Shown: positions 1 through 64,000 of the stretch, one piece after another
Layout of the letters: every line of letters starts with the position of its first letter
How positions within the stretch are numbered: the first letter of the stretch is position 1
NCBI RefSeq assembly: GCF_963921235.1
Contig: NC_086107.1
Coordinates: 93,250,001-93,314,000 of the forward strand
Length of the DNA stretch: 64,000 nt
Source of the DNA: Mobula hypostoma
Lineage: Eukaryota
Direction of reading: 5' to 3'
The notes under the pieces: model-generated
Databases searched by the model: none
Seen by the model: the letters and a program-made list of their open reading frames with translations, nothing else
What the model was told of the DNA's origin: nothing
Position numbers and translations under genes: made by a program

Positions 1-85
1 CTCAGAGGGCAGAAAATTCCATGGATTTTCTGTTCTCAGACTAAAGAATCATCCTTTGTCATGGTCCTAGTAGGCCTAGACGCTG

Positions 86-525
86 CCTCAGTTCTGCCAA
101 CATATCTTGTGTGTGTGTCGCTCAGGATTTCCAGCATCTGCCGAATCTCGTGTGCGTAAGGTGACAAGTAGGTAGGGGAGGGGAGGGGATTGGGACTTGG
201 ATACCGGGCAGGTAGATGAGCGATGGGGATAACCAGGAGCTGGAGGTCGATGACAATGGGTGATGGGGGCTGGATGGCAAGGGGGACAAAAATGGAACAA
301 GTGGCCGAATATTGGAACGAGAGGGGGAAAGCAGAGAAGACTCTCTGAGGAGAGGGTTTACTACACTGGAAGTCTCAGTATTCATGCCACAGGTCTGTCG
401 GCTATCCAGGCATGAGACCACGTGTTCCTTTAGTGTGCATTGAACCCCAGTCTGGCAGTGGAGAATGCCAAGGATGAACAGGGCAGTGGGGGGAATAGGA
501 AGGAGAATTGAAATGGCAGACAATA
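86..525 (-). mobile_element. Degraded Penelope-like element 3' end (GIY-YIG C-terminus) with adjacent terminal-repeat fragment
   Basis: ORF 122..523 (LFILGILHCQ..LKEHVVSCLDSRQTCGMNTETS) aligns by eye to the C-terminus of the Penelope ORF at 26267..27742 (MSIHGLLYCK..LEEQHLIFRMGSLQPDGMNIDFS); 86-155 contains the terminal-repeat motif GATTTCCAGCATCTGC. Confidence 0.65.
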
Positions 526-527
526 TG

Positions 528-815
528 GATTAAAGATTAGCTGTACCTGTCACACGTACAGTGAAATGCGTCGTTTGGAGTCTTCGCCCGCGGCGTGCTG
601 GGGGCAGCCTGCGAGTGTTACGTTGGCTTCTGGCGCCAACGTGGAGTGCAGACAGCTCACTAACCCTAACCCGCATGTCTTCGGAATGAGGGAGGAAACT
701 GCAGCAGCCACAGCAGTCCCACGCAGACTTGGGCGAAGCTCCTGACAGACAACGGCGGGGAACCGAACCCTGTCCGGTGATCGCCAGCGCCCTAAGGCGG
801 TATGCTCACTGCTGC
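528..815 (-). mobile_element. tRNA-derived V-type (HE1-like) SINE, representative copy
   Basis: Minus strand has a B-box-like GGGTTCGGTTCCC head, a V-like core and a TAATCT tail. Related copies lie at about 5790-6108, 22005-22300, 22710-23000, 24190-24335 and 54870-55050. Confidence 0.65.
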
Positions 816-1415
816 TTCTTGCGGACAGAGTAGAGGTGCTCGGGGGAACGGCCGCCCTGCTCTGCCTAGGCTCGGACTCGCCGACGACAAGGAGCCCCAC
901 ATCGACAGGGTTGGGGAGTGCGTAAGGACGAGGGGCGAGGAGGGCGGAGGTGACCCGAACCACCCTTTCTATGCCCTCGGTCACACCACGGCAGCAGTGC
1001 GGGATTGAACTGTCACAGCAAAACCGGCCGCGCTGTGTCTCGGGGCGGTGACTCCTCCGACAGCTGGCCACTTAAAGCATTGACCCATTTCCACAGCAGG
1101 TGCCAGTCAGCAGTGGAGTGGCCGAGAGAGGCAGTTTGGAGCCCAGATCCTGCGGGGCCCAGCGTGTAACGTCCTGCTAGCAGGTTAACACTTCATTAGG
1201 CAATGGCATCGACATGGCTGTAATTTGATGTTTTTTTGGCCAGATTATGCTTCCGGAACATCTGCAACCCGTCTCATTCCTCTTCTACCCCTATATGCTT
1301 GCACGCCGTTTCCTTCAGAGCGCACGTCCCCGCGAGTGGAACAATCCTGCGGATATGACTCTCCACGAAACCTAACCCGACCACTGAATGCTCTGGTATT
1401 TCCTGAGACTATTTG

Positions 1416-2012
1416 CAGTCAGGTACACCTGTACGCCTGCTCGTGAATGCTAGTATCTAATCAGCCAATCATGAGGAAGCATGAAAGCACGCAGACATGG
1501 TCAAGAGGTTCAGCTGTTGCTCGGGCCGATCATCAGAATGGGGAAGAAATGTGACTTTGACTGTGGAATGATTGTTGGTGCCAGACGGGGTGGTTCGAGT
1601 ATCTCAGGAACTGCTGATCTCCTGGGGTTTTCGTGCTCGGCAGTCTCTAGAGCACCCCTCCCCCCACGCCGGTTAATGGTAGGGGTCCATGGCATAAAAA
1701 AGGTTGGAAATCTAGAGTTTACACAAAATGGTGCAAAAAAAAACATAAAGCGTCAGCAGCAGCAGTTCTGTGGGCAAAAATACCCTCTTCATTAGCGAGG
1801 TCGGCGGAGAATGGCCAGGCTGGTTCAAGATGACTGTAACACAAATAACCACATATTACAACAGTGGTGTGCAAAAGAACACCTCTGAATGCACAATACA
1901 TCGAATCTTGAAGGGGATGAACTGCAGTAGCAGAAGATCATAAACACACATTGCACCCTGTAGCCATTTACTAGGTAGAGATGGTACCTAATAAGGTGTC
2001 CAATGATTGTAC
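1416..2012 (+). mobile_element. Non-autonomous Tc1/mariner derivative retaining the transposase N-terminal HTH
   Basis: ORF 1481..1795 contains MGKKCDFDCGMIVGARRGGSSISGTADLLGFS, typical of fish Tc1 transposase N-termini. Right end GTACCTAATAAGGTGTCC is the inverted counterpart of the GGCCACTTTATTAGGTAC left end of the 7012 copy. Confidence 0.8.
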
Positions 2013-2215
2013 GTCACCTTGTGTTACAGTGACTAGTCTGGTGTGTATCTGTTGCTGGTGAGAAGTGTGAGCATATCACTATTTTTATTAGAAAATGATA
2101 TGATGGGGGTGATCTATGTCTGCATGTAATCCCAGGACAGAACAGTTCAGTTTCCTGTGAACTCGATCGCACAGACTTTGACTTCCCAGTGGACATGCAG
2201 GGATTTAAAGTTAAA

Positions 2216-2352
2216 ACATAGAAGCATAGAAAACCTGCAGCACAATACAGGCCCTTCAGCCCACAAAGTTGTGCCAAACATGTCCCTACCTTAGAAATTA
2301 CTAGGCTTACCTATAGCCCTCAATTTTTCTAAGCTCCATGTACCTATCCAAA
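2216..2352 (-). mobile_element. CR1 LINE 3' end fragment
   Basis: ACATAGAAGCATAGAA tail and 3' UTR match the CR1 end at 19190-19315 (reverse complement). Confidence 0.8.
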
Positions 2353-2354
2353 AT

Positions 2355-2905
2355 TCAAAAGTTCAAATAAACTTATTATCAATGTGCCTATACGTCACTG
2401 TATGCAACCCTGACATTCATTTTCTTGTGGGCATACTCAATAAATCCATAGTAGAATCAATGAAAGACCGTACCAACTTGGGCCTACAACTACTGTGCAA
2501 AAAACAACAAACTGCAAATACAAAAAAGAAAGAAATAATAATAATAATAATAAATAAACAAACAATAAATACCGAGAACATGAGGTGACGAGTTCTTGAA
2601 AGTGAGACCATGGGTGGTGGGAATATTTCAATGATGGGCGGGTGAAGTTGAATGAAGTTATCCTCTTTGGTTCAAGAGCCTGATGGTTGAGGGGTAGTAA
2701 CTATTCCTGAACCTGGTGGTGTGAGTCCTGAGGCTCCTGTACCTTCTTCCTGATGGCAGCAGCGAGAAGGGAACATGTCCCGGGTGGTGGGGGGTCCCTG
2801 ATGATAGATGCTGCAACAACATTTCATGCAGGTGTGCTCGAAGGTGGGGAGGGCTTTACCCCTAATGGACTGGGCCCTATCCCTTACTTTTTTTTTGTAG
2901 GATTT
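2355..2905 (-). mobile_element. Rex1/Babar-like LINE 3' fragment
   Basis: Shares the GRRYRSLRTHTTRFRNSYYPS-encoding segment and TTGAAC-type tail with the copy at 46300-48815. Confidence 0.65.
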
Positions 2906-3194
2906 GCAGGCTTGGTCTCTGACCTGCAGGCCTCAACATCCAGTCTTCTAATTTGGCAATGGGGCAAGAGAAGGAACCAACTCATTTCAACACCACATCA
3001 TTCCCCTTCAAAGTACAAGGTTAGATCAACCTTAAACTTGCAAAACTATACTATGAATTTGAGTATCAAACAATGGTTTATGTAATCAGAGATTGGTAAT
3101 ACACTTAATCTATGGTTGTGTCTACAATAACCTTGAGCTGTCAATTAGTAACATACTGAGTGTTTATTATGGGTTTGATCTTAATCTTGCTTTA

Positions 3195-3492
3195 CATAGA
3201 AACATAGAAACATAGAAAATAGGTGCAGGAGTAGGCCATTCGGCCCTTCGAGCCTGCACCGCCATTTATTATGATCATGGCTGATCATCCAACTTAGAAC
3301 CCCGCCCCAGCCTTCCCTCCATACCCCCTGACCCCCGTAGCCACAAGGGCCATATCTAACTCCCTCTTAAATATAGCCAATGAACTGGCCTCAACTGTTT
3401 CCTGTGGCAGAGAATTCCACAGATTCACCACTCCCTGTGTGAAGAAGTTTTTCCTAATCTCGGTCCTAAAAGGCTTCCCCTCTATCCTCAAA
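3195..3492 (-). mobile_element. Young CR1 LINE 3' end
   Basis: ORF 3294..3491 (RIEGKPFRTEIRKNFFTQ..LPQETVEASSLAIFKRELD) is almost identical to the end of ORF 44399..46078; (CATAGAAA)n tail. Confidence 0.9.
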
Positions 3493-3512
3493 ATGTTTTA
3501 ATTGCTTTATCA

Positions 3513-4832
3513 GAAAAGCTCCTGAACAAGAATGATTGTGGACTTCAGAAAGGGTAACATGAGGGAACACAAACCAATCCTTCAGAGGGGGATCAGAAGT
3601 GGAGAGAATGAGAAATTTTATGTTCCTGTGTCTCAAGATCTCTGAGGATCTAACCTGGTCCCAACATATCAATGCAGCTACAAAGAAGGCCAAACAGTGA
3701 CTATATTTCCTCAGAGAGTTGGTTTGTCACCTAAAGCACTCGGAACATCTAAGATTAGATTAGATTATGAGGACACGCAGTCCTCTTTTATTGTCATTTT
3801 GTAATGCATGCATTAAGAAATGATACAATATTCCTCTGGTGTGATATCACAAAAACACAGGACAGATCAAGACTGATAAACTAACAAAAAACCACATAAT
3901 TATAACATATAGTTACAACAGCGCAATAATACCGTAACTTGATGAAGAACAGGCCATGGCACAGTAAAAAAGTTCAAAGTCTCTCAAATGTCCCACATCT
4001 CACGCAGACGGGAGAAGGAAGAAAACGCTCCCTGCCATGCCCGACCACAGTCCGACTCTGATTCGTCCGAAAACTTTGAGCCTCCGATCAGCCCTCCGAC
4101 ACCGAGTAGTGAGTGCCATCTGTATCCAAACGATTCGACCTCACCCTCCTTCACCAGCAGCAGGCAAAGCCAGGGATTTTGGGGCCTTCCCTCCGGAAGA
4201 TTCTTGATCGCCCAGTAACAGCGGCAGCGAACCGGCGTTTCAGAAATTTCTCCAGATGTTCCTCTGTGCTTTCACATCTGTCTCCAGCAAATCAGAATTG
4301 TCCACGGCCCCTATTTAACAGAAACGATATCACTTCATGGGAGAGCTGCGCGCCGTCCATGTACTGTGGATGACAGGCTGCATCACCGTCCAGTATGGGG
4401 TTCTACTGCTACTGTAAAATTAATCAGCTCCTCACGGGTACTAGCCTCCATAGTATCCAAGACATCCCTAAGGAATTGTGCCTCAGAAAGGCGGCATCCA
4501 TCATTAAGGACCCCCCATCACCCAGAACATGCCCTCTTGTCACTGTTACCATCAGGGAGGAGGTACAGAATTCTGAAGGCACACACTCAGCAATACAGAA
4601 ACAGCTTCTTCCCCTCTGCCATCTGATTTCTAAATAGATATTTGGCCCAGGAACAGTACCTTACTTTTTAATTTTTTTGTTTTTGCACTACTATTCTTAA
4701 TTTAATGATTTAATATACATATACTTACTGTAACTCAATTTTTCTATATTTATCATGTATTGCATAGTATTGCTGCCTCTAAGTTAATAAATTTCATGAC
4801 ATATGCCAGTGATATTAAACCTGATTCTGATT
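3513..4832 (+). mobile_element. Rex1/Babar-like LINE 3' fragment, interrupted at 3752-4357
   Basis: GRRYRILKAHTQQYRNSFFPSAI (ORF 4366..4626); tail GATATTAAACCTGATTCTGATTC. Confidence 0.7.
3752..4357 (-). mobile_element. ~600-bp non-coding retroelement with (ATCTA)n tail
   Basis: Shares both ends with 60385-61025 (TAGATTATGAGGACAC.CAGTCCTCTTTTATTGTCATTT..ATGCATGCATTAAGAAATGATACAAT); interrupts the host LINE. Confidence 0.75.
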
Positions 4833-5330
4833 CATTTAATTGTCCTCCATCCAATTTTGTCTCTTGCAAAATGGGAAAGTCAAAATTAATTATACTTTTC
4901 TAGTTGGGCTCTGTGCCTGCCTAACTTCCCTTAGCCGGGCTGAGATTTTACATGATGTTAAGAATTTTCTCAGATCAGGTACAACTGAATGCGAGAGAAA
5001 CATTTGGAGATGCTTTAGAGGAGAAGCAATTATTTTCCGCCCAAGAGGAGATTTAGACGAGGAACCGAGAGGCAGGTGCGTAAGGGAGTATGATGAAGTG
5101 AGGAGATCAAGATGGACCCAGCCACTTCCACCATGGGTGGAGCTCTCCACACCATTGAGGACATCTACAAGAAGTGATGTCTCATCATCAACGACCCCCA
5201 TCATCCAGGCCATGCTCTCTTCTCCATGCTACCATCAGGCAGGATTTTAAGCAGCCTGAAGACCCACAGCTCAGAAATCAACAACAGTAATGATTATTTT
5301 TATATAATTCTGAAGAGAAGTAATGGGCTA

Positions 5331-5393
5331 TCGAGAGACCTACTCAATGGACAGATCGAGAGACCTACTCAATGGACAGATCGAGAGACCTAC
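5331..5393. repeat. 25-bp tandem repeat, about 2.5 copies
   Basis: TCGAGAGACCTACTCAATGGACAGA repeated directly. Confidence 0.9.
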
Positions 5394-6108
5394 ATTCCAC
5401 ATTCATTTCCTTCAAGCCAGCAACAAAGCAATTTGTGAAAGAAATCATCACTACATCTTGTACATCCATATTGTGGAGGAATATTAGACTTGAACAATGA
5501 AAAACAGCTCCATGCTCAGAGGCCAGCAAAATGGACATAGGACAGAAGATACCTGTGGAGTCGGGCTGCCAAGTGCTGAGGACGAGGACCAGTGAGGACG
5601 CAGGTTGGTGAGTCCTTGGATCGGATGTCCGGGTGAGTGAGTGGGGGGTGGGTGGTGAGGACACAAGAGCCTGTAATCACCTTGGGTATGCATGCTGATG
5701 CGACTGTGGCCTGGAGTTCATGTAGACATGGAAACTTCCTTCAGAAAAACTTCAGGCTCGTTCTAATTCAAAATATTGGACATAAATTAAAGATTAAAGC
5801 TCAACATTATTTGTCACATTTTGAAGCATACAGTGATATGTGTTGTTTGCGTCAATGATCAACGCAGTCCGAGGATGTGCTGGGGGTGGGAGGGCACTAG
5901 TTTTGCCATACTCTGGTGCCAGCAAAGATGCCCACAGCTTGCTAATCCTGACCGGCACGTCTTTGGAATGTGGGAGCAAACTGGAGAACCCGAGGAAACC
6001 CATATCGTCCTGGGGAGAAGGTACGTACTCCTTACAGGCAATGAAGGAATCGCACACCGATCAGTGATCCCTGGTGCAGTACATTGATTACATTATCCAC
6101 TACACTAA

Positions 6109-6791
6109 TGTAAGGTGTTTCTTCTTTTATGTTACAGCGTAGTCTAATCAAAATGGCTTCTTTGTTATGTTACTGCGATGTAAGGAGTTCTCTCTCTCTG
6201 CTTGTTTGGGTTATATCATTGATAAGAGGAAGAACGAACCAATTGGGATAGATGTTATTCTTTCTTGTGTGTCTGTAAGCTATTGTTTTGCGGGCTTTGG
6301 GGCAGAAGGCGAAGGGGGACAGAGAGAGGAGACGCGATGCTGTAAACTGGCCGACGGGACAGACCTGAGTGGGAGTCCAAGGCCCAGGGTCTTCGGTGAG
6401 GAGAGGAGATGAAGACAGACTGGTGTGGAGCGTCTGGTCAACCCCCGTGGTTGGTCCCAGGGGGTGGGTCGAGGGGGTCGGAGGGGACCGAGTGGTGGAA
6501 AGAGGACCCCGGTAATTGAGCTCCAACTGTTGTGCATGAAGTGGTTGAACTTTGATAAGTTTGGCACCTTTTACTTTCCTTTTATATATTATCTCTATTA
6601 ATTACATAGTTCCAGTAAGCTCTATAAAGTGTAATCATTTAATCGCATATGGTGTATTGTCTGTTATTTGATGGAGTGGGGTACATCACACAGCATCCAC
6701 ACAAACTTGATTACCCAGTTTGGCGGAGCCAAAGGCTGCTCCCCCTCGACGAAAGCGAGTTGAGCGAGCCTGAGGTTTACCAGGGGCTGCA
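6109..6791. mobile_element. Solo LTR (683 bp)
   Basis: TG...CA termini; 4-bp TSD CTAA at 6105-6108 and 6792-6795; inserted into a V-SINE head. Confidence 0.75.
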
Positions 6792-7011
6792 CTAACAATG
6801 ACTTTTTTAACTTGCAAAGTTTGGGGCTTAGATCACTGATGGTCTTAAGGCACAAAATGCAATCAGCGGTGGCTTCATTATTAGTTAATAATGAGATCGA
6901 TGAATATTTAAGCAGATGTATTCCGAATATAGAATGATGACAGATGGATCAGCCGTACCTTAGAGAACAGTGGACAGGCTCGAGAGCTCGACTGGTTTCT
7001 TCCTGGTTCTC

Positions 7012-7541
7012 CACTGAGTGGCCACTTTATTAGGTACACCTGTACACCTGCTCGTTAATGCAAATATCTAATCAGCCAATCACAAGCCAGCAATGCAATG
7101 CATAAAAGCGTACAGTTAGGTTCAGATGTTGTTTAAAACAAACGCCAGAATGGGGAAGAAATGCGATCGAAGTGATGCTGACCATGGAATGATGGCTGGT
7201 GCCAGACGGGGTGAATTGAGTAACTGCTGGGATTTTCATGCACAACAGTGTCTAGATGATGACTGTTTACAGCGAACAACAAAAGCACATTCAGTGAGAG
7301 GAAGTTCCATGGGAAAAAAATGCCTTGTTAATGAGAGAAGTCAGAGGGGAACGGCCAGACTGGTTCAAGCTGACAGGAAGGTGACAGTAACTCAAGTAAC
7401 CACGCGTTACAACAGTGGTGTGCAGAAGAGCATCTCTGAACGGAGAACACGTTAAACCTTGAAGTGAATGGGCTAGAGCAGCAGAAGGCTACAAACATAT
7501 GCACAGTAGTCTCTTTATTAGGTACGAGAGGCCACTGAGTG
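7012..7541 (+). mobile_element. Non-autonomous Tc1/mariner derivative
   Basis: Left end CACTGAGTGGCCACTTTATTAGGTAC, right end GGCCACTGAGTG; ORF 7126..7455 (MGKKCDRSDADHGMMAGARRG..NERSQRGTARLVQADRKVTVTQVTTRYN). Confidence 0.85.
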
Positions 7542-7820
7542 TAAATATCAGTGACCAGTCAACGAATCCCGTTCTCTGGGGCAGATCATCTACTTACTGG
7601 AAGATGGTCCAGTGGTTTCACAGCAACGGATCCTTGAGACTGTAGATTGGAAGGTGCCCATAACAAGGAACAAGCTTCATGCTCCCCACCGAGCAGCCAC
7701 AACACTGTCCGCTGATTTTTAAACATTAGCCTCCTGTACACACTTCCTCCTTCCAAGGTTTTGTGGCTCCTAAAGTCCACACTTGGAAGACTAGCATTGT
7801 GTGTGTGTTGCTATGGGTTT

Positions 7821-8212
7821 GGGTGGCGCGGTGGAGATGCGTCTCTGCTAAAGGAGGCATAAGGCGCTCCTTCCCTCCGCTAGCCTGAAGGTCACCCTTG
7901 GGCAAGGTGCTTCGTTCCCCGAGCAGGGTCATGTGAAGCCATGTGAGCAGGTGGTGGATGGCCCTATGAGCAGCTGGTGCATATCACAAGTCCCGGTCAT
8001 GCCACCACTGATGCCAGGCAGACAATCTCTGAAGAGTATTGATAATGGCTGGAGGATGGTCACCCGTCTTGTAAAGACACAGCCCAGAAGAAGGCGATGG
8101 CAAACCACATCTGTAATTTGTCAAGAATGATCATGGTCAAGACCATGATCGCCAATGTCATATGACACGGCACATAATGATGATGTCATATGACATGACG
8201 CATAATGATAAT
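7821..8212 (+). mobile_element. SINE-like repeat family with (ATG)n tail, representative copy
   Basis: GTGG..GGTGGAGATGCGTCTCT..AAAGGAGG..TAAGGCGCTCCTTCCCTCCGCTAGCCTG head; homologous copies at about 13738-14070, 34958-35325 and 52890-53240. Confidence 0.75.
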
Positions 8213-11199
8213 GCAAAGTTATGAAGGATATAGATATGATAAATGCAAGCAGGCTTTTTCCACTGGGGTTAGGTGAGACTAGAACTAAAGGTTAGAGGTT
8301 AAGGGTGAAAGTTAAAATATTTAAGGGGAATCTGAGGGGGAGCTTCTTCACTCAGAGGGCAGTGTGAGTGAGGACGAGCTGCCAGCAAGAGTGGTGGATG
8401 CGGATTCAGTTACAATATTTAAGAGAAATTTGGCTAACTAAGTAAATGGATGGGAGGAGTATGGAGGACTATGGTCCAGGTGCAGGTTAATGGGACGAGG
8501 CAGAGTAACAGTTTAGCACAAGCTAGATGGGCCGAAGGGCCTGTTTCTGTGCTGTGATGTTCTATGACTGTATGTCATCCAGTCATTACAACACTGTGGT
8601 GGTCACTATAGCAATGGAACAAGCACTGTGGGGCATCTTGAGGATATAACAGGCGCCACGAAAATGCAAGCCCCTGAGCAGTTTCCGAGGATGCACCATA
8701 GAGGGAAGTAGGGGCTGCGAGGTAAGGCAGCAAAGGAGGAGGCAGGAGCCCTGGCAGCTTCTCAGGGTCAGGGCAGAATACAAAGAGACAGTCTGTCAGT
8801 CGGTGTGACGCTGCCCATTTCTCCAGCTCCATCTACAGCTTCGCTCCATGGCAGATGCTGCCCAGCATAAAAGACTGGGTGTTCATTCAGCTAAGCACGC
8901 CAGAAGGATCTCTCCACCAGGGGCACAAAGACCCACTGTGAGGCTGGCTGCCCCGCTGCCAGCTTCCACGAGCTGACAGTTACGAGTTGGCATTCCATTA
9001 ATTTAACTTTTCTTTTTAAGCCTTTGATGAGAACCAGTGATTGAATCTGAGATCGGGGAATAGTAATTCTGCCTCCCACAACCAGTTTACACGGTCTTGA
9101 GTCTGTGTTCAGGGTGTCGATCATAAGACATAGGAGAGAAATTAGGCCATTTGGCCCATCGAGTCTGCTCCGCCACTCAATCACGTCTGATCTTTATTTC
9201 CCCTCCTCAGCCTGGCTCCCCGGCCTTCTCCCCATAACCTTTGATGCTCTACCAAGGACAATGCCCCTCCCTTTGGAGCCCCGGGATCCAAGCCCAAAGG
9301 GCAAACCCGTGGTCAGGAGAGTCTGGGAGTCGATATCTAGAGGACAGTGAACTCTGAGATTGGAGGCTTGACGTCTGCGAGTATGAGAGTCTGGGTCCTG
9401 TGTGTGTGTGTGTGTGTGTGTGTGAGAGAACTGGGCTTGTCTTGCTTTTGTCTTGTTTCTTTTACTGGTTTTGTATTTTTTTTTTGTGCAAGCCCGTTAT
9501 GTGTAAGATGGAAGTCTTAACTCAGTGACCACGTGGAAGCCAAGATGACCTGTCCTGGGGGTTAAAGGACAGCGTATGTGTGTGTGGGTGGGAGAGAGCA
9601 ACGGGGCTTGCTTTGCTGTTGCTGTTTTGTTGCTTGTTGCGTTCTGCTTTCTGACTGTACTGTGCTGCTCCGCTGACCATTGTGGGAATGCTATGTTGGT
9701 GCTGGAATCTGTGGGAACAATGGGGGGGGGGGCTCCCCAACAATTTGCTTGGATTTGTTCGTTGTTAATTCAAATGATTCCTTTCACTGTATATTTCAAT
9801 GTGCATGTGAAAAATAAATCTGAATATGAATCTGTATTGAGTTACTCCAACTTTACCGCTTAGCGATTTACTCAAATTGGAAGGAACATTGACAGATAGC
9901 CGTAGTCTTTAGTGTTTGCTTAAGTGCCACCTGATATATTGAGGGAGTCCACGTGGTGACTGTAACCTGTTGGAGGAGAGTTTGATGAAGTATAGTGATA
10001 GAGGATGATAAAGTTAAACAACATGGAAACGTTGTGTCTGCGTGGAGCAAGAACGGCAATGGAATAGTGGGGGTTAAATGTTCACACCGTCACATTAGTA
10101 ATGGTACACACTGCACAACTTAGTGTGGGAGCAATGAACAGAGGCCACCGAGAAGAAAAGCCAGCGCACTTGAAAACGCACCAGAAGAGTGCTTCACAGG
10201 TGTACAAGGCATGGCTGATTAACTGCGCGGCCAATGGACCGTATGAGCCCTTGCCACATTCTCGCGATGGACCTGATATGCTACAGGAAACAGGCCCCTC
10301 AGCCTAATTCATCCATATCAACCAAAATGCCCAACTACAGTACATGGAACTAGAACACTACAGCACAGTACAGGCCCTTCAGCCCACAATGTTGTGCCAA
10401 CCTTTCAGCCCACTCTAAGATCAATCTAACCCTTCCTTACTGCATAGCCCTCCATTTCTCTATCACCCACGTGCATAACAAACGCCCCTAACGTATCTGC
10501 CTCTACCACCATTCCATGCACTGATCACTCTCTGTGTAGAAAATCTTTCCCCTGGTGTACTCCTATACTTTTCTCCAACCTCAGGATAGTGTGTGGTGAT
10601 ATATATAGATATATTGATAATAAAATTACTTTGAACTCTGAACTTTGAACCTTCTGCCTGAAGATGTTGCTGCTTGGATCCTTTATTTCCAGGTGTGGAT
10701 GATGTTGAAGGGGAACCTGCCGGGCTTTAAGGCTGCAAGCTGTAATGGTGTCTCCATCCGCTGTCAACCTCATCCTTCAAGGCGGCTGCTTTGGGACCTG
10801 CTACCAGACTTATGAAGGCCAATGTGCCAAAGGCTCACTTTATGACCCTGTCTACCTATGACAACACTTCCAAGTAATTATGGACCTGTATTCCCAGATC
10901 CATCTGTTCTACCGCACTCCTCAGTGTCCTACTGTTCACTGTGTAAGTCCTACCCTGGTTTGTCCTCCAAAGTGCAACACCTCACACTTGCCTGCATTAA
11001 ATTCCACCTGCCACTTTTCAGCTCGTTTTTCGAGATCCCACTGCAAACTTTGAACACCTTCCTTGCTGCCCGCTATCTTGGTGTCATCTGCAAATTTGCT
11101 GATCTAGTTTAAGCAGGTTACCGTCCAGATCATTGATACAGACGACAAAAAAGCGACGGACCCAGCACTGATTCCTGCAGCACACCACTAGTCACAGGA

Positions 11200-12960
11200 T
11201 CAGAATCAGGTGTAATATCACTGGCACATGTCATGAAATGTGTTGTTTTGCTGCAGCAGTATATTGCAATGCATAAGAAAAATATGGGTTCATTGTCTGT
11301 TCAGAAATCTGATAGTGGAGGGGAAGCAACTGTCTCCAAAATGTTGAATGTGAGCCTTCAGGCTCCTGTACCTCCTCCTGGATGACAGCAATGAGAAACG
11401 GGAATGTCCTGAGTGGGGCTCCTCAATGATGGATGTGGCCTTATTGAGGCATCGCATTTAGAAGCTGACCTCGACCTTAGGGAGGCTGGAGCCCATGTTG
11501 AAGCCGGCTGAGTTGCAACTTTCTGACCCTGTGCAGTGGCCCCTCGATACCAGACAGTGATGCAACCAGTTAGAACGCTGTCCTCGGTACATCTGCAGAA
11601 ATATAGTCACTGTCCTGCTTTCTCTATGATTTCTTCAATATCTTGGGCCCACGATAGATCCTCAGTGATGTTGATACCCAGGAACTTGAAACTGTTCACC
11701 CTCTCTACTGTGGATCCTTCAATAATACCTGATGTGTATTCCTTCACCTTCCCTTTCCTGAAATCTTAATGACGTTGAGTGCAAGGTTGCTGTTGTGACA
11801 CCACTCAGCCAGCTGATCAATCTCACTCCTGTGCACCTTCCCATCGCCGTCTGAAATTCTGCCCCCATAATTGTGTCATCGGCAAATTTATAGATTGCAT
11901 TTGAGCTGTGCCTAGCCATACAATCGTGGGTGTAGGGAAAGTAAAGCAGTGCGGCTAAGCACTCATCCTTAAGGCGTGCCAAAGTTGTTTGTCAACAAGG
12001 AGGAGATGATATTTCCAATCTGAGAGAGGAGGAAGAAATTTTATTTCCAAACTTCACTGACGGTGGTGTTCTGGCTAGAAAGCTGAGGATCCAGTTACAG
12101 ATTTTGGAGCTTCTTGATTAGTAGTGAAGGTATGATTGTGTTGAACGTTGAGCTGTAGTCAATAAACAGCAGTCTGACGTAGGTATTGCTGTTGCCCAGG
12201 TGGTCTAAGGCCATGTGGAGAGCCAGTAAGATTGCATCCGCCATAGACTTTTTGTGGTGATTGGCAAATTGCAGCAGCCTAGGTCCTTGTTTAGGCAAGA
12301 GTTGGTTCTGGCCATGATCAGCCTCTCAAAGCAATTTCCTCACAGAAGATGTGAGTACTGCTGGTGAGTCATTGAGGTAGCTCATCCTGCTCTTCTTGAG
12401 TATGGGTATGATTGTCGTCCTTTTGAAGCTGATGGGAACCTTTGACTGCAGAACTGAGAAACTGAAGATGTCCTTGAACACTCCCACCAGTTGGTTGACA
12501 CAGGTTTTCAGTGCTCTACCAAGTACACCATCAGGACCTGACATCTTGCGAGGGTTCACCTTCTTGAAAGACGGTCTGCCATCGGCCTCCAAGAGAGAGA
12601 TCACAGGGTCACCAGACACTGCGGGAATCCTCAGAGCGGGCATAAAAGCCCCTTTCAAAGCGTGCATAAAAACTGTTGAGCTCATTTGTGAGTGAAACAT
12701 CACAGACATTCCTGATGTTAGGTTTCACTTTGTAGGAAGTAATGGCCTGCAAACCCTTCCAAAGCTGACATGCATCCAATTCCATCTCTAACTTCAATTA
12801 AAATTGTTTCTTTGCTCTTAATATAGCCTTCTGTAGGTTGTACCTGGACTTTTGTGAACGTCACAAATATAGTCCTCAGCAGACTGTGAATCTTCTGGTT
12901 CATTCATGGCGTTTGGTTTGGATACTTCTGGTATGTTCTGAAAGGCTGAACGCGCACAGG
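11200..12960 (-). mobile_element. Degraded Rex1/Babar-like LINE (RT region and 3' end)
   Basis: ORF fragments VNPRKMSGPDGVLGRALKTC, HLGNSNTYVRLLFIDYSSTFNTIIP and IYKFADDT; many frameshifts. Confidence 0.85.
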
Positions 12961-14032
12961 CCTCCAGTCAGAGCAGCAGCCATCTACTTCCACTCTCTGT
13001 CTTCCCTTGCTAAGCCAATATTCAGTCTAATTTACTCCCTCACCCTGAATGCCGAGCCACTAGTCACAGGCTTCCAATCAGAGAGTAGATTGCAGGTAGC
13101 AGCAAGAAGGTCTTTGGGAAATTACCATGTGAGGGTGTTAGGTTCTGGGTCGGGTCTGTGGCAGTTTGGCAAACAAAGAAAGGGTTGTCAGAGAAAAGCC
13201 AGGGACAGACTGATCATCAGAGGAGACAAGGAGGGTAGACATCTGAAGGGGATAAACCAGCCTGTCAAACATCTGGCAAAGCCAGAAGGAGCAGTCAGCG
13301 GGGGTTAAGATGCAATACGTCACACCTCATGAATCTAATGGAATTCTTGGAGGAGGTAAATTAACAAATGAAGAATATCCAGTTAACACAGCATATGTGC
13401 TATTTTAGAAAGCTCACAGCCAAATTCTTGGAAGACTTAGATGCAGAATATTGCATTCTGTCCAGGGTAGGTTTATGCAGAACAAAGAATAGTATAACAC
13501 AGTAACAGGCTCTTCGGCCCACAAAGTTGTGCCTAACTAGCTAAATCCATAACTAACCACCTAGCTAAACTAATTCATTTTGTCCTCATTTTATCCACAT
13601 ACTTCCTTTCTCTGCACATTCATGTGCCTGTCTAAGAGCCTTATAAATGACTCCATTTTATCTGCCTCCACCACCATGCCAGCAGTGCATTTCAAGCACC
13701 CACCCTGTCAAAAATTTGCCCTGTGTACCTCCTTTCAGGTGGCAAGGTGGAGGTACATCTCTACAAAGGAGGTGTAAGGCACTCCTTGTCTCCACTAGTC
13801 TGCAGGTCACCCTTGGACAAGGTGTAGCTCCTGCTGATCCCCCAGTCAGGGACACGTGAAACCATGGGAGCTGGTGGTGGATGGTCATGTGAGCAGCCGG
13901 TGCATATCGCAAGTGCTGGTTATGTGACCCCTGACGCCAGGTAGACAATCTTTGGAGAGTAAAGACACTGACCAGAAGAAGGCAATGGCAAACAATCATG
14001 GTTATAGTCACCTACCTCATACGATAAGGCAC

Positions 14033-14070
<38 letters not shown>

Positions 14071-14510
14071 CTCCTTTGAATTTACCCCTCTCGCTTTAAA
14101 TAGATGTCCTCTAGTATTTGATTTTTGTAACTTGGGGAAAAAATACGGGCTGCCTACTCTGTCTAAGCCTCTCATAATTTTATAATCAGTATGGTAACGT
14201 AGAAGGTGGCAAGGTAGCGTAACCATACTTCTTATGCCAGAATAACATGCTCACAACTTGCTAACCTCACCCCATGTGTCTTTGGAACGTGGGAACAAAC
14301 CTATGTAGTCACAGGGCGAGCATATAGATGGGCAGAATTGAACCCTGATCAGTGGTGCTTTTAATCATTATGCTAACTGCTATGCTGTCATATCACCCAT
14401 GGAAAAACATTTTCTCTGCACACTCATGTGCCTATCAAAGTACTGTGGTTTATCTTGGACTTCTATCTGTCCTGGAAGCTCTTAACTGGGTTTACACCAA
14501 CCACTGTCAG

Positions 14511-14654
14511 AGACACAAGAGATTCTGCAAACACTGGAAATCCAGAGCAACAAAATGCTGGAGAAATGCAGCAGGTCAGATGGTATCTATGGAGAGGAAT
14601 AAACAGTCAAGACCGGAACCACCAGCTGTTTATACTTGTCCATAGATGCTGCCT
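14511..14654. mobile_element. Penelope terminal-repeat fold-back remnant (continues at 19569-19600)
   Basis: AAAATGCTGGAG..CAGCAGGTCAG..ATCTATGG arm followed by an inverted CCATAGATGCTGCCT arm; split by the 14655-19568 insertion. Confidence 0.7.
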
Positions 14655-14666
14655 CCTCCAAGAGGA

Positions 14667-17600
14667 GATATCCTGCAGTGGGAGGGAGAACAGCCAGAGG
14701 TCGTGGTACATATTGGAACCAATGACACAAGTAGGAAAAGGGAAGAGGTCCTGAAAACAAACTACAGGGAGTTAGGAAGGAAGTTGAGAAGCAGGACCTT
14801 AAAGGTAGTAATCTCAGGATTACTGCCTGTGCCACACGACAGTGAGAATAGGAATAGAATGAAGTGGAGGAAAAATGTGTGGCTGAGGGATTGGAGCAGG
14901 GGACACGGATTCAGATTTCTGGATTCTTGGGATCTCTTTTGGGGCAGGTGTGACCTGTACAAAAAGGACGGGTTGCACTTGAATTCCAGGGGGACCAATA
15001 TCCTGGCGGAGAGGTTTGCTAAGGCTACTGGGGAGAGTTTAAACTAGAATTGTTGGGGGGTGGGAACCGAACTGAAGAGACTGGGGAAGAGGAGGTTGGC
15101 TCACAAATAGAGAAAGCTTGTAGACCATGCGAGAGGGAGGATAGGCGAGTGATAGAGAAGGGACGTGCTCAGACCGAAGGTTTGAGATGCATCTATTTTA
15201 ACGCAAGGAGTGTTGTGAACAAAACGGATGAGCTTAGAGTGTGGATCAGTACTTGGAGATATGATGTGATGGCCAGTACAGAGACTTGGATGGCTCAGGG
15301 ACAGGAATAGTTACTTCAAGTGCCGGGTTTTAGATGTTTCAGAAAGGACAGGGAGGGAGACAAAAGAGGTGGGGGCGTGGCACTGTTGATCAGAGATAGT
15401 GTCACAGCTGCAGAAAAGGTGGACACCATGGAGGGATTGTCTACAGAGTCTGTGTGGGTGGCGGTTAGGAACAGGAAGGGGTCCATAACTTTACTGGGTG
15501 TTTTTTATAGGCCGCCCAATAGTAACAGAGATATTGAGGAGCAGATAGGGAAACAGATCCTAGAAAGGTGTAATAATAACAGAGTTGTCATGATGAGAGA
15601 TTTTAATTTCCCAAATATCGATTGGCATCTCCCTAGAGTAAGGGGTTTAGATGGGGTGGAGTTTGTTAGGTGTGTTCAGGAAGGTTTCCTGACACAATAT
15701 GTAGATAAGCCTTCAAGAGGAGAGGCTGTACTTGATTTGGTATTGGGAAATGAACCTGGTCAGGTGTCAGATCTCTCAGCAGGAGAGCATTTTGGAGATA
15801 GTGATCACAATTCTATCTCCTTTACCATAGCACTGGAGAGGAATAGGAACAGACAAGTTAGGAAAGTGTTTGGTTGGGGTAAGGGGAAATATGAAGCTAT
15901 CGGGCAGGAACTTGGAAGCATAAATTGGGAACAAATGTTCTCAGGGAAATGTATGGCAGAAATGCGGCAAATGTTCAGGGGATATTTGTGTGGCGTTTTG
16001 CACAAGTACATTCCAATGAGACAAGGAAAGGATGGTAGGGTACATGAACCATGGTGTACTAAGGCTGTTGTAAATCTAGTCAAGAAGAAAAGAAAAGCTT
16101 ATGAAAGGTTCAAGAAACTAGGTAATGATAGAGATCTAGAAGATTATTTTCTTGCTTAGTAGGGTTTTTTTTAAATCACCAACATTTTTTCAATCTTTAA
16201 AATAATGTTTTTTTTCTTGAGACATTGTAAGTGTTGCTTCTTTCGATGTACTCATGTTAACTTTGGATAATAATAATAATAAAAAGACTTGAAAAGAAAA
16301 AAGAAAGGAGATAGTGATCATAATTCTATCTCCTTTACAATAGCATTGGAGAGAGATAGGAACAGACAAGTTAGAAAAGCGTTTAATTGGAGTAAGGGGA
16401 ATTATGAGGCTATCAGGCAGGAAATTGGAAGCAGATGTTCTCAGGGAAAAGTATGGAAGAAGTGTGGCAAATGTTCAGGGGATACTTGCGTGGAGTTCTG
16501 CATAGGTATGTTCCAATGAGACAGGGAAGTTATGGTAGGGTACAGGAACCACGGTGTACAAAGGCTGTAATAAATCTAGTCAAGAAGAAAAGAAAATCTT
16601 ACAAAAGGTTCAGGTAACTAAGTAATGTTAGAGATGTAGAAGATTATAAGGCGAATAGGAAGGAGCTTAAGAAGGAAATTAGGAGAGCCAGAAGGGGCCA
16701 TGAGAAGGCCTTGGCAGACAGGATTAAGGAAAATCCCAAGGCATTCTACAAGTATGTGAAGAGCAATTGGATTAGACGTGAAAGAATAAGACCTGTCAAG
16801 TGTGACAGTAGGAAAGTATGTATGGAACCAGAGGAAATAGCAGAGGTACTTAATTAATACTTTACTTCAGTATTCACTATGGAAAAGGATCTTGGTGATT
16901 GTAGTGATGACTTGTGGCAGACTGAAAAGCTTGAGCATGTAGATATTAAGAAAGAGGATGTGCTGGAGATTTTGGAAAGCATCAAGTTGGATAAGTCACC
17001 TGGACTGGATGAGATGTACCCCAGGCTACTCTGGGAGGCAAGGGAGGAGATTGCTGAGCCTCTGGTGATGATCTTTGAATCATCAATGGGGACGGGAGAG
17101 GTTCGGGAGGATTGGAGGGTTGCGGATGTTGTTCCTTTATTCAAGAAAGGGAGAAGAGATAACCCAGGAAATTATAGACCAGTGAGACTTACTTCAGTGG
17201 TTGGTAAGTTAATGGAGAAGATCCTGAGAGAAAAGATTTATGAACATTTGGAGATGTATAATATGATTAGGAATAGTCAGCATGGCTTTGCCAAGGGCAA
17301 GTCATGCCTTATGAGCCTGATTGAATTTTTTGAGGATGTGACTAAACACATTGATGAAGGAAGAGCAGTAGATGTAGTGTATATGGTTTTCAGCAAGGCA
17401 TTTGACAAGGTACCCCATGCAAGGCTTATTGAGAAAGAAAGGAGGCATGGGATCCAAGGGGACATTGCTTTGTGGATCCAGAACTGGCTTGCCCACAGAA
17501 GGCAAAGAGTGGTTGTCGACAGGTCATATTCTGCATGGAGGTTGGTCACTGGAGTGCCTCATGGATCTGTTCTGGGACCCTTACTCTTGGTGATTTTTAT

Positions 17601-19315
17601 AAATTACCTGGATGAGGAAGTGGAGGGATGGGTTAGTAAGTTTGCTGATGACACAAAGGTTGGGGGTGTTGTGGATAGTGTGGAGGGCTGTCAGAGGTTA
17701 CAGCAGGACATTGATAGGATGCAAAACTGGGCTGAGGAGTGGCAGATGGAGTTCAACCCAGATAAGTTCATTTTGGTAGGTCTAATATGATGGCAGAATA
17801 TAGGATTAATGGCAAGACTCTTGGCAGTGTAGAGGATCAGGGGGATCTTGAGGTCCAAGTCCATAGGATGCTCAAAGCAGCTGCACAGGTTGACTCTGTG
17901 GTTAAGAAGGTGTACGGTGCATTGGCCTTCATCAATTGTGGAATTGAATTTGGGAGCCAAGAGGTAATATTGCAACTATATAGGACCCTGGTCAGAACCC
18001 ACTTGGAGTTCTGGTCGCCTCACTACAGGAAGGATGTGGAAGCCATAGAAAGGGTGCAGAGGAGATCTACAAGGTGGTTGCCTGGATTAGGGAGCATGCC
18101 TTATGAGAATAGGTTGAGTGAACTCGGCCTTTTCTCCTTGGAGTGACGGAGGATGAGAGGTGACCTGATAGTGGTGTATAAGATGATAAGAGGCATTGAT
18201 TGTGTGGATAGACCATAAGACCATAAGACAAAGGAGCAGAAGCTGGCCATTCGGCCCATCAATTCTGTTCTGTCATTCCATCATGAGCTGATCCATTCTC
18301 CCATTTAGTCCCACTCCCCCGCCTTCTCACCATAACCTTTGATGCCCAAGCTACTCAGATACCTATCAATCTCTGTCTTAAATACACCCAATGACTTGGC
18401 CTCCACTGCCACCCATGGCAACAAATTCCACAGATTCACCACCCTCTGGCTGAAAAAATTTCTTCACATCTCTGTTCTGAATGGGCGCCCTTCAATTCTT
18501 AAGTCATGCCCTCTCGTACTAGACTCCTCCACCGTAGGAAACAACTTTGCCACATCCACTCTGTCCATGCCTTTCAACATTCAAAATGTTTCTATGAGGT
18601 CCCCCCTCATTTTTCTAAACTCCAAGGAATACAGTCCAAGAGCGGACAAACATTCCTCATATGCTAACCCTCTCATTCCTGGAATCATTCTAGTGAATCT
18701 TCTCTGAACCCTCTCCAACGTCAGCATATCCTTTCTTAAATAAAGAGCCCAAAATTGCACACAGTACAATTTTGTGGGGTCTTACCAGTGCCCTATAGAG
18801 CCTCAACATCACATCCCTGCTCCTATAGTCTATTCCTCTAGAAATGAATGCCAACATTGCATTCGCCTTCTTCACCACCGACTCAACATGGAGGTTAACC
18901 TTAAGGGTATCCTGCATGAGGACTCCCAAACCCCATTGCATCTCAGAACTTTGAATTCTCTCCCCACTTAAATAATAGTCTGCCAGTTTATTTCTTCTGC
19001 CGGATAGTCAGAGGCTTTTTCCCGGGGCTGAAATGGTTGCCACAAGGTTTAAGGTGCTGGGGAGTAGGTACAGAGGAGATGTCAAGGGTAAGTTTTTTAC
19101 TCAGAGAGTGGTGAATACGTGGAATGGGCTGCCGGCAATGGTGGTGGAGGTGGATACGATAGGGTCTTTTAAGAGACTTTTGGATAGGTACATGGAGCTT
19201 AGAAAAATGGAGGACTATAGGTAAGCCTAGTAATTTCTAAGATAGGGACATGTTCGGCACAACTTTGTGGGCTGAAGGGCCTGTATTGTGCTGTAGGTTT
19301 CCTATGTTTCTATGT
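14667..19315 (+). mobile_element. Near full-length CR1 LINE (5'-truncated ORF1 esterase, APE endonuclease, RT), degraded and chimeric
   Basis: ORF1 SGNH-like VVVHIGTND..DGLHLNSRG; endonuclease YFNARS, TETW, GVFYRPP, DFNFP, LDLVL, SDH; RT PGNYRPVRLTS, KAFDKVPH, GSVLGP, KFADDT; CTATGTTTCTATGT tail; AGGA duplicated at 14663-14666 and 19316-19319. Confidence 0.95.
18212..19001 (-). mobile_element. 5'-truncated CR1 nested inside the larger CR1
   Basis: YCVQFW..LERVQRRFTRMIPGM; (ACCATAAG)n tail; TSD GGATAG at 18206-18211 and 19002-19007. Confidence 0.9.
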
Positions 19316-19568
19316 AGGACTACAACCTTATTGTGGTTTGGAGGCTTGCATGTCTTAATGACCCAGAGAGCCCTAACTTGTAAAACAGCAATGAAGAATC
19401 CTTCTACACCTGAGCGTGATGGTATTCCTGAGTCTCTACCTGAGACTTGCATGACTGATACCAGTGAAAACCGAGAGGAAGCTACTGACATGATGAACAC
19501 CGCCAGAGATGGAGGACCTTCATTGCTGCCTTAAACACCAGCGGAGCAACAAGGCAGTAAGTAAGTAA
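19316..19568 (+). mobile_element. RTE-derived short non-autonomous element (its first 12 bp lie at 14655-14666)
   Basis: Homologous to 21357-21764; (TAAG)n tail; 13-bp TSD ATAGATGCTGCCT at 14642-14654 and 19569-19581. Confidence 0.75.
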
Positions 19569-20629
19569 ATAGATGCTGCCTGACCTGCCGAGTCCCAACC
19601 ATGTTCAGAGCAATGTTTCCCACTCTAACTCAACACAATTCCTGCAGCAGTTTCCTGTTTCTCTCCAGAGCTACAAGTGGTATCGGGAGAACATGGAGAA
19701 ATTAATGTAATTTTGTTAAAAGTACACAAATTTCATCTGAAGTGAAAAGACACATTAAAATCTATAAAAGCGGCAACGACTTGAACTGGCTTGGTATTGT
19801 TAAATCAGTACCATAGCACAAGATGAATCATCACATAAAATTTGTCAGTGAAACATAAAACCAAATGCAAGGACATATCGGAAAATGCTCGGCCAAAGAA
19901 ACAAGTCTTATAGAGCTACTTTAAGGAGCAAAGGCAGACAGGTAGAGGGGTCAAAGTCAAAGTCAGGTTTACTGTCGGATGCACAAGTACATGTATGAAC
20001 AGGTGCCATGAAAAACCTACTTGCAACAGCATCGCAGGCACAAATCATCAGATCAGCAGCATTCACAAGGGAAAAAAACATAAATTAATCGTAAATTACA
20101 CACCATTTTATAAGAAATTTGTTGGTGGGAAGCTTAGCATCTGGGCCTTCACCAAGAGTGAGATCACAAGCGTCCAGAAGTGGAGGAGCCAATTTCAGAG
20201 AAGTGTGGACCCCATGGGAGGTTGGAAAGATGGTGAAGGAGCACAGACTGCTAAAATCTGAGAGTTTCAGACCAGTTTATGCCTGCTGTCCTTCGGTGTA
20301 TAAAAAATAAATAAGTGTGAAAGCCTTCTCGTTGTTTGTATCTACTTGGGAGGGTAGAGATTTCATAAAATATTCATCAGAACTCCATCTACTGCCTCAT
20401 TCATGTGCATAAGTGTTGAAAAACATGTTTTTTTTTATCTGACAAAGAGATCTTGGACTCTTAATTAATGGAAATAAATGTTATCCCACTTTTGGTGAGA
20501 TGAGATATTGAACTGTTGTCCCACCCGGCAATGGCACCACGAGCAATCCCAGATGTCATCGTTGTTTGTGGGAGCTTCATGGGCAAAACCAATTGCCTTC
20601 TCAAAAGGAACGTCTCTTCAAAAAGCGAG

Positions 20630-20803
20630 GCATGAGATGCTGGAGGAACGCAGCAGGTCAGGCAGCTTCCGTGGAGGGGTATAAACAGGGGCCTCAGCCC
20701 AAAATGTCGACTGCTTATTCCCTCCATAGCTGCTGATTAACCTTCTGAGTTCCTCCAGCATTTTGTATGAGTTGCTTTGGATTTCCAGCACCTGCAGAAT
20801 CTT
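20630..20803. mobile_element. Penelope terminal-repeat fold-back remnant
   Basis: ATGCTGGAGGAACGCAG arm and inverted CTGAGTTCCTCCAGCAT arm; a similar fold-back lies at about 22405-22570. Confidence 0.7.
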
Positions 20804-21356
20804 TGGCACTTACATTTCAGTTAGCTCCCTCTCAGCTACGATGTGTGAACGAGTCATAGTGTGGCAGAGTCATACAGCACAGGTACAGGCCCTTCAGCCC
20901 CAACTGGTCCATGGCAACCAAGATGCCCATCTGAGCTAGTCCCATGTGCTTGCATATGGTCCATATCCCTCTAAACCTTTCTTACCTGTCCAAAGTCTTT
21001 TAAATGTTGTTAATGTACTTGTCTCGGCCACTTCCTCTGGCAGCTTGTTCCATATACCCAATATCCTCAAGGGAAAAAGTCGACCCTCAGGTTCTTATTA
21101 AATCTCTGCCCTCCCACCTTATAGTTATGCCCACTAAGTTTTCATTCCCCAACCCCGGGGGAGAGACTTCGTGTGTACTTTTGGTTGTTGGTGAATTGTA
21201 GATGCTGGCAGATACAGGAAGAGTGAGCCAAAAGTTCAGACCAGGCCAGCATTTAGATTTATTGACCTCTGAGGTCAGGAGCCTATATTGGCACGCCACA
21301 GTTCTTAGACAAAAAGTATCAACCCAGCCAACTAGTTCCCAATGCACTGCCTAAAT

Positions 21357-21764
21357 CCTCCAAGAGGACCACAGTCTTGTAGGGTTTAGAGGTTTGCGTG
21401 CCTCAATGACCGAGAGCTATGTTGGCTGGAGTCAGGGCTTTATGTTGTGACTCTCAGTAGGATCCCGCATGACAAGTTGGTCAAAGGGTAGAGGTCAGAC
21501 TAAGAGTGGTCCACTGGTCCTCTAGGTTTCGGGAGGCAGCTCAGGGCTAACAACCCTGACAGGTTAAACACAGTTGTTACGGAACCAGCAACGGAGAATC
21601 CTTCTACGTCTGAGTGTGATGGTATTCCTGAGTCTTCACTTGCATGACTGACAGTAGTGAAAACCAAGGGGAAGCTACTGACATGATGAAAGAAACACTG
21701 AGCACCACCAGGGATGGAGGATCTTCATTGCTGCCCTAAACACCAGTAGCATAACAGGCAGCAC
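21357..21764 (+). mobile_element. RTE-derived short non-autonomous element
   Basis: RTE/Expander-like 5' UTR motifs (GGTTTGCGTGCCTCAATGAC..GAGCTATG, GGGCTAACAACCCTGAC); 13-bp TSD GCACT(G/A)CCTAAAT at 21344-21356 and 21765-21777. Confidence 0.7.
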
Positions 21765-23002
21765 GCACTACCTAAATGTGCTGCAGGTCACAAGTCAGAA
21801 CATTTCCAATCAAAAGAGAGTATTAGACTGGGAACACCTCTGGGGAACTTCATCCAATGTCGTTGGGTTAATGCCCTGGAACTACCTATCTTGATGTACT
21901 GTATCTTCATCGCAGAGACTCACTGCGCATTCCTCAAGGACAACTAGCGGTGTTTAAATAATGTCACCCTCACCAATGAAGCCCACCTTGTAAGCGTTTC
22001 TAAAGATTAGTTTTGTTTGTCACATGTACATCAAAACATGGAAACATACAGTGAGATCCTCGTTTGTGTCAAATCAAATCAAGTCAGCGACCATGTACTG
22101 GGCCACTCTTCTGCCAACATAGCCTGCCGACAACTTACGGACCCTAATCCGTTTGTATTTGGAGTGAGGGAGGAAACCAGAGCACCTGGAGGAAACCCAT
22201 GTGGTCATGGGGAGAACGTAGAAACTGCCATACAGACAGCAGTGGAAATTGAACCCGAAGCAGCTATTACTGGTGCTGTGCTAGCCACTATGCTACCATG
22301 CTGTTCCTTCTGAGCTGATCCGTGGACCCAGTGGGAGCCACGATGGTAACAGTGAATCAGACGATGTTTCTCTTTCAGCCAACCCAGGGAAAGAGGCAGG
22401 AAATCAAAATCCTGCAGATGCAGGAAACCTGAAACAAAAGCTGAAAATGCTGGCAACATTCAGGAAGTCGGGCAGCATCAAAGGAGAGATAAGGCCCTTC
22501 GCTAATCGAGACCTTCTCTCCATAGATGCTGCCTGATCTGCTGTGTCTTTTTAGTATTCCCTGTTTTATTTTTTTTTTAAGTTTTGTTTCATCAGATCTT
22601 ATTGGATCAGCTTATAGTCATACACACCAGGGTGCAAGGAAATTCCTTGATCACATGAGTAAGCAGTAAACAATGTGAACTACAAAACAAGAGAGAGATG
22701 CTTAAGGACAGTTTAGTAGCATTGTGATTAGTGCAATGCTTTTCAGTGCCAGCGGTCACTCTGCATTCAGTTCCCCCCGCTGCTCTCCATAAGGAGCTCG
22801 TACATTCTCCCCGTGACCACGTGGGTTGCCTCTGGGTGCTCCTGTTTCCTCCCACGTTCCAATGACAAGGGGATTAGGGTTAGTAGGTTGTGGGCATGCG
22901 ATGCTGGTACCAGAAGCATGGTGACACTTGCCCTCGGCACATCCTCAGGCTGTGATGGTCGTTGACGCAAAGAATGCTTTTCACTGCGTGTTTCGATGCG
23001 GC

Positions 23003-23403
23003 AGCAAAGGGTGTTGGAAATGGTGAGGGTGTGGGACAGGTGGCGGAGAAGGAGTGCCAGGGGCAGGGGATGGCGCAGGTGCAGACACACCCAGCCCTGA
23101 GACACCAGCCGAAGTCATTTGATTCCAAACAATTGGTTTATTGATCATTACAGAATGTCCCTCTGATGCTTCCCACTTCCTCCCCCCTCCCTTCCTCTTT
23201 CCCCAACCATGATTCTCCTCTCCCTGCCGCAGTCCACAATAGAGACCCATATCAGAATCAGGTTTATCATCACTGACATATGTCATAAAATTTGTATTTT
23301 CTTTTGTGGCAGCAGGACAGTGCAATACATAAAATTACGACAGTACTGTGCAAAATTCAGACACCTTAACTACCTATATGCCTAAGACTTTTGCACAGTG
23401 CTG
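23003..23403 (-). mobile_element. Truncated copy of composite MITE (mini-MITE 23341-23403 plus cargo)
   Basis: Reverse-complement homology to 34321-34715; TIRs CAGTACTGTGCAAAA / TTTTGCACAGTGCTG. Confidence 0.75.
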
Positions 23404-23639
23404 TGCACATGACAAATAAAGCCAATATTGAGATGGCAGAGTAAACTGAAGTTTTGTGAAAAGGAATGCTAATGTGACAATAAAAGAAGAGATAGAATTA
23501 GGGGTTTGAGATCACGGCAGCAACACTGGAAGGGGATGTGATACAGTGGTTACCCACATTGCAAACCAGGCGCTACTAAAAGGACAATCAGTTGGTGACA
23601 GAGCATTTGGGGATGTTCCAAGGCTTTGTAATCTCTTTT

Positions 23640-24440
23640 AAGACACAAATCGAGGGATTGAGTTCAAGAGTCGCAAGATAATGTTGCAGTTCTGAAAAAC
23701 TCTGGTTTGACGATCCTTGGAATATTGGGTTCTGTTCTGGTCGGCTCACTATAGGAAGGATGTGGAAGCTTTAGAGAGGGTGCGGAGGAGATTTACCAGG
23801 ATGCTCTCTGGATTAGAGAGCATGTCTCATGAAGGCATGAAGAGCAAGCTAGGCTTTGCTCTTTGGAGTGAAGGAAGATGAGAGGTGACTTGATAGAAGT
23901 GTACAAGGGGAAAGAGGCATCAATTAAGTGTACAGCCAGAGACTTTCTCCCAGGGCAGAAATGGATAATACAAAGAATGCAATTTTAAGGTTATTGGATG
24001 AGAGTATAGGGGAGATGCCAGAGATAGTTTTTTTTTGCACAGAGACTGATAGGTGCATGGAATGCCCAGCTGAGGTGGTGGTGGACGCAGATACATTAGG
24101 AGTGTTTAAGGCACTTGGTTGAAAGAAAAATGAGACCATAAGATATAAGGTCAGAAGGAGGCCATACATAGCATGGTCACAACTCACTAACTCGAACCCT
24201 TTGGAATGTGGGAGGAAACCAGAGCACCCACACAGTCACAGGGAGAACGTACAAACTTCTCACAGACAGCAGCAGGAATAGAACATGGGTCACTGGCACT
24301 GTAATAGGGTTACGCCAACCGCTAAACTACCACGTCACTGCACTGCCATGTAGGATTATGTAGGAGAGGTGTTTTAGAAGTAAGTTAAAAGTTCAACATA
24401 ACATCGTGGGCCAACGTGCCAGTACTGTGCTGTATGGTCT
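23640..24440 (+). mobile_element. Old CR1 3' fragment with nested V-SINE piece
   Basis: Degenerate FWS.HYRKDVEALERVRRRFTRML-encoding sequence at about 23735-23810. Confidence 0.7.
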
Positions 24441-25834
24441 AGGATGCACATATGCTCTGTTATAACTGTTGACCTTATCATGTCAGTACAGCAACTGAAG
24501 CCCCACCATTTTCCCCCTGATATTAGTTAAGTTAGCAGAAACTTGGGGTCAAATGTTATAGAGTCATAGTACATTTTGGCCCTTCAGCCCTTTGTGTCCC
24601 TGTGGCCACCAGTCACCCACTCTTTAACTTGTGACATACCTCATGGGTATCTTGTGACTGTCTTATGACTATGATGTAATTGAGTATCTGATGAGCATGA
24701 TGTAATGGTCTTGTGGAGGTCACATGATGTAATTTTCCTGCCGATGTGAGGTCATGTGATGACACGTTCTCACCAGGTATATAAAGAGAGACGCCTGCTG
24801 TGACGCAGTTAGTTTTTCCAGCTGAGTTTTAAGTTTAGTTTGTTATTTAATTTGTCAGAAACTCCGTTATGCTGCATATTCGTCTTATGATGCAGTTTCA
24901 TTTTAAAGTGGAGTTCTACTTTCTATTGTAAGTAGTACAGGAGAGTGAAGACTGCCAAAGTACAGGAATTCGCAGAGTCGGGTAAAGCTGATATCGTTCG
25001 GCAGTTTTGGAGAGGATCGACCTTTATTGAATCTTCGTTCAAGAAATAGTGATCTGCATTTTGAGATATCCTCTGCTAAAGCAGGAAGGATTGTGCAGTG
25101 TCTATTCTCCAGAGGAAAAGGTCACTTCCTTTAAACCATTTTATTTCCACCGTCATGAATCCTGCGGATAAGGCAGATTTCGGCTGGGATCAGCAGTAAC
25201 GTCATGTCTTCGAGGAATTCTTTACTTCAGGAAAGTCTCTCCTAACTGTCTGTATAAATCTCTTGGTCTTTCGAATTTACCATTCTAAGAACTGTGTTCG
25301 AATTTACCACTTTAAGAACTGTTTTCACATTTACCCTTTTAAGAACTGTTCCAGAGTTGCCGTATAGCAGTTAACTTCTGGTTAAATTAGTCGTTTGAAT
25401 ATTTTTTGTGATTGTTGAGCAGAGTTTAATAAATGTTTGCTTGTTTTTATAAAACCTGACTCAATTGATATTCATTGTTGCCAGTGAGGAAGGTTTTCAG
25501 AGCCTGCAGAGGGACTTGGACCAGCTGAAAAAATGGGCTGAAAAATGGCAGATCGAGTTTAATACTGACAAGTGTAAGGTATTGCACGTTGGAAGGACAA
25601 ACCAACGTAGAACATACAGGGTTAATGGTAAGGCACTGAGGAGTGCAGTGGAACAGAGGGATCTGGGAATACAGATACAAAATTCCCTAAAAGTGTCGTC
25701 ACAGGTAGATAGGGTTGTAAAGAGAGCTTTTGATACATTGGCCTTTATTAATCGAAGTATTGAGTATAAGAGCTGGGATGTTATGATGAGGTTGTATAAG
25801 GCATTGGTGAGGCCGAATCTGGAGTATTGTTTTT

Positions 25835-27649
25835 AAACGCAAACAACAGGAATTCTGCAGATGCTGGAAATTCAAGCAACACACATCAAAGTTGCTGGTG
25901 AACGCAGCAGGCCAAGCAGCATCTATAGGAAGAGACGCAGTCGACGTTTCAGGCCGAGACCCTTCGTCAGGACTAACTGAAGGAAGAGTGAGTAAGGGAT
26001 TTGAAAGCTGGAGGGGGAGGGGGAGATGCAAAATGATAGGAGAAGACAGGAGGGGGAGGGATGGAGCCGAGAGCTGGACAGGTGATAGGCAGAAGGGGAT
26101 ACGAGAGGATCATGGGACAGGAGGTCCGGGAAGAAAGACGGGGGGGGGTGACCCAGAGGATGGGCAAGAGGTATATTCAGAGGGACAGAGGGAGAAAAAG
26201 GAGAGTGAGAGAAAGAATGTGTGCATAAAAAAGAGTAACAGATGGGGTACGAGGGGGAGGTGGGGCCTAGCGGAAGTTAGAGAAGTCAATGTTCATGCCA
26301 TCAGGTTGGAGGCTACCCATACGGAATATAAGGTGTTGTTCCTCCAACCTGAGTGTGGCTTCATCTTTACAGTAGAGGAGGCCGTGGATAGACATGTCAG
26401 AATGGGAATGGGATGTGGAATTAAAATGTGTGGCCACTGGGAGATCCTGCTTTCTCTGGCGGACAGAGCGTAGATGTTCAGCAAAGCGGTCTCCCAGTCT
26501 GCGTCGGGTCTCACCAATATATAAAAGGCCACATCGGGAGCACCGGACGCAGTATATCACCCCAGTCGACTCACAGGTGAAGTGATGCCTCACCTGGAAG
26601 GACTGTTTGGGGCCCTGAATGGTGGTAAGGGAGGAAGTGTAAGGGCATGTGTAGCACCTGTTCCGCTTACACGGATAAGTGCCAGGAGGGAGATCAGTGG
26701 GGAGGGATGGGGGGGACGAATGGACAAGGGAGTTGTGTAGGGAGCGATCCCTGCGGAATGCAGAGGGGGGGGGAGGGAAAGATATGCTTAGTGGTGGGAT
26801 CCCGTTGGAGGTGGCGTAAGTTACGGAGAATAATATGTTCGACCCGGAGGCTGGTGGGGTGGTAGGTGAGGACCAGGGGAACCCTATTCCTAGTGGGGTG
26901 GTGGGAGGATGGAGTGAGAGCAGATGTACGTGAAATGGGGGAGATGCGTTTAAGAGCAGAGTTGATAGTGGAGGAAGGGAAGCCCTTTTTTTAAAAAATG
27001 AAGACATCTCCCTCATCCTAGAATGAAAAGCCTCATCCTGAGAGCAGATGCGGCGGAGACGGAGGAATTGCGAGAAGGGGATGGCGTTTTTGCAAGAGAC
27101 AGGGTGAGAAGAGGAATAGTCCAGATAGCTGTGAGAGTCAGTAGGCTTATAGTAGACATCAGTGGATAAGCTGTCTCCAGAGACAGAGACAGAAAGATCT
27201 AGAAAGGGGAGGGAGGTGTCGGAAATGGACCAGGTAAACTTGAGGGCAGGGTGAAAGTTGGAGGCAAAGTTAATAAAGTCAACGAGTTCTGCATGCGTGC
27301 AGGAAGCAGCGCCAATGCAGTCATCGATGTAGCGAAGGAAAAGTGGGGGACAGATACCAGAATAGGCATGGAACATAGATTGTTCCACAAACCCAACAAA
27401 AAGGCAGGCATAGCTAGGACCCATACGGGTGCCCATGGCTACACCTTTAGTTTGGAGGAAATGGGAGGAGCAAAAGGAGAAATTATTAAGAGTAAGGACT
27501 AATTCTGCTAGACGGAGCAGAGTGGTGGTAGAGGGGAACTGATTAGGTCTGGAATCCAAAAAGAAGCGTAGAGCTTTGAGACCTTCCTGATGGGGGATGG
27601 AAGTATATAGGGACTGGACATCCATGGTGAAAATAAAGCGGTGGGGGCC
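25835..27649 (-). mobile_element. Young 5'-truncated Penelope-like retroelement (RT plus GIY-YIG endonuclease, 3' terminal repeat)
   Basis: ORF 26267..27742: MDVQSLYTSIP, GVAMGTRMGPSYA, RYIDD, YYKPTD, CNRCYTC-like Zn linker, VIYCVRCSRCGLLYIGET..RFAEH. The first ~31 codons of the ORF are CR1 antisense, not Penelope. Confidence 0.95.
25939..25974 (-). ncRNA. Minimal type I hammerhead ribozyme motif in Penelope terminal repeat
   Basis: Minus strand AGTC-CTGACGA-AGG(GTCTCGG)CCT-GAAA-C-GTC^-GACT: CUGANGA and GAAA core, stem I AGTC/GACT, stem II AGG/CCT, loop-less palindromic ACGT stem III, GUC cleavage triplet. Confidence 0.85.
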
Positions 27650-29628
27650 ACAGAGAGTGGTGGAAGTATGGAATGAGCTGCCAGACGAGGTGATAAATGT
27701 GGGTTCTTTTGTAACATTTAAGAATAATTTGGACAGATACATGGATGGGAGGTGTATGGAGGGATATGGTCCGTGTGCAGGTCAGTGGGACTAGGCAGAA
27801 AATGGTTCGGCACAGCCAAGAAGGGCCAAAAGGCCTATTTCTGTGCTGTAGTTTCTATAGTTTCTATGGTCACGTGACACACTAACCCTATATTATTGCG
27901 TTTTATTTATTTAGAGAGGCAGCATGGTAACAGGCTCTTGCGGCCCAACAAGCTCATGACCCTTGATTGCACCCACGTGACCAATGAATGGGCTTTGGAA
28001 TGTGTGAGGAAGCCAGAGCACCTGGCGGAAACATATGCAGTCACAGCGAGAATGTTTAATCTCCTTACATGCACTCAGCGGCCACTATCTTTGTGTACAT
28101 GTACTTGTTAATACAAATATCTAATCAGCCAATCATGTGGCAGCAGCTCAATGCATAAAAGCATGCAGACATGGTCAAGAGGTTCAGTTGTTGTTCAGAC
28201 CAAACGTCAATGAGGAAGAAATATGATCTGAATGACTGACCATGGAATAATTGGTAGTGCCAGACAGAGTGGCTCTCAGAAGCTGCTGATTTCTTAGAAG
28301 CATAGAAACATAGAAAAACTACAGCAAAAGACAGGCCCTTCAGCCCACAATGCTGTGCTGAACATGTACTTACTTTAGAAATTACCTAGGGTTACCCATA
28401 GCCCCCTATTTTTCTAAGCTCCATGTACCTATCCAGGAGTCTCTTAAAAGACCTTATCGTATCCACCTCCACCACCATCGCCAGCAGCCCATTCCACACA
28501 CTCACCACTCTCTGCATAAAAAATTACCCCTGAGATCTCCTTTGTACCTACTTCTAAGTACCTTAAGACTGTGCCCTCTCGTGATAGCCATTTCAGCCCT
28601 GGGAAAAAACCTCTGACTATCCGTGTGATCAATGCCTCTCATCATCTTATACACCTCTATCAAGTCACCTCTCATCCTCCGTCACTCCAAGGAGAAAAGG
28701 CCAAATTCTCTCAACCTATTCTCATAAGGCATACTCTCCAATCCAGGCAACATCCTTGTAAATCTCCTCTGCACCCTTTCTATAGTTTCCACATCTTTCC
28801 TGTAGTGAGGTGACTAGAACTGAGCATAGTACTCCAAGTGGGGTCTGACCAGGGTCCTATATAGCTGTAACATTACCTCTTGGCTTCACGATTGATGAAG
28901 GCCAATGCACCGTATGCCTTCTTAACCACAGAGTCAATCTGCACAGCAGCTTTTAGTGTCCAATGGACTTGGACACCAAAATCCCTCTGATCCTCCACAC
29001 TGCCAAGTCTTACCATTAATACTATATTCTGCCATCATATTTGACCTACCAAAATGAACCACCTCACACTTATCTGGATTGAACTCCATTTGCCACTTCT
29101 CAGAACAGTTTTGCATCCTATCAATGTCCCATTGTAACCTCTGACAGCCCTCCACACTATCCACAGCACCCCCAACTTTTATGTCATTAGCAAATTTACT
29201 GATCCATCCCTCCACATCCTCATCCAGGTCATTTATAAAAATCACGAAGAGAAGGGGTCCCAGAACAGATCCCTGAGGCACACCACTGGTCACCAACCTC
29301 CATGCAGAATATGACCCATTTACCACTACTCTTTGCCTTCTGTGGGAAAGCCAATTCTGGCTCCACAAAGCAAGGCCCCCTTGGGTCCCATGTCTCCTTA
29401 CTTTCTCAATAAGCCTTATCAAAAGCCTTATTGAAATCCATATACACTATATCTATTGCTCTTCCTTCATCAATGTGTTTAGTCACATTCTCAAAAAATT
29501 CAATCAGGCTCACAAGGCGTGACTTGCCTTTGATAAAGCCATGCTGACTATTCCTAATCATATTATGCCTCTCCAAATGTTCATAATTCCTGCCTCTCAA
29601 GATCTTCTCCATCAACTTACCAACCACT

Positions 29629-30589
29629 TGTCATGGTCCAGTCCGTGAAGTCCGCATTCCAGTTCACGGTCCGGTCCATCGAACTGTATTCCAGGTTCTC
29701 TGGTTTTCCCTTGTCCTGTTGTGTGTGTTAATTGAGGCTCATGAGTCTCATTTTGGGCTAGCTACATAAACAGCTCCTGGGTTCAGCTTCAGCTGTTGGA
29801 CTGTTCCCTTCCGTTTCCTTCTGTAGCCCCTGTCTGAAGCCTCGCCTGCAACCTCGCCTATTCTCGCTGTCAAGTTCAACCACCGGAGCAATACCAGAGC
29901 CTTGTTGTGTCTAGATAAGGAACTGTCTATCGTTGTTTGGAACTATCTCTTTGTGTCCTTGCCTTTGCTAGGCAGGTCCGGCCGTTTGCCACTACCTTGT
30001 GTGAGAACCGTCTCGTTGTGTTCAGCATTCTGTGTATGAGTCTCAGCCCTACATCCTGTTCCCAAAGAGGGGTCCTGGCTCTGTGTTCTGTGTATGAGTC
30101 CTGGCCCTATGTCCTGTTCCCAAGGAGGAGCCCCAGCTCTCTGTTCTGCGTTCCTGTCTCCCAAGACCATGGCTCTTTGTTCTGCATTCCTGTCTCCCAA
30201 AACCAAGGCTCTGTGTTCTGTGTTCCAGTTCTGGTCCCGCATCCTGCCCAGAAGTCCCGTGACCAGCCGTCACATCCAGTCCTGTTGCCTTGCCATATCT
30301 TGTCCTCGCCTAGATCCGGAGTCCGAGCCCAAGTCAAGACCCAGGTTCTGGGTCCCTGTCCAGTCTCTGGCTCGGAGTCCTTGCCCAGGTTCCAATTTCC
30401 TTGTTCCTCGTCCAGGTCCCGCTTTCCTAGTCTAGTCCCTGTATCCTAGTCTTGTTCAGGGCCTGTGTCTTGTCCAGCGTCGTTTCTTCCCCATTTCCCT
30501 TGCTTTCTTGACACACCTAGTCCTGTTCCTAGTGCTTCAGTGTCTGTGTCTTGCATCTGGGTCTGCCACCAGCGCCCCCAGCTATGACA
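29629..30589. mobile_element. Solo LTR (961 bp)
   Basis: TGTCAT...ATGACA inverted termini; perfect 5-bp TSD CCACT at 29624-29628 and 30590-30594; interrupts the CR1 RT. Confidence 0.9.
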
Positions 30590-31077
30590 CCACTGAAGTA
30601 AGACTCACTGGTCTATAATTGCTTGGGCTATTTCTACTCCCTTTCTTGAATAAGGAAACAACATCTGCAACCCTCAAATCCTCCAGAACCTCCCCCGTCC
30701 CCATTCATGATGCGAAGATCATTGCCAGAGGCTCAGCAATCTCCTCCCTCACCTCCCACAATAGCCTGGGATACATCTCATTCGGTCCCAGAGACTTATC
30801 CAGCTTGATGCTTTCCAAAGGCTCCAGCACATCCTCTTTCTTAATGTCTATGTGCCCAAGCTTTTCAATCCACTGTAAGTCATCCCTACAATTGTCAAGA
30901 TCCTTTTCCATAGTGAATACTGAAGCAAAGTATTCATTAAATACCTCTGCTATCTCCTCCGGTTCCATACACACTTCCCCACTGTCACACTTCATTGGTC
31001 CTATTCTCTCACGTCTTATCCTCTTGCTCTTCACATACTTATAGAATGCCTTGGGGTCTTCTTTAATCCTACTTGCC

Positions 31078-31415
31078 GGTCTGGCTGGTGGCACAATGAC
31101 ATCGGTGCCGGACCCAGGAGCGGAGGTTCCCGGGTTCGAGACTAGTCGGGTCCGCTCCTGAGTACGTTTTCCATCCATGCCAGGCTGAGTTTCGAGATCG
31201 CAACTCAACCTCGTAAAATAAATGGAAAGATACTGCAAAGGTGTCTGTGTGAGGAGTGGCGTGCCACACGGTCTCTCTCTCTTGCTCTGCTTCTTGTAAA
31301 AAGCCATGAAAAAGACATCATCACCAACGCACACACGCACACAGACAGTCAGGCATGCACATGCACAGACTAGAATGCACGTAGGCACACGGCAAAAAAA
31401 AAATTTTTTTTTAAA
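31078..31415 (+). mobile_element. tRNA-derived SINE
   Basis: A-box-like TGGCACAATG, B-box GGGTTCGAGAC, A/T-rich tail; 14-bp TSD TAATCCTACTTGCC at 31064-31077 and 31416-31429. Confidence 0.9.
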
Positions 31416-34320
31416 TAATCCTACTTGCCAAGGCCTTCTCATGGTCCCTTCTGGCTCTCCTAATTTCGTTTTTAAGCTCCTTCCTGCTAGCCTTATAATC
31501 CTCTAGATCTCTATCATTACCTAGTTTTTTGAACCTTTCGTAAGCTTTTTAACAGCCTTTCTACTCTATAGTTCCTGTACCCTACCATCCTTTCCCTGTC
31601 TCATTGGAACGTATCTATGCAACACTTGCCACATTTCTGTCATACATTTCCCTGAGAACATCTGTTTCCAATTTATTCTTCCAAGTTCCTGCCCCATAAC
31701 TTCAAACTTCCCCTTACTCGAATTAAATGCTTTCATAACTTGTCTGTTCCTATCCCTTTCCAATGCTATGGTAAAGGAGATAGAATGGTGATCACTATCT
31801 CCAAAATGCTCTTCCACTAAGAGACCTGACACCTGACCAGGTTCATTTCCCAATACCAGATCAAGTACAGCCTCTCCTCTTGTAGGCTTACCTACATATC
31901 GTGTCAGGAAACTCACCTAACAAACTCCACCCTATCTAAACCCTTTGCTCTAGGGAGATACCAATCAATACTTCGGAAATTAAAATCTCCCACCTGTTAT
32001 TATTACACTTTTCCAGAATCTTTCTCCCTATCTGCTCCTCGATGCTCCTGTTATTATTGGGCGGTCTATAAACAACACCCAGTAGAGTTATTGACCCCTT
32101 CCTGTTTCTAACTTCCACCTACAGAGACTCAGTAGACAATCCCTTCATGACTTCCTCCTTTATTGTAGCCGTAACACTATCTCTGATCAGCAGAGCCACG
32201 CATCCACCTGTTTTGCTTCCCTCCCTGTCCTTTCTGAAACACTTTAAGTAGCCATTGCTACCCCTGAGCCATCCAAGTCTCTGTAATGGCCACAACATCA
32301 TAGCTCCAACTACTGATCCACACTCTAAGCTTACCTGTCCTGTTCATGATGTTTCTTGCATTAAAATAGACACATCTCAAACCATCGATTTGGGCGTATC
32401 CTTTCTCTATCACCTGCCTATCCTCCCTCTCGTATTGTCCCCAGGCTTTCTCTATATGTGACCCAACTGCCCCTTCCTCCGTCTCTTCAGTTCAGTTCCT
32501 ACCTCCCAGCAATTCTAGTTTAAGCTCTCCCCAACAGCCTTAGCAAACCTCCCTGCCAGGATATTGGTCCCCCTCGGATTTAAGTGCAACCTGTCCTTTA
32601 TGTACAGGTCACGCCTGTCCCAAAAGAGGTCCCAATGATCCAGAAATCTGAATCCCTGTCCCCTGCTCCAATCCCTCAGCCACGCATTTATCCTCCACCT
32701 CACTCTATACTCACTGTTGTGTGGCACAGGCAGTAATCCTGAGATTACTACCTTTGAGGTCCTGCTTCTCAACTTCCTTCCTAACTCCCTGTAGTCTGCT
32801 TTCAGGACCTCCTCCCTTTTCCTACCTATGTCGTTGGTACCAATATGTACCACGACCTCTGGCTATTCACCTTCCCACTTCAGGATACCATGGATGCGAT
32901 TAGAAACATCCTAGACCCTGACACCTGGGAGGCAAACTACCATCCGTGCTTCTTTCTTGTGTCTACAGAATTGCCTGTCTGACCCCTAAACTGCCTTCTC
33001 CCTTTCCCTACCCTTCTGAGCCAAAGGGCCAGACCCTGTGCCAGAGGCATGGCCACTATTTCTTCCCCCAGGTAGGCCATCCCCCCAACAGTACTCAAAC
33101 AGAATACTTAGATTTCCTGAGATTTTCACGCACAACAGACAAAAAAAGACATCCAGTGAGCAGCAGTTCTGTGAGCGAAATGAGAGAGGTCAGAGGAGAA
33201 TGGTCAGACTGGTTCAAGCTGACAGGAAGGTGACAGTAACTCAAATAGCCACATATACCGAAGAGCATCTCTGAATGCACAATACGCCAAACCTTGAAGT
33301 GGATGGGCTACAGCAGCAGAAGACCATGAACTTATGGCCTGAGATAACTTTATTAGGTGCAAGAAGTATCTGAAGTGACCACTGACTGTAAGTCAACAAA
33401 ATGTAACATAAGACAAAAAGGCAGAAGACCCTTCAGCCCTTCATAGCTGCTTCACCATTCAACAACATGCACAAAATGCTGGAGGAACTCAGCAGACCAG
33501 GCAGCATCTATGGCAAAACGTACAGCCAACGTTTTGGGCTAAAACCCTTTGGCAGGCTTCACTATTCAGTGAGAGTGTGGTTAAGGTTTGGTCAGTTTCC
33601 CTGATTAATCCAGTATGGATTCCCCTAACATGGGAACATGTACTAATCTTATCCCTAAGTTCTCCAACTGATGTAAAAAAATTCCAAAGATTCGCTTATT
33701 TCTGTGTGAAGAAATTTTCCTCATCTTCTTCCTTGTGCTAAACACCACACTACCGCACTAGAGCTACTGCATCAGTTAAAAATGCTTTGGGGATACCCTG
33801 AGGTTCCAAAAGGCATGATAAAAATGCAAAAACTTGCTCCCTGCTACTAGAAAAGATTCTGAAGCAATCACTCAGCACAACTGTCATTTCCCAAATGACC
33901 CAAGCTGTGACTCTTATCATTGTGTTCCTTGGAACAATCATCTGCCTACCAAAGTCTGGCTTTCAGAATGCCTGAGCTTATTTCTGGCTGTTTGTGATCC
34001 AATGTGACTACTTATCTCTTCTCACACTCCTTTTAGTAATCTTCAATTACTCAACCACGGCATTGGTAGACAGGAAGAATGAATTAGCAAGCCCTGAGCA
34101 AACAAAGGAAGGCTGGAGATCAGAGGAATGGTTTCTCCCACAGAACAGAGCCTAATTGAGTGTAGAGTGAATCTTGTGGTCAGCTGAGCTGAATACTGGG
34201 TGTACATGAGGTTCAAGCCCCACGCCCGATCCTGGAACTAGGAAGAGGGCAGAGTCACAAAGACGAAACAGTTGACGATGCATGTTGATATAAAAAACTC
34301 ATTAAAGATTCTTTCAAGTG

Positions 34321-34822
34321 CAGTACTGTGCAAAAGTTTGAGGCACAAGTATATGGCTAATGCTTCTGCACAGTACTTTGGTAATTTTATGGTATTCACT
34401 GTACTGATACTGAGTGATGATAAAGCTGATTCTGATATGGGTCTCTACTGTGGGCCAAGAGTGGGAAGGAGGCAGGGAGAGGGGAATCACGGTTGGGAAA
34501 AGGGGAAGGGAGAAGGGTGGGAGTGGGAAGCACCAGAGAGACATTCTGTAATGATCAATAGACGAATTGTTAATCAAGTGACCTTGCTGGTGACTCAGTG
34601 CTAAATGTGTCTGCGCCCAAGCCAAACCCACCCCTAGCACTCCTTCTCTGCCACCTGTCCCACACCCTTCCCGCAGTGCTTCACCTTCACCGTTCCCAAC
34701 ATTCTTTGCTCCCGCCAGATTTACAAACTTGCTCTCCGCTCCACGTTGACAAATACAGTGCTGTGCAAAAACCTTATGCACTCTAGCTATATATATCTAC
34801 CGAAGACTTTTGTACAGTACTG
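34321..34822 (+). mobile_element. Composite Tc1/mariner-type MITE: two mini-MITEs flanking cargo
   Basis: Mini-MITEs at 34321-34377 and 34756-34822, each with CAGT(A/G)CTGTGCAAAA-type inverted ends; TA flanks the second on both sides. Confidence 0.75.
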
Positions 34823-35773
34823 TACTTGGAGTAGTTGGAGAGGTTGAACAATTTCTTCCCTAGAGTGTCAGAGGTTGATAGGAATTTTGAAAATAAAATT
34901 ATGGGAGGCAGAGATAGGGTGGACCCTCGGTGTCATTCCCAGGGTAGAAATATCTCTGTGGCAGGGTGGAGTCACATCTCTACCAAAGGAGGTGTAAGCG
35001 CTCCTTCCCTGTGCTAGCCTGCAGGTTACCTTTGGGCAAGGTGTAGCACCTGCTAAGCCCCGATCAGGTCATGTAAAGCCATTGAAACAGATAGTGGATG
35101 GTCATATGAGCAGCTGGTGCATATCACAAGTCCTGATTATGCGACCACTGACACCAGATAGATAATCTCTGAAGAGTATTGACGATGGCTGGGGTCACCT
35201 GTCTTGTAAAAGACACTGCCCAGAAGGCGGCAATGGCAAGCCACTCTGTAGAAAAGTTTGCTAGGAAAAACCGTGGACACCATGATTGCCCACGTCATAC
35301 GACACAGCACATAGTGATGATGATGAGAAAGGTCTGATACTAGCGGGAATGCATTCAGGATGAGAGGAGGACAGTATAAAGGAAATGTCTGGGGCAGTCT
35401 TTTTATACAGAGTAGTAGGTGCCTGAAACGTCTTACCAGGAATGGTGGCGAAGGCAGATACAGTATGACAGAGGTGTTTAAGAGTCTTTTAGACAAGAGT
35501 ATGAATCAGCAGAAAATGGAGGCGTGTGCAGGCAGAAATGATTGGTTTAATTATGTATCATTGGTCTAATTAGTTTGGCACAATGTTCTGGGCCAACGGG
35601 CCTGTTCCTATGCTGGACTGTTCTGTATTCTACATTCTATATTCTGTGTTCTGTGTTCCGTGTTCTGTGTTCTGTGTTGTAAGTTCTATGTTCTAGGATG
35701 GATTTCAACTCACTTCTCCACCTAGGTCTCAGGATAACTGTTCCAGTGACCATGGGACTGAACCACTTGTGCG

Positions 35774-36590
35774 CTATGTTTCCTCTAAGCTGTGCGCATG
35801 TGCGCGCGCACACGTTTTTCAACCAGCGCACAAAGGAAGTTAATGTGCGCACAAAAGGTTAGTTACCTAAAATAATGTAGTAATTAATAATTATACTTAT
35901 TGAAAATAACCTCTTAGCTAAATATTTCTGTTAACTAGTTAGTCGGTTTTTCAAATACCACAATGCACGTCACTAATTTACGATACCTCACCTTTCCTGT
36001 TCCGGTTTGTACAGCTGCATCACGGCAGCAGCCATCTTTGGCAGGCAGTGTTCATATCATAAAGTTTACAAAGATCTGTTTCAAATCCTGGAAATAGCTT
36101 ACTAAGTTTTTATTGAAAAAAATATTCATTCACTTTGTCAAATTCAAAAGAAGCAAAGGGCATGAAGTGCAAAAGAACTGCAAATTTGTTTAAAGTTGAA
36201 TGGCTTAACAAAATAATAGAAACAGCTACACCAAAAGCTCATGAGGTCGAGAATGTTCAGCTGTGAGAAATATTTATGCATGATTTGGAAACTGGAGTTA
36301 TCTGTTTGTATTGTCAGGCTATCAATTGGATGGAAGATCTGTTAGTCCAGATAGAGTTTACAAAGAATGGGTAAATGCCAAAGACAGGAGAGAGAAAAAA
36401 TAACTGAGTGACTTAAGTATGTATGTTATTTTGTTGTCATTCTGTGTAGTTTTTTGTCAAATGTTTTGTAAACCTACAGAAACTGTGCCATGTTTGCATT
36501 CAGTGCGTACATACTTTTGTCACAGGGAAAACATTTGCACAACGTAAGATTTTTGCGCACACTGACGACTGAAAATTAGAGTGAACATTG
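35774..36590 (+). mobile_element. Internally deleted hAT DNA transposon
   Basis: Imperfect TIRs CTATGTTTCCTCTAA / TTAGAGTGAACATTG; 8-bp TSD CTTGTGCG / CTTGTGAG; transposase N-terminal remnant (..KRTANLFKVEWL..GVICLYC) at about 36135-36320. Confidence 0.85.
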
Positions 36591-36599
36591 CTTGTGAGG

Positions 36600-36962
36600 T
36601 CCCAAACTCCCAGCTGAAGGGAGGTCAGTGAACCCCTGGTGGGCAAAGGAAACGCTTCAAAGATAACATCAAAATGAGCCTGAAGAATATGAGCATTACA
36701 TCTAAAAACTGGAAAGACATTGCACTCAATCGATGCACCTGAAGGGAATCAGTTCAAGGTGGAGCTGTGCTACATGAAAGCGACTTGCGCTGTGATGCAG
36801 AGAACACGTGGCTGCTACAAAAGGAGCGGCTGAACAACCAACAGACCCAACCACTAACCACAGCTGCTGCTTACTCTCACCCACCCTGCGAGATCACCGA
36901 TCGGCATCTACCGCCAGAGGACCCAGAAATGGATAAATAGAACACCATACTCAACTCGAGCA
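36600..36962 (+). mobile_element. RTE-clade LINE 3' fragment
   Basis: Encodes SQLKGGQ*TPGGQRKRFKDNIKMSLKN..WKDIALNRCT*R, the characteristic RTE C-terminus. Confidence 0.75.
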
Positions 36963-37451
36963 CTTCAGCTTGAGGTGAAACATAAAATTCTACAGAGGTC
37001 TCTCGGGGTAAATGCTGAAACAAAGTTTCCAAAAGGAGGCAACTTGGAATGAGGATGTGATTTCAAAGTACTATGGGGAAATTTTCCCCGCACTAGGACC
37101 CTGTGGGAATACCGTATACTGCATCTTCCTCCACAAACACAATGGCAATAGAGCAGCATGATAATACTGCATTACTGATTATGTACGACACTGCAGTGTG
37201 TGATTGTTATTTTAAACAACCAAGAAATAGAACATGAGGGAATCAGCTGGCAAGCCCAATTGTTGAGGTTTCTCATTTTAGATGGATTTACATTTCTGTG
37301 GCAGTTAGCTGTGTGCTTTTCCTGGCTAACCTCATACCATGATGCCAGCTAGGCTTTGTAAGAGTAAAGTGCCCCTTCCCAAAGGTGGCAGGGAGACTCA
37401 GCGAACTGGTCAGCTGTCGGATCCATCACACAGTCATATCCTCAGGCACAT

Positions 37452-37455
<4 letters not shown>

Positions 37456-37507
<52 letters not shown>
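37456..37507. repeat. (CA)n microsatellite
   Basis: About 26 uninterrupted AC units. Confidence 0.98.
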
Positions 37508-37510
<3 letters not shown>

Positions 37511-37625
37511 TCTCTATTAGCCCCATGAGTAAACCTGATTGCTCCCTCATACCTCAATATTTAATAGGCTTCAGTGAGATACCCCCTCAATCTTCTAAAC
37601 TCCAGTGAGTACAGGCCTGCAGGGT

Positions 37626-37789
<164 letters not shown>

Positions 37790-38949
37790 ACGCGTATACT
37801 TGAGGAGGTAATTGTGTGTGACGACTCTTTTTGCTGAGCAGCTCACAGAGTGCCCCTGCCCACCGCTGGGAAGGGCTGCTGTTTGGCATCGTACTCCAGG
37901 TTTGTCTCATGGTATGAGAAGGATTTGAATCTGTGTTGGGCAAAGTCAGAAAGGTCAAAAACTAAAGATCACAGAGCAAAGCAGAAGTGTCTCAGGTGAA
38001 GGGCGGCTGAGCAGCGAGTGGTTGGAGTCTGGGCTGCACCCTAGGCGAGCTGAAGGAGCAGTCTGTCAGGTACGGTCACCATGGACAAAAGGGAGATAGA
38101 TGTACAAGTACCAGCAAGGAAAGAATTGGCAGGGTGTGGGCAGTGGGTGTTGGAGAGGGATGAGCAGGAATGGTCTTGACTGGAGACACTACAGGCTCAA
38201 TGGGCTGTGACCAGCTGGTGATCCATCTCCACCCTCTCAGGAAAACCACCCAGCTGGATAATAATTTCACTCACATCTGCTGGGAGCTGCACCTCCTGCC
38301 AGTTGAAGCAATTTCTCCACATTTGTTCTCACAAAATCCTTTACAATTTTAATGACTAAAGATTAAAAATTTAACATTAAAGATTGGCTTTATCTGTCAC
38401 ATGTACACACAGTGTTATGTTTTGTCACTTCAGACATTAAAACTAATTCAAAAGAAGACATACAGGTTAACTTTAACTTTGAGTTTATTTTAAGCGAAGC
38501 GCGCACGTATCGCGTGGTAGCGTGATGACGTATGTAATTAATCTATTTGTATCTATTTAATATTTAAACAAACAAGAATGCTTAATCAAGCAATATATGT
38601 ATATACAAGATTACTCATATTACTGAAATATTAAATACACAACATTCCTCCCTGCTTAGCTAGTAACTCCAACTCAACAGGGGAAGCATCTCAATTATAT
38701 ACACAGTAGACTGTATAATGCAGCATAGTCAATTTTAAGTCGTCCCATTCAGGACTAAGATGGAATCGCTGTGGCGGATTTCTTACTCTTGTGGGATAAT
38801 GTTTTTCCTGACGGGGTGGGGGGTGGTCACTCTGTTTGGCAGGTGAGACTTGTGGCTGCGAAACAATCCCCAGCTCTGGGGCCGCCTCCATGGAGATTGT
38901 AGAAGTTGACTCTGAGACCGCAGGAAGTGGTTCTGACAGCTCTAGACAC

Positions 38950-39451
38950 CTTTCTTCTTCTAGTTTGTGCAACTTGATTGTGGGAAGGTGCATTTAGCTC
39001 ACAGAAGTATTCTCTTATTAATCCTTTGCTCCCTTTACGATCTGATCTCTCTTCTTGGTTTCTTCATCCACAATATCATCTGACAAATCCTCTGTTTTCG
39101 TATCTCTGTTGATTCCTTTCTTTTTGGTCTTCCATTCATCCGAGCAGCTTTTTGTCTCCCACTTGTAGTTCATGCAATAACCTTAATACACACAGAGTAG
39201 ATTCTGGCTTTGTATATTCACAAAAGCTGAATGCTTGCAACTTTCCTGAAGCTTCGTGAACTCTCTTCCAGCTTAAAACGAAGCCGCATTTCACAAGCAA
39301 CTGCCTGATTAATATATCAGAAGCTTTCGCAGATATTTTGGCTGTAAAAATTGTTGTAGTCGCACCACTGACTTCATTACTTTCATGATTCCTCTGAGCA
39401 GCTTGGTCCAATATGCTTTCCGACAAGAGGCACAGAGGCTGGCACCAACAA
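38950..39451 (-). pseudogene. RBM25: Processed fragment of RNA-binding motif protein 25 (RRM and downstream charged region), frameshifted
   Basis: Reads LLVPASVPLVGKHIGP / SGATTTIFTAKISAKASDILIRQLLVKCGFVLSWKRVHEASGKLQAFSFCEYTKPESTLCVLRLLHELQVGDKKLL / DEWKTKKKG..DEETKKRDQIVKGA / GLIREYFCELNAPS. This matches RBM25 as I recall it (GPTTTVFVGNISEKASDMLIRQLLAKCGLVLSWKRVQGASGKLQAFGFCEYKEPESTLRALRLLHDLQIGEKKLL..DEWKAKKK..DEETKRRDQMIKGAIEVLIREYSSELNAPS). Three frameshifting deletions. Confidence 0.92.
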
Positions 39452-39753
39452 CTGCTTGTCTTACGCTGAGCAATGGTTCATGGTGGTTCAACACAGCTAC
39501 AGTTGTGGCATCATCCAGTATCTTTCTTCATTCACTTGTATTTGACTCTGTTACAGGGGATGTGGCATGCAAATGGCAGAAAGATCTCCAATCAAGTTAT
39601 AGTTGTCTCAGTTTTTACCGCATTCAAGCTCAATGTGGCTTGTTAGTTGTTGTATTTCACAGTCACGAATATTATTCCCACAGGAGTTAACTTTTCTCCA
39701 GTATAAGCTCTTAGTTGGGTATCTGGAGTCTACAGTTCAGTGTCTTTGAAACG

Positions 39754-40601
39754 TCACAGTGGGAGAAACTAGGAAAGATGGCACCAGAGGTTTTTGTAGA
39801 CCTTCCAGATTGTTAATGAAACAGCTTATTCTTCCTTTCTCGTGCTTTTACTTTCTTTTCGAGGTGGCTGGGGTTCCGTTGGAGTCCATGATCTCCAGTT
39901 ACTGTTCAAGCTGTGGTTCTCCACAAGCGGAGGGTTTTCGCACCAGTCGTGCGGCCTGGCGTTTCGATATCTCCATGAGCGGGCCTGGAAGGCATGCACT
40001 TTCGATGGGTGGTCCCGCAGATGACCCGGTTCCTTGCCAATTTCACTGACTAAAGAAGATCATCAGGGCAGCAGTCAGTGTGCGGTGCTGTCGAAAGAAG
40101 GCATCTATAGCTGAGCGATCTCTCTCTCTCTCTCTCGATGGAGGGTAAGAGTCTGTTGGTCTCTGAGTCAGGAGGCTTGGCACAGTGTCGCAGAAGATTG
40201 CAACTTTAGAACAGTGAGCTGCTGGTCTCCTGTGCTCGTTGTTGAAGGAGTAATCTCTCTCTCCCTCGATGGTGAGAGAAGCCTGTTTGAGAGACTGAAG
40301 TGTTGGGTTATGGACTACAGTTTTTAATGGACTAGATCAAGGTCTATTTGGGGCTTTTGCTTGCATTGTGGGGGTGGGGGTGCTTCTCATTGTGCAAATG
40401 TGTGGAAGAGGAGGGGGAGGATCAATATTTCTGCTGATGCTTATGTGTGAGGGGGGAGATGGTCTTTGGTTTTCTGATATTACTCTCAATCATTCTTTGG
40501 GGTTTCTTGTTTCATGGATGTCTCTGTGAAGAGTAAGAATTTCAGGTTTTATACCACATACATCCTCTGATATTAAATTGAAACATTTGAACCATTTGAA
40601 C
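39754..40601 (+). mobile_element. Non-LTR retroelement 3' segment inserted in the Gypsy protease
   Basis: Splits VIPLNEF / FKDTEL; ends in (CATTTGAAC)n-type tail. Confidence 0.65.
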
Positions 40602-40825
40602 CAAACTCATTTAGTGGAATGACTGAAACAGTCGAATCAGTGTCCAATTCCATTTTAATTAATTTGCCGTTCACTTCTGGTGTAAGCCATATTGCTTGTC
40701 TACTGTTAATTTTCACACTGTGAACCTCGAGGCTACACAGTCCTGTGTCACTCTCGTCACTATCAGATTTTTCATCAACAGCGTACAGATCAATGCTCTT
40801 TTTTGAAATTGCAATTTGACTTTTT

Positions 40826-41090
40826 ACAAACAAGAGTAAATCTGCAGATGCTGGAAAACCAAGCACCACACACAAAATGCTGGAGGAACTCAGCAGGCCA
40901 AGCTGCATGTATGGAAGAGAGCACATTCGACATTTCTGGCTAAGACCCTTTGGCAGGACTGGAGAAGAAAAGCTGAGGAGTAGATTTAGAAGGTGGGGGG
41001 AGGGGAGAGAGAAACACAAGGTGAAACCTGAAGGGAAAGGGATGAAGTAAAGAACTGGGAAGTTGAGTGGTGAAAGAGATACTGGCCTGA
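40826..41090 (-). mobile_element. Penelope terminal-repeat fragment inserted between Gypsy gag and protease
   Basis: Homologous to 25835-26100; decayed hammerhead core at about 40925-40960. Confidence 0.8.
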
Positions 41091-43230
41091 CCTTTTAGCT
41101 ACTTCTCTCCCTGTGCAGTCCATTTATTCCTGTCTGGCCAACATGCTCTTTGTATGTGTGCTACTTTGTGGCACTTTCTGCAGGTTTCGGCTTTAAACCT
41201 GCATTGGTCTGGTGTATGTGAACCCCTGCCACAACTGTAACACAATTTGTTTGGCCAGACTGGTTTCTGTTTAGATGTTGGAATTTTGCTCATGCTCACT
41301 TTCACAGCTGCAACTCAACTGTGTCCGGGCCTGTGGCTTCTATTGAAACAGTGATGTCAACTGCTCTTTTGAATGTGCTTCAGTTAGAAGCTGTTTCTGC
41401 GTGCTTTCTTGCAAGATTCAACGAACTGAATGATCTCTCAATGCATCATTAAGCTCATTACTGAATTGACAATGCTTAGCCAATCTCTTCAATTCAGTCA
41501 CATATGCTGAAATGCACTCCCCCTCTTTTTGATTCTGCTTATGAAACCTAAAACGTTCTGCAGTCAACAATGGCTTCACTTCTAAATGTTCCAACATTAC
41601 TTTAACAATACCAGCAAAGCTCATTTCTACTGGTTTGGTTGAAGCAGTCAAACTTCAAAGCAAGCTGTGTGCCCTTAAGCTCAATGCACTTAGAAAAATT
41701 GCCACTTACTTCTTATTGGCTGTTACATTTGCTTCAAAATACTATTCCAATAGCTCAGTGTACATGAGCCAATTACTCTTGTGTAATCAAACTTGTCAAT
41801 CTTTCCGATGTAGCCAGCCATTGCTGATTTTTTAAAAGATTATTATCACCCGGTAATCACTCTTTATTGTCCCTCTATTCTTCCGTTTATAATCTTTTTT
41901 TACTCCACGTCTCTGCACGTGCTGGGCTGCATCTCTTTACTAGCCATGCTTTGTTTAGTTTGAATGTCTCACGGTGCTTGAACAGGTCAGTAGCCATCCC
42001 GGGATTGTCTTAAAAATACCTCATCTCCAATGATATGTTCTGTAACTTTTAAACATTAAGCTAATTCAAGAAAGTCATGGAAGTCTGACATGTGAGTCTA
42101 ACTTAGTGACTACTTTAAGTGAGGTGCACATGTATCACATAATAGTGTAATGACATATGCAATTATGTATTTTTTAATATAATCCATAATAAATTACTTA
42201 AATAAACAAGAATCTTAATCAAACAAAATATATATGTGCTGGGGGCAGCCCACAAGTGTCGCCATGCTTCAAGTTCCCACAACATGCTAACACTGACCTG
42301 TACATCAAACCCTAACAAAGCATGCCTACAATCCATATGAACGCTGGTCCAGTCAAAATGGCGCCTGCGTACAACATTCCTTCAGCTGACATTTCCTGGA
42401 TAAACCACAAAACCATTTGCTTCACTCCTTTTACATCTGTTTTTCATCATGAATGTGCTTCTGGAACGGCTCGAGCTTGCAGTTTCCAGTTTGGAGATCA
42501 ATTCAGCAATTGAGCACTTTGCTGTCTCTGAGAAGATTCCAGGAAGCAGCAAGAGCAAAGCTCGAGGCAAAGAAACTACAAGACAGGGCGCAAACTGTTG
42601 TTCAACTCCATTTCACCGATTAAAACTTCCATAATAAAATAATACATAATGTATAATAAAAACTATAAATTACAATAAGAAATATATTAAAAATTAAATT
42701 AAACTAGCAATGAAAAAAATAGTGAGGTAGTGTACATGGGTTCATTGTCCATTCAGAAATCTAATGCCAGGGGGGGAGAAACTGTTCCTAAAATGCTGAG
42801 TGTGTGCTTTCAGGATACTGTACCTCCTCCTTGATGGTAGTAATAAGAAGAGAGCATGTCCTGGGTGATGGGGGTCCTTAATGATGGATGCCGCCTTTTT
42901 GAGGCATCATCATCTGAAGATGTCCTCAATGCTGGGGAAGCATATAGGCTGGGTTATTGGTTATATTCTAGGGCTGTGTCTGAGGGGTTATTGGATGATA
43001 GGGCAGTCAAGGGCTATGGGGAACTGGCCTTTTTTCTGAAGCAACCTTACTGAAGATAAGACCATAAGAGCTAGCAGCAGGAGTCAGCTACCTGGCCTGT
43101 TAAGCCTGCTCCGCCATTCAATATGATCATGGCTGAACTGGCCATAGATTCAGCTCCAGCTACCCACCTTTTCGCCATAAACCTTAATTCCCCTGCTGTG
43201 CAAAAATCTTTCTAACTGGGTCTTAAATAT

Positions 43231-43620
43231 GCTCAGTGGCCATTTCATTAGGTACATATGTACCCTTGCTTGTTAATGAAATTATCCAATCAGCCAATCA
43301 TGCGGCAGCAACTCAATGCATAAAAGCATGCAGACATGGTCAAGAGGTTCAGTTGTCGTTCAGACGAAAGATCAGAATGGGGAAGAAATGTGGTATGTGA
43401 CTGTGGAATGATTGTTGGTTCTGGATAGGGTAGTTTGGGTATCTCAGAAGCTGCTGATCTCCTGGGATTTTCACATTCAACAGTCTCGAGAGCTTACAGA
43501 GAATGGTGCATTTTTAAAAACTTATCCAGTGTGCTACAGTTCTGTGTGAGAAAATGCCTTGTTAATAAGAGAGGTCAGAGGAGAATGGCCATTCTGGTTC
43601 AATCTGACAGGAAGGTGACA
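43231..43620 (+). mobile_element. Non-autonomous Tc1/mariner derivative (3'-truncated)
   Basis: CTCAGTGGCCATTTCATTAGGTAC end; GISEAADLLGFSHSTVSRAYREW. Confidence 0.8.
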
Positions 43621-43889
43621 CATCTCGCAATTAAGTGCCAACCATTTTACTTATGAAGAGAGTTCTCCTCCGTGACCCTGACTGCTGTTTATACACTCCC
43701 AAAGACTGGCGTTAGGCAGGCATTTGCAGTTCTGAGCACTACCATCAGCAAACAAGAAACAGCCTGACCAAACACCTTTCTAATCACTGTTAGGTCTTCA
43801 CTCAGAGTCGTTTGAAGAACAATTATCATCAACATTTAACCTGTGGCACCAGGGGACCCAAAACACTTGACCATTAGTATACTATGACT

Positions 43890-46250
43890 ATCAATGCCTA
43901 CCGTTCCTCACTAGCATGCTACAACTAGCAATGCTTACTGTTCCCCACTAGTATACCACAACTAGCAATGCTTACGGTTCCTCACTAGCATGCTACAACT
44001 AGCAATGCTTACTGTTCCCCACTAGTATACCACAACTAGCAATGCCTACTGTTCCCCACTAGTATACCACAACTAGCAATGCTTACTGTTCCTCACTAGT
44101 ATACTACAACTAGCAATGCTTACGGTTCCCCACTAGTATACCGCAACTAGCAATGCTTACTGTTCCCCACTAGTATACCGCAACTAGCAATGCTTACTGT
44201 TCCTCACTAGTATACTACAACTAGCAATGCTTACTGTTCCCCACTAGTATATCACAACTAGCAATGCTTACTGTTCCCCACTAGTATACCACAACTGGTA
44301 ATAGAAACATAGAAACATAGAAAATAGGTGCAGGAGTAGGCCATTCGGCCCTTCGAGCCTGCACCGCCATTTATTATGATCATGGCTGATCATCCAACTC
44401 AGAACCCCACCCCAGCCTTCCCTCCATACCCTCTGACTCCCGTAGCCACAAGGGCCATATCCAACTCCCTCTTAAATATAGCCAATGAACTGGCCTCAAC
44501 TGTTTCCTGTGGCAGAGAATTCCACAGATTCACCACTCTCTGTGTGAAGAAGTTTTTCCTAATCTCGGTCCTAAAAGGCTTCCCCTCTATCCTCAAACTG
44601 TGGCCCCTCATTCTGGACTTCCCCAACATCGGGAACAATCTTCCTGCATATAGCCTGTCCAATCCCTTTAGGATTTTATACGTTTCAATAAGATCTCCCC
44701 TCAATCTTCTAAATTCCAATGAGTATAAGCCTAGTTGATCCAGTCTTTCATCATATGAAAGTCCTGCCATCCCAGGAATCAATCTGGTGAACCTTCTTTG
44801 TACTCCCTCTATGGCAAGGATGTCTTTCTTCAGATTAGGGGACCAAAACTGCACACAATACTCCAGGTGTGGTCTCACCAAGGCCTTGTACAACTGCAGT
44901 AGTACCTCCCTGCTCCTGTACTCGAATCCTCTCACTATAAATGCCAGCATACCATTCGCCTTTTTCACCGCCTGCTGTACCTGCATGCCCACTTTCAATG
45001 ACTGGTGTATAATGACACCCAGGTCTCGTTGCACCTCCCCTTTTCCTAATCGGCCACCATTCAGATAATAATCTGTTTTCCTATTTTTGCCACCAAAGTG
45101 GATAACTTCACATTTATCCACATTAAATTGCATCTGCCATGAATTTGCCCACTCACCCAACCTATCCAAGTCACCCTGCATCCTCTTAGCATCCGCCTCA
45201 CAGCTAACACTGCCACCCAGCGTCGTGTCATCCGCAAACTTGGAGATGCTGCATTCAATTCCCTCACCTAAGTCATTAATATATATTGAAAACAACTGGG
45301 GTCCCAGCACTGAGCCTTGCGGTACCCCACTAGTCACTGCCTGCCATTCTGAAAAGGTCCCGTTTATTCCCACTCTTTGCTTCCTGTCTGCTAACCAATT
45401 CTCCACCCACACCAATACCTTACCCCCAATACCGTGTGCTTTAAGTTTGCACACTAATCTCCTGTGTGGGACCTTGTCAAAAGCCTTTTGAAAATCCAAA
45501 TATACCACATCCACTAATTCTCCCCTATCCACTCTACTAGTTACATCCTCAAAAAATTCTATGAGATTCGTCAGACATGATTTTCCTTTCACAAATCCAT
45601 GCTGACTTTGTCCGATGATTTCACCGCTTTCCAAATGTGCTGTTATCACATCCTTGATAACTGACTCCAGCAGTTTCCCCACCACCGACATTAGGCTAAA
45701 CGGTCTATAATTCCCCAGTTTCTCTCTCCCTCCTTTTTTAAAAAGTGGGGTTACATTAGCCACCCTCCAATCCTCAGGAACTAGTCCAGAATCTAACGAG
45801 TTTTTAAAAATTATCACTAATGCATCCACTATTTCTTGGGCTACTTCCTCAAGCACTCTAGGATGCAGACTATCTGGCCCTGGGGATTTATCTGCCTTCA
45901 ATCCCTTCAATTTACCTAACACCACTTCCCTACTAACATGTATTTCGCTCAGTTCCTCCATCTCACTGGACCCTCTGTCCCCTACTATTTCTGGAAGATT
46001 ATTTATGTCCTTTTTAGTGAAGACAGAACCAAAGTAATTATTCAATTGGTCTGCCATGTCCTTGCTCCCCATAATCAATTCACCTGTAATGCTTACTGTT
46101 CCCCACTAGTATACCACAACTAGTAATGCTTACTGTTCCCCATGAGTATACTACAACTAGCAATGCTTACTGTTCCTCACTAGTATACCACAACTAGCAA
46201 TGCTTACTGTTCCCCACTAGTATACCACAACTAGCAATGCCTACTGTTCC
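43890..46250. repeat. 37-bp minisatellite (about 11 copies at 43890-44302 and 4.5 copies at 46087-46250) split by CR1
   Basis: Unit CTAGCAATGCTTACTGTTCCCCACTAGTATACCACAA in head-to-tail copies. Confidence 0.95.
44303..46086 (-). mobile_element. Young 5'-truncated CR1 LINE with uninterrupted 559-aa RT ORF
   Basis: ORF 44399..46078: KSPGPD, GNYRP, DFQKAFDKVPH, GVPQGSVLGP, KFADDT, with no stops; (CATAGAAA)n tail; GTAAT present at both junctions. Confidence 0.97.
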
Positions 46251-46299
46251 ACGCCTGGACTGCACTTTGAGAAATCTGGTCATTTGGCTGTCCTACATG

Positions 46300-48815
46300 A
46301 ATCTTGGCAGAGGCTGAGGAGAGGCTATGGGATTGCTTCAACTTGGTGGACTGGGCCATGTTCAAGGACTCGTCAGAGTGTCTGAACGAATACACAGCAG
46401 TTATCACAGACTTCATAAAATCAGTCATAGACGAATGTGCTCCTGCAGAATCAAGAGGTCCTTTCCAAAGCAGAAGCCCTGGATGAACCATGAGATCTGT
46501 GATCAGCTGAGGCCAGATCAGTGGCATTCAGGTCTGGTGACCAAGTAAAATACTAGAGGTCCAGGTACGATCTCTAGAGAGACACCTCACATATGAAGTG
46601 GCAATTTCGGGCTAGACTGAATCACTGAAGGATGCTGAGCAGCCCTGGCAGGGTTTGAATCACCTCTTTAAAGGTGAAACCAAGTGACATAGATGATGAC
46701 AGGCTTTGCTCCCAGATGGCTCAATGTCTTTTATGTTCTCCTTGACCATCAAAACATGAAGGCACCTTCATGAACTCCCACAGGCCCAATAACTCTGTGA
46801 TTTTAGTCTTTGAGGCCAACTTGAGAGCATCCTTTAGGAGGGTGAACCCACGGAAAGCACCTAGCCTAGATGGGATACCTGGCTGAGTAATATAGACCTG
46901 TGCTGATCAACTGGCTGGTGTGTTCACCGATATCTTTAACCTCTCGCTTCGGCAGTCTGAAGTGCCAACCTACTTCAAGAAGACTTCAATTATACCGGTG
47001 CCTAATAAGAACATAGTAACCTGCTTCAATGACTATCATCCAGTAGCACTTACATCCACTGTGATGGAGTGTTTTGAGGGTTTGGTGATGAAACATATCA
47101 ACTCCTGCCTGAGAAGCAACTTGGATCTACTCCAATTTGCCTACTGTCACAGTAGACGCCATCTCATTGGCTCTTCACTCAACCCTGGAACATCTGGACA
47201 GCAAAGATGCATACGTCAGGATGCTCTTTATCGACTACAGCTCAGCATTCAATACCATCATCCCCTCAAAACTGATCAATAAGCTCCAACCCCTTAGTCT
47301 CAATACCTCCACTGCAACTGAATTCTCAATTTCCTCACTTTCCCAGTAAGTCTGGATTGGTAACAGCATCTCCTCTACAATCACCATCAGCACAGGTTGT
47401 GTGCTTAGCCCCCTGCTCTACTCATTTTATACTTAGGACTGTAGGCTAAGTACGGCTCCAAGCCATATTTAAGTTTACTGATGACACCACTGTTGTTGGC
47501 TGAATCAAAGGCAGTAACGAATCAACATATAGGAGGGAGATTGAAAATCTGGCTGAGTGGTGCCACGACACCAACCTCTCAGTCAATGTCAGCAAGGCCA
47601 AGGAGCTGATTATTGACGGCAGGAGGAGGAAAGCAGAGGTCCATGAACCAGTCCTCAATGAGGGGATCTGAGGTGGAGAGGGTCAGCAAATGTAAATTCC
47701 TCGGTGTTAGCATTTCAGGGGATCAGTTCTGGGTCCAGCATGAAGAAAGCATGGCAGTGCTTTAAAAGTTTGTGAAGATTTGGCATGTCATCTAAAACTT
47801 TGCCAAACTTCTATAGATACGTGGTGGAGAGTATATTGACAGTTGCATCATGCCTGGTATGGAAACACCAACACCTTTGAATGGAAAAACCTACAAAAAG
47901 TACCCAGTCCATCACGGGTAAAGCCCTCTCCACCATTGAGCACTATCACAGGAAAGCAGCATCCATTATCAAGGGCCCCCACCTTCAAGGTCATGCTCTG
48001 TTCTCACTGTCACCATCAGGAAGAAGGTACATGAGATTCAGGACCCACAGCACCAGGTTCAGGAACAGTTATTACCCCTCAGCCATCAGGAAGGAGGTAC
48101 AGGAGCCTCAGGTCCCACACCACCAGGTTCAGGAACAGTTATTAGCCCTCAACCATCAGGCTATTGAACCAAAAGGGATAACTTCACTCAACTTCACTCG
48201 CCCCATCACTGAACTGTTCCCATAACCTATGGACCCACTTTCAAGGATTCTTCATCTCATGGTCGCAATATTTATTGCTTATTTATTAATTATTATTTTA
48301 TAAATTTTTGTTTCTATTTCTATTTACACAGTTTGTTCTCTTTTGCACTTTGGTTGTTTGTCCATCCTGTTGGATACGGTCGTTCATTGCTTCTATTCTG
48401 TTTCTTGTATTTACTGTGAACGCCAGCAAGAAAATGCTGTATATGGTGACATAAATGTACTTGGGCGCGTGGCCAAGTGGTTAAGGCATTTGACCAGCAA
48501 TCTGAAGGTTGTGAGTTCGAGCCTCAGCCGAGGCAACGTGTTGTACCCTTGAGCAAGGCACTTAGTCACACAGTGCTCTGCGACGACACCAGTGCCAAGC
48601 TGTATGGGTCCTAATGCCCTTCCCTTGGACAACATTGGTGTCGTGGAGAGGGGAGACTTGCAGCATGGCCAACTGCCAGTCTTCCATATAACCTTGCCCA
48701 GGCCTGTGCCCTGGAGAGTGAAGACTTTCCAGGCGCAGATCCATGGTCTCGCAACACTAACGGATGCCTTTTTTTAAAATGTACTTGGATAATAAATTTA
48801 CTTTGAACTTTGAAC
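46300..48815 (+). mobile_element. Degraded Rex1/Babar-like LINE
   Basis: [53 protein letters not shown]; (TTGAAC)n tail at about 48803-48815. Confidence 0.88.
48465..48776 (+). mobile_element. tRNA-derived SINE with CORE-like domain
   Basis: A box TGGCCAAGTGG, B box GAGTTCGAGCC, CCTTGAGCAAGGCACTTA core; 12-bp TSD AAATGTACTTGG at 48453-48464 and 48777-48788. Confidence 0.9.
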
Positions 48816-49449
48816 TTAACTGTTCCTAAATCTGTCGGTGTGGGACCTAAGGCTTCTGTACCTCCTGCCTGATGTTAGGTGCAAGAAAACAGCATGGCCT
48901 GAATTGTTATCACAGTCCTCTCTTTGGAATCTTTCTCTTCCTGAGTTGTCAACTATACTTCCCACATTGCAATGCAGCAGAAGCCCTGCGCAGTCTGGGG
49001 GGTGTGTTGTGGCGTCCTGGAACAATGTGAGTGGTGCTGTGGAATCGCATTCATTTTCCTTTACGTCGACGCCCGACTCTGTCCTGTCAAGTTGGTTGAA
49101 TTACATAAGGATGAATTAAGGAGTGTGAAAGTGACACTTTTTGCAAGGTTTCCAGAAATAACAGACCCGTGATTAACAAAAAAAAATATCAGAAGTAAGT
49201 GACGAAATGGAATTAGTGAAATAAATTATCCAGGGATTTGTGGCTGCCTTTTGCAATAACTCAAACTTTCAAGGCATCTGAGTGGCTGCTTTGCTAATTA
49301 CAGCTCGCTAAAAACTGGCCTCTTGTTCAATTGAAGACTGCTTGCAAACTGCACTTTGCATCCTGATGAGGGAGAGTGGATTGAAGTGGTTGGATTTGAT
49401 TGGCAGCCCAGCTGGCTCTCTGGATGTTCTCTCCCTCCAACCATCTGTG

Positions 49450-52400
49450 GCTGTCACGTGAACCATCTACAAAACTTCCTGTAGCAGCCCTGCAAGCCAC
49501 CTCCCAGATATTTCACAGCACAGCCTGGCAGAACAAGGTGCACCACCACCTCCAAGATATGCCTCGCCCTGACACTGTTCCTTCACAGGCGCATAGAGCC
49601 ATAGAGCACTACCGCACAGAAACAGGTCTTGCAGCCCATCTGGTCTGGCCGAGCCTTATTCTGCTGCATGAGAGAAAGCAGTACTATTGATGGGGACTTC
49701 TTTTTCCTAGAAACTTGTCTTTGTCTTCACCTTGGTCCACATGGCCTCCAGCTCTGTTTTTGGGCTTCTGAGTTTGGACCCACTGTGGATCCCAGGTAGC
49801 TGTGTTCGATTGACTGCATCTCCTGCCGCCTCTCCCTTTGAATTCTACGCACCACCTTCTCCGCCACCCAGAGATACTTGCAGGCCCTGTCTCAGTTCTG
49901 CCATAGCTCCAAGCCTCATTCTCCACCGCCTGCCATGGACCTCTCCAACACTTCATCCTCTGCTGGATCCATGCCTTCATCTGCCGGTTCTCCTCCTTCC
50001 TCAAGCCCAGGAAGGATTAGAAAATCTCCCATCTTCAGACCCTGGCCCCTGCTACCTCCTGTTCGGACATCATCTCAACTAGGTGACTCCAGGCTGCAGA
50101 TCCCTCCATCTCCAAATCTGGTTACACAGCTCTGGATGCATTTAGACCACACATGGCCCCTACTGTCTCCCACTCGATTATCGATTTGATCAGATGACTC
50201 CAGACCGGATCCCCTCTGGTTACGATAACTTTGGACGCATCCAGACCACATATATCACTGATGCCAACTCCAGTTCCAATGGCCGGGATGCCTTCAGACC
50301 ACAAATTGCACAGCTCCAGCCCTGACCTCAACTGCTTCTACTTCCAGGCTGAGTCTTTTCTCACTGCCACTGGGCACTTGGGCTCACTTCCCCCACCACT
50401 ACTTCCCAACCTTGGGTCTCTCAGACCCCTATCCCCACTTAGGTCCTCAAAGGCTCCATCTTCCTCCATCCTACCTTCCCTGAATACCTCAAATCCTCCG
50501 CTCTCCTCTGACACCACTAACTCTCTTCTCCCCTCTGATTCCCTGCTGCGTCTTCACAATTCTCTCCGACCTACCCCTCTCTGAGGTGGAAAGTTCTGTT
50601 CTCAACAAGGGCCTTAACTTTGTCCCCTTTTGGCCCCACCTTAGCGAGATCTGCTGCCACCACAATGCCAAACTCTTCTTCCGTCACCTCCAGTTCCAAG
50701 CTCACTCAAGATTCCCCAGCCTGCACCGATGACTGCTTCTCCTCTTCTTGGACACAACACTCTGATTTTCTGGCTTCTTTAGATCTTTTCATCTCTAATT
50801 GTCATCAAGATATCAACTGGCTTGACTTCAGCACTCCTCACTCCTCCTCAAACTTATCCCCTTTGAATACATTGTCCTCCACTCTCATCACACCAATCCC
50901 AACCTCACCATCAAACCTGCAGACAAAGGGGGTGCTGTTGTAGTGTGGCAAACAGACCTCCACTTTGCTGAGGTCACCTCCTCTTACTTACCTCTTGTAA
51001 AGGAGCCCACTCAGGACCATCCGATCATTGTCTCCCACCTCATCACCAATTTCATCAGCTCTGGAGATCTCCCATCCACTGCTACCAACTTCATAGTTCC
51101 CTTACAGTTCATTTCTACCTCCTACCAAAGATCTGACTATCTAGGTAAGCCCACGGTTTCTGCCTGCCCCTGACCCAGTGAACTCATGTCCTCATACCTC
51201 AACTCCATTTTATCTCCCATGGTTCAGTCTCTTCCCACCTATATCAGTGACACTTCATGATCTCCTCTAAAATTTCCAATTCCTTGGCACTGGTTGCCTC
51301 ATTTTCACCATAGATGTCCAGTCCCTAAGCACTTCTATCCCCCATCAAGAAGACCTCAATTCTCTCTGCTTCTTTCTCGACAACAGACCCGACCAGTTCC
51401 CCTCCACCACCACTCTCCTCCATCTGGTGGAACTGGTCCTCACTCGCAACAATTTCTCTTTCTCCAAATTCAAAGTTTAGCCTGCACGGGTGCCAGCTAT
51501 GCCTGCCCCTTCACTGGCCACCACATGGTAAAGACCATGTTCCAAGCCTTCCCTGGTAATGTTCTCAGCTCTTCCTGTGCCATATTGATGACTGCATTAG
51601 TGCCATAGTACCACTTCCTGCACCCATGGTGAGCTCGTCAATTTCATCAACCTTGCCTCTGACTTCCATCCTGCCCTTAAGTTCACCTCTCTCCCCTTTC
51701 TTGGTCTCTCTGTCTTCATATCTGGGGGCAAAATATCTACTGATACCTTTTATAAACCTACCAATTCCCATGGCTATTTTGACTATACCTCTTCCCACCC
51801 GTCTCCTGTAAAAATGCCATTCTTTTTTATTAGTTCCTTTGGCTACACTGCATCTGTTCCCAGGATGAAATTTTCCTTTCCAGTAGATCAGTGATGTCCT
51901 CTTTCTTCGAAGAACAAGGTTTTCCTTTCTCCACCATTGATATTGCTCTCATCCACTTCCCCTCTATTTCCCGAACACCTTCATTCTTCCCATCTTCCTG
52001 CTGTCTTAGCAGGGATTGAGTTCCTTTTGGCCTCACCTACCACCCCATGAGCTTCCATATTCAACCCATCATTCTTCGCAACTTCTGCCATCTTCAACAG
52101 GACTTTACCACCAAGCACATCTTCACCTCTCCCCATCCCACTCTCCACTTTCCACAGGGATCGGTCCCTCCGTGATTCCCTTGTTCGTTCGTCCCTCCCC
52201 ACTAATCTCCCCTGCAAGCAGCAGAAGTGCTAAGCCTGCCCGTTCACCTCCTCCCTCATCTCCAAACAGTTCACCCAAACAGTTCTTTCAGGTGAGGCAA
52301 CACTTTACCTGCAAATCTGTTGGGATCATTGGCTGTATCCGGTGCTCCCAGTGCACATTGGTGAGGTCCGTCATAGATTGGGGAATTGCTTTGCTGAACA

Positions 52401-52498
52401 CCTTCACTCTACCCACAAAAAGCAGGAATTCCTGGTGGCCAATATTTCAATTTCAATCCTTATTTCCATTCGGACATGTCGGTCCATGGCCTCCTCTG
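49450..52498 (+). mobile_element. Old, heavily degraded near full-length Penelope-like element
   Basis: Frameshifted motifs LSEVESSVLNKGLNFVP (about 50577), IKPADKGGAVV (about 50910), FTIDVQSL (about 51304), IDDCI (about 51584) and FQVRQHFTCKSVGIIGCIRCSQC (about 52285). Confidence 0.85.
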
Positions 52499-53499
52499 TG
52501 GACTAGGAACCCGAGGTCCCTCTGCAACATCGACACTGTTAAGGGTCCTGCCATTAACAGCACCTTGTCTTTTACATTTGATCTCCTAAACTGCAACACT
52601 CTGCATTTGGTCAGGTTAAACTCCATCTGCCATTGTTCTGCCCAAAACTACAAGTCGTCTACATCCCACTGTATCCTTTGCCAGTCCTCAGTGGTTAGAT
52701 AGACACAATGTGGCAGATGGAGGTTAATCCTGAGAAGTGCAGCTAACTGCAGGATAACTCTGCAGGAGACTGCACTATCCCTGGTAATGTGCAATGGAGA
52801 TATATACACACATCTCATAAGGCAGCAGGATAGGCAGATTAGGATTCAAGACTCAAGATTATTTATCACGCGCACTTCGTAATGTTTGGGTGGTGGGGTG
52901 CAGATACATTTCTACCAAAGGAGATGCAAGGCACTATTCCTTCTGTCAGCCTGCAGACCACCCTTGGGCAAGATGTAGCATCTGCCTAGCCCCCTGATCA
53001 GGATCATGTGAAGCCATGGGAACAGATAGTGAATGATCGAATGAGCAGCTGGTACATATCACAAGTCGCTGACACCAGGCAGACAATCTCTGAAGAATAT
53101 TGATATGGCTGGGGTCACCTGTCTTGTAAAGACCCCATCCAGAAGAAGGCAATGCAAATTCACTTCTGTTGATAAATTTGCCATGAACAGTCATGGAAGG
53201 ACCATGATCGTCTGCGTCATACGAAATGGCACATAATGAATGAGCAACCATCGAAATAGACAATGAAGAGCTTCATTTGTATTGACAACCAACATAAATG
53301 AGGGTGTGCTGAGGACAGCCCACAAGTGTCGCCACACATTCCAGCTGCAACGTAACCTGCCTACAATGCTCGGCAGAACAACACAGGACACAACAAACAG
53401 CAAAACAAGCCCCATGCCTCCCTGCCCCGCACACATGCACACACACACACACACACACACAGAGTCTTTTAACCCCAGGACAGGATATTATATAGTATC

Positions 53500-54311
53500 T
53501 GTAATGCCTTAGTTAAGATTTTTGCTGCTATGCTGTAGGCATTTCATTTTAGCAGTTCTGTAAGAGCAGTCTGTTCTGCTTTTAGCCTGTTTGGGTTTGA
53601 GCTGAGATAAGGGGCTTTGTTGTTCAACTTAGAAATGTTGTGTCAGCCAATCAGGATGGTGGGAATGGGCGGAGAGGTTTTTGTGAGGGGCATTGGTGTG
53701 GGTCGAGGTCTTTTTGCGGGGAGCTGGGAGAAGACAGGCGGGAAGATGGCTGAGGATGCCTTCCCTGTTGCACAAGGTGCTTTGTGCAGAGGAATGGCTT
53801 CAAGGATGAAGGACCAATACTCCCGTGAGAGAGCCCGTTTGTTCGAAGTGGATTTCAAGCGACATTCAGAAGGTGGTGTGTGCTTTCATGCAGACGAAGG
53901 GTCCAGCACACGAGTTAAATACAACTTCAAGATGAGCTCCAACCTATGTGCACATTTCATTGTTTAATTCTGATGGTCCCCCCTTTTGGTTTTTTCTTTC
54001 TTTTCTTTAATAACTGTTTGGCTAAGTAAATTAACATTCATAAATATACTCTCTTTATAACTGTATGCAGTGTACGGTCCGTTATTTCTTGCAGACAAGC
54101 AATAAATTACACAGTATTCACATAGATCGGGGTTCAGGTGGGCAAGACAGCTTAACCTCACAGGTTTAGTGGGACCAAAGTCATATCGACCCTAGATGCA
54201 TGGAGTTTGAGAAAGCTGGTTTTCTCACCGCTGAGTCCAGTGGCTGTTAGTGAGGGGCTAACGAGCCACATCTCTAGAGATGCCCGGTAAAAAGGACTTT
54301 CTTATGTTATA
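53500..54311. mobile_element. Probable solo LTR
   Basis: Starts TGTAAT, contains CCAAT box, organisation resembles 6109-6791; right end and TSD unclear. Confidence 0.5.
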
Positions 54312-54344
54312 TAGATTATATTTATCTAGTACAGGTATATAATA

Positions 54345-54668
54345 AAATAATAATAATAATAATAATAGGCATCCGTTAATCTCACGAAACCATGGATTTG
54401 CGCCTTGGAAGGTTTCCACGGCGCAGGCCTGGGCAAGGTTGTATGGAAGACTGGCAGTTGCCCATGCTGCAAGTCTCCCCTCTCCATGCCACTGATGTTG
54501 TCCAAGGGAAGGGCATCAGGACCCATACAGCTGGACATCAGTGTCATCGCAGAGCAATGTGTGGTTAAGTGCCTTGCTCAAGGACACAACACGCTGCCTC
54601 AGCCAAGGCTTGAACTAGCGACCTTCAAATCACTAGACGAATGCCTTAACCACTTGGCCATGCTCCAA
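54345..54668 (-). mobile_element. tRNA-derived SINE, same family as 48465-48776
   Basis: Reverse-complement match over the full length; (TAT)n tail. Confidence 0.9.
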
Positions 54669-56371
54669 CACATATAACATATATTGCATATATAATATGC
54701 TGTATGTAATTGTAATATATATTATTTTACATTATAAATATATACCGTAATTAATAATATATTAGGTTATGGGAACTATAATGGATACCTGCCTTCTTGA
54801 GAGATGCATAGAATACCAGATCAAAGACAACATACTAAAAGTGCATGAAACACCCATTAGGCCACACCAACAGCACCGTTCTTTATTTGTCACATGTATA
54901 TTGAAACGTACAGTGAAATGTATCATGCAGCAAGGAAGTTGTGGGCATGCTATGTTGGCGCCAGAGGCACGGTGACACTTGGTCATTGACACAAATGAAG
55001 TTTTTCACTGTATGTTTCAATGTTTTGATGTAAATGTGACAAATAAAGTGAATCTTTACCCTTCCATCTTTAATCGAATCTTCAGTCACTGTTGGGATGT
55101 AGGAAATCTGGCAGCCAACCTCCCCCAAATGTCAATGAGGAAATGCACTGAATGCACTGAATCGTTAATTTTAATGTCGGTTAAGCAATAAATGGTGTGA
55201 GAGTTCTTTCCAGGTACAGGAGACTCAGTTTATTAACTCATTCCTGGAAGAGCACCCTTAGTGTTGTACTTTGGCCTACAGAACTGCACTCAGAGTGTAA
55301 GCCCAGACTTTCGGCTGGAGTCATTTTTGTTGACTCTGGATACCGGAGTTGCCGTTGTACAAGACATCAGTGAGGCTGTATTTGGGGTATCATGCTCAGT
55401 TCTGGTCAGGCTGCTATAGAAAAGATGTGACTGAACTGGAAAAAAGTGTAGAGAACATTTACAAGGATGTTGCGGGACTTGAGGGACTTACCGATGGTCA
55501 CATTTTTGCAGTATATTTCCCAGCAGAGTACGATTGACCCAGCAGAGTATGCTTGACTAAAGGTAGTTGTACATTGACTGGAGCACATGATCCCAACTCA
55601 GCAGGAACCCATCGACTATCTGCTCGCCGCTCTCAACCAACCCTTCATCTCAACACAGCAAACCTCACGCTAGTCAACCTCCTCCCTCAGAGCCCTGGAC
55701 TCCAATGCCAGAATGCTTCAGATCCCCAACGTGTCACCAAAACTTCCTGTCCCAGAGCATCTTACACTTCAAGCTCCAGCCATCGCTGTATTCTACGGAC
55801 TGAGACAATATTGCATTTATCACCTCTCTCTCCTGACTGGACGAGCTCCGACCAGGGCTGCCACTAACCAGGACAATAAATCCACCATTTGCAATAAATC
55901 TGAAGAATTCACTACTGAAATCTGCCAAGTTTTCGATCATCTGGGAAGTGGAAGGGTGGGCAGCAGATCAGATATTTTGCTTGCATCAGGGCTCACATTT
56001 AGTGCTGGATTATACCATGGAATTCAGGACCCTTGTGGCTAGTAGAGGTGGAATACAGGAGTGCTGCTGGCTCATTACCATCACGGCCTCTGAGAGAACT
56101 TGAAAGACGAGCTGTCTACCCAGCAGATGCCTGCTGACCCTGAAAGCCTCTTCACCCTGGTCCTCTGAATTAACAAGCTTCTTATGCAATGACCCACCAG
56201 GTCATCAGCTAGAGCCCCATTTCAATTCCCAAAACCATTTCAGGCTGCAGGACCTTCATCATCAACACTTCCAGGAACCACTAAGCTCTCTTAAGCCTGC
56301 CAAGAGTATGAGTGTTGGTGGAGAAACAATTTGTGCATTTCCTGCAGAGCAGCCAATCGCTCACACATCAA

Positions 56372-56825
56372 ATGTTCAAAGTTCAAAGTAAATTTCATTA
56401 TCAAAGTGCATATATGTCACCACATACAGCCCTGAGATTCAGTTTCCTGTGGGCATACTCAGCAAATCTACAGAGCAGTACCTATAACAGGATCAATGAA
56501 AGATCAATCAGAGTGCAGAAGACAACAAACTGCAGAAATACAAATATAAGTAAATGACAATAAATATCGAGAACATGAGATAACAAGATAGAGAGCCCTT
56601 AAAGTGAGATCATTGGTTGTGGGAACATCTCAATGGATGGGCAAGTGAGTGTAGTTATTCCCTTTTATTCAAGACCCTGATGGTTGAGGGGTAGGAACTG
56701 CTCTTGAACCTAGAGGTGCGAGCCCTGTGGCTTTTGTATCTTCTACCTGATGGCAACAGTGAGAAAACAGCAGCTCCCGGGTGATGAGGATCTCCAATGA
56801 TGCATGCTGCTTTCCTACGACACTG
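56372..56825 (-). mobile_element. Rex1/Babar-like LINE 3' fragment nested in Gypsy gag
   Basis: Same 3' end family as 2355-2905. Confidence 0.7.
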
Positions 56826-58104
56826 CGTCTGGGAAAAGGCAAACAGGTAGAGACGAGCAGCCTTCTATCTGGTAAGCTCCCCAGGCCTCCCATTCCAGCA
56901 CCGCAGCCCAACTCACTCTCTCTATCCTCCTCCACACCCCGACGGTTCTATGAACACAGGAGGCTGCTGTGGATTCAGGCACGGCAGACATCTTTCTGGA
57001 GCAGACTTTATGAGTGCGGCTTGGACTCCCTACCGAGCCTATCGCTCACTCCCCCTTCATCACAGTCATCGACAGATGTCCCTTGGGCTCTAGGATGGTC
57101 AGTGCCTGTGCACATGAGTATCAGAGAGCACCGCAGGTCTATCCAATCTCTCCTGATCATTCAACTAACACCCCTCTCATCCCGGGTTACCACTGGCTCT
57201 CCACTTAGGATCCTCTCTTTGCACGGTCATCCGGTTCACTGCTGAGTTTGGGACCCACCTGCCTGCAGCCCCAGCTGACCTCACCCCATAAATCCCTGGA
57301 GACCGAGGAAACTGACGACCTCATCAAATTCCCAGCGGAATACCATAACTTCATAGTTCAAAGTAAATTTATTATTGAAGAGTGTATATATATATATATA
57401 TATGTCACCATATACAACCCTGAGATTCATTTTCTTGCGGACATATATTTAATCAAAGAATGACCACACCAATTTATGCATTCAAACAGTGAGCAAAAGA
57501 CACAAACCATGCAAATACAAAAAGAAAAAAATACTAATAACAAATAGAGAAGCAATAAATACTGAAAACATGAGATGAAGATTCCTTGGAAGTGAGTCCA
57601 TTGGTTTCAATGATGAGGCAAGTGAAGTTGAGTGAAATTATCCTCTTTAGTTCAAGAGCCCAGTGGTTGAGGGCAATAACTGTTCCTGAACCTGGTGGTG
57701 TGAGTCCTGAGGCTCCTGCACCTTCTTCCTGTGACTGTAGCGAGAAAAGAGCATGGCCTGGATAGTGGAGGTCCCTGAAGATAGATAGTGCTTTCCTGCG
57801 ATTAAACTTCGTGTAGATATGCTCAACAGTGGGGAGGGCTTTACCCATGATGGACTGGGCCGTATCCATTACCTTTTGTAGGAGTTTCCGCTCCAGGGCA
57901 TTAGTGTTTCTGTAGCAGGCTGTGATGCAGCCAGTCAATATACTCTCCACTGCACACCTATAGAAGTTTGTCAAGATATCATGCCGAATCTTCACGAACT
58001 CCTAAGGAAATAGAGGTGCTTCCATGTTTTCTTTGTATTTGCACCTACTGGAAGTGGGCTCAGGACAGGTCCTCAAAAACAGTAAAACTGAGGAGCGTAA
58101 AGGT

Positions 58105-58266
58105 AACACACATCAAAGTTGCTGGTGAACGCAGCAGGCCAGGCAGCATCTGTAGGAAGAGATGCAGTCGACGTTTCAGGCCGAGACCCTTCGTCAGGAC
58201 TGCTGCGTTCACCAGCAACTTTGATGTGTGTTGCTTGAATTTCCAGCATCTGCAGAATTCCTGTTG
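58105..58266. mobile_element. 162-bp Penelope-derived fold-back mini-element
   Basis: 13-bp TSD GGAGCGTAAAGGT at 58092-58104 and 58267-58279; perfect 33-bp inverted repeat 58105-58137 / 58200-58232; nearly identical to 25845-25974. Confidence 0.93.
58166..58201 (-). ncRNA. Minimal hammerhead ribozyme motif (identical to 25939-25974)
   Basis: AGTC-CTGACGA-AGG(GTCTCGG)CCT-GAAA-C-GTC-GACT on the minus strand. Confidence 0.85.
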
Positions 58267-59311
58267 GGAGCGTAAAGGTGTTGACTCTCTCTACCTCCGA
58301 TCCACCGATGAGGACTGGCTCACGAATCTGTGGTTTCCTCCTCCTGAAGTCAATAATCAGCTCCTTGGTCTTGTTGATACTGAGTAAGAAGTTGTTGGTG
58401 TGGCACCACTCAGCTGGATTTTCAGTCCCCATCTTATATGCTGATTTATCTCCACCTTTGATTCGGCTACAACAATGGTGTTGTCAACAAACCTGAATAT
58501 CAGAATCAGAATCAGATTTAATATCACTGGCATATGTCGTGAAATTTATTAACTTTATGCCAGCAGTACAATGAAATACATGGTAAATATTGAGAAAAAA
58601 AAACTGAGTTACATTGAGTATATATGTCTATTAAATAGTTCAGTTAAAATAAGCAGTGCAAAATAACAGAAATAAAAAAGTAGTGAGGTCGTGTTCATGG
58701 GTTCAATGTCCATTTAGGAATCAGATGGCAGAGGGGAAGAAGCTGTTCCTGAATCGCTGAGTGTGTGCTTTCAGGCTTCTGTACCTCCTTCCTGACAGGA
58801 ACAATGAGAAGAGGCATGACCTGGATGGTGGGGATCCTTAATGATGGACGCTGGCTTCCTAAGGCACTGCTCCTTGAAGATGTCTTGGATACCACAGAAG
58901 TTGGTACCCATGACTAACTTTACAAGTTTCTGCAACTTTAGTCAATCTTGTGCAGTACCTCCCCATAAACCAGATTATGGCATTGGAGTTGTGCTTAGCC
59001 ACACAGTCATAAGTGTAAAGCGAGTAAAGCAAGAAGCTTGTGGTGGACTTATGCTGATGGAGATTGTGGAGGAGATGTTGTTGCCAATCTGAACTGACAG
59101 GGGTCTGCAAGTGAGGAAATTGAGGAAATTACTCACCCGAGCACCGATCCACAGCAGATGCCACCTTAGCCATCTCCTTCAGTAAAAGAGAAACCAGCAC
59201 CCGGCCACCTTACAGGCTACACAACTACATGATCGACCTCTTCCTAGGCACCATCTCTCCCCAGGGTAGTCTGTTCTCCCTCTCTCCTCCTGAAACCCAA
59301 GCTATGAATGA

Positions 59312-59452
59312 TCTTTTTTCTCCAGTCCTGCTGAAGGGTCTTAGCCTGAAACATCGACTGTGCTCTTCCATAGATGCTGCCTAGCCTGCTGAGTTCCTCC
59401 AGCATTTTGTGTGTTACTTGGATTTCCAGCATCTGCAGATTTTCTCTTGTTT
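59312..59452 (+). mobile_element. Penelope terminal-repeat fragment with mutated hammerhead (59324-59359)
   Basis: AGTC-CTGCTGA-AGG(GTCTTAG)CCT-GAAA-C-ATC-GACT; interrupts Gypsy pol after ETQAMN. Confidence 0.8.
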
Positions 59453-60384
59453 GACTATGAATTGCTGAAGTGCTATAGGTTAGCTTCATCCCAGTCCCCA
59501 GTCGGTGCAAGGTTCTTTGTCAAAAAGAAAGATGGGGTCCTCGTCCCTGCATCGACTACCATGGATCAACATTAAGAACTGTTATCTTCTCCCTTTGATG
59601 GATAGTGCATTCAAAACACTCTGTGGGGCCCAGGTCTTCACCAAACTGGATTTATGGAATGCATACAATCTGACTCGCATCCACCAGGGAGATGAGTGGA
59701 AGATGGTGTTCTTCCACTCACTATCCGATATGAATACTATGTGATGCCTTTCAGAATTTCTAACAGTCCCATCATTTTCCGAGCCATCATCAGTGAGCTC
59801 CTCCAGAACATGCTACACAGGTATGTGTTTGTCTCTCTCGATGACATTCTCATCTTCTCCAAAGACCTCCAGGACCATGTCTGTCATGTCCATTTAGTCC
59901 TCCAGCATCTCTTTGAAAACCATCTGTACTACAATTTGGATAAATTCCAGCTCCATACCCCGGTTCTTTCCTTCCTGGAAGATGACCTTTCACCCCAAGG
60001 CATAACCATGGACCCAGAGAAAGTGCACACCATCGTCGAATGGCCCCAGCTGCTTTCCCTGAAACAGCTACTGTACTTCCGGAACATCTCCAACTTTTCA
60101 TCAGAAACTACAGCCAAACTGCCGCTCCTCTCACCTCCCTCACCAAGTTGACTTCCTCGTAGATAACTTGATCTGCTGCCACAGACCACGCTTTTGAGGA
60201 GCTCAAGAGAAGCTTCACCACTGCTTTCATTCTCTGTCATCTGATCTTTTGAGGTAGAGGCGGATGCATCTAACATGGGGTCTGGGGCCATCCTCTCCCA
60301 GCGAGGGCTGAACAGGGAACTTGTGTCTTCTTCTCACACAAGTTCAACTCTACACAGCACCTTTATGGAGTAGGGGACAGGGAG

Positions 60385-61025
60385 GTTTTTTTTAGATTAT
60401 GAGGACACACAGTCCTCTTTTATTGTCATTTAATAATGCATGCATTAAGAAATGATACAATGTTTCTCCAGAATGATGTCACAGAAACATATGACAAACC
60501 GACTGAAAAACTGACAAAAACCACATAATTATAACATATAGTTACAACAGCGCAAAGCAATACCGCAATTTGATAAGAGCTGACCATGGGCAATGTAAAA
60601 GTCTCAAAGTCTCTCAAAAGTCCCATCATCTCATGCAGATGGTGAACCTCCAGTGCCGCAAACTTACCGATGCAGCATCTTGGAAGCATCCGACCACAGC
60701 CCGACTTTGAGTCCATCCGAAAACTCCGAGCCTCCGACCAGCTCTCCAACACCGAGTACCACAGAGCGCTTCGACCCCAGCCCTGGCAACAGGCAATAGG
60801 CAAAGCCGAGGATCTGGGGCCTTCCCCTCCGGAGATTCTCGATCGCACAGTAGCAGCGGCAGCAAAGCGGGCATTTCAGAAGTTTCTCCAGGTGTTCCTC
60901 CGTGCTTCTCACAGCTGCCTCCATCAAATCAGGATTGTGCACGGTCCCCTAGTTAACACATATCGATATCATTCGGAACGGCCACGCGCGCTGTGTCGCG
61001 TCGCCTTCTTCTCCTCCCTCCCTTC
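60385..61025 (-). mobile_element. ~640-bp non-coding retroelement, same family as 3752-4357
   Basis: Splits Gypsy RNaseH VGDRE / [13 protein letters not shown]; shares ends with 3752-4357. Confidence 0.8.
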
Positions 61026-63589
61026 TAATTTGCCATTAAGTGGGTCTTGGAGGAATGGAGACATTGGCTTCTGGGGAACACCGAGCCCTTTCTGATATGG
61101 GCTGACCACCAGGACCTCATATCCATACAGCAGACATGCCAATTCACCCCACGTCAGACTCACTAGGCTCTCTTCTTCAAGCAAAATCCATCTTCACCAT
61201 CTCCTGCTGACCTGGCTCCAAGAACACTAAGGCCAACACCCTGTCATGATTGTTTGACCCAGGTGAAACAGAGATCGCACCTCAGCCCATCATTCCACCC
61301 TTGCAGACCCTCCACCCTGACCATCTGGGATCTTGAGATCCAGATCCACCAGACCCTACAGCATAAGCCTGCTCTGGTGGACACAGTTGACAAATGTAGG
61401 TATGTGCCCGTCCATGCACTCTGCAGCTCCCCGATGGGCCCACTTCTCACCCCTCTCCGGCCATCCAGGTGCAGAGTGGGCTCTGGATCTTCTGCGATGC
61501 CTGTTCTGGTGGCCTACCATGATCGCAGCTGTATGTCAGTTCGTCGCTGCTTGCCCTCAATATGTCCAGTCCAATTCGTCCAACCAGTGGCTCTCTGGGC
61601 TACTGGTCTCCCAATGCCTGTAGGCCAACATAGGCATGGATTTCATCACAGATTAGCCATCATCCAATGGGGCCATGGTGATCATCACAATGGAGGACCA
61701 GTTCTCTAAGGCAGCCCACTTTGTTGCCCTCCCCAAACTTCCATCAGCCACTGACCTGATTTTCCAACATATAGTTCGCATCTGCGCTTCCCCTCAGAAC
61801 AGTGTGTCAGACCAGGACCCATAATTTAACTCCTGCTTACAAGCCAGTCTTCTGCTCCCTTCTCCACACCGCAGTGAGTTTCTCCTCTGGCTGTTATCTG
61901 CAGGCCAACGGTTAATCAGAAAAAGCCAAAAAGCCAGTCAGCAAGTAGAGAAGTCTCTGTCTTGCATGCCACCTCTAACCCTTCCACATAGAGGAATTAT
62001 CTGCTCTAGGCTAAACTATTCCACAATCTATACATCTCTTCTGCCATAGGAATGTCACCCTTTGAAGTACTTCATGGTTACCAACCACTGCTGTTCCCCA
62101 TGGAGGAGCCGACAATAGACGTCCCGTCTGCCAGGACCCTAGTTCGCCAATGCTGAGTTGCTTGAAGGAGAGTACAGAGGGCCATCCTAGCTGCCAACCA
62201 TGCCCACTGCCATTGGCATCCAGCCATACTACTCCAGCCTGGGGACCGTGTTTGGCTGTCCATCTGAGATCTGTCCCTGCACACCGACTCCCACAAGCTC
62301 TCACCCAGTTCATTGGTCCCTTCAAGATTACCCATCGCATCAACCCATTTACTTACCATCTTCAACTACCACCATCCCTCAAGATTATACCTACCTTCCA
62401 TGTGTCCTGCCTCAAGCCCATTGACCGTGGACCTCTCAACCCCCTGAGCCTGCACCTCCAGAACCAAGGATGGCGGAAGGTGGTCCAGTGTACACGGTTA
62501 ACTCAGTCGAGGATAGAGTGTGCAATACCTGGTTGACTGGGAAGGATACGGTCTGGAGGAGAGGTCTTGGGTGTCGTCCAGTTTCATCTTGGATCTATTG
62601 CTCATGGAGGTGTTCCACTGGACCATCTGGATCATCCTGGGCCATTGGGTGCAGTCTGCAGGAGGGGGAGGGGTTCCTATCAGACCTGCAGAAGCAGAAA
62701 CCTCCCAGTCTCCACCCAGCTAACAGAAGTCACCTGCTACTCGTTTCCAACTCATCTCCTGCAGCCTATTTAAACCCAGCTCTCATCCACAGTCCTCGTT
62801 CATCCATTGAACCAGCCAGCCTCAACCAGCTGCTCCTAGCCTTCAGTCCTCTTGTTGCCTTGTCCTGTGAAGTATCTGTTCTCTCTTGTTTTGTGGCATT
62901 TCATGATTTGTTATTTTGCAGTTTATTTGTAAAATATTTTTTAACCGCTAAATTGTCTCCACAGCTCTGCTTTTAGGTCAGGCGTCTTCTACATTTCCTG
63001 ACACATGAGCGGTATAAATAAGGTGGTTATAGTCTTTTCCCAAGGATAAGGAAGTCTAAAACTTGTGGGGTGCAGGTTTATGGTGAACGACAAAAGGTTT
63101 AAAGGGAACATGGGGATCAACTTTTTCACATAGAGGGTGGTGAGATGCAAGAGGAAGTGGCAGATGCAGGTACAATTGCAACATTTAAAAGTTATGTCAC
63201 CAGGTACATTGAACAAAAGATTTAGAGCGAAATGGGCCAAATGTCTTGGTCGGAATGGATGAGTTGGGCCAAAGGGCCTGTTTCAGTGTTAGATACCTCA
63301 TGAATACCATAATGAGATTGGTGTCATTGGGTGCGAGATAGTCTCAATGGGCTGAAGGACTGTCTGTGTCTACGTTACAGATCAATGTCATTAACCTTAA
63401 TTTCCCAAGAACGCAAAGAATGGTCTCCTTCAGAGCTACAAGTTCCTAGGAAACTATAAAATTGGACATCACTAATATGAAGGAACTGCAGTAATCATCT
63501 CTGCCTTCCTTATAAGCGGAATATTGAGGGGAAAGATTTGCTAGAGGTGAAGAATTATGAAAAGCCCTCGGTTCTGTTACTAATAGCAT

Positions 63590-64000
63590 TTGATGGCTCT
63601 GGGCCTGTACCAGTTGGAATTTAGAAGAATGAGAAGGAATCTCATTGAAACCTACCAAATACTGTAAAGTCTAAATAGAGTGGATGCGCAGAGGATACTT
63701 CCAATAGTGGGAGAGTCTTTGAAGAGAGATTCAGAGGAAATTCTTTAGATAGAGAGTGGTGAATCTGTGGAATTCATTGCCACAAACAGCTGTGGGGGCC
63801 AAGTCATTAGGTATATTTAAAGTGGAGGTTGACTGTTTCTTGATTAGTAAGAGTGTCCAAGGTTGATTAGTAAGAGTGTCCAGCCCTCAAGCTTGATTAG
63901 TAAGAGTGTCCAAGGTTGTGGGAGAAGGCTGGAGAATGGGGTTAAGAGGGAAAATAAATCAGTCATGGCTATATGGGAGAAGGGACTCGATGGGCTGAAT
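63590..64000 (+). mobile_element. CR1 3' fragment running off the window
   Basis: LYQLEFRRMRRNLIETYQIL..RVVNLWNSLPQTAV; another CR1 fragment lies at about 63010-63300. Confidence 0.8.

Follow-up and report, generated by a model that had tools for sequence, protein, structure and literature searches.

An old LTR element in Mobula hypostoma with a spliced RBM25 fragment in the place of pol, and its probable amplification as a non-autonomous family

A stretch of 64,000 nucleotides from Mobula hypostoma, hereafter the window, holds an LTR element on the minus strand in which a fragment of the host gene RBM25 stands where pol would be expected. We consider it likely that this is an old and decayed copy of a non-autonomous LTR family, which gained its RBM25 piece by LTR-mediated retroposition and was later amplified in trans. 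LTR-mediated retroposition is itself a known mechanism, and it is the scale of the amplification that is unusual for animals. A first-pass annotation had described the element as a Gypsy retrotransposon whose pol core was replaced by an RBM25 mRNA fragment. That description is partly confirmed: the LTRs, the RBM25 fragment, the loss of pol and the split repeat were all recovered, and gag was recovered weakly. The element, its ends and its flanks are as follows.

42225-38413, minus strand: decayed LTR element with two LTRs, gag, protease-like remains, RBM25 piece and 3' tail
42031-42225, minus strand: 5' LTR core, 195 nt, TG..CA, CpG 0, by alignment to the 3' LTR
38413-38592, minus strand: 3' LTR core, 180 nt, TG..CA, CpG 8, which may reach 38644, by LTR alignment
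42012-42029, minus strand: PBS-like stretch beginning TGG, one base past the LTR, by sequence reading
38645-38657, minus strand: PPT-like purine run AAGCAGGGAGGAA, by sequence reading
42235-42330, minus strand: flanking SINE-like repeat on the 5' LTR side, from within-window matches
38376-38412, minus strand: flanking SINE-like repeat on the 3' LTR side, from matches to 529-560 and other copies

The two LTRs form a pair and do not belong to unrelated insertions, as 126 of 178 aligned bases of their cores are identical (71%, K2P 0.38), above every one of 30 shuffles (mean identity 46%, maximum 54%). Over a slightly different span the mean column identity of the pair was 78%. The 5' LTR is probably truncated at its own 5' edge. 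The purine run at 38657-38645 lies 52 nt ahead of the aligned 3' LTR core, and ARAGORN found no tRNA genes in the 64-kb window for comparison with the PBS-like stretch. That the element splits one repeat, as had been proposed, holds: 42235-42264 matches 53305-53334 at 93% identity, 38376-38407 matches 529-560 at 87.5%, and both flanks match a single SINE-like repeat with its orientation and order preserved (38376-38407 to 529-560; 42236-42259 to 595-618). The interrupted SINE is short by about 28-33 nt at the element site, which is compatible with a later deletion across the 5' edge of the element, and comparison of the sequences just outside the two LTRs revealed no target-site duplication of 4-6 bp.

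Between the LTRs, the parts that belong to the element itself are the following.

41099-41839, minus strand: gag remains in three frames, with a core ORF at 41654-41418 and a CCHC knuckle ORF at 41314-41099, from Pfam, Atlas and the frames
40603-40800, minus strand: protease-like N-part with DTDS at 40644-40633, read from translation
39498-39813, minus strand: protease-like C-part and linker ending ..ILDDATTV, read from translation
38658-38950, minus strand: 3' internal tail, holding the second copy of a direct repeat at 38940-38927, common to many contigs that lack the RBM25 part

Against Pfam, the gag remains gave PNMA (E 0.009) and zf-CCHC_5 (E 0.005), neither of which reaches its family cut-off. 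In the Atlas comparison 29 of the 30 named matches carried Retrotrans_gag (top score 0.94), and a word-index search returned no gag among 369 candidates. No Pfam protease family matched in the element, and the position of D(T/S)G reads DTDS. The assignment of gag and protease as Ty3/Gypsy-like is weakly supported, the Gypsy label coming from weak matches. Reverse transcriptase, RNase H and the integrase core are absent, as first described: when 38413-42236 was translated in six frames, with X put for each stop, and scanned with hmmscan, none of the three appeared at E<=0.1. The 3' tail, which had been taken for the C-terminal end of integrase, matched one protein among 1.84 billion representatives, and this sole protein is a patchwork of unrelated weak Pfam matches; neither Pfam nor the representative-protein search found protein homology for 38658-38950.

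In place of the missing domains lies the RBM25 piece with its two joints.

38951-39451, minus strand: RBM25 exonic sequence from LLVP... to ...TRRRK, including the RRM, from protein search, alignment and genomic ORFs
39452-39484, minus strand: RBM25-locus stretch upstream of the exon, ending CAG, from tblastn and protein alignment
39483-39497, minus strand: 15-nt filler at the 5' joint and first direct-repeat copy, GCTGT-N-GAACCAC, from pattern search
38951-38958, minus strand: purine run AGAAGAAA at the 3' joint, common to RBM25-side and tail-side contigs

The RBM25 fragment is real. About 535 bases of the window derive from RBM25, in the orientation of the element and collinear with the protein; a tblastn search with the shark RBM25-like protein P0001 placed its residues 4-34 and 37-211 at 39484-38920 (E 3e-44). 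The 113-aa ORF at 39477-39136 matched 124 of 231 candidate proteins at E<=0.001, and the named ones among those listed are RBM25 or RRM proteins. The RRM_1 family scored E 0.0036 in this decayed ORF, below the cut-off, and E 2.5e-10 in P0001. Two exon junctions, KLQ|AFGF and NG|D, are crossed without a gap at 39235|39234 and 39105|39104, these junctions being drawn from the proteins of other vertebrates and genomic ORFs and not from the gene of Mobula hypostoma. The exon running from AFGF to ..NG is delimited by the genomic single-exon ORFs P0124-P0126, and isoforms of gar and paddlefish RBM25 carry a 5-residue insert precisely at KLQ|AFGF. Since at least two junctions are crossed without introns, the piece came from spliced RNA and is not a single exon with intronic flanks.

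Contigs of public runs from three organisms (X1, X7 and X9; three studies) were placed at 80% likeness on 1,231 bases. The RBM25 part of the window copy carries frameshifts and is without 33 nt at 39142, where other contigs have 32-39 letters between 39141 and 39143; a further 32 letters, present in other contigs between 39610 and 39611, are missing from it as well (loose ends at 39611 in 135, 123 and 114 contigs). Because these 33 and 32 letters are kept elsewhere, the copy in the window is a derived member of its family.

At the 5' joint, the first-pass annotation had left some 45 bp without an assignment. These now resolve into the 15-nt filler (39497-39483) and 33 nt (39484-39452) that match an N-terminal extension of P0001, the match from 39484 onward taking in its residues 4-14 (TMN.C..KQ). 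P0001 departs from all 30 of the other aligned RBM25 proteins exactly ahead of VLVP, and the window follows the P0001 extension. The 33 nt are thus probably the end of the intron ahead of the VLVP exon, and the source was accordingly, if so, not a fully mature mRNA. At the 3' joint, contigs on the RBM25 side stop at 38951-38955 and those on the tail side at 38959-38961, with loose ends at 38958 in 327, 280, 31 and 272 contigs. The stop positions leave an overlap of 8 nt that is possibly microhomology. Two copies of a 14-15-nt direct repeat, at 39497-39483 and 38940-38927, bracket the RBM25 piece together with 18 nt of tail. A simple two-switch model of the capture does not predict this repeat, which tells against it.

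These features would fit an origin in which reverse transcriptase, RNase H and the integrase region of the founding element were replaced by about 570 bases of spliced host RBM25 RNA. The captured piece would comprise at least 33 bases of intron end followed by no fewer than three exons, the RRM included, and would end within the purine-rich KKKKEKK codons. The chimera was most likely born inside a virus-like particle, and template switching is the likely route of capture: at a short stretch of matching purines in the 3' tail, reverse transcriptase would have switched from the element RNA to the RBM25 RNA, proceeded along the latter toward its 5' end, and rejoined the element RNA just past the protease. 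With its LTRs, leader, gag and 3' tail presumably retained, the product would have been a template for the enzymes of autonomous relatives, which may have raised it to very high numbers in three or more related organisms.

In acute transforming retroviruses the 5' joint with the host gene lies in an intron, the downstream introns are spliced out and the 3' joint arises by non-homologous switching; retroviruses that transduce oncogenes are replication-defective and depend on a helper. An origin of the same style, which we judge unlikely, would start from an element inserted in the same orientation in the RBM25 intron ahead of the VLVP exon. Deletion or read-through would join the protease linker to the intron, the downstream introns would be spliced, and one switch at the purine run would restore the tail and LTR. 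The captured piece does open with 33 intron-like nt right before the exon, followed by spliced exons, and has a short purine overlap at its 3' joint. The 5' joint, placed in a probable intron with downstream introns spliced out, has the classic pattern of oncogene capture in the Swain and Coffin model, as presented in Tan et al. (PMC5131818). However, the 15 filler nt of the 5' joint look like tail sequence of the element itself and unlike the intron, and an RNA that was initiated in the intron or incompletely spliced would explain the intron bases equally well. Unlike the products of oncogene transduction, the RBM25 element is no infectious virus.

Distinctly improbable is a later entry of a processed RBM25 fragment into an element already reduced to gag, protease and tail, whether through a LINE enzyme or through a staggered break, with a target-site duplication of 14-15 nt and subsequent amplification of the result. 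The first-pass annotation had named a poly(A) and target-site duplication of its own as the marks of such an insertion. The direct repeat speaks for it, as the window contains two occurrences of GCTGT-N(1-3)-GAACCAC where 0.03 would be expected, and these bracket the captured piece, but this pattern was picked after it had been seen. The RBM25 piece has no poly(A) and ends inside the purine run, within coding sequence. Moreover, the 18 nt before the second repeat copy also occur in contigs without RBM25 that leave at 38958, of which there are 272-327 per DNA run, and these 18 nt therefore belong to the element and not to an insert. Very improbable is an origin at the DNA level, in which repair of a double-strand break removed pol and took up RBM25 cDNA as filler, the repaired copy becoming the later master. 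The 3' overlap and 5' filler, both short, are also typical of end joining, yet such repair would depend on RBM25 cDNA from an unrelated source and on an exact replacement in the right orientation. It does no better than switching within the particle, which is the source of exactly such layouts in animals as described in Tan et al. (PMC5131818).

Contig pieces matching the roughly 1.2 kb numbered 16,981 in X1, 15,618 in X7 and 12,928 in X9, and in X1 and X7 all 30 bins of the 1,231 bases were covered, the RBM25 part included. Within that part (38951-39484), 18 of the 27 variable places listed for X1 had at least 95 contigs carrying a letter other than that of the window, with counts per place cut off at 128. 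The 5' joint is bridged by X1 record 8 (39406-39611) and X7 record 23, and the 3' joint by X21 record 9 (38861-39141) and X9 record 24, each at about 82-83% identity; these bridging contigs come from four runs and three organisms and are about 17% off the window sequence. Since contigs as diverged as these span each of the two joints, the chimera was copied many times, and its earlier description as a non-autonomous, gene-capturing LTR element that could be amplified in trans is supported by the many diverged contigs with the same joints. Contigs in X1, X7, X21 and X9 numbered 9, 13, 2 and 7 at place 39488 of the 5' joint and 21, 17, 2 and 12 at place 39469. Depth at this joint drops about 10- to 100-fold (in X1 to 1,181 at 39440-39481 against 11,899 and 15,875 alongside), with no more than tens of contigs per run shown to carry the joint. 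Contig depth being no measure of copy number, a family of roughly a thousand copies is a rough inference, and dispersal to different loci is suggested by sequence divergence only. Other arrangements of RBM25-side contigs exist beside the layout of the window: X1 record 2 and X9 record 25 leave its sequence at 38951 and are unlike it for 104-319 letters. That the window element is unique, the contigs stemming solely from the RBM25 gene itself and from Gypsy copies unconnected with it, has next to no probability. Most of the long pieces listed do end close to the 3' joint or at it, on both sides, but the joints are spanned, at about 82-83% identity, by four listed contigs belonging to four runs, X1 has 9-21 contigs at places within the 5' joint, and at least 95 contigs at 18 of the 27 places listed in the RBM25 part are far above the yield of one gene.

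The closest relatives of the proposed origin are the metazoan LTR-mediated retrocopies described in Tan et al. 2016 (Genome Res, PMC5131818), which have microsimilarity at their fusion points and are able to act as non-autonomous elements. As in the cases presented there, an intron-less host retrocopy replaces part of the internal ORFs between LTRs, the host RNA is truncated, poly(A) is absent, and the fusions have a short filler or possible microsimilarity. The published cases are young and occupy one or few insertion sites (two fly retrocopies occur at more than one), whereas the RBM25 chimera is old (LTRs 71% alike), has yielded thousands of contig pieces from three organisms and begins with probable intron sequence. 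Bs1 of maize, in the account of PMC13317346, likewise belongs to the non-autonomous LTR elements, its pol having been lost and host gene fragments lying in its internal region, but it is a plant element with pieces of three genes, whereas here the host is an animal and one host gene is involved. Capture of host mRNA by endogenous retroviruses is described for CrocERV31 with nectin3 (Chong et al. 2014, PMC4299795), a retrovirus in which env was replaced and which, according to that description, has six insertions with intact ORFs under purifying selection. In the RBM25 element, by contrast, pol was replaced, the copy in the window is decayed, and copies are far more numerous.

We give little credence to a further speculation, that in young copies the RBM25 piece was in frame with gag and protease and that the RRM of host origin aided packaging of the RNA by the particles of the autonomous partner, leading to about a thousand copies in several species, with small-RNA silencing of the family also matching RBM25 mRNA. 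If true, transposon defence would be tied to the core splicing factor RBM25.

Two nested insertions (41066-40827 and 40602-39814), absent from the first-pass annotation, interrupt the element.

40827-41066, no strand given: nested SINE-like insertion between gag and protease, from within-window copies
39814-40602, no strand given: insertion of about 789 nt splitting the protease, borders approximate, from the protease reading and family depth

The window has no second copy of the insertion of about 789 nt. The reading of the protease breaks off at 40603 and picks up at 39813, and family contig depth collapses past about 39775-39817. The nested SINE at 41066-40827 recurs six times in partial form elsewhere in the window (74-88% identity).

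The first-pass annotation had described an LTR retrotransposon, labelled Gypsy, whose pol core is replaced by a fragment of RBM25 mRNA, and this core observation was right. The element at 42225-38413 has a pair of LTRs and an inserted RBM25 piece. When 38413-42236 was searched in all six frames, each stop being treated as X, no family of reverse transcriptases, RNases H or integrases was recognized at E<=0.1.

Features of the element and of its nested repeats (window positions)
42225-42031, minus strand: 5' LTR core, a short repeat with TG start and CA end
41654-41418, minus strand: ORF with gag remains (PNMA, E 0.009, under the Pfam cut-off)
41314-41099, minus strand: ORF with gag remains (zf-CCHC_5, E 0.005, under the Pfam cut-off)
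41066-40827: nested SINE-like insertion; elsewhere in the window are six more partial copies, 74-88% identical
59314-59453, 25840-26085, 33470-33556, 20689-20798, 58197-58266 and 14515-14578: the partial copies of this SINE-like repeat
ending at 39498 (..ILDDATTV), with DTDS at 40644-40633, minus strand: protease-like stretch, as read from the translation
40602-39814: insertion of ~789 nt splitting the protease, with no second copy in the window and no Pfam match in any frame
38592-38413, minus strand: 3' LTR core, a short repeat with TG start and CA end

The LTR pair is real and old. The two cores are identical at 126 of 178 aligned bases (71%, K2P 0.38), a value that 30 shuffles of one repeat did not approach (at most 54%), and a MAFFT alignment of somewhat longer spans put the mean column identity at 78%. 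The two cores have lost CpG unequally, as the 3' LTR core has 8 CpG (observed/expected 1.85) versus none in the 5' LTR core, where all eight sites read TG or CA. Either gene conversion of the 3' LTR or a difference in how the two were methylated over time could be the cause.

The gag ORF had no match among 369 candidates in a protein search; in the ESM Atlas, 29 of 30 named neighbours of the ORF at 41654-41418 carry Retrotrans_gag (best score 0.94). The DTDS stretch we take to be protease-like from its translation and from known patterns, and the label is a reading only because no Pfam family recognizes the stretch, neither of the two protease pieces giving a relevant match. The tail ORF had one match (E 8.8e-6) among 1.84 billion representatives, and since Pfam finds in the matched protein just a mosaic of weak similarities to families that have nothing to do with each other, the label of integrase tail is unproven. 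Within the window there were no further copies of the element, except those of its nested SINE.

The captured piece comes from RBM25. Of 231 candidates compared with its 113-aa ORF at 39477-39136, 124 matched at E<=0.001; those listed with a name are RBM25 or RRM proteins, headed by P0001, a 220-aa RBM25-like model from the shark Heptranchias perlo (73% identity). By tblastn, residues 4-34 and 37-211 of P0001 align at 39484-38920 in the orientation of the element (E 3e-44). The piece is frame-shifted and lacks 33 nt, equal to 11 RBM25 codons, at 39142. For its exon borders we relied on other vertebrates, standing in for the species' own RBM25 gene. Three ORFs on genomic contigs (P0124-P0126) contain one exon, from AFGF to ..NG, with unrelated sequence on either side; three truncated models stop directly after NG, and isoforms from gar and paddlefish (P0113 and P0106) have a 5-residue insert exactly at KLQ|AFGF. 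Both exon junctions (39235|39234 and 39105|39104) are uninterrupted in the window, and therefore at least two introns are missing and the source of the RBM25 piece was spliced RNA. The gar and paddlefish inserts, GKNKT and GKNRT, fall at an exon junction (KLQ|AFGF) within the RRM, which suggests a conserved alternative donor site.

The 5' end of the piece probably extends beyond the exon. Right before VLVP, P0001 diverges from every one of the 30 RBM25 proteins aligned with it, and its N-terminal extension ends in ..CFTQ, the reading to be expected if an intron closed there with a CAG acceptor. Window positions 39484-39452 match this extension (TMN.C..KQ), again with CAG immediately ahead of the exon. 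The 45 bp that had been left unassigned between protease and RBM25 thus divide into a 15-nt filler and 33 nt from the RBM25 locus. P0001 is not itself a copy of the chimera, as it runs through KKKKEKKEE past the 3' joint of the family before finishing in what looks like intron read-through. Probably it is an incomplete RBM25 model on a 27.6-kb contig. This model (isoform X1) apparently both starts and ends in intron read-through, with a C-terminus of VFIC.. after KKEKKEE. A protein search for chimeric ORFs at similar lengths returned 6 matches among 16 candidates, all of them pieces of ordinary RBM25 genes.

The inference of a gene-capturing element that could have been amplified in trans was supported and extended by public sequencing runs, in which diverged contigs bridge both joints: X1 and X21 (organism A), X7 (organism B) and X9 (organism C). 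The stretch 38350-42300 had 0.71-0.76 of its sampled words in organism A and 0.28-0.30 in organism B, with 0.08-0.11 in seven further organisms. Contigs of the four runs were aligned to 38600-39830 at 80% likeness, which yielded 16,981 pieces from X1, 15,618 from X7, 12,928 from X9 and 682 from X21. The X1 and X7 pieces each cover all 30 bins, those of X9 and X21 29 of 30. The majority of contigs disagree with the window at 40 listed places, of which 27 are in the RBM25-derived part, and at these a different letter is found in at least 95 X1 contigs (18 of 27) or at least 21 (26 of 27), counts being capped at 128. The 5' joint is bridged by X1 record 8 (39406-39611) and X7 record 23 (39403-39611), and the 3' joint by X21 record 9 (38861-39141) and X9 record 24 (38877-39140), each about 17% different from the window. 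Inside the 5' joint, place 39488 occurs in 9, 13, 2 and 7 contigs of X1, X7, X21 and X9, respectively, and place 39469 in 21, 17, 2 and 12. Other copies have 32-39 letters at 39141/39143, where the window lacks 33 (4, 7, 2 and 6 contigs), and ~32 extra letters at 39610/39611. Because they keep letters missing from the window, the window copy is a decayed member of the family and not its origin.

Over the RBM25 bins, word depth in X1 summed to 2,270-41,134 versus 7-16 for single listed contigs, which suggests a family of about a thousand copies, a figure kept to its order of magnitude because word depth is no copy number. Depth falls to 1,181 in 39440-39481, at the 5' joint, versus 11,899 and 15,875 in the adjoining bins; similar dips at 38684-38767 and 39356-39397 coincide with local divergence of the window. 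Contigs shown to carry the 5' joint number only in the tens for each run, and most of the longest pieces listed end at the 3' joint, from either side. RBM25-side contigs can be unlike the window beyond 38951, X1 record 2 for 319 letters and X9 record 25 for 104, and therefore the RBM25 piece occurs in other arrangements as well. The copies are known from contigs over the interior of the element (38600-39830), and no listed piece from organism B spans the stretch at an orthologous locus. No run containing the stretch is recorded as RNA, X21 being RNA by guess only, and its 682 contigs, two of which have the 33 letters missing from the window, do not demonstrate transcription of the family.

The layout of the element is that of LTR-mediated retroposition, as described by Tan et al. 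(2016, PMC5131818), in which a truncated host retrocopy without introns takes the place of part of the element's ORFs, fusion points show short similarity or filler with poly(A) absent, and the product can act as a non-autonomous element. The RBM25 piece ends within the purine-rich RKKKK codons, ~18 nt short of the exon end, and no poly(A) was found at it. Contigs that have the 3' tail without RBM25 depart from the window at 38958 (327, 280, 31 and 272 contigs in the four runs), RBM25-side pieces end at 38951-38955, and the eight common bases at this joint, AGAAGAAA, are candidate microhomology. Insertion of the fragment by a LINE-type mechanism is rejected by the missing poly(A) and by the 18 nt past the joint that RBM25-less contigs share.

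The 15 nt of the 5' joint (39497-39483) are not part of the protease linker and are not clearly RBM25 sequence either, and their motif recurs 11 nt beyond the 3' joint, at 38940-38927. The pattern GCTGT-N(1-3)-GAACCAC has just these two matches in 64 kb versus 0.03 expected, for a pattern picked after being seen. As a 14-15-nt direct repeat (39483-39497 and 38927-38940), it brackets the captured piece together with 18 nt of tail. This repeat looks like a target duplication; since the 18 nt from the RBM25 end to the second motif are common to RBM25-less contigs and poly(A) is absent, we tentatively favour one more brief switch by reverse transcriptase, to the element's tail, which would have left the 15-nt filler. 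Fillers of 2-26 bp are described at such fusion joints (Tan et al. 2016, PMC5131818). The intron bases at the 5' end would fit an RBM25 RNA that started in, or retained, an intron, and equally retrovirus-style transduction from an element inserted in an RBM25 intron; on the former reading the element would be a dated record of that RNA.

Host RNA captures by LTR retrotransposons in animals are known mostly from single, young loci. Compared with known captures, the RBM25 element stands out in scale and age, with LTRs 71% alike, three organisms and thousands of pieces. It appears to represent a later stage of capture, in which the chimera stayed mobile and spread an RRM-bearing fragment of an essential splicing-factor gene in at least three related organisms. 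It could account for numerous 'RBM25-like' matches in such genomes, and is a warning against annotating them as genes. It also offers a natural system for studying how an element lacking pol competes for the machinery of its partner, and opens the question of whether silencing of a gene-bearing transposon spills onto the parent gene. The mechanism is of a known kind, with relatives in Bs1 of maize (described in a review, PMC13317346) and a crocodilian ERV that captured nectin3, with six insertions (PMC4299795); the family itself appears to be undescribed in the literature searched, and Repbase or Dfam may list it under a neutral name.

At the outer edges of the element, one SINE-like family matches both flanks, with the same orientation and the same order of parts. 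In a full copy at 529-618 the matched parts are ~34 nt apart, versus 6 at the element locus, no target duplication is visible at the outer flanks, and a candidate polypurine tract, a purine run, is separated by 52 nt from the aligned core of the 3' LTR that follows it. If ~70 nt had been deleted across the 5' LTR edge, this would account for the SINE shortfall, the missing target duplication and the distance of the polypurine tract. TGTTGTG at 42290 was ruled out as the true 5' LTR start, as it sits within the flanking SINE. A tRNA scan for a partner of the putative primer-binding site found no genes in the window. A long (GT)n microsatellite occupies 37624-37795, immediately outside the element.

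Follow-up and report, generated by a model that had tools for sequence, protein, structure and literature searches.

Acutely transforming retroviruses that carry v-onc genes contain spliced host mRNA fused in frame to gag or pol remnants, and are defective and dependent on a helper. Processed pseudogenes of the L1 type are recognised by a 3′ poly(A), TSDs of 7-20 bp and the insertion of a foreign block. For LTR-mediated retroposition, Tan et al. (2016, PMC5131818) describe an internal, intronless piece of mRNA, truncated at both its 5′ and 3′ ends and lying between two LTRs, and such chimeras are proposed there to originate when the template is switched twice within the virus-like particle. 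The same article presents MaLR as a non-autonomous LTR element moved in trans by MERVL (PMC5131818), while LARD and TRIM of plants are given as non-autonomous LTR elements in PMC4717578.

The element studied here lies in a 64,000-nucleotide stretch of Mobula hypostoma DNA, called the window. Very probably, a spliced RBM25 mRNA was captured by a non-autonomous LTR family derived from Ty3/Gypsy, of which the window holds one broken member. Retroposition mediated by LTRs, followed by mobilisation in trans, is a known mechanism in the account of Tan et al. (2016, PMC5131818). What is unusual is its scale in a vertebrate.

The window copy (38413..42236, minus strand; Table 1) has the LTRs, gag and protease of an LTR element, with RBM25 coding sequence in place of reverse transcriptase (RT), RNase H and integrase. 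A first-pass annotation had already proposed a Gypsy LTR element with its pol core swapped for an RBM25 piece, which is confirmed here with some corrections. It had also reported RT, RNase H and the integrase core as absent; none is found in the window copy, nor are RT, RNase H and integrase in any of the 39 sampled relatives, and we accordingly class the family as a non-autonomous Ty3/Gypsy derivative, not as a complete element.

Table 1. Features of the element and of its flanks, in the order of the minus strand
Feature	Positions	Strand	Basis or remark
SINE half, 5′ flank, core ..GGCTGCCCCCAGCAC	42237..42300	-	core matches SINE copy at 53305-53334
5′ LTR, without its first ~44 bp	42031..42236	-	aligned to 3′ LTR and to LTRs of 35 other copies
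PBS-like site TTGGAGATGAGGTATTTT	42013..42030	-	TGG motif right after 5′ LTR
gag remnant, with stops and frameshifts	41088..41821	-	ATG at 41821; homologous to same region of other copies
Nested SINE, private to the window copy	40827..41087	-	in other copies 41088 adjoins 40826
End of gag and first half of protease (..MELDTDSTVSVIP..)	40578..40826	-	ORF 40573-41094; protease recognised in less decayed copies
Nested 825-bp unclassified insertion, private to the window copy	39753..40577	-	in other copies 40602 adjoins 39751
Rest of protease, then pol stub up to ..RKILDD	39511..39752	-	homology to P0131
Last 10 nt of RBM25 exon 2 (TGCCACAACT), 5′ crossover zone	39501..39510	-	comparison with host exon 2
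RBM25 cassette exon copy, 49 nt (host 48 nt)	39452..39500	-	matched to host locus
RBM25 exon 3 copy, with 11-nt deletion (host 171 nt)	39292..39451	-	85.6% identical over 160 nt
RBM25 exons downstream of exon 3, remainder of RRM to ..ELNAPS..RRRK; frameshifted, and 11 codons deleted in the window copy alone	38950..39291	-	alignments to P0001
3′ internal region, open 100-codon frame	38658..38949	-	ORF 38691-38993; common to the family
Polypurine tract AAGCAGGGAGGAA	38645..38657	-	adjoins LTR start TGTTGTG in window and other copies
3′ LTR, full length, 232 bp, TG..CA	38413..38644	-	family LTR comparison
SINE half, 3′ flank, ..TGTACATGTGACAGATAAAGCCAATCTTTAAT	38366..38412	-	matches SINE tails at 529-560 and 22001-22030

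The two LTRs of the window copy, which might have belonged to unrelated insertions, align with each other (79% mean column identity; p=0.29 over 186 nt). Comparison across the family shows that the LTR really begins with TGTTGTG, immediately next to the polypurine tract. The 5′ LTRs of other copies begin with TGTTGTGTATTTAATATT.., which is missing from the window copy, and complete ones are seen for example in L020, L026 and L036. Directly past the LTR end ..ACATAACA, 12 copies show a nTGGTGATGAGGTATTTTT-like sequence, a putative PBS initiated by TGG. All cis signals had been said to be kept; this describes the family and not the window copy, whose 5′ LTR is truncated. Likewise, when compared with whole SINE copies, the halves of the SINE thought to be split by a single insertion do flank the element in register, but at least ~37 bp of the SINE interior is missing on the 5′ side together with the LTR start. 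Because about 44 bp of the 5′ LTR was lost with this deleted end, no TSD is readable in the window copy; none is readable either in two full-length copies, at about 10% decay.

The window copy is a dead and old member of the family. Besides the loss of its 5′ end, it shows frameshifts, deletions private to it and two nested insertions. These insertions, in gag and protease, were not mentioned by the first-pass annotation. GTTTCAA direct repeats (40584-40578 and 39752-39746) bracket the 825-bp one, and SINE pieces like the other are present elsewhere at several loci. Two CCHC knuckles are visible in the gag ORF 41099-41314; Pfam matches of gag are weak (zf-CCHC_5, E 0.005; PNMA, E 0.009) and a 159-codon gag frame gave no match in PDB or Pfam. 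The protease displays a D-T/S-G motif and matches Pfam RVP at E 0.002, below Pfam's cut-off. It is 40% identical (E 1e-22) to the Ty3-type PR-RT protein P0131, and this homology extends to ..KLRK, a few residues short of the 5′ crossover. The RT of P0131 finds its best match in Ty3 RT (E 6e-32), with the next non-Ty3 entry at 1e-18 and HIV-1 RT at 1e-8. Judged by these similarities, the aspartic protease is of the Ty3/Gypsy pol type. At the other end of the element, the assignment of the 3′ internal region as an integrase C-terminal tail is unproven, homologue searches having returned no real homologue.

The insert can be read against its source, since the genome's own RBM25 gene was found on contig C1. 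The piece gave 124 protein matches named RBM25 (E down to 9e-33), and RRM_1 is recognised at E 1.7e-6 in a better-kept copy. It is free of introns and has the same orientation as the element. Host exon 2 ends in ..CCTGCCACAACT/gtaagt, and when the spliced host sequence is aligned to the copies, 10 of the 15 best alignments start 10 nt before that end. The host cassette exon (C1:99832633-99832586, between ttttcag/ and /gtaacc) matches element copies at up to 97.7% and corresponds to the first 14 residues of P0001, a protein from a shark annotation, at 14/14 positions. Element copies have it fused without a gap to exons 2 and 3, from which it is separated in the host by introns measured at 5.8 kb (exon 2 to cassette) and 3.4 kb (cassette to exon 3). 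Host exon 3 has its own splice sites (ag/../gtaagt), where the copies read straight into the next exon (KCG...). At least three exon junctions of host RBM25 are thus crossed without the two introns, and the insert therefore derives from the interior of a host RBM25 mRNA that had been fully spliced; matches that run without a break over residues ~71-412 of P0113 imply further junctions. An origin from a single exon with intronic flanks, which the first-pass annotation had proposed to check, is not borne out. Two of its boundaries move accordingly: the ‘~45 bp unassigned’ stretch is in fact the 48-nt cassette exon, and of the protease end read as ..ILDDATTV, pol indeed ends in ..ILDD while ‘ATT’ closes RBM25 exon 2. 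The insert is joined to pol in frame (..LDD/ATT..), and the 10 nt TGCCACAACT, or the ATGA just upstream, may include microsimilarity at the switch point.

RBM25 family proteins contain an N-terminal RRM, an RE/RD-rich region and a C-terminal PWI domain. The insert does not have this layout and is a fragment of the gene, not a gene: copies contain the RRM, long copies reach the RE-rich region, and sequence beyond about residue 443 of P0113, like the C-terminal half with the PWI domain, is confined to the true gene on C1. Identity between copies and host exon 3 is 86.2%. By codon position, copy and host differ there by 0.109/0.121/0.182, against 0.197/0.204/0.185 in pairs of copies, and the copy-host difference beyond the copies' own decay is concentrated at third positions. 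The variable linker residues in the alignments are of the host's type.

The window copy belongs to a large family. A 30-nt word over the pol/exon-2/cassette junction was found at 1,035 loci (532+503) with at most 3 mismatches, 70 of them exact, and its reversed control at 0 loci; these loci are dispersed on both strands of many contigs. With a 661-bp junction query, all 40 scored matches span the junction at 74-80% identity, among at least 3,750 candidates. A search with the RRM gave contiguous matches in 150/150 scored cases, again among at least 3,750 candidates. The LTR-gag-PR-RBM25-tail-LTR plan is shared by 39/39 sampled loci, and the pol/RBM25 junction is crossed in 38 of the 39. The amplified chimeric family that the first-pass annotation had suggested is thereby supported. 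As a rough inference, it would number at least 1,600 copies, each 2.6-2.8 kb long, and total several Mb. No autonomous partner turned up; the best PR-RT element retrieved is of another lineage.

We suppose that the chimera was born a single time, when reverse transcriptase switched templates twice between the element RNA and a co-packaged RBM25 mRNA in a virus-like particle. Having retained LTRs, PBS, PPT, gag and protease, it would then have been copied in trans by the RT and integrase of an autonomous relative. Its spread would have been a single burst, shared by a derivative that had lost part of the purine-rich RE region, with the RBM25 piece riding along as a passenger. Short and long forms differ nowhere but in the RE-rich region, with a net divergence of about 0 (0.5% or less), which points to one burst.

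The sampled copies bear on whether the cargo served any purpose. Pairwise differences in the RBM25 part are 0.190/0.181/0.176 by codon position, figures that are biased downward there by the choice of copies through RBM25-region similarity, and NG86 omega comes to 0.755 in the coding frame, compared with 0.60 and 0.70 in the other two frames. In the RBM25 part, neither codon positions nor dN/dS give a signal of selection, nor is any found between subfamilies; the copies differ as under neutral decay. Copies of a splicing-factor RRM have indeed been spread, a possibility raised by the first-pass annotation, but there is no sign of selection on this RRM.

These data weigh against a use of the captured RRM by the element, which we consider unlikely. 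An in-frame Gag-PR-RBM25 fusion would have bound its own RNA or hijacked host RNA handling, leading to preferential packaging by the helper; by steering its own RNA or tapping the splicing and export machinery, it would account for the explosion to thousands of copies. The 5′ junction is in frame, frames of at least 150 codons run across it from protease into the RRM in 7/39 other copies, and the copies are very numerous for an LTR chimera that carries a gene. On the other hand, no selection is detected, and the short form, in which the frame is broken between RBM25 and the 3′ region, is the commoner one (20 of 36 sampled copies). The selection tests have low power here, a star-like single burst leaving no power to detect selection on the progenitor. 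The RBM25 piece as a passenger is consequently a default and not a demonstration. A bold reading would be that near-identical RBM25 fragments, sense and antisense and in their thousands, entered small-RNA pathways directed against host RBM25 during the burst; this and the use of the RRM by the element are not mutually exclusive.

Capture at the DNA or pre-mRNA level is still harder to sustain. An element in or near RBM25 would have been read through, with only the 3′ junction arising by template switching. This is the textbook route of acutely transforming retroviruses (Swain and Coffin 1992, as cited in PMC5131818), and the insert shares the orientation of the element. Yet the 5′ crossover falls within exon 2, 10 nt from its end, in fully spliced sequence, and coincides with neither an intron nor a splice acceptor. 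Moreover, the 11.9 kb of the host locus that were examined contain no element sequence besides the cassette exon, and a search for a version keeping the intron upstream of exon 3 gave 0 matches. We therefore regard this route as very improbable.

An RBM25 processed pseudogene made by a LINE in a dead Gypsy copy, which the first-pass annotation had named as a refuting case, with the composite multiplied by segmental duplication, is refuted by the missing poly(A), checked at the insert, whose 3′ end lies in coding sequence, by the replacement and not interruption of pol from the protease end to the last ~300 bp of the internal region, and by more than 1,000 loci, scattered over both strands of many contigs and bounded by LTRs of one family. 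No evidence in its support was found.

Capture of a spliced messenger inside the particle thus stands as the preferred origin. It offers a cleanly resolved natural case of a vertebrate LTR retroelement capturing spliced host mRNA, with the host gene in the same genome, and shows that such chimeras can grow into major repeat families. The family is also a molecular fossil of an RBM25 isoform with the 48-nt cassette exon, an exon still present in the host gene. In practice, annotators could mistake these thousands of RRM-coding fragments for RBM25-like genes.

The RBM25-carrying family shares features with several known systems. Like v-onc retroviruses, it holds a piece of spliced host mRNA in frame with gag/pol remnants; unlike them, it displays no detectable selection on its cargo and is a germ-line genomic repeat, not an infectious agent. 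The chimeras described by Tan et al. similarly have part of the element ORFs replaced, lack a poly(A) and act as non-autonomous LTR elements for which further rounds of retroposition are possible, but they are present in few copies, whereas the RBM25 family has more than 1,000 in a vertebrate, with length variants (PMC5131818). In maize Bs1 and in rice retrocopies within LTR retrotransposons, as presented in the same article, gag and LTRs are kept and host fragments replace pol, as here; these are plant cases of low copy number, against an animal family of very high copy number, and Bs1 holds pieces of three genes where the RBM25 family holds one (PMC5131818). Finally, MaLR, LARD and TRIM, as outlined in PMC5131818 and PMC4717578, resemble the RBM25 family in being devoid of RT and integrase, in keeping cis signals and, as is proposed for that family, in being amplified to high copy by helpers. 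Their interior is usually non-coding or limited to gag, whereas the RBM25 family carries gag, protease and a recognisable host coding insert.

The assignment of the insert to RBM25 is solid by homology: the 113-codon frame at 39136-39477 matched 124 proteins at E <=0.001 (best 9e-33, about 70% identity), which carry the name RBM25 across vertebrates, in agreement with the first-pass annotation that had placed an RBM25 piece inside the element. The Pfam RRM_1 domain is weak in the window copy and reaches an E value of 1.7e-6 in a better-kept relative. The true RBM25 gene of this genome lies on the minus strand of contig C1; loci on C76 and C2 found by a PWI-domain search were rejected as other PWI genes. 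In every aligned copy of the element the match to host exon 3 opens at the first base of the exon, and beyond the last one the copy continues directly with KCG.. of the next exon. Upstream of exon 3, the stretch of about 45 bp that had been left unassigned is, on sequence comparison, an RBM25 cassette exon, which lies 3.4 kb upstream of exon 3 in the host between canonical splice sites (a pyrimidine tract and ag on its 5′ side, gtaacc on its 3′ side), and which the copies match by up to 97.7%. It encodes MLYTMNRCPTEGKQ, 14/14 residues being identical to the start of P0001, the 'RBM25-like isoform X1' of the shark Heptranchias. Further upstream, the copies have TGCCACAACT, which corresponds to the final 10 nt of exon 2; in the host this exon ends ..CCTGCCACAACT, followed by gtaagt, 5.8 kb further up from the cassette exon. 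With host exon 2, cassette and exon 3 joined, ten of the 15 best alignment rows to the copies start 10 nt short of the exon-2 end, and the other five start 13, 22, 11, 8 and 8 nt short of it. This seamless succession from the exon-2 tail to the next exon means that at least three exon junctions are crossed, which answers, against the host gene on C1, the junction count proposed at first. The exon-2 tail also places the 5′ crossover inside exon 2 and in frame (pol ..LDD, then ATT of RBM25). Pol thus stops at ..LDD, and the final residues of a protease first read as ending in ..ILDDATTV belong to RBM25.

Intronic origin of the cassette stretch was rejected, since it does not resemble the last 290 nt of the intron next to exon 3 (mean z -0.36) and the 12 intron bases ahead of exon 3 in P0001 are found in no copy (0 matches). 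P0001 was also considered as a copy of the element and rejected: it fits the cassette exon of the true gene joined to an alternative acceptor located 12 nt ahead of exon 3, and the protein also ends at a real exon boundary. In Mobula these 12 nt close with a stop codon, TAG. No other protein with the P0001 leader was found in the protein search. The cassette is apparently an alternative exon of this splicing factor, both conserved and undescribed.

Coordinates of the element, its nested insertions and the relevant host exons
Feature	Position	Strand	Description
Whole element	window 42236-38413	minus	5′ LTR, PBS-like site, gag, protease, RBM25, ~290 bp internal, polypurine tract, 3′ LTR
Nested SINE	window 41087-40827		within gag; private to the window copy (BLASTN against 39 loci)
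Nested unclassified insertion	window 40577-39753 by sequence (BLASTN ~40601-39752)		825 bp; splits the protease; private
RBM25 cassette exon	C1:99832633-99832586 (3136-3183 of host stretch L060)	minus	48 nt, in frame, between exons 2 and 3
Host RBM25 exon 3			171 nt; VLVPT..QLLA; bounded by ..ttttacatag and gtaagt

The window copy has a decayed gag with two CCHC knuckles and a primer-binding-like site that begins TGG; the motif nTGGTGATGAGGTATTTTT directly follows the 5′ LTR in 12 copies. The LTR starts with TGTTGTG, immediately 3′ of the polypurine tract AAGCAGGGAGGAA. RT, RNase H and the integrase core are absent as originally described, no such frame being present in the ORF listing of the window copy. 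The family protease aligns to Pfam RVP over its full length with a score below the cut-off, and shares 40% identity (E 1e-22) with P0131, a Ty3-type PR-RT protein whose RT best matches Ty3 RT (E 6e-32; next non-Ty3 entry 1e-18, HIV-1 RT 1e-8). This homology ends at ..KLRK, a few residues short of the crossover, and past this point P0131 and another element of the genome go on with ..EEVF.. and RT. The 3′ internal region holds a 100-codon open frame whose one match among 1.84 billion representatives is a repeat protein, with no real homologue; we do not retain the label 'integrase C-terminal tail' that it had received.

The two LTRs of the window copy align with 79% column identity, and a second comparison over 186 nt gives p=0.29 and K2P 0.375, so that this copy is old. 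At the 5′ LTR some 44 bp are missing from the start, and the SINE found on both flanks is shorter by at least ~37 bp of interior than the whole copies seen elsewhere in the window; a single deletion probably accounts for the loss of the LTR start, the TSD and a portion of the flanking SINE. The proposal that a single insertion split one SINE stands in that the two halves are in register, although no TSD remains. Further copies of this SINE type, at 520-730, 21990-22200 and 53250-53420, vary by tens of bp in the interior that separates core CCCCCAGCAC from tail TGTACATGTGAC, and a (GT)n microsatellite of ~170 bp (37620-37795) lies just outside the element. The nested unclassified insertion is flanked by 7-bp direct repeats GTTTCAA, and visual inspection showed no terminal inverted repeat. 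The nested SINE belongs to an abundant type (..CTGCTGAGTTCCTCCAGCATTTTGTGTG..), also present inside the fetched locus L019 (1568-2602 frame). Peptides translated from it recur, 82-100% identical, among the alternative isoforms annotated for many Mobula genes, pointing either to SINE exonisation on a wide scale or to an artefact of annotation. In its RBM25 part, the window copy has lost 11 nt of exon 3 and 11 codons past the RRM, and it has several frameshifts. Independently, 6-12 codons around ..LVKVDAKTKAQL.. are missing in L003, L005, L011-L014 and at window 39140-39150, where an AAAG-rich stretch may act as a deletion hotspot.

The chimera is one of many in this 3.48 Gb genome. With a 661-bp query that takes in the two ends of the RBM25 piece, the best 40 of at least 3,750 first-look candidates were scored, and those other than the window's own match covered most of the query at 74-80% identity. 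A 92-residue RRM query gave 150/150 scored matches that were contiguous and intronless (76-93% amino acid identity), again among at least 3,750 candidates. With P0113, the gar RBM25, 54/54 scored loci were contiguous stretches inside residues 60-413, so that many copies hold more RBM25 than the window copy; sequence past about residue 443 was found in the true gene only. The protease-to-RBM25 stretch is unbroken in relatives, and the junction is crossed in 38/39 fetched loci (BLASTN with the window element). At window ~38950 other copies have extra sequence: the spacer between two anchors measures 28-57 nt in the 20/36 copies of short form (29 nt in the window copy) and 115-587 nt in the 16/36 of long form, which bear the RE-rich part of RBM25. 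Two full-length copies measure 2,574 and 2,806 bp, with no readable TSD. A 30-nt junction word that runs from the pol end through the exon-2 tail into the cassette start was counted, with up to 3 mismatches allowed, at 532 loci on the forward and 503 on the reverse strand (70 exact) and its reversed control at 0, which bears out the amplified chimeric family first proposed, in this genome. Assuming ~10% decay per copy and ignoring indels, junction-bearing copies would number about 1,600. The protein search found no other annotated PR-RBM25 fusion, and its matches to Mobula isoforms were confined to a SINE piece lying within that frame of the query. Examined for RNA evidence, contigs of four runs (131, 178, 278 and 128) over 1400-2250 of the fetched locus L006 are mostly <90% alike and represent other family copies, among which host RBM25 mRNA is not separable.

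The RBM25 part of the copies is in neutral decay: in a set of 40, codon positions 1/2/3 differ pairwise by 0.190/0.181/0.176, and NG86 omega is 0.755 in frame versus 0.60 and 0.70 in the two wrong frames. In gag and protease any signal is faint at most. Short and long forms have a net divergence of <=0.5% at every position; both therefore spread in one burst, which leaves no internal branches for reading selection. Against host exon 3, copies average 86.2% identity (range 80.5-91.8%), with distances of 0.109/0.121/0.182 at positions 1/2/3 versus 0.197/0.204/0.185 pairwise, so the excess over the copies' own decay is mostly at third positions. Such a pattern would be expected had the source been the RBM25 of this lineage itself, the host gene having since undergone mostly synonymous change. 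The variable exon-3 linker of the copies is, in the printed alignments, of host type (..VPLVGKHIGPRKDHAAQRN.ESDESSG..), not of shark type, which suggests that the capture is later than the divergence from sharks.

The insert would have arisen by LTR-mediated retroposition, through double template switching onto spliced RBM25 mRNA, because the piece is spliced, truncated inside exons at both ends and in the orientation of the element, while pol is replaced and cis signals are intact. Since RT and integrase are missing and copies are numerous, an autonomous relative would have mobilised the chimera in trans. The first description of a non-autonomous element keeping all cis signals fits the family, except that the 5′ LTR of the window copy is truncated. 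No autonomous helper was found; the one PR-RT stretch examined (L062, C36:65538450-65539250) is of a different lineage. Ty3/Gypsy PR-RT sequences are very abundant in the genome (105 scored of 41,356 first-look candidates), and with open frames reaching 1,104 codons in some of them, the genome may have younger Gypsy lineages that remain active. The in-frame RRM may also have helped the element, frames of at least 150 codons across the junction being kept in 7/39 other copies; the family is star-like, so selection is unreadable. Capture of RBM25 by read-through is unlikely, as the 5′ crossover is exonic and the 11.9 kb of host locus examined hold no element remnant. Insertion by a LINE is excluded: no poly(A), one of the marks that the first-pass annotation had named for it, is present at the 3′ side of the insert.

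No description of an RBM25-bearing Gypsy family was found in a search of the literature, outside Repbase and Dfam. LTR-mediated capture of host mRNA is a known kind of event. What stands out here is the scale of the family for a vertebrate, a capture readable in full against the host gene, and a cassette-exon isoform of RBM25 fossilised in the copies. The RBM25 insert has the same anatomy as the LTR-mediated retroposition described by Tan et al. 2016 (PMC5131818), in whose account such chimeras re-transpose as non-autonomous elements.

What the first reader, a model, noticed from the sequence alone, without database searches (positions are those of the whole stretch)
58092..58279. 162-bp hammerhead-containing fold-back mini-retroelement with a perfect 13-bp TSD
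Seen: the insert consists only of Penelope terminal-repeat sequence: a perfect 33-bp inverted repeat enclosing an intact minimal hammerhead, with the inversion point at the end of stem I. It is almost identical to the terminal repeat of the young Penelope at 25835-27649. Known: Penelope insertions often have inverted 5'-truncated repeats and minimal hammerheads. Inference: either an extremely truncated insertion or a retrozyme-like non-autonomous element mobilised by that family.
Basis: partly seen in the sequence, partly recalled or inferred. Interest (0 to 1): 0.7.

Follow-up and report, generated by a model that had tools for sequence, protein, structure and literature searches.

The report
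Twin-primed Penelope retrotransposon stub
This 162-base hairpin is a real, young insertion made only of the end of a very abundant Penelope-like jumping gene, in a layout already described for that class, and it was likely stitched together on landing from two short DNA copies of the element's RNA rather than being a ribozyme-driven mini-element of its own.

Summary
Observation confirmed: 162-nt insert (58105-58266), exact 13-nt TSD, perfect 33-bp inverted repeat, minimal hammerhead (on the minus strand, with a G-U in place of the usual G10.1-C11.1 pair). It is two head-to-head pieces of the end of the Neptune/Nematis-type Penelope at 25835-27649 (94/97 and 67/67 identical), joined at a 2-nt overlap. 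Their outer ends differ by 34 nt, the known one-sided Penelope 'tail' that separates two reverse-transcription start sites. Best reading: both nicked target strands primed a cDNA; one stopped at the hammerhead's 5' foot and the two annealed. A stop hot spot plus microhomology accounts for the recurrence; a small self-copying subfamily is not excluded (about 12%). It is not a retrozyme (one hammerhead, no tandem array). The scan reported this kind of stub many times before, in this genome and others.

The parts
58092..58104 (.). Left copy of 13-nt target-site duplication
   Evidence: exact repeat; single copy in paralogous host repeats
58105..58201 (-). Arm 1: 97 nt of the Penelope end (parent 25974 to 25878), from the hammerhead's 5' foot to the inner end site; element sense is the minus strand
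   Evidence: 94/97 identity, differences at 58142, 58152, 58163
58165..58202 (-). Minimal type I hammerhead: 5-bp stem I, full core, 4-bp stem II with G-U at 10.1-11.1, no stem III loop (4-nt palindrome); predicted cut between 58170 and 58169
   Evidence: motif scan, drawn and folded; activity untested
58200..58201 (.). Junction: 2-nt overlap shared by both arms (4 of 5 matches counting leftwards)
   Evidence: exact junction 31-mers in runs X1, X2, X5
58200..58266 (+). Arm 2: 67 nt of the Penelope end (parent 25910 to 25844), element sense on the plus strand
   Evidence: 67/67 identity
58105..58137 (+). Left arm of the perfect 33-bp inverted repeat (partner 58200-58232); it is the stretch that both arms copied
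58233..58266 (+). 34-nt one-sided tail (parent 25877 to 25844)
   Evidence: matches the 30-40-bp tail of PMC8557442, PMC3846280, PMC11167929
58267..58279 (.). Right copy of 13-nt target-site duplication
57750..58500 (-). Host: decayed older interspersed repeat, LINE-like by recalled resemblance only
   Evidence: 71% and 57% identical copies in window; no Pfam hit for two fragments
25835..27649 (-). Young 5'-truncated parent-family element; open frame 26267-27649 with RT C-terminal part, CX4CxxC linker and GIY-YIG nuclease; same hammerhead at 25938-25975
   Evidence: (both Pfam hits below gathering score)
33449..33567 (-). Independent older-family solo copy, 95 nt (33461-33555) in an 11/12 TSD, with nearly the same two ends as arm 1
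20635..20805 (.). Older-family fold-back with another breakpoint, tail on one arm
22402..22571 (.). Older-family fold-back with another breakpoint, tail on one arm
14515..14657 (.). Older-family fold-back with another breakpoint (second arm weakly aligned)

Best explanation
The insert is a minimal insertion of an endonuclease-bearing Penelope-like element, likely built at this site when both nicked target strands primed reverse transcription on the element's uncut RNA and the two short cDNAs were joined head to head. Shown: all 162 nt are element end sequence in two opposed arms; 13-nt TSD; outer ends 34 nt apart on the element; 2-nt overlap at the join; the hammerhead spans its own cut site. 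Inferred: the nuclease made nicks 13 nt apart; the plus-strand end primed at the inner start site (parent 25878) and copied 97 nt to the hammerhead's 5' foot, a preferred stop (RNA end or pause); the minus-strand end primed at the outer start site (25844) and its copy was kept for 67 nt; the 3' ends annealed at the 2-nt overlap and repair filled both strands. The 33-bp inverted repeat is just the stretch copied twice. The hammerhead is a passenger; the copy is most likely a dead end, and look-alikes elsewhere are most likely made independently.
For: Anatomy. Inverted 5'-truncated copy, one-sided 30-40-bp tail and 8-10-bp TSDs are the described unit of these elements (PMC8557442, PMC3846280; passages). 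Purified Anolis Poseidon protein cleaves and extends both target strands, starts at two internal sites whose spacing is the tail, and uses uncut RNA (PMC11167929, parts 1-2 of 4). A single self-primed cDNA cannot give this order without a template jump, because the tail sits on the short arm (sequence logic). Breakpoints are diverse: 58 joints at 99% likeness (15 shown), 525 at 93% (15 shown), and 3 older fold-backs in the window each break elsewhere. Stop at the hammerhead foot is repeated by an independent older solo copy with its own TSD. Given that stop, only 12 sites in the parent's 25878-25974 offer the 2-nt overlap and the one used is among the 4 best, so recurrence is expected: junction depth of about 18 single-locus equivalents against a rough 5,000 family tails, about 0.4% (rough).
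Against: The exact junction is multi-copy: whole contigs matching across it have depth 260 (X1), 202.8 (X2), 131.9 and 133.3 (X5) against 14.4 for the locus flank in X1, higher than any other single-contig joint listed for X1 (top 94.7), though high-copy joints break into short contigs that the joint table would miss. No genome was held, so copies could not be compared. The target is not AT-rich (46% AT), unlike the Anolis preference. Twin priming and the run-off have not been shown for a Neptune-type protein; Arkhipova 2013 explains such inversions by self-priming instead. The read-based pile-up at the foot (4 of 15 and 9 of 12 listed rows) is biased because the reference arm ends there.
Confidence: 0.74

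Rival explanations
1. The 162-nt fold-back arose once and has since been copied as a unit by the parent family's protein: a small non-autonomous, MITE-shaped Penelope derivative. A plus-strand transcript carries both start sites; two cDNAs from it would anneal over the 33-nt repeat and would regenerate the same unit.
For: Junction at about 10-35 times single-locus depth in two organisms; the insert's three-variant haplotype itself stands at only about 50 single-locus equivalents in X1 (depth 700); non-autonomous PLE derivatives exist (Chlamys/MRC1, PMC8557442 passage); another joint with 5 extra letters reaches depth 205 in X5 only.
Against: Hundreds of other joints; hot spot plus microhomology is numerically enough; the 33-bp stem is predicted to bury the inner start site; neither strand holds both the upstream region and the tail that the Anolis minimal template needed (analogy only); stem identical to the parent, no editing scar.
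Confidence: 0.12
2. One cDNA stopped at the hammerhead foot, snapped back on itself at the 4-of-5 match and self-primed the second arm, then jumped to another template for the tail (self-priming model).
For: Self-priming is the published hypothesis for PLE palindromic junctions (PMC3846280); the cDNA end can pair with its own 58136-58140.
Against: Needs an extra jump to gain the 34-nt tail and to join the second target end; the two-ended model gives tail, TSD and repeat in one step (sequence logic).
Confidence: 0.1
3. A retrozyme-type element that is cut out by its hammerhead, circularises and reinserts.
For: Minimal hammerhead present, size near the 150-450-bp range, long TSD (PMC7229834 passages); retrozymes are argued to derive from PLE repeats (bioRxiv 10.64898/2026.07.22.740005).
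Against: One hammerhead only; no tandem array here; insert ends do not lie at the cut site; inverted layout; ribozyme fold costs about 12 kcal/mol against the free ensemble in the insert.
Confidence: 0.02
4. Assembly artefact.
For: Hairpins can mislead assemblers; right junction had no cover at 99%.
Against: Exact TSD; left flank plus 23 insert letters in one exact contig at flank depth (X1; X1 may be the assembled sample); junction words in two organisms.
Confidence: 0.02

Closest known systems
Insertion unit of EN+ Penelope-like elements (Penelope/Poseidon, Neptune, Nematis, Naiad): pLTR, adjacent inverted 5'-truncated copy, one-sided 30-40-bp tail, TSD (PMC8557442; PMC3846280, e.g. Pen2a_Av with 31-bp tail and 9-bp TSD; passages read)
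   Same: Head-to-head arms, 34-nt tail on one end, TSD, hammerhead in the repeat, microhomology join.
   Different: No ORF at all; total 162 nt; TSD 13 nt; simple two-arm form without the partial tandem.
Anolis Poseidon (PAc) in vitro system (PMC11167929; parts 1-2 of 4 read)
   Same: Two internal start sites one tail apart; both strands cut and extended; uncut RNA as template; little or no target-RNA homology.
   Different: Parent here has the CX4CxxC linker (Neptune/Nematis type, absent in Poseidon); target not AT-rich; that paper does not show the joining of two cDNAs.
Minimal hammerheads of metazoan PLEs (PMC4209133; parts 1-2 of 4 read)
   Same: Type I core, extra base after A9, no stem III loop, palindromic 15.2-16.2 region; the paper also notes opposite-strand pairs 100-700 bp apart and mostly solitary motifs from truncated PLEs.
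   Different: Stem II only 4 bp and closed by G-U instead of the conserved G10.1-C11.1.
Non-LTR retrozymes (PMC7229834, passages; bioRxiv 10.64898/2026.07.22.740005, part 1 of 5 and passages)
   Same: Short, non-coding, type I hammerhead, long TSD, PLE-related.
   Different: Those are direct tandem repeats with a hammerhead in each unit, processed to circles; this is one inverted unit with one hammerhead.
L1 twin-priming inversions (recalled, not from a call)
   Same: Inverted 5' piece, microhomology join, TSD.
   Different: No poly(A); both primers start at fixed internal sites 34 nt apart so the arms overlap and form an inverted repeat.

Membership tests
EN+ Penelope-like element insertion | Sequence derives from an element with RT and C-terminal GIY-YIG nuclease | tested here: met
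   161/164 aligned letters match 25844-25974; parent frame hits RVT_1 (9e-5) and GIY-YIG (4e-4), both below gathering score
EN+ Penelope-like element insertion | Inverted 5'-truncated copy adjacent head to head | tested here: met
EN+ Penelope-like element insertion | 30-40-bp tail at one end only | tested here: met
   34 nt, 58233-58266
EN+ Penelope-like element insertion | Target-site duplication | tested here: met
   13 nt; single in host paralogues
EN+ Penelope-like element insertion | Hammerhead motif in the terminal repeat | tested here: met
Neptune/Nematis clades | CX2-5CxxC linker between RT and nuclease | tested here: met
   residue 327 of the parent frame (definition)
Neptune/Nematis clades | RT phylogeny places it in the clade | not tested
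   no tree built; parent is 5'-truncated
Non-LTR retrozyme | Direct tandem repeats of the unit | tested here: not met
   no tandem array at the locus; other loci not examined
Non-LTR retrozyme | At least two hammerheads in the same orientation to release a monomer | tested here: not met
   one core in the insert
Non-LTR retrozyme | Self-cleavage and circular RNA | not testable with these tools
   only contigs available; folding predicts a mispaired core
Replicating non-autonomous PLE derivative | Multiple copies with the same junction | tested here: met
   junction contigs at about 10-35 times single-locus depth in 3 of 3 DNA runs laid at 99%
Replicating non-autonomous PLE derivative | Copies descend from one another (shared private mutations, same whole unit) | not testable with these tools
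   no genome held; contigs too short to link the junction to the nearest variant 36 nt away

The most novel reading that the evidence does not exclude
The fold-back is a self-regenerating, MITE-shaped Penelope parasite: 10-35 copies per genome in at least two species descend from one another, because two cDNAs primed on its plus-strand RNA anneal over the 33-nt inverted repeat and rebuild exactly the same 162-nt unit, with no ribozyme cut or circle needed.
Probability: 0.12. Interest if true: 0.6.

Novelty: new member of a known kind. Interest (0 to 1): 0.22.

Why it matters
As a single copy it is ordinary. Its value is as a clean in vivo record of a step that PMC11167929 and PMC8557442 both call unresolved: how Penelope-like elements make inverted ends and a one-sided tail. 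It fits two-ended priming with a preferred stop at the hammerhead's front edge. It also warns that 'same breakpoint at several loci' does not prove a replicating mini-element in this class. If the junction-sharing copies did prove to be one lineage, it would be a non-autonomous inverted-repeat retroelement that repeat pipelines would misfile as a DNA transposon.

Tried and rejected
Whole-genome survey: no genome held. Rfam: no hammerhead family hit; mir-2 match is below gathering score and reflects the hairpin; microRNA reading rejected. Pattern scans for the junction and for the family end found 0 loci in metagenome contigs and 0 in viral contigs. Earlier findings by sequence and by near place: nothing. 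Expression: no RNA holder listed; in the run guessed to be RNA (X15) one 31-letter piece reaches 4 letters past the junction, too little to use. Presence or absence at the orthologous site in organism B and polymorphism within organism A: no empty-site joint among the 15 rows shown in either lay and no cover of the right junction at 99%; holes prove nothing; only one DNA sample of organism A had useful cover. My first hammerhead drawing (3-bp stem II) was replaced by the 4-bp register. Cofolding two motifs gave a non-catalytic dimer as lowest energy; it cannot model the active dimer, so it is not used as evidence. Host repeat family: no Pfam hit. TSD searches for the three older fold-backs and the 25835 copy found nothing convincing. 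DNA-transposon (MITE) reading rejected: repeat is terminal on one side only, TSD 13 nt, all sequence from a retroelement. ADAR write-back rejected for this copy: stem identical to parent. Paper searches listed no paper on ORF-less fold-back PLE stubs in cartilaginous fishes or on twin priming in PLEs; most subscription papers are not in the library and no supplements were read.

Full report
Observation. The sequence at 58092-58279 is as described: a 13-nt exact direct repeat (58092-58104, 58267-58279) encloses 162 nt that hold a perfect 33-nt inverted repeat (58105-58137, 58200-58232). Both strands fold far better than shuffles (z -9.74 and -9.65; 0 of 200). The direct repeat is a true duplication: with the insert and one copy taken out in a script, the host aligns without a gap across the 13-mer to two older copies of the same host repeat (71% and 57% identity). 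Such a repeat around a 162-nt span was found at 10 of 9058 sampled positions, not itemised. In run X1 one contig matches 57946-58127 with no difference at depth 14.4, like other flank contigs (13.0, 13.9); it reaches only 23 letters into the insert and X1 may be the assembled sample, so this is modest support.

Anatomy. The element at 25835-27649 lies on the minus strand, with an open frame (26267-27649) that hits RVT_1 and GIY-YIG below their gathering scores and has a CX4CxxC linker at residue 327, the mark of Neptune and Nematis elements (PMC8557442, passages); no tree was built. The insert is two opposed pieces of its end. Arm 1 (58105-58201) equals 25878-25974 at 94/97; arm 2 (58200-58266) equals the reverse complement of 25844-25910 at 67/67; they share 2 letters at the join, 4 of 5 counting leftwards. 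The inverted repeat is simply the stretch present in both arms. The outer ends differ by 34 nt on the element (25878 against 25844).

Hammerhead. It reads on the minus strand, 58202 to 58165: 5-bp stem I, complete core, one extra base, 4-bp stem II, and a 4-nt palindrome in place of stem III; predicted cut between 58170 and 58169. This is the minimal type of PMC4209133 (parts 1-2 of 4), which showed no cleavage as a monomer and low cleavage as a dimer. Here position 11.1 is U, not the conserved C, in insert and parent alike. The open-core fold costs 12.1 kcal/mol against the free ensemble in the insert, 9.9 in the parent context and 4.2 in isolation. Rfam has no matching family. Arm 1 runs through the cut site, so its template was uncut. 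There is one hammerhead and no tandem array.

What is known. An inverted 5'-truncated copy, a 30-40-bp tail at one end and a TSD are the typical insertion unit of endonuclease-bearing Penelope-like elements (PMC8557442 and PMC3846280, passages). Purified Anolis Poseidon protein cleaves and extends both target strands, starts at two internal RNA sites whose spacing is the tail, needs no target homology and uses uncut RNA (PMC11167929, parts 1-2 of 4). Non-LTR retrozymes are direct tandem repeats with a type I hammerhead per unit (PMC7229834, passages; bioRxiv 10.64898/2026.07.22.740005, part 1 of 5 and passages). No supplements were read. Five searches listed no paper on ORF-less fold-back stubs in cartilaginous fishes; the library lacks most subscription papers.

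Mechanism. Shown: composition, TSD, 34-nt offset, overlap. Inferred: nicks 13 nt apart; the plus-strand 3' end primed at the inner site and copied 97 nt to the hammerhead's 5' foot; the minus-strand 3' end primed at the outer site; the two cDNA ends annealed at the 2-nt overlap and were filled in. Target-RNA homology is slight: 2 of 6 letters at the inner site and 3 of 6 at the outer; four TSD letters (58270-58273) are in register with parent 25837-25840, three letters short of the primer end, which could be chance. The target is 46% AT, not AT-rich as in the Anolis work. A single self-primed cDNA, the model of PMC3846280, needs an extra jump because the tail is on the short arm.

Is it a family? 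No genome was held, so I laid public contigs. At 99% likeness, whole contigs match across the junction in 3 of 3 DNA runs: 58183-58222 at depth 260 (X1), 58184-58222 at 202.8 (X2, same sample), 58177-58222 at 131.9 and 58193-58225 at 133.3 (X5, another organism) (32 of 45,521 pieces shown). They have fewer than 31 letters on each side, below the tool's bar for bridging, but every 31-letter word in them contains the junction. Against long, low-depth contigs taken as single-locus, this is 18-20 fold (X1), 15-35 fold (X2) and 11-17 fold (X5); the tool warns that depth is no copy number, so these are rough. This result goes against a purely one-off reading and is why the replicating rival keeps 12%. 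On the other side, 58 other joints were counted at 99% (15 shown; depth 16.9-94.7 in X1) and 525 at 93% (15 shown; not all are fold-backs); the tail region suggests roughly 5,000 young copies (rough), so this junction is about 0.4% of them. Three older fold-backs in the window (14515-14657, 20635-20805, 22402-22571) break elsewhere and carry the tail on one arm. An older solo copy of 95 nt (33461-33555) in an 11/12 TSD has nearly the same two ends as arm 1, so arm 1 is a stereotyped product. With that stop fixed, 12 sites in 25878-25974 give the 2-nt overlap and the one used is among the 4 best. In one search, 4 of 15 and 9 of 12 listed joints leave from 58197-58201, but the reference arm ends there, so this is biased. 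The junction could not be linked to the insert's own variants (nearest 36 nt away) or to its outer ends. Presence in organism B at this locus and polymorphism stay open.

Earlier notes. My reading before looking was twin priming with a recurrent breakpoint. Notes from this scan describe the same stubs many times in this genome and others (123 findings in at least 32 genomes hold the search words). They supplied the idea that copies stop at the hammerhead's front edge because an RNA end lies there (e1-8157733, e1-9150879), which I could test only in part, and one reports a different junction recurring about 400 times (e1-8034071, not tested). These are unchecked notes and not independent support. 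They call the host a ray-like fish; I did not test that.

Verdict. Real, young, and a minimal member of a known insertion type; not a retrozyme. Twin priming with a stop at the hammerhead foot 0.74; self-copying subfamily 0.12; self-priming 0.10; retrozyme 0.02; artefact 0.02. Interest 0.22.

Noticed in passing
window 33449-33567: Solo 95-nt older-family copy in an 11/12 TSD, running from the inner end site to the hammerhead's 5' foot, with no second arm and no tail.
   Followed up: partly
window 14515-14657: Old fold-back whose arms both seem to turn near the predicted ribozyme cut site, with about 17 unclear letters between; too decayed to call.
   Followed up: partly
window 25835-27649: Young 1.8-kb 5'-truncated Neptune/Nematis-type element with an uninterrupted 460-aa frame; no exact TSD of 6 or more and no inverted arm found; flanks look like non-adjacent parts of an older repeat.
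   Followed up: partly
joint 58129 to 58224: A fold-back-like joint with 5 extra letters at depth 205 in organism B (X5) and 0 in X1, X9, X11: possibly an amplified single junction.
   Followed up: no
joint 58194 to 58244: Another joint at depth 696 only in the run guessed to be RNA (X15): possibly one highly transcribed stub.
   Followed up: no
58098-58126: The young-family stretch has summed depth in the millions in organisms A and B but 49,414 and 804 in C and E, suggesting a lineage-limited burst.
   Followed up: no
window 43871-44296 and 46088-46250: Two arrays of the same 37-nt unit (11.5 and 4.4 copies) about 1.8 kb apart, around a LINE-like fragment.
   Followed up: no
window 48464-48715 and 54415-54666: Two 86% identical copies of a repeat with a tRNA-like head (sub-threshold Rfam tRNA hit at 48468-48530), probably a tRNA-derived SINE.
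   Followed up: no
window 51296-52497: A second, older Penelope-like fragment, 68% identical to the coding part of the 25835-27649 copy.
   Followed up: no
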